The translations under genes were made by a program, and so were the position numbers. 40,009 nucleotides of DNA, from the sequence record SRR20825006_2978; one strand, given 5' to 3'. Below are positions 1 to 40,009 of this stretch, in pieces. Under the pieces are notes generated by a model. That model saw nothing but the letters and a program-made list of their open reading frames with translations, was not told the DNA's origin and searched no databases. Each line of letters starts with the position of its first letter. The stretch's first letter is position 1.

Positions 1-1453
<1,453 letters not shown>

Positions 1454-1496
1454 TATCAGCCGCGCACGGCTCCCCGGCGTATAAGTTCGCCGAGTG

Positions 1497-1550
1497 AAAA
1501 GAGAACCGCGAGGATTTGGCTCGGTCCAAAACCTCGCGGTTCTCTTTTTT
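1497..1550 (+). terminator. Intrinsic terminator after groEL
   Basis: AAAAGAGAACCGCGAGG...CCTCGCGGTTCTCTTTTTT inverted repeat ending in a T-run about 45 bp after the stop. Confidence 0.85.
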
Positions 1551-1701
1551 CTTGTGAGATGTCTCGGTGTGAGAGGACGGATATTGCGGCCCGGGGGTCG
1601 GGCGTGTACCATTCTCGAAGTGGCATTGCACACCCACCCTCATCATTACACCTTCGTTCAAGTGGTATCCCCGTTACCTTCGACGTGCGAGACATCCGAG
1701 C

Positions 1702-3606
1702 ATGCCGTCTTCTGCCAATGAACAACTCAAAGCGATCCTGAGAGCAGGCAAGCTTTTCGAGGGCAAGTATAGAATCTTGCGCCCGTTAGGAGCAGGCTCC
1801 TTCGCGGTCGTGGTGCATGGGCGCCACGAGGTGATGGAGCGTGACGTCGCGCTCAAGTTCCTCAAGCCCAAGGTCGTCGAGGCCAACCCCGAGGTCTCGG
1901 AGCGCTTCGTCAAAGAGGTCCAGATCGCGAGCCGACTGCACCACCCCAACGTGGTGGCCATCTACGACTTCGGGAAGACCGAGGATGGGATCTATTACAT
2001 GGTGCAGGAGTTCGTCGACGGCGTGACCGTCGACGAGATCATGCCACCGGGGAAGCCGCTCCAGCACGATCGCGTGGTGGATGTCGTGCGCCAGGTGCTC
2101 TCCTGCCTCGAGGAGGCCCACAGCCAGGGCGTCATCCACCGGGATCTCAAGCCGTCGAACCTGATGTCGACGACCACAGAGGAGGGCGAGGAGGTCATCA
2201 AGATCCTCGACTTCGGCGTGGCAAAGTTGCTCGAGAAGTCGGACACGGCGGGGCCATCGCGACAGTCCACCAAATTCATCGGCACTCCGATTTATATGAG
2301 CCCCGAGCAGATCCTCGGGCGTGAGGTTGGCCCCTCGAGCGATCTCTACAGCGTCGGGTTGATGCTCTACGAGATGATCACGGGGCAGGCGCCCATCCAG
2401 GCCGATCAGATCGCCGAGGTCGTGCAGCAGCACCTGAGCGACGAGCGCTTCGACTTCCCGATGTTGCATCTGCTCGACGCGAACATGCAGCGCGTGATCC
2501 TGAAGGCGACGGCGCGCCAGCCCGAGGATCGCTTCAGAAACGCCGCCGAGTTCCAGGTCGCGCTCGCGGGCTTGTGGGGAGATGGTGAGTTCGAGAGCGC
2601 GGACACCGAGGTAGGTGACGCGGCGATGATCTCGAAGGCGCTCGACAAGGGCGCCTCGCGCGTGCGCGGCGCCAGCGCGCTCGAAGAGGAGAGCTCCGAG
2701 GCCGACGATCTGGACGCCTTCCTCGGCAGGAATTACATCGGCCCTGACGTCGATGAGTTTAGCTCATCCTTTGATCCTCTCCCGTTTAACGAGCAGCGCT
2801 CGTCGAGCCTTGGCGGCAGCTCTTTCGATCTCCTCCACGGCGTCGACCTCGATGAGGACGAGCCCGAAAAGCCAAAAGAAGCCACCAAACAAAGACCCTC
2901 CCCGGAGCTCCTCACCGAGCGCCCCGCCAACAAGAGCGAGCCCCGCGCGAGGGCGGCGAGCGCGCGCAAGGAGAGCCCCAAGAAGGAGCCGATCAAGGTC
3001 ACGCCGACGCCAAAACAGGAGTCTTCGTCCTCGGAGGCTTCTGCTTCGAGCAGCGCGTTGACAAACCTGCGTGACCTCGAGCTCGATATGGACGCCTTGC
3101 GCAGCGTGCGCGAGGATCGCGTGCGCTCGGCGCGCGTCGATCGGAGCGCGCGCCAGGCCGCATCTGCGGTGGACGTCCCGAGCAACCTCGAGCCGCTCGA
3201 TATCCCGCTATACCTCGGCGCCTTCGTGTGCGCCTATATCGCCTTTGTCCTGCTCAGCGCGGTCACCGATCAGATGCCTGGCGCCGCGCGCGTGATCATC
3301 GGGCTCATGCCGGTCCCGCTCGCTGCGGGGTGGGTCGCTATCGAGGGCCGCAAGACCGGCAGCTTCGTGGAGAGGTGGGCCAGGCCCATCTCGACGCGGA
3401 CCATGATCTTGCTGGTCTGTGCGATCCTGCTCATCGCGCTCGTGTTGCCCGATAAGGCGACGCTCGCCCTCAAGCACGAGGGCGTCTGGTTCTACGAAGC
3501 GCTCCCCAAGGTCCCGCCATTGACATGGTTCGCGGCGGCGACGCGTTCGATGACCGATCTTTTCTCTGTGATCTTCGGGGGTATCGCAGGCATTATGCCC
3601 TGGTAA
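1702..3606 (+). CDS. Hanks-type Ser/Thr protein kinase with C-terminal multi-TM domain (kinase 1)
   Basis: GAGSFAVV, VALK, HRDLKPSN, DFG, GTPIYMSPE, SDLYS; acidic/Ser-rich linker; about three hydrophobic helices near the C-terminus. Confidence 0.95.
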   Translation: MPSSANEQLKAILRAGKLFEGKYRILRPLGAGSFAVVVHGRHEVMERDVALKFLKPKVVEANPEVSERFVKEVQIASRLHHPNVVAIYDFGKTEDGIYYMVQEFVDGVTVDEIMPPGKPLQHDRVVDVVRQVLSCLEEAHSQGVIHRDLKPSNLMSTTTEEGEEVIKILDFGVAKLLEKSDTAGPSRQSTKFIGTPIYMSPEQILGREVGPSSDLYSVGLMLYEMITGQAPIQADQIAEVVQQHLSDERFDFPMLHLLDANMQRVILKATARQPEDRFRNAAEFQVALAGLWGDGEFESADTEVGDAAMISKALDKGASRVRGASALEEESSEADDLDAFLGRNYIGPDVDEFSSSFDPLPFNEQRSSSLGGSSFDLLHGVDLDEDEPEKPKEATKQRPSPELLTERPANKSEPRARAASARKESPKKEPIKVTPTPKQESSSSEASASSSALTNLRDLELDMDALRSVREDRVRSARVDRSARQAASAVDVPSNLEPLDIPLYLGAFVCAYIAFVLLSAVTDQMPGAARVIIGLMPVPLAAGWVAIEGRKTGSFVERWARPISTRTMILLVCAILLIALVLPDKATLALKHEGVWFYEALPKVPPLTWFAAATRSMTDLFSVIFGGIAGIMPW

Positions 3607-3626
3607 CCAAAGATCGAGCGGTCGAG

Positions 3627-5069
3627 ATGACAAACCCCGAGTATATTCTCAACAAATACCTCAGCGCCGGCGAAGTGATCGCGGGGCGCTACCAACTCGA
3701 GCGCGTGCTCGGCTCGGGCGCCTACGGCGCGATCTACACCGCCAATGATCTCATCAGCCACGAGCGCGTGGCCATCAAGGCGCTCCCCCCGAGAGCCGAG
3801 AATACCTCACAGACTGCCTTCGACCGCTTCCAGCGCGAGATGCAGATCATCCGCAACCTCGTCCACAAGAACATCATCGCGCTCTACGACTATGGCGAGA
3901 CCGAGCAGGGCGTCCCCTATATGGTCATCGAGTATGTCGAGGGGGAGACGCTCGACTCTCTCGTGGCGCGCGAGCCGATGTCGCTCGACGATGGCCTCGA
4001 TGTCCTCTCGCAGCTGCTCCAGGCGCTGCAGGCCGCGCACAAACTCGGCGTCGTGCACCGCGATCTAAAGCCCGCCAACGTCATGATCTCTGGCGAGGCG
4101 GGGCGCTACAAGTGCAAGGTGCTCGACTTCGGGATGGCCAAGGTCTTGGAGAACCTCGGCGGTGAGGATCTCACGCAGTTGACTCGCGAGGGCGTGGCCG
4201 TCGGGACCCCGCGCTATATCGCGCCAGAGCAGGCGCGTGGGCTCGAGGTCGGCCCGTACACTGATATCTACGCGGCCGGGTTGTTGACCTACGAGCTCTT
4301 CACCGGCGCCCGCGCGGTCAAGGCGAACGCGATCGAGGCCGCGGTGGCTGCGCATGTCTCACCGCGACCGCTCGACCTCCCCGAGATCGAGGATGTGCCC
4401 GAGCCCGTGCGCCCGATCATGTACAAGATGATGGCCAAGGCCGTGCACGAGCGCTACCAGAACGCCGGGCAGGTGTTGGCGCATATCGAGCGCCTGCAAA
4501 CGCACATCCGCCGCCTGGCGAGCGGCCCACTCCCCGAACATATCGAGCTTGGCGGCAAGCGCGTCGGCGCGCCGCAACAGATCGACCTCGACTACGACCG
4601 CATCGAAGAGTTCGAGGAGGAGCGAAAGCAACGCGAGCCAAAGCTCACCGTCGAGAAGGAATCGACCCCGCTGATTCCTCCCGTCAAACACCCCGCCGAA
4701 TATATCGAGCGGCTGCTCTGCCTCCCGCTCGCGTTCCTCGGGTTTGTCCTCCTCTCGACGATCATCCCCATAAAAGAGCCGTTCCTTCGCGGCGCCTTCT
4801 CGGTCTTTCCTATCCTCCTGTGCGCCATCATCGGCTGGGTTCTTCGTGGGAAAGGCCCGTTCACCGTCGCGAGGATGACCTGGATCGCTGGCCTCGCCTG
4901 TTTCGTGCTCCCGCACGTGATCAACCTCAAGCTCGTGACCTCGAAGCTGCTGCTCGATCCGACCTGGTTTCTCGAGCCGCTCTCCGGTATCCCTGGCGCC
5001 ACCATCCTCATGTCGGTGGTCAAAGAGGTTTCAGGGGCGTGGGCGACCATGCTATCTGGATTTCTCTAG
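3627..5069 (+). CDS. Hanks-type Ser/Thr protein kinase with C-terminal multi-TM domain (kinase 2)
   Basis: GSGAYG, VAIK, HRDLKPAN, DFG, GTPRYIAPE; start moved to ATG 3627 (MTNPEY), 20 bp after the kinase 1 stop; hydrophobic C-terminal helices. Confidence 0.94.
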   Translation: MTNPEYILNKYLSAGEVIAGRYQLERVLGSGAYGAIYTANDLISHERVAIKALPPRAENTSQTAFDRFQREMQIIRNLVHKNIIALYDYGETEQGVPYMVIEYVEGETLDSLVAREPMSLDDGLDVLSQLLQALQAAHKLGVVHRDLKPANVMISGEAGRYKCKVLDFGMAKVLENLGGEDLTQLTREGVAVGTPRYIAPEQARGLEVGPYTDIYAAGLLTYELFTGARAVKANAIEAAVAAHVSPRPLDLPEIEDVPEPVRPIMYKMMAKAVHERYQNAGQVLAHIERLQTHIRRLASGPLPEHIELGGKRVGAPQQIDLDYDRIEEFEEERKQREPKLTVEKESTPLIPPVKHPAEYIERLLCLPLAFLGFVLLSTIIPIKEPFLRGAFSVFPILLCAIIGWVLRGKGPFTVARMTWIAGLACFVLPHVINLKLVTSKLLLDPTWFLEPLSGIPGATILMSVVKEVSGAWATMLSGFL

Positions 5070-5253
5070 CATTTTTCTCTATAAGCAGATGCAGAACACG
5101 CGAGGCGTCGTGAAGGTTTTCTCGGGCTCGTGTGTTCACTCTCGGGGGATCTCAGGGTGAACCTTGACATTTTCAGGGCGCAACGCTCTACTTCCCCACG
5201 CGATTGCGGTGCCACACACTGCCCTATAAGTAGGATATAAGGAGACTCACTAG

Positions 5254-6567
5254 ATGCGACTTCGCGAAATTCTCGTGATCAGCGCGCTCTTCTTCGGAGG
5301 CGTCGGGCTGGTCGGTTGTGAACAAAACAAGAGCAAAGACAAGGCGAACGCGTCGAGCCCCGCCTCGACCACAGCAAAGGAAACGAGCGGCGCGGCCAAG
5401 AAGGCCGAGATGCCCAAGGACGATAAGGCCAACGCCAAGTCCGATGGCAAGCTGCCCTTCGAAGCGACCGGACCTGTGGCCATCGTCGATGGCCACGAGA
5501 TCAAGGCCGAGCGCTTCAACATGGAGGTCGAGCGCATGGTCAAGGTGACTCAGGGCCGCGTTCCCCCACAAATGCTCCAGTTCTACAAGAAGCAGATCCT
5601 CTACAGGCTCGTCGACGAGCATATCCTGAACAAGGTCGTCGCCGAGAAGAAGGTCACCTTGAGCGAGGAAGAGCTTACCAAGGAGTTCGAGGAGCTCAAG
5701 AAGCGCTTCCCGGACGAGCAGCAGTTCAAGCTGTTCAAGGATCGCATGGGCGTCGATGACGCGAAGCTGCGCGAGGATCTCCGCACGCAAGCCACGCACA
5801 AGAAGCTTTTCGAAGAGCACTACGGCGTCAAGGTCACCGACAAGGACGTCAAGGAGTACTACGAGAAGAACACCGACCGCTTCAAGCAAGAGGAGCAGGT
5901 CAAGGCGAGCCACATTCTCCTGAAGGTCGAAAAGGGCGCAGACGACGCCAAGGTCAAGGAGATCGAGAAGAAGGCTGCTGAAATCGCCAAGAAAGCCAAG
6001 GCCAAGGATGCAGACTTCGCTGCGCTCGCCAAGGAATTCTCCGAAGGACCTAGCGCACCCAAGGGTGGCGATCTCGGGATGTTCCCACGCAAGCGCATGG
6101 TCAAGCCTTTCTCCGACGCGGCGTTCAAGCTCAAGCCTGGCGCAGTCTCCGATCCTGTCCGAACCACGTTCGGTTGGCACGTGATCAAGGTCGTCGAGCG
6201 TCAAGAAGAGCGCGTCCAGCCCTTCGACGAGGTCAAGGACAAGATCGAGGAGATGCTCTACACGCAGAAACTGCGTGAGACCATGTCCAAGGTCATGAAA
6301 GACCTCAAGGAAGGCGCCAAGATCGAGTACAAGGAAGACAACATCAAGATGAACATCGAGGCGCCAAAGGCACAACCGATGATGCCTGGTATGCCCGGCG
6401 GCCACGGCGGTCACGGTCACGCACATGGCCCCAACGATGGTCACGGGCACGGCAACGCGCCAAAGATCAAGGTCAACCCCAAGCTCAAGCTCAACCAACC
6501 TAACGGCGCCAAGCTCAAGTTGAACACGGCACCAAAGGGCGGCGCAGCTCCTGCTCCAAAGCAGTAA
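5254..6567 (+). CDS. Parvulin-type peptidyl-prolyl isomerase / foldase lipoprotein (PrsA/SurA-like) with His-rich tail
   Basis: AAGGAG RBS; lipobox LVGC; VKASHILLK, FAALAKEFSEGPSAPKGGDLG, FSDAAFKL, FGWHVIKV rotamase motifs. Confidence 0.93.
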   Translation: MRLREILVISALFFGGVGLVGCEQNKSKDKANASSPASTTAKETSGAAKKAEMPKDDKANAKSDGKLPFEATGPVAIVDGHEIKAERFNMEVERMVKVTQGRVPPQMLQFYKKQILYRLVDEHILNKVVAEKKVTLSEEELTKEFEELKKRFPDEQQFKLFKDRMGVDDAKLREDLRTQATHKKLFEEHYGVKVTDKDVKEYYEKNTDRFKQEEQVKASHILLKVEKGADDAKVKEIEKKAAEIAKKAKAKDADFAALAKEFSEGPSAPKGGDLGMFPRKRMVKPFSDAAFKLKPGAVSDPVRTTFGWHVIKVVERQEERVQPFDEVKDKIEEMLYTQKLRETMSKVMKDLKEGAKIEYKEDNIKMNIEAPKAQPMMPGMPGGHGGHGHAHGPNDGHGHGNAPKIKVNPKLKLNQPNGAKLKLNTAPKGGAAPAPKQ

Positions 6568-6606
6568 TAGCTCGCTAGAGCTCATCAGAGCCCAAATCAG
6601 AGACCG

Positions 6607-6645
6607 AAAAGGGCCTGCTCGCTTTCGCGAGCAGGCCCTTTTTTT
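6607..6645 (+). terminator. Intrinsic terminator, possibly bidirectional
   Basis: AAAAGGGCCTGCTCGC-TTTC-GCGAGCAGGCCCTTTTTTT after the PPIase stop. Confidence 0.9.
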
Positions 6646-6748
6646 GATGCGCGTCCTCATGCCTCGCTGGTTTCCCGTGGATGTCATCATCACCTCGGGA
6701 GAAAGCAACGTGTTCGAAGGTGTATGCTTTGATGTGCTCTGACAGCCA

Positions 6749-6802
6749 AGAAGAATGAAGAAGGCGTGGTCAGTAACCTGACCACGCCTTCTTCATTCTT
6801 CT
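6749..6802. repeat. Perfect 25-bp inverted repeat with 4-nt loop
   Basis: AGAAGAATGAAGAAGGCGTGGTCAG-TAAC-CTGACCACGCCTTCTTCATTCTTCT, 50 bp past the kinase 3 stop. Confidence 0.9.
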
Positions 6803-6852
6803 CTCTGGCCTGTCACGTCAGGCCAGGTGCTTTGCTTCATCGCTTGCCGACT

Positions 6853-9120
6853 TCACCACTTGATATAAGTGTCGTCCTTGCCACCCTTCTTGTCCGAGTC
6901 CTTGCTAGGACTCTTCTTGTCGGTTGTCTTTGGGCGCGTGGACTTTGGCATGCTCTTGGTGCCAGGGCGTGTGGGCGCTGGCATCGTGCGTGGCTTGACC
7001 TTCGGTGTATCCTCATCCGACTTCGTATCGGGGCGCGTGGGCTTTGGAGGTTCTGGCATCTTCACCTCTGAAGCGCGCTTCTTCTGCATTCCTGCGGCGA
7101 GCATCGACTCTTCGACGATGTCGGCGAGCATGTACGAGTTCTTGCGGTTGAACGCCGCGAACCCGGACTCGTTTTGAGGATCGTTGCTGTTGAGGAACCA
7201 GTTGGGCGCGGCGCGGAGCTCGCCGACGATCTGGCTCGAGAAGAAGATGCAGAGCAACAGGATGCTCATCCCGTTGATCGCGACGCCGACGGTCGATGCC
7301 TTGCGGAGCTTGTGGAGCCCGCTGCTCACGACGGCGAAGCGCTCTCTGGCGCCACCTTCAGCGACCAGCGGCACGAGCGGGATCAGGATCGCCGCGATCG
7401 CTGTGCCCATGAGTCGGATCGGTCCATCGACGACCAGCTCTGCGGTCGCGCCGAGCGTCAGGAACAACACGTAGATGATCACGATGAGCAGCAGCGTCAT
7501 CCCGATGGCGGTGATCAGCGTGATCGAGAACTCGAGCGAGGACTCCTCGTCGACCGAGCGCGCTGACGCGATGGTCTTCTGACGAGGTTGCTCTTGCGGC
7601 GTCGGTTGATACGGCTGCTCTGGGACTGTTTGCCGATACGGGGGGATCGCGGTCTGATCGAGCTCCGGCTCGGGCGCGAACGCGCTGTCACCAGAGCGGT
7701 CGCTCGGCGCTGGCGGCAAGTCTGCAGAGTTGAGCAGCGCAGAGCCCGAGGAAGAGGCGTGCGCGCCTTGCATGTGTTGGGGCGCGGCGTTGCCTTGAAG
7801 TCCTGGCATCGGTTGTTGCGGAGCGTTGCCTTGCAACCCTGGCATCTGACCATGGCCAGGCGGTGTGTTGCCCTGCAAGCCTGGCATTGGACCGCTGGCA
7901 TAGCCGCCTTGTTGTTGACCGTAGCCTTGCTGGCCGTAACCCTGTTGCTGTTGTGGGTAGCTTTGCGCGGGTTGCATCTGCTGCGCCGGAGGCGCTTGAT
8001 TGTAAGCTCCTGAAGGATGAACGTAATGACCAGAGGGCGTTTGATTGCCCTGGATCATCGGGTCCATCTGTTGCGCGGCGGGGAACCCACCTGATTGCCT
8101 GTTCCACTGTTGTTGCTGCGGGTTTTGTTGCGCGTAGGGGCCTGTGCCAAAGTTGTTCGAGGCGTAGTTGTTATTGAGCAAAAAGTCCCCGGAGGCGGAG
8201 GCATCGCTCATGCCCGCGAACCCCATGGACTCGCGCCTGATCTCGAAGAGCGCCTGCTCGAGCTCCTGCGCCATCACATCGACGGTGCGGTAGCGGTGCT
8301 GCATCGACTTCGCGACGGCGCGCTGCACGACGCGTTGCAGGGCAGGGTGGAGGCGGTTGAGGTTGCCAAGACGCAGCGGCTCCGGGCTGATCTGCTGGGT
8401 GATCAGCGCCATGGCTGTGTTGCCCGTGACCGCAGGCTCGCCAGTCAGCATCTCGTAGAACATCAACCCGAGGCTGTAGACATCACTCGCGCCGGTGAGC
8501 TCCTCGCCGCGCACTTGCTCCGGGCTCATGTAGCGGGGTGTCCCGATGAGCTGGCGCTCGCCAGGCGCGACGCCCACGCTGGTCAGATCTTCGCTCGCTT
8601 TATCGCGCCCACCGCGCAACCTGGCGATGCCGAAGTCGAGGACCTTGACGAAGTCTTCCTCGCCACCAAGCTCGGTGAGCATGATGTTGGCGGGCTTCAA
8701 GTCGCGGTGGATGATGCCGTGACGGTGTGCTTCCGAGAGGGACTTGGCGACCTGGATACAGACCTTGGAGGCGCGCTCGTCACGGAACGCGCCGCGGCGG
8801 TTGATCACATCCTTGAGCGTCTCTCCATCGACGTACTCGAGCACCATGTACACGAGGCCATCTCCCGTCTCTCCGAAATCGTGGATCGTGACGGTGTTGG
8901 GGTGCCTGAGTTTGGAGATGATCTTGACTTCGCGCAGGAATCGCTCGCGCGCTGTCATGCTCGCTTCGACCTGGAGGTCGGGCTTGAGCACCTTGAGGGC
9001 GACGTTGCGATCCATCCCGATCTGATACGCGAGGTAGACCATGCCAAAGCCGCCTCGGCCCAGCTCGCCCTGGATTCGGTACTTCCCCTCGAAAATATAG
9101 CCGCGCTGTAGGTGTTCCAT
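6853..9120 (-). CDS. Hanks-type Ser/Thr protein kinase with Gln/Gly/Pro-rich linker and multi-TM C-terminal domain (kinase 3)
   Basis: GRGGFG, VALK, HRDLKPAN, DFG, GTPRYMSPE, SDVYS; low-complexity linker; three hydrophobic helices; Pro/Lys-rich tail. Confidence 0.95.
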   Translation of the reverse strand: MEHLQRGYIFEGKYRIQGELGRGGFGMVYLAYQIGMDRNVALKVLKPDLQVEASMTARERFLREVKIISKLRHPNTVTIHDFGETGDGLVYMVLEYVDGETLKDVINRRGAFRDERASKVCIQVAKSLSEAHRHGIIHRDLKPANIMLTELGGEEDFVKVLDFGIARLRGGRDKASEDLTSVGVAPGERQLIGTPRYMSPEQVRGEELTGASDVYSLGLMFYEMLTGEPAVTGNTAMALITQQISPEPLRLGNLNRLHPALQRVVQRAVAKSMQHRYRTVDVMAQELEQALFEIRRESMGFAGMSDASASGDFLLNNNYASNNFGTGPYAQQNPQQQQWNRQSGGFPAAQQMDPMIQGNQTPSGHYVHPSGAYNQAPPAQQMQPAQSYPQQQQGYGQQGYGQQQGGYASGPMPGLQGNTPPGHGQMPGLQGNAPQQPMPGLQGNAAPQHMQGAHASSSGSALLNSADLPPAPSDRSGDSAFAPEPELDQTAIPPYRQTVPEQPYQPTPQEQPRQKTIASARSVDEESSLEFSITLITAIGMTLLLIVIIYVLFLTLGATAELVVDGPIRLMGTAIAAILIPLVPLVAEGGARERFAVVSSGLHKLRKASTVGVAINGMSILLLCIFFSSQIVGELRAAPNWFLNSNDPQNESGFAAFNRKNSYMLADIVEESMLAAGMQKKRASEVKMPEPPKPTRPDTKSDEDTPKVKPRTMPAPTRPGTKSMPKSTRPKTTDKKSPSKDSDKKGGKDDTYIKW

Positions 9121-9210
9121 CCGTCCGTGTCGGCTCCGGGCAGTGTCAACGGCAACTTATATTGCCTTTAGTAGAAGCGTAACAGTGTCCAACCGTTTGC
9201 GCAATCGCGC

Positions 9211-9246
9211 GGCGTGACGTGGTGCCAGAGGGCACCACGTCACGCC
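9211..9246. repeat. Perfect 16-bp inverted repeat just downstream of pspA (possible terminator or stabiliser)
   Basis: GGCGTGACGTGGTGCC-AGAG-GGCACCACGTCACGCC; no U-tract on the minus strand. Confidence 0.85.
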
Positions 9247-9264
9247 TTGCTCCCTGTCTCCTGA

Positions 9265-10035
9265 TCAGTGCGTCGCTTGCCGACGAACTGGAATGGACAC
9301 CTGCGCTGATTCTTCAGCACTTTCGTCCTCTTCTTCGAACACGAAGGATGAGGTCTCCGCGGCGGCCTGGGTGATCCCGACCTTTGCCTTGAGCGCCGCG
9401 AGCGCGTCGTCTGCCTGTCGCTCTGCTTCGAGCTCGGCGAAGTCGAGCTCGAGTGATTTCTCTTCTCCCGCGAGCACCTGCATCGCCTCGACGTGAGCTT
9501 CCTGCTCCTCGATCCTCGCCTCGACGCGCGCCAGCGCCGAGAAGGCGGTGTCGTTCGAGAGGTTCTCCTGGATCGCTTGCATCCGCTCCATCGCCTGGAC
9601 TTGTTTGGCGCGCATGATCAGCTGGGTGCGCTTTCGACGCGCCTCCGCGATCTTGGAGTCGAGCTTTCGCAGGCCATCCTTGAGCTGCTCGCTCATGGCG
9701 TTGGCGAGCTCGAGCTGGGTGCGGTAATCACTGGCGAGCACGTCTTGCTCCCCCTTGCGGCGCAATGCCTCTTTCGCCAGGTCATCGCGACCTGCTCGGA
9801 CGGCCATCATCGCCTTCTTCTCCCACTGCGCGGCGAGCGCCTCTGTCTGGCGTGTCTGGCGCTCGAGGCGTTTCTCTGAGGCGATCGCTTCGGCCACCGA
9901 GACCTTCGTCTCTCGGTAGTGTGACTGCATGTCGAGGATGAGCTGGTCGAGGATCTTCTCGGGGTCCTCCGCTCGCGCGAGCAGGTTGTTGATGTTGGCT
10001 TTGGCGAGCGTGGTCAGTCGGTCGACGATATTCAT
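9265..10035 (-). CDS. pspA: PspA/IM30 (Vipp1/ESCRT-III superfamily) protein
   Basis: MNIVDRLTTLAKANINNLLARAEDPEKILDQLILDM, WEKKAMMAVRAGRDDLAKEAL, coiled coil; GAGGAGGAG RBS upstream of ATG 10035. Confidence 0.93.
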   Translation of the reverse strand: MNIVDRLTTLAKANINNLLARAEDPEKILDQLILDMQSHYRETKVSVAEAIASEKRLERQTRQTEALAAQWEKKAMMAVRAGRDDLAKEALRRKGEQDVLASDYRTQLELANAMSEQLKDGLRKLDSKIAEARRKRTQLIMRAKQVQAMERMQAIQENLSNDTAFSALARVEARIEEQEAHVEAMQVLAGEEKSLELDFAELEAERQADDALAALKAKVGITQAAAETSSFVFEEEDESAEESAQVSIPVRRQATH

Positions 10036-10051
10036 CTGTGTTGACTCCTCC

Positions 10052-10293
10052 TCGCTCCTGTCGCGAGGTCCGGCCATTCTCGAGCTTCGCGCCGCGATGA
10101 ATACACAGCTCGTGCTGCATCTTCACTGCGGCGTGATCGACAATGAGCGGGCCACGCGACAGGAGCGAATCGATAATCGGGAGAGGTCGTGTCTTTTGCA
10201 GGCGATATGTCGGCTCTGGGGATGACGCCATTGTGATCTTTAGCGAGCCGAGCCTTTTGACGTTTGTTAAAAACGCGGCTCGCTCCAGATCAC
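10052..10293. ncRNA. Candidate structured RNA / 5' leader (two long irregular hairpins) upstream of pspA
   Basis: Hairpin 10052-10168 closed by a perfect 14-bp stem and hairpin 10233-10293; paired by eye, family not recognised. Confidence 0.4.
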
Positions 10294-10565
10294 CGTAACA
10301 CCATCCACGCTCACGAGCGCTGACGTGCACCTGTCTTCGAACAGTTTCCTCTTGCCCATGATAGTTGATTGGAATCTGTGATCCCTGGTGGCCTCGATCA
10401 AATTCGGGCAGGCTCACAAATTCTCGCTTACTTGATTAACATGGCTTCGCGCCGACCTATTTCACAGATCGTGCGCTTCTTTCACTGATCGTATCGCGAT
10501 GCCATCCTTGGCTTGGAGTCGTGTTATGAGTATGACCGTGGCACGGATGGCCCTGGAGAGATGTG

Positions 10566-11993
10566 ATGGATGAAGAGATCCAAGAACAAGAAGAGCGCGA
10601 ACCTGTCGTGATTTCGCCACGAGGCGAAATCAAGGGCACCGTCGATCTCTGGTACGAGGATGGGACATTGCTCGTCGAGGGGCTCGAGAGCTGGGATGAG
10701 GACCTCCTTCATTACGATGACCGCGTCTCGCTCTACCGCGCGCCCGCGCACCTGTATCGCAAGATCCTCGCCGCGCTCGTGCATGCTGGCTGGGCCGTCC
10801 GAGATATGGCGCGTGATTATGATGAGGTCGCGCTCTCGCTCGTGGACCCTCCAGACCCTTACGAACACCAGTCAGGCGCCATCGAGGCATGGAAGGCAGG
10901 TGGCAAGCGCGGCGTCGTCATCTTGCCGACGGGAGCAGGGAAGACCTTTGTCGCGCAGCTCGCCATTCAGGACGTCGCGCGCTCGGCGCTGATCCTCGTG
11001 CCGACGATCGATCTCCTCAATCAGTGGTCCGGGGTGTTGGAGAAAGCCTTCGGTTGCACCATCGGCCTGCTCGGCGGTGGTTACCACGAGATCGAGGATA
11101 TCACCGTCTCGACCTACGACTCGGGCGCCATTCATATGGATCGTCTCGGCGCGCGCTTCGGGCTGCTCGTCTTCGATGAGGTGCACCACTTGCCCGGCGA
11201 GCTCTATCAACAGATCGCGCAATCCTCGCTCGCGCCTTACAGGCTGGGGCTCACCGCGACCTACGAGCGCGCCGATGGCAAACACTCGATCCTCGATGAC
11301 CTCGTCGGCCCCGTCTTGTTTCGCCGCTCCATCAAGGAGCTCTCCGGAGATATCCTCGCCGACTACGAGGTTCGCACGCTCGCCATCGAAATGAGCGAAG
11401 ATGATGCCGAAACGTACACCAAGGCGCGCGAGGAATACCGCGAGTTCGTTCGCATCCGCGGGATCCGCATGAGCTCGGTGAATGGCTGGAAGCGCTTCCT
11501 CGCCGAGACCTCCAAGTCGCGCGAAGGGCGCGCGGCTTTCAAGGCGTACAGGCTCCAAAAACAACTCGCGCTCGTGCACGAGAAGAAGCTCGAGAAGCTC
11601 TACGAGCTGCTCGAGGAGCACCACGATGACCGCGTCTTGATCTTCACCAACGATAACGACTCCGTGTATCAGATCAGCCGCGAGGTCTTGTGTCCGACCA
11701 TCACGCACCAGACCCCGGTCAAGGAGCGCAAGGAGATCCTCGCCAGGTTCAACGAGGGAGCCTACAAGACGATCGCCACGAGCAAGGTCTTGAACGAGGG
11801 CGTCGATGTCCCCGAGGCGCGCGTCGCGGTCGTGTTGAGCGGCTCGGGATCTGTGCGCGAGCATGTGCAACGCCTCGGTCGCATCCTTCGCAGAGCGCCT
11901 GACAAGAAGGCGCTCCTCTACGAGTTGGTCACCGACAACTCCGTGGAGACCTACGTCAGCCAACGCAGGAGAGAGCACGATGCTTACCAGTGA
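10566..11993 (+). CDS. Superfamily 2 DNA helicase, XPB/Rad25 (Ssl2) type
   Basis: LPTGAGKT Walker A, FDEVHHL, GLTATYERADG, LNEGVDVP, QRLGRILR; compact ~475 aa; GGAG RBS before ATG 10566. Confidence 0.92.
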   Translation: MDEEIQEQEEREPVVISPRGEIKGTVDLWYEDGTLLVEGLESWDEDLLHYDDRVSLYRAPAHLYRKILAALVHAGWAVRDMARDYDEVALSLVDPPDPYEHQSGAIEAWKAGGKRGVVILPTGAGKTFVAQLAIQDVARSALILVPTIDLLNQWSGVLEKAFGCTIGLLGGGYHEIEDITVSTYDSGAIHMDRLGARFGLLVFDEVHHLPGELYQQIAQSSLAPYRLGLTATYERADGKHSILDDLVGPVLFRRSIKELSGDILADYEVRTLAIEMSEDDAETYTKAREEYREFVRIRGIRMSSVNGWKRFLAETSKSREGRAAFKAYRLQKQLALVHEKKLEKLYELLEEHHDDRVLIFTNDNDSVYQISREVLCPTITHQTPVKERKEILARFNEGAYKTIATSKVLNEGVDVPEARVAVVLSGSGSVREHVQRLGRILRRAPDKKALLYELVTDNSVETYVSQRRREHDAYQ

Positions 11994-13179
11994 TTTGTTG
12001 CGCGTGATCGCGCGCAAGCAGTCGGTCAAGCCGCGCTACCTCGACACCGAGAGCGAGCGCGCTCAGGAGAAGGCCGAGCAGCTCACCACGATCTTCGAGG
12101 CTCACGTGCAAAAGTCGCGCGGAGAGATCGATGATGAGGTCGAAGCGGCCATCGGACATGGCACTGATTTTCTGATCTGGCGAGGGCTCGCCAAGCTCCT
12201 CTATGACAGGAGCACGTTCGAGACCGTCGCCGAGGCCGAGCCCGTCGATATCCGCCGCGCCGTCTTCGAGGCATCCACCGAGCTTGGCCCAGTCACCACA
12301 AAGGAAAAGCGCGCCGAGGTCCTTGCCTACGCCGCAGAGCGCCTCGCCATCACCGCGCAGGGGTGTGAAGATGGCCTCTACGCTGATCTCGACGCCAATC
12401 AGATCCTGACCGAGTACAAGAAGCTCAAACCGCTCGCGCTCTTGCATCGCTACAACCTGGCGCTCGCGCAGGCGGTGCTCTACAAGGCGACGCGGTTGAT
12501 GGTCGAGCTCGACGACAGCGATCCGAATCGCTTGCGATACATCTTCCAATCACTCAAGTTCTTTGGTTTGATGCACCGCGCTTACAAGAGAGAGGAGGGG
12601 TGGTTGCTCGAGGTCGATGGTCCCGCGTCGCTCTTCTCGCAGAGTCGCAAGTACGGGCTCCAGATGGCCAAGTTCCTCCCCGCGCTCGCGCTGTGCGAAT
12701 CCTGGAGGATGCGCGCCACGCTCGCCTGGAGCAAGGGCTCCGAGCATATCATGGAGGTTAGCGACGAGGACGGGCTCGTCTCACACTACACCGCGCGCGG
12801 TCAGTGGGTCTCCGATGAAGAGAAGATGTTCGAGAGCCGCTTCGCGCAGATCGAGACCGACTGGGAGCTCGAGCGACGAGGGACTTTGCATGAACTCGAT
12901 GCTGGCGAAGTCTTGATTTCGGACTATGTTCTCAAGCATCCTGACGGAAGAGTCGGTTTTGTTGAAATCGTCGGTTTCTGGAGAAAAGCCTACCTCGAAC
13001 GTCGCATCGATCTTATGGAGAAGCTCGAAGGGGTGCCCCTCGTGCTCGTGGTCGGTGAGAAGTTGAACTCGGACAGGAACAAACTGGACGAGGTCCCCCC
13101 CGCCATCGTTTTCTTCAAGACGGTGATCCTTGTCGACAAGGTGATCTCGGCGGTCGAAGAGGTTTGCTCTTCCTGTTAG
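11980..13179 (+). CDS. DUF790 family protein (Bax1-like endonuclease partner of XPB)
   Basis: MLTSDLLR start overlapping the helicase end by 14 bp; GLYADL, RYNLALAQAVLY, DGPASLF...KYG, and ISDY...FVEIVGFW nuclease-type motif. Confidence 0.88.
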   Translation: MLTSDLLRVIARKQSVKPRYLDTESERAQEKAEQLTTIFEAHVQKSRGEIDDEVEAAIGHGTDFLIWRGLAKLLYDRSTFETVAEAEPVDIRRAVFEASTELGPVTTKEKRAEVLAYAAERLAITAQGCEDGLYADLDANQILTEYKKLKPLALLHRYNLALAQAVLYKATRLMVELDDSDPNRLRYIFQSLKFFGLMHRAYKREEGWLLEVDGPASLFSQSRKYGLQMAKFLPALALCESWRMRATLAWSKGSEHIMEVSDEDGLVSHYTARGQWVSDEEKMFESRFAQIETDWELERRGTLHELDAGEVLISDYVLKHPDGRVGFVEIVGFWRKAYLERRIDLMEKLEGVPLVLVVGEKLNSDRNKLDEVPPAIVFFKTVILVDKVISAVEEVCSSC

Positions 13180-13335
13180 TGAATGAACGGTGTGGTGGCA
13201 TGATTGGCCACGATGCCACAGGCAATTTGTTGTGAATTGTGCAGATCGCATGGTAGAACAGACCGCGGTATTCGCGGTGTGTTGCCATGCACATCTGAAC
13301 GATAGTGATGACCATGGCTGATGTTGGAGATTCGA

Positions 13336-14481
13336 GTGAACGTTCGTATTGATCACATGCTGGTGCGACCCTCTCGCCGGAAATTCGGCGCTCGGATAGT
13401 CGCTTGCTTGCTCGCCGCATCCTGCGTGCTGGCGCCCGTGACCTCGTTCGGTCAAGCGGATGGCGACGCCGAGCAGATGCAAAAGTACGTCAAGGAGGCG
13501 ACGCAACACTTCCGCGACAAGCAGTACGCAAAGGCGGGGGAAGCCTTCATGTTGGCTTACCAGGCCAAGGCCGAGCCAGTGTTGCTCAAGAATGCGATGG
13601 TGGCATTTTACTCGGCTGATGATTGCTCGAGCGCGGTCAAGACTGGCTTTAGCTTCCTCGAAACCCAGAAAGGGATCGACACCTCCGACATGACCGCGGA
13701 CCAGAAGGTCCAGTACGACAAGGATATCCAGGACACCAAGACCGTCATCAGCAAGTGCCGTCTGGCCGAGGCCGAGCTCGCGCTCAAGCGAAAGGACGTC
13801 GCCACGGCAAAGGTCGCCATCGATGGCATCGGTGATTTTGTCTCTGGTCAGGATGACGTCGAACGTCTCTTCACCGTGCGCAAGCAAATCGAAGAGATGG
13901 AGAAAGCGCAAAACGGTGACGGCAACGGGAACAACAACGGCAACGGTAATGGCGACGGCAACGGCGACGAGAAGTCCGGGATCTCGAACCAGGCGCTCAT
14001 TGGTTGGGTTCTCGTCGGTGCTGGCGCCGCAGGTGGCGCCGTCACGCTCGTGACCTCGCTCAACACGGCCAATGATATCAACTCCTTCGAGGATGATTAC
14101 GGCGAGCGTATCCAAGGCGGGCCGACTGGCGATCCTATCGAAGGTAACGATGATAACCTCGAGTACCGCATCGACGATTGCAACAACCTCAAGACCGAAA
14201 AAGGTGGCATGGTCGATGCCAGCGCTGGCGATAAGAACGAGTGCAGATCGGTCCTGGAGAGCTCCGACAAGATCAACCGTCGCATCGCTATCGGCTCCAC
14301 GCTTTCAGGCGTCGCGGTCGTGGCCAGTGTGACTCTCTTGGTTCTCGACGAGCGCAATCAACGCAAAGCCGAGGAGGCCAAAAAGAACGGCGAGGAGACC
14401 TCCAGGTTGCGCGATAACCTGATCATCGCGCCCACCTTCGGTCGTGATAGCGCTGGCGCTGCGGTCCTCTTCAGGTTCTGA
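13336..14481 (+). CDS. Exported TPR-like hypothetical protein with GN-rich linker, two hydrophobic helices and C-terminal beta-type motif
   Basis: Signal-peptide-like N-terminus, ATQHFRDKQYAKAGEAFMLAY TPR-like helix, NGDGNGNNNGNG linker, ends ...AGAAVLFRF. Start uncertain (13321, GTG 13336 with GGAG RBS, or 13357). Confidence 0.75.
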   Translation: MNVRIDHMLVRPSRRKFGARIVACLLAASCVLAPVTSFGQADGDAEQMQKYVKEATQHFRDKQYAKAGEAFMLAYQAKAEPVLLKNAMVAFYSADDCSSAVKTGFSFLETQKGIDTSDMTADQKVQYDKDIQDTKTVISKCRLAEAELALKRKDVATAKVAIDGIGDFVSGQDDVERLFTVRKQIEEMEKAQNGDGNGNNNGNGNGDGNGDEKSGISNQALIGWVLVGAGAAGGAVTLVTSLNTANDINSFEDDYGERIQGGPTGDPIEGNDDNLEYRIDDCNNLKTEKGGMVDASAGDKNECRSVLESSDKINRRIAIGSTLSGVAVVASVTLLVLDERNQRKAEEAKKNGEETSRLRDNLIIAPTFGRDSAGAAVLFRF

Positions 14482-14512
14482 GGTTGGCTTCGTAGCAAGC
14501 AAGCAAACAAGC

Positions 14513-14583
14513 AAGGCGCAAGAAAGCGAGCGAGCGAGCTTCCTGAAATTCAGGAAGCTCGCCCGCTCGCTTTCTTGCGCCTT
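14513..14583. repeat. 35-bp-arm near-perfect palindrome between convergent genes (probable bidirectional terminator)
   Basis: AAGGCGCAAGAAAGCGAGCGAGCGAGCTTCCTGAA-A-TTCAGGAAGCTCGCCCGCTCGCTTTCTTGCGCCTT; one mismatch. Confidence 0.88.
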
Positions 14584-14598
14584 CGATGCTCGATGCGT

Positions 14599-15885
14599 TC
14601 AGCCGTAAATCTCTGCGAGCGTCGCTGCTGCTGCCGCGAGGGTCTCGTCGATGACCTCGTCAGTGTGAGCGGTGCTCAGGAAGCCCGCCTCGTACTGGCT
14701 GCACGCCAGATACACGCCGCGCTCGAGCATCCCGTGGAAGAAGGCGTTGAACTTCTCGAAGTCACATCCCTTGACCTGCTCGTGCTCGCGGATGCTCTCT
14801 TCGTGGAAGAAGACGCCGAACATCGCGCCGACGCGGTGTTGTGTCATCGGGTAGTCGTGGTCATCGATGAGCTTTTGCATCCCATCTTGCATGCGCTGAC
14901 CCGACGCCTCGAGCTGCTCGTAGACCGCCGGTGTCAGGCGCTCGAGCGTGGCGATGCCCGCGGCCACTGCCACCGGGTTGCCGCTCAATGTGCCCGCCTG
15001 ATAAATCGGTCCATCTGGTGCGACCTGACGCATGTACTCGGACGTTCCGCCGTAGGCCGCCAGCGGGAATCCGCCGCCGAGGACCTTGCCAAAGCAATAC
15101 AGGTCTGGCTTGACGCCATAAACCTCCGCGGCGCCACCGCGCGCGACGCGAAAACCTGTCATCACCTCGTCCAAAATCAACGCCGCGCCGTGCTCGTCAC
15201 AGATGGCGCGAAGCTCGCCGAGGAAGTCATCCTGGGGAGGAATACAGCCAGTGTTTCCACAAATAGGCTCGACGATCACGGCGGCGATTTCTTGCGGGTT
15301 GTTCTCGAAGAGCTCTCGCACACTCGCTGGGTTATTAAACTTCGCGAGCAGCGTATCCCTGGCGCAACCCCTGGTCACGCCGGGGGAGTTTGGCTCTCCC
15401 AGCGTGAGCGCGCCCGAACCTGCGCCAACGAGGAAGGAGTCCGCGTGGCCATGGTAGCAGCCATCGAATTTGATGATCTTGTCACGACCTGTGACGCCGC
15501 GCGCGACGCGAATGGCGCTCATGCAGGCTTCCGTGCCGGAGTTCACCAGGCGCGTGACCTCGAGCCCTGGGACGCGCTCGATCATCATCTCTGCGAGCGT
15601 GATCTCCTGTTCTGTCGGCGCGCCAAACGAAGAGCCTCGCGCCACGGCGGCCTGTGCCGCGGCGACCACATCTGGCTGCGCGTGTCCGAGGATCGCGGGA
15701 CCCCAGGTCAGCACGTAGTCGATGTAGCGGTTGCCATCTGCGTCAAAGAGGTAGGCTCCCTCGGCGCGTTCGATAAATGGCGGGGTGCCTCCCACGCTCT
15801 TGAAGGCGCGAACAGGTGAGTTCACGCCGCCAGGGATGCTCTTCGCTGCGCGCTCGAGGAGGGTCTTGCTCTTCTCCAAGGTCAT
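14599..15885 (-). CDS. hemL: Glutamate-1-semialdehyde 2,1-aminomutase
   Basis: IPGGVNSPVRAF, VNSGTEA, FDGCYHGH, DEVMTGFR, FGKVLGGG, YQAGTLSGNP. Confidence 0.98.
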   Translation of the reverse strand: MTLEKSKTLLERAAKSIPGGVNSPVRAFKSVGGTPPFIERAEGAYLFDADGNRYIDYVLTWGPAILGHAQPDVVAAAQAAVARGSSFGAPTEQEITLAEMMIERVPGLEVTRLVNSGTEACMSAIRVARGVTGRDKIIKFDGCYHGHADSFLVGAGSGALTLGEPNSPGVTRGCARDTLLAKFNNPASVRELFENNPQEIAAVIVEPICGNTGCIPPQDDFLGELRAICDEHGAALILDEVMTGFRVARGGAAEVYGVKPDLYCFGKVLGGGFPLAAYGGTSEYMRQVAPDGPIYQAGTLSGNPVAVAAGIATLERLTPAVYEQLEASGQRMQDGMQKLIDDHDYPMTQHRVGAMFGVFFHEESIREHEQVKGCDFEKFNAFFHGMLERGVYLACSQYEAGFLSTAHTDEVIDETLAAAAATLAEIYG

Positions 15886-15942
15886 ATCGGGCTCTCTTGC
15901 TTGCTTGATTTCTTGGCTTTCAGGTCGAATGCGGGCTCGAAA

Positions 15943-17031
15943 TCACTCGGCGGCGGGTTGCTGCGAGTGCGTGATCTTCACCGGCGATCCTCCCTGGTTA
16001 ATGAAGGTGCGCGTGAACTTCTCGAGCACGTCGATCCAGCGAGGATGATCGTTGAGACAGGGAACATAAACGAAATGCTTCCCACCTGCCTCCTCGAAAG
16101 TCTCCTTTCCTTCCATCGCGATCTCCTCGAGCGTCTCGAGGCAATCGGAGACAAAGGCAGGGCAGAGCACGACGAGCTTCTTGATCCCGCGCGTGGGGAA
16201 GCGCTCGAGCTCCTGATCCGTGAACGGCTTGAGCCAGGGGTCGTTGCCGAGCCTTGATTGGAACGTCACCGAGTACTTCTCGCGCGGGAGGTCGAGCTGC
16301 TCGGCCACGAGGCTGCTCGTCTTGAAGACCTGGTGCCTGTAGCAGAGCGCTTGCGCCGGGTGCTCGCGCTGACAGCAGTCCTCGTACCGCAGGCAGTAAC
16401 AACCGCTCGGATCTCCCTTGCGGATGTGGCGCTCGGGGATGCCGTGGTAGCTAAAGAGGACATGGTCCCAGTCCTCTTTCTCGAGCGTGTCGCGCGTCAC
16501 TTCCGCCAACGCCTCGATGTAATCGGCGTCGTTGTAGTAGGGCGCCTGGACGGTATAGCGCATCTCGGGTGCGATCTTCTCGATGACATCCTGCGCCTTG
16601 GCGACCGCTGTCTCGTAGCTCGACATCGCGTAGTGCGGGTAGAGCGGGATGATGAGCAGGTCATTGATCCCGCGCCCCTTGAGCCTGCGGATCGCGTCCT
16701 CGGTGGAAGGGTTCCCATAACGCATCCCCAACTCTACCGGGATATCCACGCGCTCACCGAGCAAGTCTGTGACCTGGTAGCTCGTGACGATCAATGGCGA
16801 TCCCTCTTCGGTCCAGATCTTCTCGTAGGCTTCCGCGCTCTGGCGAGGGCGAAACGGGAGGATGAACAGGTTGAGGATCGTCTGGCGCACGGGCGCTGGA
16901 GCGTCGATGACGCGAGGGTCCGAGAGGAACTCTCGCAGGTAGCGGCGCACGTCCTGGGTGTCGGTCGAATCCGGCGAGCCCAGGTTGAGCAGCAGGACGC
17001 CCTTGTTGGATTTGGTCGCGGGTTTGTTCAT
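15943..17031 (-). CDS. hemH: Ferrochelatase with internal Cys-rich insertion
   Basis: GVLLLNLGSP, LYPHYAMSS, FSYHGIP, FQSRLG..PWLKP, FVSDCLETLEEI; start taken at MNKP (17031). Confidence 0.96.
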   Translation of the reverse strand: MNKPATKSNKGVLLLNLGSPDSTDTQDVRRYLREFLSDPRVIDAPAPVRQTILNLFILPFRPRQSAEAYEKIWTEEGSPLIVTSYQVTDLLGERVDIPVELGMRYGNPSTEDAIRRLKGRGINDLLIIPLYPHYAMSSYETAVAKAQDVIEKIAPEMRYTVQAPYYNDADYIEALAEVTRDTLEKEDWDHVLFSYHGIPERHIRKGDPSGCYCLRYEDCCQREHPAQALCYRHQVFKTSSLVAEQLDLPREKYSVTFQSRLGNDPWLKPFTDQELERFPTRGIKKLVVLCPAFVSDCLETLEEIAMEGKETFEEAGGKHFVYVPCLNDHPRWIDVLEKFTRTFINQGGSPVKITHSQQPAAE

Positions 17032-17060
17032 GGGAGGATCTCCCCGTGTCAAAGGTTCCG

Positions 17061-17086
17061 ATGAGCTGGCCTCGAGGCCAGCTCAT
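17061..17086. repeat. Perfect 26-bp palindrome between hemY and hemH
   Basis: ATGAGCTGGCCTCGAGGCCAGCTCAT is its own reverse complement. Confidence 0.85.
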
Positions 17087-17103
17087 GCCACGCAGTGGAA
17101 AAA

Positions 17104-18534
17104 TTAAGGATAGAGGTAGCGCTTGACCTGATCCGAGACCTCTTCGGCGTGACGGACTACATCCGCCACGCTGATGCCATCGCGCCAGGTCCCCATCATA
17201 TGGAGCCCAGGGAGCGACGCCTCGATCTCTTCGGCGCGCGCGAGCACGCGACCATAGCCAACCTCGTACTGTGGGATGCTCTGCATCCATGTTTTGCTTC
17301 GCACATGCGCCGGGAAGCCGCGCACACCGAGCAGTTTTTTCAGGTCGTGCATCGCCAACTCGACCTGCTGGCTCTCGGAGAGCAGGGCGTCTTCAGGTGT
17401 GCGACCTCCCAAGAATACCATCATCAGGACGTGGTCGTCTGGCGCGCGGTGGGCGAACACTGTCGAGCTGAACACCGCGCCGAGGATCGAGAAGTCTTCG
17501 ACCGATGGCACGAGCATCCCGAAACCATCGAGCGGGTGAGTGATTTGTGAGCGGCGAAAGCCAAATCCCATCATCGTCACCGGAGGATGCGTCACCGTGT
17601 GGATCGGCGTCGTGTCGACGCGATCACCGCGCTCGTCCAGAAGCTCGATATGCTCGAACGAGGTCGCCTGTAAGCCCATCACCACCGCGTCGTATGCGTG
17701 CGGCTTTAGATTTTTGGGCGTGACCTCGAAGCCCTGTTCTCCGAGGTATTGCACGCGCTCCACCGGGCGCTTGTAGTGCAGCGTGCCTTTCTCCAACCGC
17801 TCGGTGAGCGCGTCGGTCAAGGTCTGGACGCCGCCGTGGAAGTTGACCAGCTCGCCGCCACCTTCAGATTTGCGCGCTGGTTGCTTCTTCTTTTTATCGC
17901 GCGCGGCCATCGCCGCGCGCACGCCGCCAAGAATCAACGAGCCATACTCGCGCTCGAGCTCTTGCAGGCGCTTGAGCACGTGGTGTGAGGAGAGCTTCTT
18001 CGGGTCGCCCGCGTAGGTGCCCGCGATGAACGGGTCGAGCGCGTAGTTCGCCAATTCCTCGCCCAGGCGTCGCTTGGCGAGGTTATAGAGGCTCTCGTCA
18101 TAGAGCTCTTCGGGTTCATCCTCCGAGGATGGGATGATCGGCTCGGCGAACAGACGCAGCTTCGCCGCGGCGGAAAACAGCGGCGTGCGCGCGAACTCGC
18201 CGAGGCTTTGCGGCAAGGCGTGTGGTTTGCCATCGCGCACGACAAAGCGCTTCTTCGCCGCGTTGTTTGGCGGCTGACGTTGCTCCTGTAGGTCCAGCTC
18301 TTCGATCAGGCGCGTGATCACGCCGCCTCGATCAGGCACCGTGTTCGGGCCGAGCTCCATGTGGTAGCCCGCTTCCTTGACGGTGCTGATGTTTCCGCCG
18401 GTGCGATCGCTCGCTTCGAACAGGTCGACCTGGAACCCGCGCTTTTGCAAACGCATCGCCGTGGTCAAACCACCGACGCCAGCTCCGACAACACAGACCT
18501 TGAGCTCGCCAGGATGTTTGGCAACTCGTGGCAT
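17104..18534 (-). CDS. hemY: HemY-type FAD-dependent protoporphyrinogen/coproporphyrinogen oxidase
   Basis: VVGAGVGGL FAD motif, FEASDRTGG, ELGPN, GTYAGDP..LS, GFGMLVP, IPQYEVG. Confidence 0.93.
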   Translation of the reverse strand: MPRVAKHPGELKVCVVGAGVGGLTTAMRLQKRGFQVDLFEASDRTGGNISTVKEAGYHMELGPNTVPDRGGVITRLIEELDLQEQRQPPNNAAKKRFVVRDGKPHALPQSLGEFARTPLFSAAAKLRLFAEPIIPSSEDEPEELYDESLYNLAKRRLGEELANYALDPFIAGTYAGDPKKLSSHHVLKRLQELEREYGSLILGGVRAAMAARDKKKKQPARKSEGGGELVNFHGGVQTLTDALTERLEKGTLHYKRPVERVQYLGEQGFEVTPKNLKPHAYDAVVMGLQATSFEHIELLDERGDRVDTTPIHTVTHPPVTMMGFGFRRSQITHPLDGFGMLVPSVEDFSILGAVFSSTVFAHRAPDDHVLMMVFLGGRTPEDALLSESQQVELAMHDLKKLLGVRGFPAHVRSKTWMQSIPQYEVGYGRVLARAEEIEASLPGLHMMGTWRDGISVADVVRHAEEVSDQVKRYLYP

Positions 18535-18553
18535 AGCCTCGCTCCTCTCGCTC

Positions 18554-19582
18554 TCACCACTTCCAGTTCGAGACGGTCTCGACCAGACGAGCCATGTTTT
18601 CCGGTTTCGCCGAGGGCTGGATGCCGTGGCCTAGGTTGAAGATCCAACCCTTGGTGCCGCGCATCTCCTCGAGCAGACGCTTTGCTTCCTGCTCGACAAG
18701 CTCTGGCGTGGTGCTCATCAACACTGGGTCGAGGTTTCCTTGCACGCCGACGTTCTCGGGTAAGGAGTCGCGCACCTGACGCAAGTTCGCCGTCCAGGTC
18801 ACGCCGAGGATGTTCGCGCCCGTGTCAGCGAGCAGCTCGCCGTAATCCTGCATCCCCTTCGAGAACACGATCATCGGGACCTCGCCACCGACCGCGTCCA
18901 CGATCTTCTTCATCCACTTCACCGAGGCATCCTCGAAGTGATGTCCTGGCAGCACGCCTCCCCAGCTGTCAAAGATCTGGAGCACGTCCACGCCCGCCTC
19001 GAGCTGCATGCGGAAGTAGGCAATGAGCGCGTCAGTGATACGCTCGAGCAGGGCGTCGAAGCGCTCGCGGTGTTGATAGTACCACTGCCTCGAGCGGATG
19101 TAGTCTTTCGAGGACTGCCCCTCGATCATGTAGGTCGCCAGCGTCCAGGGCGATCCTCCAAAGCCGATCAACGCGCGCTCGCCATCGAGCTCCTTCTTGA
19201 TGAGCTTGATCGCCTGCGCCACGTAGTCGAGGCGATCCTCGATCCCATCGCTGCTCAACTTCTCGACGTCGTCATCGGTCTCGAGGCGAAACTCCATCTC
19301 GATGCCGCCGATATCCCTGAAGTGATACGGCTGACCGAGCGCCTCGGGGATGACGAGGATGTCGCTAAACAGGATCGCGGCGTCCAGGTCAAAGCGACGC
19401 AGCGGCTGCATCGTGACCTCGAGCGCCTTTTCAGGGGTCTGCACGAGCTGGTGGAAGGTGTTGGTCTTCTTGAGCTCGCGGTACTCGGGCAGATAACGCC
19501 CGGCCTGGCGCATGACCCAGATGGGAGGTCGATCGAGTTCTTCGCATTGACACGCGGCGAGGAAGCGTTCGCGATGGTTCAT
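18554..19582 (-). CDS. hemE: Uroporphyrinogen decarboxylase
   Basis: PIWVMRQAGRYLPEY, DAAILFSDIL, QIFDSWGG, QGNLDP, IFNLGHGI; start at MNHRERF (19582). Confidence 0.97.
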   Translation of the reverse strand: MNHRERFLAACQCEELDRPPIWVMRQAGRYLPEYRELKKTNTFHQLVQTPEKALEVTMQPLRRFDLDAAILFSDILVIPEALGQPYHFRDIGGIEMEFRLETDDDVEKLSSDGIEDRLDYVAQAIKLIKKELDGERALIGFGGSPWTLATYMIEGQSSKDYIRSRQWYYQHRERFDALLERITDALIAYFRMQLEAGVDVLQIFDSWGGVLPGHHFEDASVKWMKKIVDAVGGEVPMIVFSKGMQDYGELLADTGANILGVTWTANLRQVRDSLPENVGVQGNLDPVLMSTTPELVEQEAKRLLEEMRGTKGWIFNLGHGIQPSAKPENMARLVETVSNWKW

Positions 19583-19683
19583 GAAAGGTTCTCCTGGAAC
19601 GGTTCGTTTTGGGGCATGGCGCGCGCTCGCATACAGCGAGCGCCACGGCGACTTTCTTATAACATGGTCAGATAAATCGTCCA

Positions 19684-20436
19684 TCATGTCTGCTGGCACG
19701 CCAGCTCTTCTAGCAGCGCCGTGACATCCGGTACGGCGGGGATAAGATCGATGCTTAACCCGAGTGATTCACACGCGGCGGCGGTGGTCTCTCCGATCGC
19801 TGCGCGCGGTATATGGAGCCATCGTCTCTCCTCGGTCGCCTCGAGGCGACCGACGAGCGCGCGCCATGCGCGCGCTCCCTTCGGGCTCATCAGCACGATC
19901 CAATCCGCCAGCGGTTCGCGCTCGCTCGCCGGGGAGAGGAGGTCGAGGTCAGATGCTTCGGTGGTACGGTATGCGGCGATTTCCAGGACCTCGACCTCCT
20001 CTCCCCGACTCGCCAGCGCCGCGGCCAGAGGCCGCGGCTTGCCCTCGAGCCCGAGCGAGAGAATCACCGGTGGCAAGCGCTCCATCGCATTCATCCAGGC
20101 GGCGAGCCCCTCGAAGTGCTGATCCTCTTCTGGGGCAGCCAGCACGGTCGCTGCCGGGAACGCCGAGGCGGCGCGCGCTGCGGTTTTTTGTCCCACGCAA
20201 TAAATCGTGGCGTTCGAGAGGTCGAAATCACTGCGCTCGAGCGCAGTGATCGCATGACGTGAATAAATCGCGACGCCAAACACACCACGAGGTTGAGCGA
20301 GGCGGATTTGCTCCGGCAAATCCGCCTCGCTCAACCTCGCTATTTCGACCTCGAGCATCGGCGCGTGCCAGAGCTCGACGTTCGCTGGGACGACCGAAGG
20401 AGGGCGCGTCCCTGTATAGAAGATGCGCGTGCTCAT
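19684..20436 (-). CDS. hemD: Uroporphyrinogen-III synthase (divergent)
   Basis: YCVGQKTA, AAYRT, LMSPKGA, AAIGETTAAA motifs; directly after hemC. Confidence 0.82.
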   Translation of the reverse strand: MSTRIFYTGTRPPSVVPANVELWHAPMLEVEIARLSEADLPEQIRLAQPRGVFGVAIYSRHAITALERSDFDLSNATIYCVGQKTAARAASAFPAATVLAAPEEDQHFEGLAAWMNAMERLPPVILSLGLEGKPRPLAAALASRGEEVEVLEIAAYRTTEASDLDLLSPASEREPLADWIVLMSPKGARAWRALVGRLEATEERRWLHIPRAAIGETTAAACESLGLSIDLIPAVPDVTALLEELACQQT

Positions 20437-20440
20437 CGGT

Positions 20441-21364
20441 TCATTCGCCGGGCTTCATCATCTCGCGAGCGCCCTGGCCAATAAAGTCCTCGGCCATCGC
20501 CTGCGCGAGCGCGACGGGATCTTCTCCCTCGAGCACGGCGGTCAAATGACGCGAGCCATCCGGCGCGCCGACCCAACCTCGGAAGAGCCAGCCGCTATCC
20601 TGCTTCTGGGCGTGACCTGCGACGGGGACCGAGCAGCCTCCCTCGAGCTCGCGCATGAACGCGCGCTCTGCGCGCGCAGCGAGCGTGGTCTCCTCGTCGA
20701 AGATGTGCGAGAGCAGGGCCATGACGTCCTCGCGGCCCTCCTTGATCTCGACGCCGATGGCGCCCTGACCGACCGCGGGGACGACGCGCTCTGGCACGAG
20801 CTCCTCGGTGACGGTCTCGCTCATTTCGAGGCGATGAAGCGCGGCGGTCGCCATGATGATGCCATCCCAGCCGTTCTTCTCGAGCTTGGCGAGCCGGGTG
20901 TCGATGTTGCCTCGAAGATCCACGAACTCGAGGTCTGGTCGAAGCGTGGCGATTTGAGCGCGCCTTCGCACGCTGCCCGTCGCGATGGTGCCACCCTCGG
21001 GGATCGCGTCGATGCCATCCCACTTGTGCGAGATGAACGCATCGGTCGCCGCCGCGCGCGCGGGCGATCCTGCCCAGATGAGATCCTCTCCGAGGTCGCT
21101 CGGCAGGTCCTTGAGCGAGTGCACCGCGAGCTCGATATCCTCCGAGAGGAGCTGCTGCTCGATCTCGTAGGTGAAAAGGCCCTTGCCGCCAATCTCTGGC
21201 AGCGGAATGTCGCGGATCTTATCGCCCTTGGTGTCGATCTCGACGATCTCGACGGTCAGCTCGGGGTGCGCCTCGCGCAACAGGTCGGCGATGAGGTTGG
21301 TCTGGTAGAGCGCGAGCGCGGAGCGGCGCGTGCCGATCCTCAGGCGCGAGAGCGAGTCAGTCAT
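20441..21364 (-). CDS. hemC: Hydroxymethylbilane synthase (porphobilinogen deaminase)
   Basis: IGTRRSALALYQ, GGKGLFT, AVHSLKD, TGSVRRRAQ, RGNIDTRL, LEGGCSVP. Confidence 0.98.
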   Translation of the reverse strand: MTDSLSRLRIGTRRSALALYQTNLIADLLREAHPELTVEIVEIDTKGDKIRDIPLPEIGGKGLFTYEIEQQLLSEDIELAVHSLKDLPSDLGEDLIWAGSPARAAATDAFISHKWDGIDAIPEGGTIATGSVRRRAQIATLRPDLEFVDLRGNIDTRLAKLEKNGWDGIIMATAALHRLEMSETVTEELVPERVVPAVGQGAIGVEIKEGREDVMALLSHIFDEETTLAARAERAFMRELEGGCSVPVAGHAQKQDSGWLFRGWVGAPDGSRHLTAVLEGEDPVALAQAMAEDFIGQGAREMMKPGE

Positions 21365-21418
21365 ACGGGGAACCTATATGGCGATGATGAGCGTTCGTGA
21401 GTGATTGGGGGTGAGGCG

Positions 21419-22696
21419 TCAGCTGTCGTCGTCGAGCAATCCGTGGAGCTTGATCACGAGGTCGAGATCTTCGCTCCGGAGTTCGTTCGAGGCCGCCGAC
21501 TTGCGCAAATGAATGATCGGGTTGTGTTGCAGCTTCTTGATCAACCGCTTGGAGAACTCCTCGAGCAGCTCGTACTCACCCTCCGAGATCTTGTTGCGGA
21601 AGTGGTCGAGCTCTTGCTGCCGCACAGACTTGAAGTGTTTGGAGAGCGCGGCGATGGTCGGCGTCACGCGCCGCGCGCGCAGATAAGCGTCCCATTCATC
21701 GACGTAGCTCTCGAGGATTGTCTCGGCGAGCGGGATCTGATCGGTGCGCTCCTGGAGGTTCTCCTGAACGATCGATTCGAGGTGATCGATGTTGTAGAGG
21801 AAGACGCCATCGGGCTCGCCAGCGCGAGGATCGACGTTTCGAGGGTTGGAGATGTCGATGAGCAAGATCTGTCGGTTGCGTCTGGCGCGCATGATGTTGC
21901 GCATCGACTCCAGATCGAGCAGCGGGTGCTGCGCGCCGGTGGCGAACACCACGATGTCCGCGCGCACGCACGCATCGCTCAACCTGTGCAGCGGCATATA
22001 CTCGCCATCGAACTGCTCGGCCACGGCCTCGCCGCGCTCCTGACCGCGGTTGACGATGATGAAGTCCTTGGCGCCTGCGGCTCGAAAGTGCACGCCCGCG
22101 TTCACGCCCGTCTCGCCAGCGCCGACGAGGAGGATGGTGAAGCGCTTGAATTGACCGAAGATCTTCTTTGCCAACTCGACGGACACCGAGCTGATCGAGA
22201 CGTTGCCCTGACACAGCGTGGTGTTGGTGCGCACGTCCTTTCCGGCGCGCACGGCCAGCTGGAAGAGCTGATCGAGCACGGGCGATTTCTCTTCGGCGCC
22301 GAGCAAGTGCTCGTGCGCGTCCTTGACCTGCGCGAGGATCTGATCCTCGCCGAGCGCGAGTGATTCGAGCGAGGCGGAGACGCGAAACAGATGGCGCGCG
22401 GCTTCAGCGCCATAGAATTGATGCGGTACGGGGAGCCGGGTGGGGCGCACGCCCTTGATGCCCGCGACCAGGTCCTTGACGTCCTCCCACAAGGTCGGAG
22501 CGCAGGTGCCGCTGGCATAGAACTCGGTGCGGTTACACGTCGACAGGATGCCGACCTCGCCGCCGAGCTTGTCGCGAAAGATCGCCAGGCTCTGTTCGAT
22601 CTCGCTCGATGAGAAGGCCAAAAGATCGCGCTCCGCCAGAGTGGTGTTCTGGTGGCTAAACGAGATCGCGCCGATTTCTGTGCTCATCTTGCTCAT
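21419..22696 (-). CDS. hemA: Glutamyl-tRNA reductase
   Basis: LSTCNRTE catalytic Cys, HLFRVSASLES..LGEDQILAQVK, GAGE, DISNPRNVD. Confidence 0.97.
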   Translation of the reverse strand: MSKMSTEIGAISFSHQNTTLAERDLLAFSSSEIEQSLAIFRDKLGGEVGILSTCNRTEFYASGTCAPTLWEDVKDLVAGIKGVRPTRLPVPHQFYGAEAARHLFRVSASLESLALGEDQILAQVKDAHEHLLGAEEKSPVLDQLFQLAVRAGKDVRTNTTLCQGNVSISSVSVELAKKIFGQFKRFTILLVGAGETGVNAGVHFRAAGAKDFIIVNRGQERGEAVAEQFDGEYMPLHRLSDACVRADIVVFATGAQHPLLDLESMRNIMRARRNRQILLIDISNPRNVDPRAGEPDGVFLYNIDHLESIVQENLQERTDQIPLAETILESYVDEWDAYLRARRVTPTIAALSKHFKSVRQQELDHFRNKISEGEYELLEEFSKRLIKKLQHNPIIHLRKSAASNELRSEDLDLVIKLHGLLDDDS

Positions 22697-22708
22697 GGCA
22701 AGGTCCCG

Positions 22709-23539
22709 TCACGGTTGAAACGAGTGAAACGAATTGGTGAGCATGTTGCTCAGGATCATCGTCAACATCAGCCCCAGGTAAGCGGCCAGTGACAGATAAC
22801 CCATTCTGATCCCGCTCAGTCCTCTCAACTTCACGACCAGGAATCCCACAAAATAGAGCGCCCACGCGGCGTCCATGATCACGATCTTCGGGTCCCAGAG
22901 GTTGTAGTCCTCCAGGATGTAGATCGCGACGAAGTGCCCGAGCGCGAGCCCGACGCCAAGAAGCACGATGCCCGTGATCGTCGCGATTCGACTCATCGTC
23001 TCGAGCCGGATCAGCGGCGGCAGACGCCGGAAGAATAAGCCCAGCTCGCGCGACTTCAACTGCCTCGAGAGCAGGATGTACATCACCGCATCCAGGGCGC
23101 CCACAGCGAGCGCCGCGAACCCGAGGACGGTGAACGCGACGTGGATGCCATAGATGGGGTTCTCCAACAAGAGCGGGTGCGTCTTGGTGGTAAGCTCCTC
23201 CATCAATACTGATGAGAACACCTGAAAGATCGAGGCGATCCCCAAAAAGAACATCCCAGTGTTCGAGTCCTCCTCGGCGCGCTCGGTGATCGCGTAGGTG
23301 ATCGTCAAACTCACCGAGAGCACCGACAGGAACTCGGCCATCGAACCGAGCGGCCACGCGTGCTGCGCCACGCCGAGCAAGGTCAGATACCCGAGGTGTG
23401 CTCCGAGCAAGCCGTAGAGTCCCGCTCTGGCAGACTTCTTCTCGTGCTCCTGATCAAAGAAGTTGCGCGCATACAACCCCGTCAACCCGAGGTAGAGGAT
23501 GGGCAGCAAGATCTCGATGATTTGCAGGACAGCAGACAT
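22709..23539 (-). CDS. CcsA/HemX-like cytochrome c assembly family membrane protein
   Basis: About eight hydrophobic helices, IHVAF His, LPPLIRLE, WDPK, C-terminal FH; directly upstream of hemA. Confidence 0.85.
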   Translation of the reverse strand: MSAVLQIIEILLPILYLGLTGLYARNFFDQEHEKKSARAGLYGLLGAHLGYLTLLGVAQHAWPLGSMAEFLSVLSVSLTITYAITERAEEDSNTGMFFLGIASIFQVFSSVLMEELTTKTHPLLLENPIYGIHVAFTVLGFAALAVGALDAVMYILLSRQLKSRELGLFFRRLPPLIRLETMSRIATITGIVLLGVGLALGHFVAIYILEDYNLWDPKIVIMDAAWALYFVGFLVVKLRGLSGIRMGYLSLAAYLGLMLTMILSNMLTNSFHSFQP

Positions 23540-23779
23540 GGGCTCTCTTGGTGAGTCGCGCTTTGCAGTTTGGCGAGCGCGGGTCGCTCTTTTCTATGAT
23601 GCGCGCGGGTTCAGCATACGTGCGCGATCAAAAAGTTCTACACGCGCTCTTTCTTAGCGAGGAAACCGTGTGTTGACCATAGCGCGTTCGAAAGAACAGT
23701 TCGTGCTCATGCAAGTGTACAATCAATGACGCCGCCATGTCATTTCCTGCGAGAGAAACTCCGGCGCGAACATCCTGTT

Positions 23780-24877
23780 TCAGTCTTCGCTCTCGTCCTC
23801 GCCCTCATCCTCGTCGCCTTCGGCGCGGAAGGACTCGGTGAACTCTCGCGGCAGCGTCTCTGATGTTGCCATCGCTCTGGCGCCAGCTTCCGTCCAGCCG
23901 ACGTTGTGAATACGCAGCAGCTCGAGGTTTGTGAGTGCGTGACTTTTGGCCAACACCTTTAACCCGCCACCACCGATCCGCGTGTTGCTCAGATCGAGGC
24001 TCCGCAGCTGCCCCTTATCGCAAGCGCCCAAAACAGCCTTTATCCCCTTGGTGGTGACGCGCTTGTTATCGCGCAGGTCGAGGTGCGTGAGCTTTTTGAC
24101 GAAGGGTGATCTGGCCAGCGCCTCGAGGTCATCGTTGTTCACGCTCGAGTCTCGCAAGTAGAGGCGCTCGATGCTCACGAGCTTGCTCGTTTGCTCGAAG
24201 AGGTACTCGCGCAGGATCCTCGCCCCGGCTGCACCACCACACGGGATATGGCTCAGATCGAGCTCTTGCAGGTTAGCCAGGTGCTCTGAACTCGCCAGCG
24301 CCTGCAGGTTGTAATAGGGGTTGTTTCTGAGCGAGAGGACGCGGATGCCTTGCATTTGCGCGCTCTCGGCGATCAATGTGTAGCACCCAGAGGAGTCGAT
24401 GAAACGGTTCAGCTCGAGCTCTTCGAGGTGCTCGAAGTGCTCGTTCTCGAGCAACGCGCGAAGCTTGTGTTCTCCAGCGGTGCTTGGACCGTAGCGCCAT
24501 CTGCGCTCGATGGTCTCGAATTCTAGGCGCATGATCGGCGTGAAGAGCTCGCTGTCGAGCAGCTGCGTGATCTCCTTGGCCGAGATCGCGCGGTTGCTGA
24601 TCAAGATCGTGCGCATCAACGGCTGCAAGGTGCTCACATACCAGGGGATCCTCTTTCCGATATTTTTGAGCCAGGTCGTCGGCATCCTGCGCAATCGGTG
24701 TGGCCATAGACGCATCATCCCTTCGGCATAAGGCACGAGCTCGCTCGCGGCGCGGTCGCGATCCTCGCGCAAGCCATCCTCGAGGAGCTTGCAGAGCTCC
24801 TTGAAGTTGTGCTCGTTAGGCTCCCCGTGGAGCAGCGAGCGGATCTCGCGAAAGTAATCTTTGACCTCGGCCATCAT
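23780..24877 (-). CDS. Leucine-rich repeat protein
   Basis: Repeated LxxLxLxxN units (LQELDLSHI, IERLYLRDS, LTHLDLRDN, LRSLDLSNT) with 'ALAxSxxL' spacers; acidic tail. Confidence 0.85.
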   Translation of the reverse strand: MMAEVKDYFREIRSLLHGEPNEHNFKELCKLLEDGLREDRDRAASELVPYAEGMMRLWPHRLRRMPTTWLKNIGKRIPWYVSTLQPLMRTILISNRAISAKEITQLLDSELFTPIMRLEFETIERRWRYGPSTAGEHKLRALLENEHFEHLEELELNRFIDSSGCYTLIAESAQMQGIRVLSLRNNPYYNLQALASSEHLANLQELDLSHIPCGGAAGARILREYLFEQTSKLVSIERLYLRDSSVNNDDLEALARSPFVKKLTHLDLRDNKRVTTKGIKAVLGACDKGQLRSLDLSNTRIGGGGLKVLAKSHALTNLELLRIHNVGWTEAGARAMATSETLPREFTESFRAEGDEDEGEDESED

Positions 24878-24890
24878 GGCTCCTTCGCTG

Positions 24891-25703
24891 TCAGGTCAAC
24901 TTGCGGTGAGACCAACAGGGCATCTTCTTTCGCACGCTCTCGAGCGAGGGCATGTCGAGCTCCACCACAAAGGCGCACTCGCGCTCGGGCGCGCACCCGA
25001 GCATTCTCCCCCACGGATCATACGCCACGCTCTGCCCATAGGATGCGCGGCCGGGGAAGTGATACCCCCATTGATCTGGCGCCAACACGTAGCACTGATT
25101 CTCGATGGCGCGCGCCCTGAGCAACGCGTGCCAATGCTCGCGACCTGTCTGCAACGTGAACGCCGCAGGGACCGTCATCACGTGTGCGCCTCTGGCGCGA
25201 AGCTCCCTGTAGAACTCGGGAAAGCGCAGGTCGTAACAGATCGAGAGCCCCACACAAAACGACTCGCCATCGGCCTCGACATCCGCCAGCTCGATCGTAT
25301 CACCGCCAAGGATCGAGGCGCTCTCTTCGAGGATGGTGCCGTCCTCAAGTTCGACATCGAAAAGGTGCATCTTGCGATACACCGACGCGAGCTCGCCATT
25401 TGGTTGGATAAGCAACTGCGTGTTGTAGGTGTGCTTCGGTGACTCCGACTTCTCGGGGAAGCTCCCGAGCGTCACCCAGCATCCATGGGTCTTCGCGATC
25501 TCCTGATAGGCTTTTACGATCGGGCCATCGATGGTCTCGGCCACCGCGAGCTTCTCGCGATCCTTGCCAAGGTATGGCGCGTTCTCTGGATAGAGGAGCC
25601 ATTTTGCTCCCTGCGCAGCGGCCTGCGCGGCGAGTTCGCGGCTCTTTTGGAGGTTGCGTTCGACGTCGCGCGTCGAGCTCAGTTGGATGATTCCTGCCAA
25701 CAC
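24891..25703 (-). CDS. Carbon-nitrogen hydrolase, Nit1/deaminated-glutathione amidase-like
   Basis: E-K-C triad (LYPEN, YRKMHLFD, ICYDLRFPE), PAAFT..TG..HW..LLRARAIENQ; GTG start. Confidence 0.93.
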   Translation of the reverse strand: MLAGIIQLSSTRDVERNLQKSRELAAQAAAQGAKWLLYPENAPYLGKDREKLAVAETIDGPIVKAYQEIAKTHGCWVTLGSFPEKSESPKHTYNTQLLIQPNGELASVYRKMHLFDVELEDGTILEESASILGGDTIELADVEADGESFCVGLSICYDLRFPEFYRELRARGAHVMTVPAAFTLQTGREHWHALLRARAIENQCYVLAPDQWGYHFPGRASYGQSVAYDPWGRMLGCAPERECAFVVELDMPSLESVRKKMPCWSHRKLT

Positions 25704-25737
25704 GGCGTGCTCCTCGGTGTCTGGTCATTTGCCTCCC

Positions 25738-28014
25738 TCACTCGGGCGGCTTCGGGGTCTTTTGGGATGTCGCGCGCTTCGCGGGCGCTTTCTTTTTCTT
25801 CTTCGAAGACTTCTCGCTCAAGCCGCGCTCGCGCTCCCTGAGATCGGCCAGCGCTTCGAGCGTGGCGTGGCGCATGGCGCTCCCATCATTCTTGCGCGCT
25901 GTCTGATCCTGGAGCGGGGTCTTATGATCTGGATCTTCGCGCCAACCATAGAGCGCGCCGCGCTTTTTGGCCACATGCTCGACCCAGAGGAGGTCATCAG
26001 TACGCAGTGAGATCTTGTGAAAGCCATCCCCTCCCTTACGTGTTTTTTCGGGCAGATAATACAAGCCGAGCACGTAGGATTTTTGCGGAGGGGCGTCGCC
26101 AAAGATCGTCGGCACGAGGCTCTCGCCAAGCCACGTCTTCGGAGGCGCGACATCGACCAGGTTCGCCAGCGTCGTCCCCAGATCGAGCTGTGTGACGAGC
26201 CCCTTCACGCGCCTCGCTGCGGCGCCGGGAACGTGCAGCAAAAAGGGAATGTGCAGCACGCGAGTGTCGAGCGTGTAGCCATGCTTGTGCCGCGTGTTCT
26301 CTCTGCCAAACACCTCGCCATGATCTGCGGTCATGGCGATGACCATCTCCTCTTTGACCGCGTGCTCGAGCAGCGGCTTCCAGGAGCGATCCATAAAGGT
26401 GACCTCGGCGTCGTAGCGCTCGACCTCTTTGCTGCCTCGCGGGGTGATCCCCTCGGGAACTCGGTAGGGGCCGTGTGGGTCGTAGTAGTGAACCCAGACG
26501 AACAGCGGCTTCGAGGAAGCGTTGGCTTGGGCCTTTTCAAACTCTGTCATCGCCTGCGTGGTCAACCACTCGGACGTGTGCGCGAGCTTCTTTGGAGGTT
26601 TGATGACGCGATCGAATCCTTGCGTGAGCCCCGGCCACTTCGCGGCGTCGAAGTACTTGTGACCGGGGATAAACACGGTCCTGTAACCCGCGCGCTTCAT
26701 GACCTCTGCGACCGTCAACGTGCTGCTCGCCCAACCATAAGGGTGCTTCTTGCGAGGTGTCAGCGGCATGAGCGCGTTGTAGGTCGAGGCCATCATCGCC
26801 GGGAACGAGAGGCGAGTGCTCGGCCCTGCGGCGAAGGCGTCTTCGTAGACGAGTGATTTCTCTGCCAGCGTCGCAAGCGCGGGCGTCACGTCGTGCTCGT
26901 AGCCTCCTATCGAGGTGTGATCCATGGAGAGCGCGTCCACGGTCACGACGAGGATGTTTGGCTTCTTTTGCTTTAGCCTCGCGCGCCATTGCTCGGGGAG
27001 CGGGTGCTTCGACTTATCCTCTCGAGTGAGCTTGACGAGCGAGGTCAGATCCTCGCCAGAGCAATCCTCGTCCACGCCATTGCCCGGGATGTCGAGCGCG
27101 CCAGGGTGGATATTCTTGTCATTCGGCGCGCAATCGAGGCCGCCGTAGCGGTTGATGGCGCCATCCCCGTCGACGTCGAGCGCCCGTTTTGCGGGCGCAA
27201 GGATCAGCCCGGCGGTCGAGGTCGTGTCATCGAGCATCGTGTCCCAATGTGCCATCGAGCCTGGCAGAAAGAAGGCAAACGCCCCGAGCGCGACGAGCGC
27301 GCTCGCGCCAACGCCAGTGAGCAGAGCGGGGCGCTCGAGTCTCACTGCCAGGTGGTCTGCCAATAGCGCAGTGATAGCGCCGACGATGACACCAGCGCCC
27401 AGGTGCCAGGGCGTCGCCGCGATAAACTCTCGGCCGACCCACAGCGCGCAGAGTCCAGCCAGGAGCGCGGGGGCGATGAGGATCACAGGCTTTGACCATC
27501 GCGCCGCCACGTCGTGTTCAGCGAGCTTGGTGAACAGCTTCCCGAGGAGCACCCAGGGCCAACTCATCAGCGCGAGCGTGATCGGCGCGAGCCCGAGCGC
27601 CACGATCCCGATGCTTATCGAGAGCAGCGTCGGATTTTGAATCCTCGGCACGAGCAGGTGTGAAGCGCCCGCGACGGCGATTACAAAAATCACCGCGGCC
27701 ATCGGAAGTGCGGTGACAAGACGCATCGAGGTCGCGTCAGATCGCGTGAGCCAGCCGAGCAGGAGATGCACCAGAGAGCGCGGTTCACCCTCGGTGTCAT
27801 CGGTCTGGCTGAGGGTCGCGATGCCCGAGAGCAGGAGCGCGAGTATCGGTGTCGCGAGCAACAGCGCAGGCGCGCATACTCCCACGAATACAGGGACGCT
27901 CCATAACGGCGCGTCGCCGCTCGACAGGAGCGCGATGGCTTCTCCAGACGAGGCTCCCGCGCAGAGCGCGAGCGCGACGAGCGCGTGGCGGCTGACTATG
28001 AATTCGCGTGACAT
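25738..28014 (-). CDS. Multi-TM membrane protein with sulfatase/alkaline-phosphatase superfamily domain and a Cys/Asp metal-binding repeat
   Basis: Many N-terminal TM helices; DVDGDG and DCAPNDKNIHPGALDIPGNGVDEDCSG; PNILVVTVDAL, WVHYYDPH, TADHGE, HGY motifs. Confidence 0.88.
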   Translation of the reverse strand: MSREFIVSRHALVALALCAGASSGEAIALLSSGDAPLWSVPVFVGVCAPALLLATPILALLLSGIATLSQTDDTEGEPRSLVHLLLGWLTRSDATSMRLVTALPMAAVIFVIAVAGASHLLVPRIQNPTLLSISIGIVALGLAPITLALMSWPWVLLGKLFTKLAEHDVAARWSKPVILIAPALLAGLCALWVGREFIAATPWHLGAGVIVGAITALLADHLAVRLERPALLTGVGASALVALGAFAFFLPGSMAHWDTMLDDTTSTAGLILAPAKRALDVDGDGAINRYGGLDCAPNDKNIHPGALDIPGNGVDEDCSGEDLTSLVKLTREDKSKHPLPEQWRARLKQKKPNILVVTVDALSMDHTSIGGYEHDVTPALATLAEKSLVYEDAFAAGPSTRLSFPAMMASTYNALMPLTPRKKHPYGWASSTLTVAEVMKRAGYRTVFIPGHKYFDAAKWPGLTQGFDRVIKPPKKLAHTSEWLTTQAMTEFEKAQANASSKPLFVWVHYYDPHGPYRVPEGITPRGSKEVERYDAEVTFMDRSWKPLLEHAVKEEMVIAMTADHGEVFGRENTRHKHGYTLDTRVLHIPFLLHVPGAAARRVKGLVTQLDLGTTLANLVDVAPPKTWLGESLVPTIFGDAPPQKSYVLGLYYLPEKTRKGGDGFHKISLRTDDLLWVEHVAKKRGALYGWREDPDHKTPLQDQTARKNDGSAMRHATLEALADLRERERGLSEKSSKKKKKAPAKRATSQKTPKPPE

Positions 28015-28146
28015 AAGTATGGCGTAACGATCGGGTCACAATATAACGAAACCGCACACATCCTTGTCGAGCAGCGTTCGAGCAGCAAGGACTTTTATCG
28101 CGCACGCTCACGAAGCCAGCCCGGCGAGTGATTCTGTCTGGAGAGA

Positions 28147-28878
28147 TCACTCGGTGACAGTGATCTCGATATCGCTTTCGATGCCGACGAATCGTCCCTC
28201 GAGGTTGACCGTGGTCTCGCCAGGGCTGACGAAGGTGACGAGGCAGTCGTACTTTGTGACCGTGGCGATCGATTCGTCGGCGCTCTCACAGATCTTGTCC
28301 GCCTCGATCTCCTCGAAGTTTTCGTCCAGGGTTTCGAGGTAGATCTGGCAGGTTTCGCCGACCTTCCCCGAGCACGAGCCCGGAGAGCTGTAGCTCGCGG
28401 AGATGACGCTTATCGCGAAGCGGCTCTCGGCGCTCAGTCCGCCCGAACTCACGGTGATTATCACGCTGCCCTCGGATTCACCGCGCAAGATCCCCGAGGC
28501 GTTGATCGAGCCGACGAAGGGATCGGTCGTTTCGTAGGAGAAGACGGCATCCTCGACGCGTGTGCCATCGGGGGCGATGAGCCACGGCTCGAAGGTGAAC
28601 TCGCTCCCAGGATCGAGATAGAGAAAGGTCGGGATGTTATCGATCTTGCCTCCCGGGCACATCTCGGATGTGCAGCCTGGCGAGAGATCGGCATCCATCG
28701 CGTTCATATCCGCGATGTCCTCGCTCATATCCGATGACATATCGATGTCCATGTTCGCGTCGGCGTCTCCCATATCCTCCTGGTTCGAAGGTTGTGAGTC
28801 ATCGTCTGCGTCTGCGCTACAGGCGGCCAGACAGAGCGAGAGCGTGATGGCGAGTAGGCGTGGGGTGATCCGTGTCAT
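28147..28878 (-). CDS. Lipoprotein with Asp/Met-rich linker and two bacterial Ig-like (Big_2-like) domains
   Basis: Start MTRITPR (28878), lipobox LAAC, YETTDPFVGSINASG...GSVIITVS and SADESIATV...PGETTV. Confidence 0.75.
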   Translation of the reverse strand: MTRITPRLLAITLSLCLAACSADADDDSQPSNQEDMGDADANMDIDMSSDMSEDIADMNAMDADLSPGCTSEMCPGGKIDNIPTFLYLDPGSEFTFEPWLIAPDGTRVEDAVFSYETTDPFVGSINASGILRGESEGSVIITVSSGGLSAESRFAISVISASYSSPGSCSGKVGETCQIYLETLDENFEEIEADKICESADESIATVTKYDCLVTFVSPGETTVNLEGRFVGIESDIEITVTE

Positions 28879-29069
28879 GGTGTAAGATCCTGGAGGAGGA
28901 ATGTGGTATTCGAGTTGTGAATCTTGTTCGAGATAGTGGTATGTCATCTTTGGTTAACAAGATTGGGGTAAAATAATCTATGTTTTGTGATTAGCACGCT
29001 CGCGCTTTCGCGCCAAATGCAAAAGAGGGCGTTGTTGTTCGTGGCGTGTAGCTTGGAGGAGCTCTCGAG

Positions 29070-30746
29070 ATGTTTTTGGAGGCGTTGGTTTTATTGAGCG
29101 GGACCGCTGCGGCGGGTTACGGGATCTCTCGGCTGTTGTTGTACGCGCTCGAGCGAAGGGGCCCTGTGTACCTGATGTCGATTCTCGAAGCGGGAGTGTT
29201 CGAGCTGGTTCATACGCGAGGTGGTAGACCTCGCGTCGGCTCGCGCGGCATCGAGGTTCCAGCCCAGGGGCTTCGCATGACGGTGATGATCCAGGAGGAA
29301 GACTCGGCGCTGGTCCTCTTGGGTCATGCGGAGGCGCCCGCGTTCGTTCACCAACGCATCTCGTTGAGGGGGAGCTTTGACGGGTGGAGGGTGGAGCACG
29401 TGCCGATGCAGACGATCGTGCAGGAGGAGGTCTTTGGCGATCAGAGTCGAAACAGACCTTACGCCGAGGGGTATGTGATTTGCGCCACGGATCAGGTCGT
29501 GTTTTCGCTCGGTGACGAGTCCTTGAGGTTCATGCTCAGGGATTTTCTGGGGCTCTTTGGCGGGGCGCATCCAGACGTGATGAAGTCGATCCTCGATGGC
29601 CGCATGCCATTGATTCCGGCGAAGTTGAGTTGGGATGAGGAGGAGGTCTCGGTTACCTGGTGGACGCATTCCACCGGAGGTCTTCGCCAACAGGATGTCC
29701 AGATCGGTATCGGCGGGATGTTGCGTTTCTTCGAGGCGGTATCACGCGCCGCGAGCGCTCCGGGTGGGATCGCGCAGTTGTTGTACACGCGAGGGTTATC
29801 CGATGATTTGTGCGCGACGATATTCGGACTTCGTGTGGCGGCATCCCTGCTCGAGGATGAGCAGGAGCTCCAGGAGTTAAGAGCGCGCGCGCTGGCGCTC
29901 CAGGCGGATCGTTTCCGGGTGTGTCTGTTGGCGCTTCCCTGGGAAGAGGTCGAGGACGCATCGCGCGCCATGCCGCTGATGTCCCTATACGCCTTGCTCG
30001 AGGACACCTTCACGCTCGCGCAGAACGCGAGGGATCGCGGGCTCATGTTGGAGGACACCTATCCCGCCAACTTCGAGGCGTTGGGGCGGTTGATCAACGA
30101 GAGGTCTCCTGATGGGAGCGTGGTCGGCGTGTTGGAGCGAGCGCCCAGGACAGCTCACTTTGTCCTCGCCGCGCGAGGTCAGGAGTTCCTCAGGAGGTTT
30201 CTGTGTGAGGAGTTTGGCGAATACGCGCACAGGATGAGGCCGCTGGCGTTGGCCGGGTTTTACGACCTCGCCGCGCAGGACCCCGAGTGGGATTACAGCG
30301 GTCTACTGCGCGGCACGCCGCGCGAACTCGAGGGGGTGCTCGTGGCCTCGGGGGTCAGGAGTGTGGTGATGAACCTGGTCGAGCATCACCCCGAGGCGCT
30401 CGATGATGTGGAGGTCGATGCGGTTATTCTGGAGGCGATCCGTGTGGGCAGGATCGAGGATGCGCGCGTGATGCGGGACAGGTTGCTCGATTTCGGGAGC
30501 CCGCGCGCGCTCATCGACGTGCGCGCGATCCTGGATAGGTATCGCTACGATTTGGGGAGGGAGCGAGAGATGGTCTTCGAGCAGTTGATCGCTGTCTGGT
30601 CTGCGCGCGGCGGTGACGCGGTGGGAGGGTTGACGATCTCGTCTGGCGAGGGCGGGGAGTTGACGATGGCCAGCGATGTCGGCGGATTGACCGAGGTCGT
30701 ATCGAGGGAAGAAGCAGCCAGTGACGAAGGCTGCGAGGAGGGTTGA
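29070..30746 (+). CDS. Hypothetical membrane-anchored helical protein with C-terminal GGLT repeats
   Basis: 558-aa ORF with GGAGGAG RBS, N-terminal hydrophobic helix, tail GGLT-x-GGELT-x-GGLT. Confidence 0.7.
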   Translation: MFLEALVLLSGTAAAGYGISRLLLYALERRGPVYLMSILEAGVFELVHTRGGRPRVGSRGIEVPAQGLRMTVMIQEEDSALVLLGHAEAPAFVHQRISLRGSFDGWRVEHVPMQTIVQEEVFGDQSRNRPYAEGYVICATDQVVFSLGDESLRFMLRDFLGLFGGAHPDVMKSILDGRMPLIPAKLSWDEEEVSVTWWTHSTGGLRQQDVQIGIGGMLRFFEAVSRAASAPGGIAQLLYTRGLSDDLCATIFGLRVAASLLEDEQELQELRARALALQADRFRVCLLALPWEEVEDASRAMPLMSLYALLEDTFTLAQNARDRGLMLEDTYPANFEALGRLINERSPDGSVVGVLERAPRTAHFVLAARGQEFLRRFLCEEFGEYAHRMRPLALAGFYDLAAQDPEWDYSGLLRGTPRELEGVLVASGVRSVVMNLVEHHPEALDDVEVDAVILEAIRVGRIEDARVMRDRLLDFGSPRALIDVRAILDRYRYDLGREREMVFEQLIAVWSARGGDAVGGLTISSGEGGELTMASDVGGLTEVVSREEAASDEGCEEG

Positions 30747-30770
30747 CAGAGCGCGGAAACTGCTTATAGT
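30743..30770 (+). promoter_or_regulatory. Sigma70-type promoter for the rimP operon
   Basis: TTGACA (30743-30748), 16-bp spacer, TATAGT (30765-30770). Confidence 0.65.
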
Positions 30771-30929
30771 TCGCATCAGTCTCGCGGACCCGTTTTGTAA
30801 ACAGGTTCTCCGACCTCTCATTCTGAAGGTCGAGCGAGTGCCCCGGGCAAGATTTGGATGAGGTGTTTTCATCCCTTGCTCGAGCAGAAACGCCAACACT
30901 TTTTGGGTTGGCGTCGACGGACTTCATGG

Positions 30930-30953
30930 AAGTGGGCTTATGCCCACTTTTTT
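30930..30953 (+). terminator. rimP-leader attenuator hairpin
   Basis: AAGTGGGC-TTAT-GCCCACTTTTTT upstream of rimP, resembling the terminator-like leader hairpin typical of rimP-nusA-infB operons. Confidence 0.8.
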
Positions 30954-31086
30954 GTTTGTCACCCTCCTCTCGACGGTTGAACCGACAAGGAACCAACGCA
31001 GAGAGGCGCACGTCACGGGCAGACGGTGTGCTGGCAGGGGTGTGTGATCGACAGGACGATACAAGAGCACCGGGAGTTGTAGCAGG

Positions 31087-31677
31087 TTGAGCAAGCGCAA
31101 GAGAAAATCGAGGCGTCGTGACGCGAGCAGCGCATCATCTTCGCAAGCGCCATCCAAGCCATTGACCGAGGAGATCAAGATCGCCATCGAGTCATGGGGC
31201 GAGGAGGCCGCGGATGTGGTTGGCGTGGAGCTCGTGGATGTGGAGTTTTCGACGCCGGGTCAATGGCTCGTGCGTGTCTACGCGCAGCGTCCAGGAAACC
31301 CTGGCCCTGGTCAGGGGATCACGATCGATCAATGCGCCGAGGTCTCGAGATACATCGAGGCCATGTTCGACGCGGACGAGCGCGTACCCGAGCGGTACAA
31401 TCTGGAGGTGTCGAGCCCAGGGATCGAGCGAGATCTCAAGAGGGTCAAGCACTACAGGCAGGTTATCGGCGCGACGGTGCGCGTGGTCTTGCGCGATGCG
31501 ATCGATGGTCGCTACGCGTTTGAGGGTGAGTTGGTGGAAGTCTCGGAAGATGGCGAGACGATCGTATTGTCAGGGGTCCAGGTGGACGCTGGCGAGGACG
31601 CGATCGATCGCCTCGAGGTTGCCTTCGCCTCCATCAAGCGCGCGAACACCGTGTACGACTTTTCATCTGGGAAATGA
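31087..31677 (+). CDS. rimP: Ribosome maturation factor RimP
   Basis: GVELVDVE, GITIDQCAEVSR, YNLEVSSPGIER; first gene before nusA; TTG start uncertain. Confidence 0.95.
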   Translation: MSKRKRKSRRRDASSASSSQAPSKPLTEEIKIAIESWGEEAADVVGVELVDVEFSTPGQWLVRVYAQRPGNPGPGQGITIDQCAEVSRYIEAMFDADERVPERYNLEVSSPGIERDLKRVKHYRQVIGATVRVVLRDAIDGRYAFEGELVEVSEDGETIVLSGVQVDAGEDAIDRLEVAFASIKRANTVYDFSSGK

Positions 31678-31756
31678 AGTGGCCGCGCTCGGGGGTTGGT
31701 GGTGTTCACCAGCCCAGGAGAAGAGGGCGGCGATAGAGAAATGGAGCGCTTAGAAG

Positions 31757-33394
31757 ATGAACCTCAATCACATCATCGATAGTGTCGGTAAGGACAAGGG
31801 GATCGAACGCGAGATCCTGGTCGAGACGTTGAAGTCGGCGATCCTGACCGCAGCGCGCCGCACCTATGGCGCTCAGCGAGAGATCGAAGCGCACTACAAC
31901 GAGGACTCCGGCGAGGTGGAGCTCTACCAGATCATCACGGTGGAGGACTTCGTCGAGAACCCTTACCGCGAGGTGAGCGTGGAGGAGGTCGAGGAGGCTG
32001 GCTTTGCCGCCGAGCCTGGCGACGAGCTCCTCTTCCAGATCTTCTACCGCGAGGAAGATCGCGAGAAGGCCAAGCTCCAGGACAACCGCTACGGCAAGCT
32101 GCTCAAGCTCGACTCGTACAACTCGACCTTCGGGCGCATCGCCGCGCAGACGGCCAAGCAGGTGATCATCCAGCGTATCCGCGAGGCGGAGCGCGATATC
32201 ATCTACAACGAGTACAAGGATCGCATCGGCGAGATGCTCACGGGCCTCGTGCGCCGCTTCGAGAAGGGCAACATTATCGTTGACCTCGGGCGCACCGACG
32301 CCATCCTTCCACGCCGCGAGCAGACCCCGCGCGAGAGCTATCGCCCGGGAGATCGCATCCAGGCGATGATCAAGGAAGTGCAGCGCTCCTCGAGGGACCC
32401 GCAGGTCGTGATCACGCGCGCCGATCCTCAGCTTTTGTTCGAGCTGTTCGAGCTCGAGGTGCCAGAGATCCACGAGGGGATCGTGCGCATCGTCGCCGTG
32501 GCCAGGGAGCCAGGCGTGCGAAGCAAGGTCGCCGTGTATTCGCGCGACTCGGACGTCGACCCGGTGGGCGCTTGCGTCGGTATGCGCGGTTCGCGCGTGC
32601 AGGCCGTGGTTCAGGAGCTTCGCGGAGAGAAGATCGACATCGTGCCTTACGTCGAGGACGCGGCGCGCTTTGTCTGTAACGCGATCAGCCCGGCGGAGGT
32701 CGCCAAGGTTTTGATCGACGATCTGAATATGACGATGGAGTTGATTGTTCCTGATGACCAACTCTCGCTGGCGATCGGTCGCGGCGGGCAGAACGTGCGC
32801 CTGGCGGCGCAGTTGAGTGGTTGGAACCTGGACATCATCAGCGAGACGCGCCTCAAGGGGATGATGGCCGAGACGCGCCAGAACCTGCTCGAGTTCGACG
32901 GCATCGACGAGGACATGATCGATACGCTGTTCACCCTGGGATACAACAAGCTCGAGCACATCGCTCAGGCGGAGAACCAGGATGTCGCTCAAATTCCAGG
33001 CTTTAACGTCGAGAGCGCAGGGCGTATTATCGAGGCGGCCAACGAAATCCTCGCGCGACCAAAGGCGGGAACGCCCGAGGCGATGACGCCCGAGGATAAG
33101 GAACGCGCCAAACTCACCGAACAGATCAAGGGCGTCGGGCAAAAGACGGCGACCAAGATGTGGGAGACCGGCTATCGGTCACCCGAGCATATTTTGTATC
33201 AGGACGACACGCAGGCATTCGCTGATGCGGTGGGCGTCCCGTTCAAGAAAGCACGTCAACTCTGGTACGCGGCCAAGGAGTATTTGGAGCGCGAAGAGGG
33301 GTTGACGGATGAGAACTTCGAGGAGCGCAAGCAAGCGTTCATCGATGAGCACGGCCCCATCGGGGTCGTCAAGGGGGCCTCTGAGGAGGAATGA
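31757..33394 (+). CDS. nusA: Transcription termination/antitermination factor NusA
   Basis: [16 protein letters not shown]1 domain, [40 protein letters not shown]-terminal HhH-like repeats. Confidence 0.99.
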
Positions 33395-33673
33395 GCTCTT
33401 GTTTTAGGGCGTCGAAGCATCGCAAGCTGACGCCCGGCTCGAGCAGATTTCCACCACAGAGGGTAGTAACAACAGCCAAGAGCGCGAGCGTGCGGCGAGC
33501 TCGAACGACCGACTGGAGGACCAGCGGTTGTTTGGCCAAAGCGAGCTGCACACTGAGCGATGTTTTGGCTCGGGCAGAAAAAAGGAACGTGAACTGCCCG
33601 AACCGAGATATCGAACGGGAACCTCGCCGCTCCAGACAGACACGGAGGATGTCTTGCGGAAAGAAGCCATTCG

Positions 33674-34273
33674 ATGAGCACGAAACATAAGCAGAGGGAG
33701 GCATCCGAGCGCACGTGCGCTGGATGCCGTGAGACCCTCGCTCCCGAGAGCCTCGAGCGCTTCATCCTGATGGATGAGGAGCTCGTTCATGACCTGCGCA
33801 AGCGCGCTCCGGGGCGAGGTGCCTGGGTCATGGCTAGAAGGGAGTGCCTCGAAAGGGCGCTCGCGGGTGGATTCGCCCGCAGCTTCAAAAGCCGAGTCAA
33901 GGCGCCCAAGCCCGAGGAGCTCGTCGAGAGCATGTCGCAAGGCATCCGTCTCCGCCTCAAGGAGACGCTCCAGGTCGGTGTCCGCGCGAGGCAACTCGCG
34001 ATCGGGCAAGAGGCCGTCAGCGAAGCCTTCAAGCAGGACAGAGTTTGTCTGCTGCTTCTGGGCAACGACGCCTCAGCTGGGACGCGCAAGCGCTTCGCAG
34101 CGAACGCAGAGCGCAAGGGAGTCGAGGTGAGCGAGGATCTCACAGGTAGTTTGCTCGGAACGTGGTTGGGCAGAGAGTTTGTCTCGACCCTTGGAGTTTG
34201 CGACGCAGGTCGCGCCAACCAGATCCGCTATGATCTCGAGTGCTTGAATGCACTCGGGGCGGTTCAGGGTTGA
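33674..34273 (+). CDS. YlxR (DUF448) - L7Ae/YlxQ fusion RNA-binding protein
   Basis: ERTCAGCR and PGRGAWV...C (YlxR), then RARQLAIGQEAV...LLLLGNDAS...LGTWLGR (L7Ae-like); between nusA and infB. Confidence 0.88.
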   Translation: MSTKHKQREASERTCAGCRETLAPESLERFILMDEELVHDLRKRAPGRGAWVMARRECLERALAGGFARSFKSRVKAPKPEELVESMSQGIRLRLKETLQVGVRARQLAIGQEAVSEAFKQDRVCLLLLGNDASAGTRKRFAANAERKGVEVSEDLTGSLLGTWLGREFVSTLGVCDAGRANQIRYDLECLNALGAVQG

Positions 34274-34465
34274 ATCCTTCAAGGATGTTCGTTAAGGAGA
34301 CGGACAGCGTCGGGAATCGAAACGCGATGTGCCACGGTTCCGGGGAAGTTGTGGGAGCCTCATCTTGTAGAGTTCATAAAGGAAAGAACTCGCGCGAGAG
34401 GGGTCACCCGATGAATTGAAAAATGCCGCACCAGCAAGAAACGCGGGCGGCATAGTGGAGAGTGC

Positions 34466-37351
34466 ATGTCAAAGAGACAACGCGTCTTAGAACTGGCCAG
34501 AGAGCTGGGCTATGCAAATCAGGAACTCGTGACCAAGATCAACGATCTCAACCTCGGCATTCGCGTCTCGAACGTGATGACGGCGTTGACCGAAGATGAG
34601 GTCAGCAAGATCAAAGGTGCCCTCAAGAAAGCTGAGGCCGCCAGCAGCAAAGCCACCAACGGTGGCGCCGCTGCACCTATCAAACGTCGCAGCAAGAAAG
34701 CACAGGTCGAAGTCATCGAGGACGGTGATGACTTCCCCACCGGCGAGTCCGTCGGTCCTGTCCTGCGTCGCAAGAAGGCCCCGACCATGCGCCGTCGCGT
34801 CCCCGCCGCTGGTGAAGCAGGTGAGGAGGCAGCAGCGCAAGAAGCACAGGCTGACGCGCCCGCAGCGGTCGCCGAAGCCAAGGCAGACGCCGCACCGGCA
34901 GCTGCCGTCGCGCCCGTCTCCGAGCCTGTCGCCGAGGCGAAAGCCGACGCGACACCAAAGGCAGAGGAGGCCGCGGCCGCTTCGACCGAGCCAAAGGAAG
35001 AGTCCGCGGCGCAGGAGGCAGCTCCTGCCGAGCCAAAGGAAGAGCCCGCGAAAATCGTGGCGACTCCCGAGGCCAAGAAGCCCGAGGCTGCTCCAGAGGC
35101 AAAGAAAACGGAAGCCGAGGTCGTCAAGACCCCAGAGGCAAATACCCCCGCAGTGGCCGCCGAGGCCAAACCTGCGGCCAGGGAGCAAAAGCCTCAACCC
35201 AAACCAGAGCGCAAGCCCGAGACCTCGCAGCGTCGTCCCTCCGCGCCTAGCCGCGCAGAGGCTAGTTCGTCCGCGAGCGCTTCGGCAGCCGCAGGCAACA
35301 AGGGCGCGCAGGTGTTGGGTCGCATCGACCTCGACACGATGCAAAACCGCCTCGACGGTCGCATCTTCGAAGCTCCTGGTGGCAACTCCGATAAGGATCG
35401 TCGCCGCAAGAAGCATCAACGCAACCGCAACGATCGCAGCGACAACAACGATCGCGGCGGCGGGCGCGGACGCGGAAACCGTTCGATCCGAGACGTGAGC
35501 TCGCTCTACGTCGATGATCGTCGCGGGCGTGGCCGCAACCAAAAGAAGAAGAAGTCCAAGAAGACCGAAATTACGACCGCTGCAGAGCACAAGCGCGTGG
35601 TCCGTATCGAGGATACGATCACCGTCGGCGAGCTCGGTCGTGATATGGGCGTCAAGGCTGGCTTGCTCGCGCTCAAGCTCATGGAAATGGGCATGAAAGC
35701 GACCGTCAACACCACGCTCGACTTCGAGACCGCGCAACTTATCGCGCTCGAGTTCGATCACACCGTGGAGAACGTCGCCTTCGACATCACCCGCTTCTAT
35801 GACACGAGCGAGGATGACGCCGAGCTTCAGGTAACGCGTCCTCCAGTCGTCACCGTCATGGGTCACGTCGACCACGGTAAGACGTCGCTGCTCGATGCCA
35901 TCCGCGCATCCTCGGTGACCACCACCGAGGCCGGCGGCATCACCCAGCACATCGGTGCGTACACCGTCCAGACCGACGCTGGTGGCTTGATCACCTTCCT
36001 CGATACACCGGGTCACGAGGCGTTCACCGCCTTGCGTGCTCGCGGTGCGCAGGCGACCGACATCGTCGTGCTCGTCGTCGCTTCGGATGATGGCGTCATG
36101 CCTCAGACCGTCGAGGCGATCAACCACTCCCGCGATGCCGGCGTGCCGATCATCGTGGCTGTGAACAAGATCGATAAGCCATCGGCAAACCCCGATCGTG
36201 TCAAGCAGGCGCTCATCGAGTACAACCTCACTCCCGAGGAGTGGGGCGGCGAGACGCAGTACGTCGAGGTCTCCGCGCTCAAAGGGATCAACATTGGCGA
36301 ACTCGTCGAGCAAATCGCACTTCGCGCAGAGGTCGAAGAGCTCACCGCACGCTCCGATCGCGACGCACAGGGTATCGTCATCGAGTCTCGCCTCGACACC
36401 GGTCGTGGCCCTCTCGCGACGGTCCTCGTGCAACGCGGTACGCTCCGCACTGGCGACATCGTGGTCGTCGGCGAGCACTACGGTCGCGTTCGTACCATGT
36501 ACGACCACCGCGGAGATGACCTGACCGAAGCTGGCCCCTCGATCCCTGCCGAGATCACTGGTCTCGGCGGTGTCCCCGAGGCTGGCGAGCCCTTCTTCGT
36601 CGTCGCCGAAGAGCGCGACGCGAAGATGATCACTGGCAACGTCGCAGAGCAGCACCGTCAGCGCCGCATGGCAGACCTCGCGAAGTCTGGCATGGACAAG
36701 CTGATGAGCCTGATCAACGAGGGCGGAGAGCGTAAGAAGCTCAAGGTCATCGTCAAGGGCGACGTGCAAGGTTCGATCGAGGCGCTTCGCGGCTCGTTCG
36801 GCAAGATCGGAAACGATGAGGTCTCCATCGATGTCATCCACGCCGCCGTCGGTGGCGTGACCGAGAACGATGTCAACCTCGCGGCGTCCTCCGAAGATGC
36901 CGTCGTGATCGTCGGGTTCAACGTCCGCGCCGATAACCGCGCGGTCGAAGTTGCGGAGAAGTACGACATTCAAATCCTCACCTTCAACATCATCTACGAC
37001 GCCGTCGACACCTTGCGTCAGCTTGTCGAAGGGATGCTCTCTCCAATCCAGGAAGAGAACGTCATCGGTCAGGCAGAGGTTCGCGAGACCTTCCACGCAC
37101 CAAAGGTCGGCACCATCGCCGGTTGCTACGTCACCCAGGGGCAGCTGCGACGCAACTCGCGCGCACGCCTCTACCGCGATGGCAAGCTCGTTTATGATTC
37201 CTCGCTCGCTTCGCTGCGTCGCTTCAAAGACGACGTGCGCGAGGTCAAGAGCGGGTTCGAATGCGGTACGTCGCTCGAGAACTTCAACGACATCAAGGTC
37301 GGTGACGTCATCGAGGCTTACGAAATCATCGAAGTCGCCGCGACGCTCTGA
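34466..37351 (+). CDS. infB: Translation initiation factor IF-2
   Basis: RPPVVTVMGHVDHGKTSLLD, AGGITQHIGAY, DTPGHEAF, NKID, LRRFKDDVREV..GFECG. Confidence 0.99.
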   Translation: MSKRQRVLELARELGYANQELVTKINDLNLGIRVSNVMTALTEDEVSKIKGALKKAEAASSKATNGGAAAPIKRRSKKAQVEVIEDGDDFPTGESVGPVLRRKKAPTMRRRVPAAGEAGEEAAAQEAQADAPAAVAEAKADAAPAAAVAPVSEPVAEAKADATPKAEEAAAASTEPKEESAAQEAAPAEPKEEPAKIVATPEAKKPEAAPEAKKTEAEVVKTPEANTPAVAAEAKPAAREQKPQPKPERKPETSQRRPSAPSRAEASSSASASAAAGNKGAQVLGRIDLDTMQNRLDGRIFEAPGGNSDKDRRRKKHQRNRNDRSDNNDRGGGRGRGNRSIRDVSSLYVDDRRGRGRNQKKKKSKKTEITTAAEHKRVVRIEDTITVGELGRDMGVKAGLLALKLMEMGMKATVNTTLDFETAQLIALEFDHTVENVAFDITRFYDTSEDDAELQVTRPPVVTVMGHVDHGKTSLLDAIRASSVTTTEAGGITQHIGAYTVQTDAGGLITFLDTPGHEAFTALRARGAQATDIVVLVVASDDGVMPQTVEAINHSRDAGVPIIVAVNKIDKPSANPDRVKQALIEYNLTPEEWGGETQYVEVSALKGINIGELVEQIALRAEVEELTARSDRDAQGIVIESRLDTGRGPLATVLVQRGTLRTGDIVVVGEHYGRVRTMYDHRGDDLTEAGPSIPAEITGLGGVPEAGEPFFVVAEERDAKMITGNVAEQHRQRRMADLAKSGMDKLMSLINEGGERKKLKVIVKGDVQGSIEALRGSFGKIGNDEVSIDVIHAAVGGVTENDVNLAASSEDAVVIVGFNVRADNRAVEVAEKYDIQILTFNIIYDAVDTLRQLVEGMLSPIQEENVIGQAEVRETFHAPKVGTIAGCYVTQGQLRRNSRARLYRDGKLVYDSSLASLRRFKDDVREVKSGFECGTSLENFNDIKVGDVIEAYEIIEVAATL

Positions 37352-37366
37352 TTCGAGACGCCGATA

Positions 37367-37458
37367 TCATCCGAGGTCAAGACCTCGGATGAACAAGCGC
37401 CAGGCACCCGAAAGGCTCCATCCTCCCCCAGAAGGGAAGGTGGAGCCTTTCTTCTTTC
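37367..37458 (+). terminator. Tandem hairpins ending the infB transcript
   Basis: TCATCCGAGGTC-AA-GACCTCGGATGA (37367-37392), then GAAAGGCTCCA...TGGAGCCTTTC followed by TTCTTTC. Confidence 0.75.
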
Positions 37459-37551
37459 TCGCGCATTGGCGTATACCTTTCCCACCGGATGAGACGCATG
37501 GTTTCATCCTCGTTGCTCCTCTCCTTACCTGCTCAGGAAGGTTGCCTGCTT

Positions 37552-38904
37552 ATGATTTCTCGACCCATGCGCGCGCTCCAGAAAACCAGAGGCCACAAAC
37601 GCTACCTGCTGATACTCGGGCTGTGGGCTGTCATCCTGTTTTCCGTCTCTGCCTGCCAGAAAGACTCCGGGGACAAGCCGGAGGCCAGGGATACTTCTGA
37701 TTCTTCTGCGACAACCTCGGCGACAGCGACCACGGACACGACGGCAGGGAACGCTGACGCCAACGATCTGAACAACCTCGACTGTCCCGCCGGGACGTTG
37801 CCAAACTTCAACACGCGCCAGTGTGATGTCTGTGGTGGCTCCAAACGTTGCGAGGCCGCGCTGGCCGATTGCAAGGAAGAGGGGAACTTCTGCCTGGATG
37901 AAGGTCTGGTGTTCGCCAAAAACGCCAACGGTCTGGTCGATGACCTGGTGCGCGCTTCCGGGCTGTTTCGCGCCGCGTGTGAGAAAGGAAACCTGAAGGC
38001 GTGCAATAACCTCGGCGTTCACCTCGAGCGCGGGCTGGGCGTCGCCAAGGATCTGGAGGCTGCGCTCGAGCACTACAAGAAGAGCTGCACCGAGGATGCG
38101 CGTGATGGTTGCGTGAACCTCGCCGCGCTGCTCGAGAAGCGCGGCCAACTCGCCAGCGCCCATCAAATCTACGAGCAGGAGTGTAAGAGCGACGTTCCTC
38201 CCGCCTGCTATAACCTCGCGATCTCACTCGAGCGCTCGCCGCCCGGCATCAGAGATCTCGAGCGCGCCAAAACACTCTACGAGAAGGCGTGCGAGTTAAA
38301 GCACCCTGGTGCCTGCAACAACCTCGGCGCGATGCTCGCGAGGTTGGGTGGGATCGAAAAGAACAAGGAGATGATCGTTGCCGCCAGAGCCTCCTATCAG
38401 AAGGGGTGCGAGCTCGGTCAACCTGCGGCATGTCGTAACCTCGGGGCGATGGCCGAGAAGGGGGAGGGCGGTCCTCGTGATTTGAGCACCGCGCGTGGTT
38501 CCTATGATTCTGCCTGCCGCGCAGGGGATATCAACGCCTGCGCGCGCTTCGCGCTCTTCGACGCGCGCGGTCTGGCCGGAGAGGTCAACATCGAGCGCGC
38601 CGTCAAGCTCTCGATGTTGGCGTGCTCCAACGCCGAGATGCTCGGCTGCACGACCCTCGGATCGCTCGAGCAGCAGGGAAAGACGGAGGCCAAGGCGGGA
38701 TTGTTCGCCGCCAGGAAGGAGCTCGTGCGGCGCTGCGAGGCAAAGCGCGCGGAAGCGTGTGATGCGCTCGGCGCGCTCTCTCAACGTGGCATCGGGCAGG
38801 AACGCGATATCGCAGGTGCTTTCGACTACTACCGCAAGGCGTGTGACTACGGCTCCAGGTTGGCGTGCGCTCGGCTCGAGAAGATGCCCGGCAACAAGAA
38901 GTGA
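37552..38904 (+). CDS. Sel1-like repeat (Cys-rich, Hcp-type) lipoprotein
   Basis: Repeated ACxxGxxxACxNLG...G.G...D...A..Y units; hydrophobic segment ending VSAC; start uncertain (37552 has AGGAAGG upstream). Confidence 0.9.
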   Translation: MISRPMRALQKTRGHKRYLLILGLWAVILFSVSACQKDSGDKPEARDTSDSSATTSATATTDTTAGNADANDLNNLDCPAGTLPNFNTRQCDVCGGSKRCEAALADCKEEGNFCLDEGLVFAKNANGLVDDLVRASGLFRAACEKGNLKACNNLGVHLERGLGVAKDLEAALEHYKKSCTEDARDGCVNLAALLEKRGQLASAHQIYEQECKSDVPPACYNLAISLERSPPGIRDLERAKTLYEKACELKHPGACNNLGAMLARLGGIEKNKEMIVAARASYQKGCELGQPAACRNLGAMAEKGEGGPRDLSTARGSYDSACRAGDINACARFALFDARGLAGEVNIERAVKLSMLACSNAEMLGCTTLGSLEQQGKTEAKAGLFAARKELVRRCEAKRAEACDALGALSQRGIGQERDIAGAFDYYRKACDYGSRLACARLEKMPGNKK

Positions 38905-38907
38905 TCC

Positions 38908-39783
38908 TCACTCGGGGAGGTCGACCCCGATATCGAACCGCTCGACGCCTTCGATATGCGGTTCGAGCGATGGCGCATTACCAGGCCCTTCCGGGCGCTG
39001 CCATTTGGACCGCTCTCCTTTCTTCCATACCGTGCTCCGTTGCAGGCGCTCCGCTTCATGCTGGAACGTCACGCGATCGACGAGGCCGTTTTCGTTGGCG
39101 ATCAGGATCGACCACGTGCGCTCCCTCGAGAGGCTGTCGGGGAAGCCACGGAGGTCGTGGTGGAGCTCCTCGAGCCTTTCTCTCCAAGAGGGGGCTTGTT
39201 GACGAGGGATATGGCGCCAATCGCGCGCTTCGTACTCGTAGTGGAGGAAGAAGAAATCCCTGATGTGATTTGGGATGCTGTGCGTCGGGCAGCTGGCGTC
39301 ATGCCCGTCGTCGTATTTGACAAACGTGGTCAAGGAATTGCGGCTGCAACCTACCCAGACATTTTCCGAGAGTCGGTACCACGAGATCTTATCCGAGGAG
39401 CACTCGACAAAGGTGGTGCCATGCTCCAGGAAGGGTTTCGAGAACCCGATCCAGACACGCTCGGGAGTGTGATTCGAGGTGGTCCTGTCGCGCGTCTTTT
39501 GGCTCCTCTCGAACCAATCCTCCAATCCGTACCTTTTTCCGCTGCGCGCGTTCGTTTGACCGCTCCAATTTATTCGGAGCGCCGTGAGGTCCTCGTTGGA
39601 GAGCCATTCCAGCGCGCGAGCATTCAGAGGGATACGTTCCTCCTCGCCCATCCAACGGACCTCCCCGAGCGTTGCGCGATCTTGTCTGGAGCGTAGACCG
39701 AGCGCCAGAGCCGCAAAACAAAGCATCGACAAGCCCAGGCCAATTATCGCCCTGTTCGCCTGTTTTCGGAGTCCGTAGAGCAT
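38908..39783 (-). CDS. Hypothetical protein with N-terminal membrane anchor
   Basis: Long ORF converging on the Sel1 gene; probable start MLYGLRK with GAGG upstream and hydrophobic AIIGLGLSMLCFAALALGL; no family recognised. Confidence 0.55.
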   Translation of the reverse strand: MLYGLRKQANRAIIGLGLSMLCFAALALGLRSRQDRATLGEVRWMGEEERIPLNARALEWLSNEDLTALRINWSGQTNARSGKRYGLEDWFERSQKTRDRTTSNHTPERVWIGFSKPFLEHGTTFVECSSDKISWYRLSENVWVGCSRNSLTTFVKYDDGHDASCPTHSIPNHIRDFFFLHYEYEARDWRHIPRQQAPSWRERLEELHHDLRGFPDSLSRERTWSILIANENGLVDRVTFQHEAERLQRSTVWKKGERSKWQRPEGPGNAPSLEPHIEGVERFDIGVDLPE

Positions 39784-40009
39784 GGCCTGGCCTCGTGATA
39801 GTCGATGTGCTTTTACCGCCAGAACCAGTGTATGCGACCTGCGCGGTTTCGGAAACTCGCGCTTCGATTCAGGTGGGGTGTTTTGCGAGGGCGCTTCGAG
39901 AGATGCAGTGAGTGATGCAAGGCACGTCCTCCTCACGCTTCGCGTTCGGCCGGGCCGCCGCGTCTGAACGACGCGACCTCCCCCGGAGGTGGGCTTCTTG
40001 TTGCAGGTT

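What the first reader, a model, noticed from the sequence alone, without database searches (positions are those of the whole stretch)
10052..10168. 117-nt rod-like hairpin abutting the pspA Shine-Dalgarno
Seen: TCGCTCCTGTCGCG (10052-10065) pairs perfectly with CGCGACAGGAGCGA (10155-10168); pairing continues inward (GGTCCG/CGGGCC, CATTCTCGA/TCGACAATG, TCGCGCCGCG/TGCGGCGTGA, TGAA/TTCA, CAGC/GCTG) to a 4-nt loop, with wobbles, small mismatches and one 3-nt bulge, a pattern typical of RNA structure rather than a DNA duplication. On the pspA mRNA the stem ends right at the GAGGAGGAG RBS. Inference: an unrecognised cis-regulatory RNA (thermometer, RNase III site or protein-binding leader) or small RNA.
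Basis: partly seen in the sequence, partly recalled or inferred. Interest (0 to 1): 0.7.

Follow-up and report, generated by a model that had tools for sequence, protein, structure and literature searches.

The report
Structured leader hairpin before pspA
A very stable 117-base RNA hairpin sits just before the ribosome-binding site of a membrane-stress gene (pspA) in a marine myxobacterium, as part of a long folded mRNA leader that probably controls how the message is cut, kept and translated.

Summary
The hairpin is real. The pspA-sense fold is -83.1 kcal/mol, z -8.2, with 0 of 200 shuffles as good. It abuts the pspA Shine-Dalgarno on the minus strand. It is not a lone element. It is the last of three stem-loops in a leader of at least 370 nt, between pspA and a divergent XPB-like helicase gene.

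In RNA-library contigs from 2 of 4 runs the hairpin is joined to the pspA coding sequence. Contig ends cluster at 10405-10421.

Only one other lineage, a Myxococcota MAG, carries this pspA paralogue. It keeps the basal 33 pairs: 23 invariant, 6 one-sided changes, 3 compensatory, 1 broken. It also keeps the internal mismatches. Its apical half is an unrelated sequence that still pairs.

The pspA-sense strand always folds better than the antisense strand, so selection acts on the RNA. There is no Rfam match, the element is single-copy, and no U-tract follows it.

One RNA run has an adapter-joined end at 10148, inside the 5' arm. A metagenome contig starts at the same base.

My best reading (0.4) is an endonuclease processing and stability site, probably for RNase III, that also clamps an anti-SD onto the SD. 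A thermometer is disfavoured. This is a new member of a known kind, of moderate interest.

The parts
10052..10168 (-). The reported rod hairpin (SL-C): about 48 pairs, 4-nt loop, 1x1 mismatches, one 3-nt bulge
   Evidence: 48 pairs, -77.6 kcal/mol for the hairpin alone, ending 16 nt before the ATG
10043..10178 (-). Rod plus closing helix P0. The upstream GAUUAUC (10178-10172) pairs with GGAGUC (10048-10043), the 3' part of the SD run and the two bases after it
   Evidence: MFE and centroid folds. The same helix is predicted in L012 and L001.
10045..10053 (-). Shine-Dalgarno run GAGGAGGAG. The conserved core AGGAGUC lies 9 nt before the AUG
   Evidence: Sequence; alignment with L001
9265..10035 (-). 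pspA paralogue coding sequence (256 aa, PspA/IM30 family)
   Evidence: Pfam PF04012, E 1.5e-44. N-terminus aligned with the L001 orthologue from residue 1
10220..10306 (-). SL-B, the second long hairpin of the leader. Its base is conserved and its apex variable
   Evidence: I4. Folds: -50.1 sense against -41.7 antisense, z -5.3. Consensus structure
10372..10423 (-). SL-A, the 5'-proximal hairpin of the leader. Base GAAUUUGUG/CACAGAUUC is conserved; the apex is replaced in L001
   Evidence: -21.7, z -3.6 in the window; -21.8, z -6.8 in L001
10036..10425 (-). The pspA 5' leader (at least 370 nt). The exact 5' end is not fixed; RNA-library contigs end at 10405, 10406 and 10421
   Evidence: table 8 (X14 record 1, X15 record 6, X17 record 12). 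Structure
10148..10149 (-). Discrete RNA end inside the 5' arm, between C10149 and G10148, in the 3-bp helix flanked by the conserved C.A and C.C mismatches. Candidate processing site
   Evidence: X17 record 11 ends at 10148 followed by adapter-like letters, and X17 record 12 ends at 10149; contig L013 begins at the base equivalent to 10148
10179..10186 (-). CCUCUCCC, predicted to pair with GGGCAAGAGG (10348-10357) and so enclose SL-B. Invariant in all three sequences
   Evidence: Consensus fold, (pairs at columns 76-85 with 247-254)
10360..10363 (-). (U/C)AUC, predicted to pair with GAUG (10036-10033), which contains the start codon
   Evidence: columns 70-73 with 397-400. The U-to-C variant keeps the pair
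9211..9246 (.). Perfect 16-bp hairpin 19 nt after the pspA stop codon; probably the terminator
   Evidence: I17. Its position relative to the stop at 9265 comes

Best explanation
The hairpin acts as RNA on the pspA message. It is the 3'-most and largest of three stem-loops in a 5' leader of at least 370 nt, belonging to a lineage-restricted pspA paralogue.

Its conserved basal half has about 28 pairs plus fixed U.U, C.A, C.C and G.G mismatches. The variable but always paired apex extends it into a long double-stranded rod. The rod has two effects:

(i) It holds an upstream anti-SD (GAUUAUC) against the SD, so the primary transcript is a poor initiation substrate.

(ii) It is recognised by a double-strand-specific endonuclease, most likely RNase III. 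The enzyme nicks the 5' arm between C10149 and G10148.

The cut separates a leader fragment of about 257 nt from a pspA mRNA that begins with a fully paired 5'-terminal hairpin. That hairpin would protect the mRNA from 5'-end-dependent decay. Once the cut-off strand is lost, the SD-side strand is no longer clamped.

Shown: the structure, its RNA-strand bias, its conservation, its presence in RNA libraries joined to the coding sequence, and a discrete end at 10148.

Inferred: the enzyme, and the effect on stability and translation.

I put about 0.8 on the narrower claim that this is a selected cis RNA structure of the pspA leader, and 0.4 on the processing mechanism.
For: Structure:
- Searches give z -8.2 and -7.2.
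- The hairpin is the fourth most stable locus among 3190 windows.

RNA-strand bias (sense against antisense, kcal/mol):
- Window: -83.1 against -79.1.
- L012: -82.4 against -74.4.
- L001: -102.5 against -93.8.
- SL-B: -50.1 against -41.7 in the window, and -47.7 against -38.8 in L001.
- DNA parameters show no such asymmetry in the window: -45.8 against -45.4.

Conservation:
- Across window, L012 and L001, the 33 basal pairs split into 23 invariant, 6 changed on one side with the pair kept, 3 changed on both sides with the pair kept, and 1 broken.
- 99% of cells are paired, against 44-53% when the partners are slid by 1-3 columns.
- The mismatched bases are identical in L001.
- The apical half in L001 is unrelated in sequence, yet forms a perfect 21-bp helix.

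Transcription:
- X14 record 1 spans 9000-10406.
- X15 record 6 is a whole 1171-nt contig spanning 9251-10421.
- Both carry the hairpin joined to the coding sequence.

Processing:
- X17 record 11 ends at 10148, followed by adapter-like letters.
- X17 record 12 is exactly 10149-10405.
- Metagenome contig L013 starts at the base equivalent to 10148.
- An RNA starting at 10148 is predicted to pair from its first base.

RBS occlusion:
- The cost of opening -20..+13 is 20.2-22.0 kcal/mol, against 8.0-20.3 for 16 other ORF starts in the window.
- It falls to 15.5 for the form starting at 10148.

Enzyme and precedent:
- An RNase III-domain gene is present in the relative G001 (PF14622, E 2.1e-38).
- RNase III-cut leader hairpins that control decay (pnp, rnc) or unmask an RBS (adhE, lambda cIII) are established (passages in PMC5371410, and PMC3997798).
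Against: - Only two lineages exist for comparison. L012 and L013 are near-identical to the window, so the covariation rests on one divergent sequence. In the shuffle control, 23 of 500 shuffles reached the observed value.
- The laid runs are contigs. They cannot show strand, true ends or levels, and an RNA library can hold DNA (caveats).
- X14 and X15 contigs run straight through 10148.
- No matching end is seen on the 3' arm, which classical two-strand RNase III cleavage would give.
- X17 and L013 may not be independent data.
- The SD-only opening cost is not lowered in the processed form: 10.6 against 9.7 kcal/mol.
- Three other ORF starts also cost 19 kcal/mol or more to open, so the occlusion is high but not an outlier.
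- Two population variants break pairs: 10137 T>G in X15 (in the rod), and 10290 T>G in X15, X17 and L012 (in SL-B).
- The enzyme is inferred by analogy only.
Confidence: 0.4

Rival explanations
1. Passive stabiliser or insulator. The rod and the other leader hairpins only protect the pspA mRNA from exonucleases and scanning endonucleases, and keep the RBS context constant. There is no specific cleavage and no regulation.
For: All three hairpins keep their pairing while their apices drift. This fits selection for stability alone. X14 and X15 contigs pass through the rod uninterrupted. SL-A begins within a few bases of the furthest contig end, 10421 against a stem start at 10423.
Against: Pure stability does not explain why the internal mismatches and the sequence of the basal half are invariant between lineages whose intergenic DNA is only 73% identical. 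It also does not explain the discrete end at 10148.
Confidence: 0.2
2. Protein-binding operator. The conserved basal half, with its fixed mismatches next to the SD, is the binding site of a translational repressor or activator. This could be an autoregulatory or stress-responsive RNA-binding protein that competes with the ribosome.
For: The mismatches U.U, C.A, C.C and G.G and the flanking sequence are conserved while the apex is free to vary. The site lies directly beside the SD. The joints of the leader are invariant.
Against: No candidate RNA-binding protein is encoded next to it. The neighbours are an XPB-like helicase, a DUF790 protein and a Ser/Thr kinase. The element is single-copy, so no regulon is visible. 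Nothing tests binding.
Confidence: 0.15
3. One module of a larger sensing riboregulator. The whole leader of at least 370 nt (three hairpins plus invariant joints that pair with the SD and the AUG) switches conformation in response to a ligand, a protein or a trans RNA. The rod is its expression platform.
For: The consensus fold has 136 pairs, 18 of them with changes on both sides. It includes long-range helices joining invariant segments: GGGCAAGAGG with CCUCUCCC, and (U/C)AUC with GAUG of the start codon. The full intergenic fold has z -7.9. There is no Rfam match.
Against: There are only three sequences from two lineages. Many of the 18 double changes lie in poorly aligned apices. The rods are so stable that alternative folds are hard to envisage. 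No ligand clue exists.
Confidence: 0.12
4. DNA-level palindrome. This would be a cruciform-prone inverted repeat, a protein-binding site on DNA, or a by-product of template-switch mutation or an old insertion, with no RNA function.
For: The window holds other long palindromes, two of them inside the hemD coding sequence, so this genome tolerates or generates them. The DNA folds are also significant, z -6.8 and -6.7. The L001 apex is a perfect palindrome.
Against: The one-sided changes create G.U pairs on the pspA-sense strand, which are A.C mismatches on the other strand. Sense folds beat antisense folds in 5 of 5 comparisons. The element is single-copy in the window and in G001, and it is found nowhere else among 101 relatives. 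It lies within RNA-library contigs.
Confidence: 0.06
5. RNA thermometer. Warming melts the SD-containing helix and allows translation.
For: The SD core is paired in a weak closing helix of 6 pairs, 2 of them G.U, stacked on the rod.
Against: The rod is -78 to -92 kcal/mol. The SD opening cost falls only from 12.8 to 8.3 kcal/mol between 15 and 45 C. Paired probabilities of the SD bases change little up to 55 C. No ROSE, fourU or other thermometer family matched in Rfam at E up to 10.
Confidence: 0.04

Closest known systems
RNase III-processed leader hairpins of E. coli pnp and rnc
   Same: A long, imperfect hairpin in the 5' leader of an mRNA whose cleavage sets the fate of the message (passages in PMC5371410, and PMC3997798). 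The hairpin here is of comparable size, lies in a leader, and has a discrete end inside the stem.
   Different: There is no sequence or Rfam relation. Here only one end is seen, on the 5' arm, with no staggered pair of cuts. The gene is pspA, not a ribonuclease gene. The enzyme is not shown. The predicted outcome here is stabilisation, not decay.
RBS-unmasking by RNase III (E. coli adhE, phage lambda cIII)
   Same: The RBS is occluded by leader secondary structure until cleavage (PMC5371410 passages). Here an anti-SD is clamped to the SD by the rod, and the candidate cut lies between them.
   Different: The computed SD-only opening cost does not drop after the cut. No functional data exist. 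The structure is much longer and more stable.
5'-terminal stabiliser stem-loops (the ompA-type 5' hairpin and RNase III-generated protective hairpins such as those proposed for ahpF, pflB and yajQ)
   Same: A processed transcript that starts with a paired 5' end is protected. PMC5371410 proposes that cleavage leaves stabilising hairpins. The ompA case is recalled from memory and not checked here. The RNA starting at 10148 is predicted to pair from its first base.
   Different: Half-life has not been measured. The hairpin left here would be 77 nt long, far larger than the classical examples.
RNA thermometers (ROSE, fourU)
   Same: The SD lies in a weak helix containing G.U pairs.
   Different: The stability is far outside a physiological melting range, and there is no family match.
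REP- or MITE-like dispersed palindromes
   Same: An imperfect inverted repeat of about 120 bp in an intergenic region.
   Different: It is single-copy in the window and in the relative's genome. No target-site duplication is visible at the flanks. It is conserved at one orthologous site.

Membership tests
Any Rfam family (release 15) | Match to a curated covariance model | tested here: not met
   cmscan of 9000-11500, both strands, E up to 10. There were 4 weak hits, none in 10036-10562 and all far below the gathering scores
RNase III-processed leader hairpin | Double-stranded stem of about two helical turns or more in the 5' leader | tested here: met
   48 pairs in the window and 45 in L001. 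The stem lies inside RNA-library contigs that reach 10406-10421
RNase III-processed leader hairpin | RNase III encoded by the organism | tested here: inconclusive
   No genome is held for the window. The only relative with the element, G001, has a PF14622 match, E 2.1e-38, over the cut-off
RNase III-processed leader hairpin | Staggered cuts on both arms leaving 2-nt 3' overhangs | tested here: not met
   Only one end is seen, at 10148/10149 on the 5' arm. No end appears near 10069-10072 on the 3' arm in the 4 runs laid. Contigs are a poor test, and single-strand nicking at internal loops is known for some substrates (recalled from memory)
RNase III-processed leader hairpin | Cleavage depends on rnc | not testable with these tools
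   Needs a mutant or the purified enzyme
RNA thermometer | SD or AUG held in a helix that melts within the physiological temperature range | tested here: not met
   The SD opening cost is 12.8, 11.5, 9.7 and 8.3 kcal/mol at 15, 25, 37 and 45 C. Pair probabilities are nearly flat up to 55 C. This is in silico only
Intrinsic terminator or attenuator | G+C-rich stem followed by a U run | tested here: not met
   0 terminator-like sites in 9900-10700. The bases after the stem are GGAGGAGUCAACACAG
Dispersed palindromic repeat (REP or MITE) | Many copies per genome | tested here: not met
   One significant locus in G001 with the 527-nt intergenic query. The L001 apex matches only itself. Model R1 finds only the pspA locus in G001 among 101 relatives, and the next hits, at 26 bits or less, delete most of stem P1. 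In the window R1 matches only the hairpin itself
5'-terminal stabiliser hairpin | Stem begins within a few unpaired bases of the RNA 5' end | tested here: inconclusive
   The RNA starting at 10148 pairs from base 1 in the MFE fold. For the primary transcript, the SL-A stem starts at 10423 and the furthest contig end is 10421. True 5' ends are not mapped
Leader peptide or small ORF | ORF conserved in frame and length between relatives | tested here: not met
   The leader ORFs of the window (44, 51, 98 and 211 aa) and of L001 (38, 41, 95, 102 and 166 aa) differ in start, frame continuity and length

The most novel reading that the evidence does not exclude
The whole leader of at least 370 nt is a new class of structured riboregulator dedicated to a membrane-stress PspA paralogue. 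It has three hairpins with conserved bases and free apices, joined by invariant strands that pair with both the SD and the start codon. In this reading it senses a protein, a metabolite or a stress-linked factor. Cleavage inside the rod releases a stable leader RNA of about 257 nt (10405-10149) that could itself act in trans.
Probability: 0.12. Interest if true: 0.7.

Novelty: new member of a known kind. Interest (0 to 1): 0.4.

Why it matters
PspA/IM30 proteins are known as membrane-stress effectors that are controlled mainly at transcription. The searches of the held literature found no description of a structured pspA leader.

If the rod is a processing and stability determinant, then a marine Myxococcota lineage controls a second, lineage-specific PspA after transcription. 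That would be a compact natural example of a hairpin combining RBS clamping, endonucleolytic maturation and a protective 5' end.

The conserved-base, variable-apex design seen in all three leader hairpins is also a clean case for studying what a double-strand-specific nuclease or binding protein reads in a stem.

The finding is limited by its narrow distribution (two lineages) and by the lack of strand-specific end mapping.

Tried and rejected
1. The window's own genome is not held, so copy number in the source genome could not be checked. The relative G001 was used instead.

2. More orthologues were sought for covariation:
- The genome-contig scan gave 3 loci, only L001 orthologous.
- The metagenome scan gave 4 loci. 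L012 and L013 are near-identical to the window; L014 and L015 belong to a different paralogue.
- Protein searches found the orthologue in 1 of 61 relatives (the other 51 genomes with a match carry the roughly 50%-identical paralogue), 1 of 113 class genomes and 1 of 401 phylum genomes.
- No further sequences were found for this pspA type.

3. Upstream regions of the other PspA paralogue were checked for a comparable hairpin. Of 32 loci examined (L002, L003, L015, L017-L045), none has a comparable hairpin next to the RBS. L027 has a 46-pair hairpin 79 nt before the ATG, but its close relative L025 does not share it. The rod is therefore not a general pspA feature.

4. Covariance model R1 gave no credible extra members.

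5. Sigma-70-like promoter and terminator scans of 9900-10700 gave 0 and 0 sites. The promoter remains unidentified. By eye I saw no convincing sigma-54 site.

6. The thermometer reading was rejected in silico.

7. Coding readings of the leader were rejected.

8. Read laying showed stretches without cover: the helicase side in X15, 10036-10478 in X16, and 10406-10553 in most runs. These say nothing about absence of transcripts. Depths are per-contig values and were not used to rank genes.

9. Population variants in the RNA runs, as listed (8 more rows were not shown):
- 3 keep predicted pairs: 10059, 10229 and 10363.
- 2 break them: 10137 and 10290.
- 3 lie in unpaired positions: 10325, 10347 and 10390.
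This is too few to be a test.

10. Earlier notes of this scan: none for this genome.

11. Literature searches:
- 'pspA / phage shock protein / untranslated region / hairpin' gave 0 papers.
- 'pspA / leader / RNA thermometer' gave 0 papers.
- 'pspA / Myxococcus / UTR' gave 3 papers, irrelevant judging by title and abstract.

Full report
**Observation.** 10052-10065 is the perfect complement of 10155-10168, and pairing continues inward to a 4-nt loop, with small mismatches and one 3-nt bulge. It is the longest inverted repeat in the window (I1).

Folded as RNA, 10030-10180 gives -83.1 kcal/mol on the minus strand (z -8.18, 0 of 200 shuffles as good). The plus strand gives -79.1 (z -7.19). In a scan of 3190 windows of 150 nt over both strands (mean -53.9, sd 9.1), it is the fourth most stable distinct locus.

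**Context.** pspA (PF04012, E 1.5e-44) runs on the minus strand from 10035 to 9265. A perfect 16-bp hairpin follows its stop codon. The next gene upstream is divergent: an XPB-like helicase (10563-11993, plus strand) followed by a DUF790 protein. The hairpin therefore lies in a 527-bp divergent intergenic region.

On the pspA-sense strand the stem's last pair (U10168-A10052) overlaps the run GAGGAGGAG (10053-10045). The fold adds a 6-pair closing helix between GAUUAUC (10178-10172) and GGAGUC (10048-10043), so the SD core is itself paired.

**Is it transcribed?** The stretch is held by 19 public runs from 16 studies, mostly marine metagenomes, and 6 of these are RNA libraries. Four RNA runs were laid. 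They are contigs only, so strand, level and true ends cannot be read.

- X14 record 1 covers 9000-10406 and is followed by letters I recognise, from memory, as an Illumina adapter.
- X15 record 6 is a whole 1171-nt contig covering exactly 9251-10421.
- X17 covers the same span in pieces: 9792-10148 and 10149-10405.
- X16 does not cover the hairpin.

In 2 of 4 RNA libraries the hairpin is thus contiguous with the pspA coding sequence, and contig ends from three studies cluster at 10405-10421. This is a weak hint for a 5' end there and implies a leader of about 370-385 nt. RNA libraries can still contain DNA, so this is support and not proof.

**The leader as a whole.** A consensus fold of window, L012 and L001 gives three stem-loops:

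- SL-A at 10423-10372
- SL-B at 10306-10220 (already listed as I4)
- the rod

It also gives long-range helices between invariant joints. GGGCAAGAGG (10357-10348) pairs with CCUCUCCC (10186-10179). (U/C)AUC (10363-10360) pairs with GAUG, which contains the start codon.

The fold has 136 predicted pairs, 18 of them with changes on both sides, though many of those lie in poorly aligned apices. The whole intergenic region folds with z -7.9.

**Conservation.** This pspA is a lineage-restricted paralogue. A genome scan found one orthologue, L001 (a Myxococcota MAG by its record title; 84-85% protein identity, same divergent helicase). A metagenome scan found two near-identical contigs, L012 and L013.

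Protein searches found the orthologue in 1 of 61 relatives, 1 of 113 class genomes and 1 of 401 phylum genomes. The other 51 relatives with a match carry a paralogue about 50% identical, which G001 also has.

Against L001 the intergenic DNA is 73% identical overall. In the basal half of the rod plus the closing helix (33 pairs), the counts are:

- 23 pairs invariant
- 6 changed on one side with the pair kept
- 3 changed on both sides with the pair kept (U-A to C-G, C-G to G-C, A-U to G-C)
- 1 broken

The U.U, C.A, C.C and G.G mismatches are all conserved. 99% of cells are paired, against 44-53% when the partners are slid. In the shuffle control, 23 of 500 shuffles reached the observed value, which is unsurprising with effectively two sequences.

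The apical half in L001 is unrelated in sequence but forms a perfect 21-bp helix. SL-A and SL-B show the same pattern of conserved base and replaced apex.

**RNA or DNA?** The one-sided changes mostly create G.U pairs on the pspA-sense strand, which would be A.C mismatches on the other strand. Accordingly the sense strand folds better in all five comparisons:

| Element | Sense (kcal/mol) | Antisense (kcal/mol) |
|---|---|---|
| Rod, window | -83.1 | -79.1 |
| Rod, L012 | -82.4 | -74.4 |
| Rod, L001 | -102.5 | -93.8 |
| SL-B, window | -50.1 | -41.7 |
| SL-B, L001 | -47.7 | -38.8 |

With DNA parameters the two strands of the window are equal, -45.8 against -45.4.

The element is single-copy. 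With the 527-nt intergenic query, G001 gives only the pspA locus. The L001 apex matches only itself. A covariance model of the rod (R1) finds only the G001 pspA locus among 101 relatives; the next hits, at 26 bits or less, delete most of stem P1 and are not near pspA. In the window it matches only itself.

No Rfam family matches. No U run follows the stem, and the terminator scan found nothing. ORFs in the leader are not conserved.

**A discrete end inside the stem.**

- X17 record 11 ends at 10148, followed by adapter-like letters.
- X17 record 12 is exactly 10149-10405.
- The metagenome contig L013 begins at the base equivalent to 10148.

The perfect arm is only 14 bp long, so as far as I can judge, an assembly break caused by the repeat is unlikely. 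The site lies between C10149 and G10148, in the 3-bp helix flanked by the conserved C.A and C.C mismatches. An RNA starting there pairs from its first base.

Against this, X14 and X15 contigs run through the site. No partner end is seen on the 3' arm. X17 and L013 may not be independent.

**Mechanism.** The RBS (-20..+13) costs 20.2 kcal/mol to open in the full leader, or 22.0 in a 200-nt context. The 16 other ORF starts in the window cost 8.0-20.3, and three of them cost 19 or more. The RBS is therefore at the top of the range but is not an outlier.

The cost falls smoothly with temperature. The SD-only cost goes from 12.8 to 8.3 kcal/mol between 15 and 45 C, and pair probabilities stay nearly flat up to 55 C. 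With a rod of -78 to -92 kcal/mol, this disfavours a thermometer.

For the form starting at 10148, the RBS cost drops to 15.5, but the SD-only cost does not drop (10.6 against 9.7).

An RNase III-domain gene is present in G001. Known analogues are the RNase III-cut leaders of pnp and rnc, and the RBS-unmasking cleavages of adhE and lambda cIII. PMC5371410 also proposes that cleavage can leave protective hairpins (passages in PMC5371410, and PMC3997798).

I therefore favour, at 0.4, a double-strand-specific processing and stability site that also clamps an anti-SD to the SD. The rivals are:

- a passive stabiliser (0.2)
- a protein operator (0.15)
- a module of a larger sensing leader (0.12)
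- a DNA-level palindrome (0.06)
- a thermometer (0.04)

The narrower claim, that this is a selected cis RNA structure of the pspA leader, I hold at about 0.8.

**Novelty.** There is no Rfam family. The held literature has no paper combining pspA with leader, UTR, hairpin or thermometer terms (the three hits are irrelevant judging by title and abstract).

The kind of element, a structured leader hairpin at the RBS that is probably processed, is well known. This is a new, narrowly distributed member of that kind. Interest is moderate: the anatomy is clean and testable, but the comparison rests on two lineages and no function has been shown.

Noticed in passing
window 19918-20019 and 20288-20339: Two long inverted repeats lie inside the coding sequence of hemD. 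One has 33-nt arms that are 88% complementary. The other has 24-nt perfect arms with a 4-nt loop. hemD is ORF 19684..20436 on the minus strand (PF02602, E 1.9e-23), between hemC-like and hemE-like genes. They are among the most stable 150-nt windows of the 40 kb (about -90 to -94 kcal/mol). Long perfect hairpins inside a CDS are unusual. They might be translational-coupling or processing signals in the hem operon.
   Followed up: partly
window 10479-10570: The stretch between the helicase start and the pspA promoter side is 87 of 92 bases identical to L001, while the whole intergenic region is 73% identical. It holds a hairpin (GCCAUCC...GGAUGGC). An RNA-library contig (X16 record 9) begins exactly at 10479. 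This may be the conserved 5' leader of the XPB-like helicase mRNA. A short uORF (ATG at 10526) overlaps the helicase start.
   Followed up: partly
window 10563-13179: An XPB-like helicase (XPB_DRD, ResIII, Helicase_C and ERCC3_RAD25_C domains) is followed by a DUF790 protein (E 3.3e-110). The pair is divergent from pspA and syntenic in L001. As listed, the two ORFs overlap by 131 nt, so the DUF790 start is probably later.
   Followed up: no
window 10436-10464 (minus strand): UGAAAU (10464-10459), then 17 nt, then UGUUAA (10441-10436), conserved in L001 as GGAAAU...UGUUAA. This resembles, from memory only, an ECF-type promoter, and it would place a TSS near 10427-10430, just upstream of SL-A. 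The sigma-70 scan found nothing.
   Followed up: no
window 14513-14583: A palindrome with 35-nt arms that are 97% complementary lies between the convergent ORFs 13321..14481 (+) and 14599..15885 (-, a class-III aminotransferase). It is probably a bidirectional terminator. It is the second most stable locus in the window.
   Followed up: no
window 9344: RNA-run variants carry a 6-nt in-frame insertion (AGGAGG in X14 and X16, AGGATG in X17) behind 9344, along with a cluster of substitutions at 9286-9325. These fall in the acidic C-terminal tail of PspA, so that tail is the variable part of the protein.
   Followed up: no
L027 (G024:C11), about 79-195 nt upstream of its pspA: The common PspA paralogue of one relative has a 46-pair hairpin of -70.6 kcal/mol in the spacer after the upstream co-directional gene. 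The closely related L025 does not fold the same way. It is unrelated in sequence to the window's rod.
   Followed up: partly
window 6853-9120 (minus strand): A Ser/Thr protein kinase lies directly downstream of pspA. It has a long Q/P/G-rich low-complexity linker, apparent membrane segments and a lysine-rich tail. A perfect 25-bp hairpin follows it at 6749-6802.
   Followed up: no
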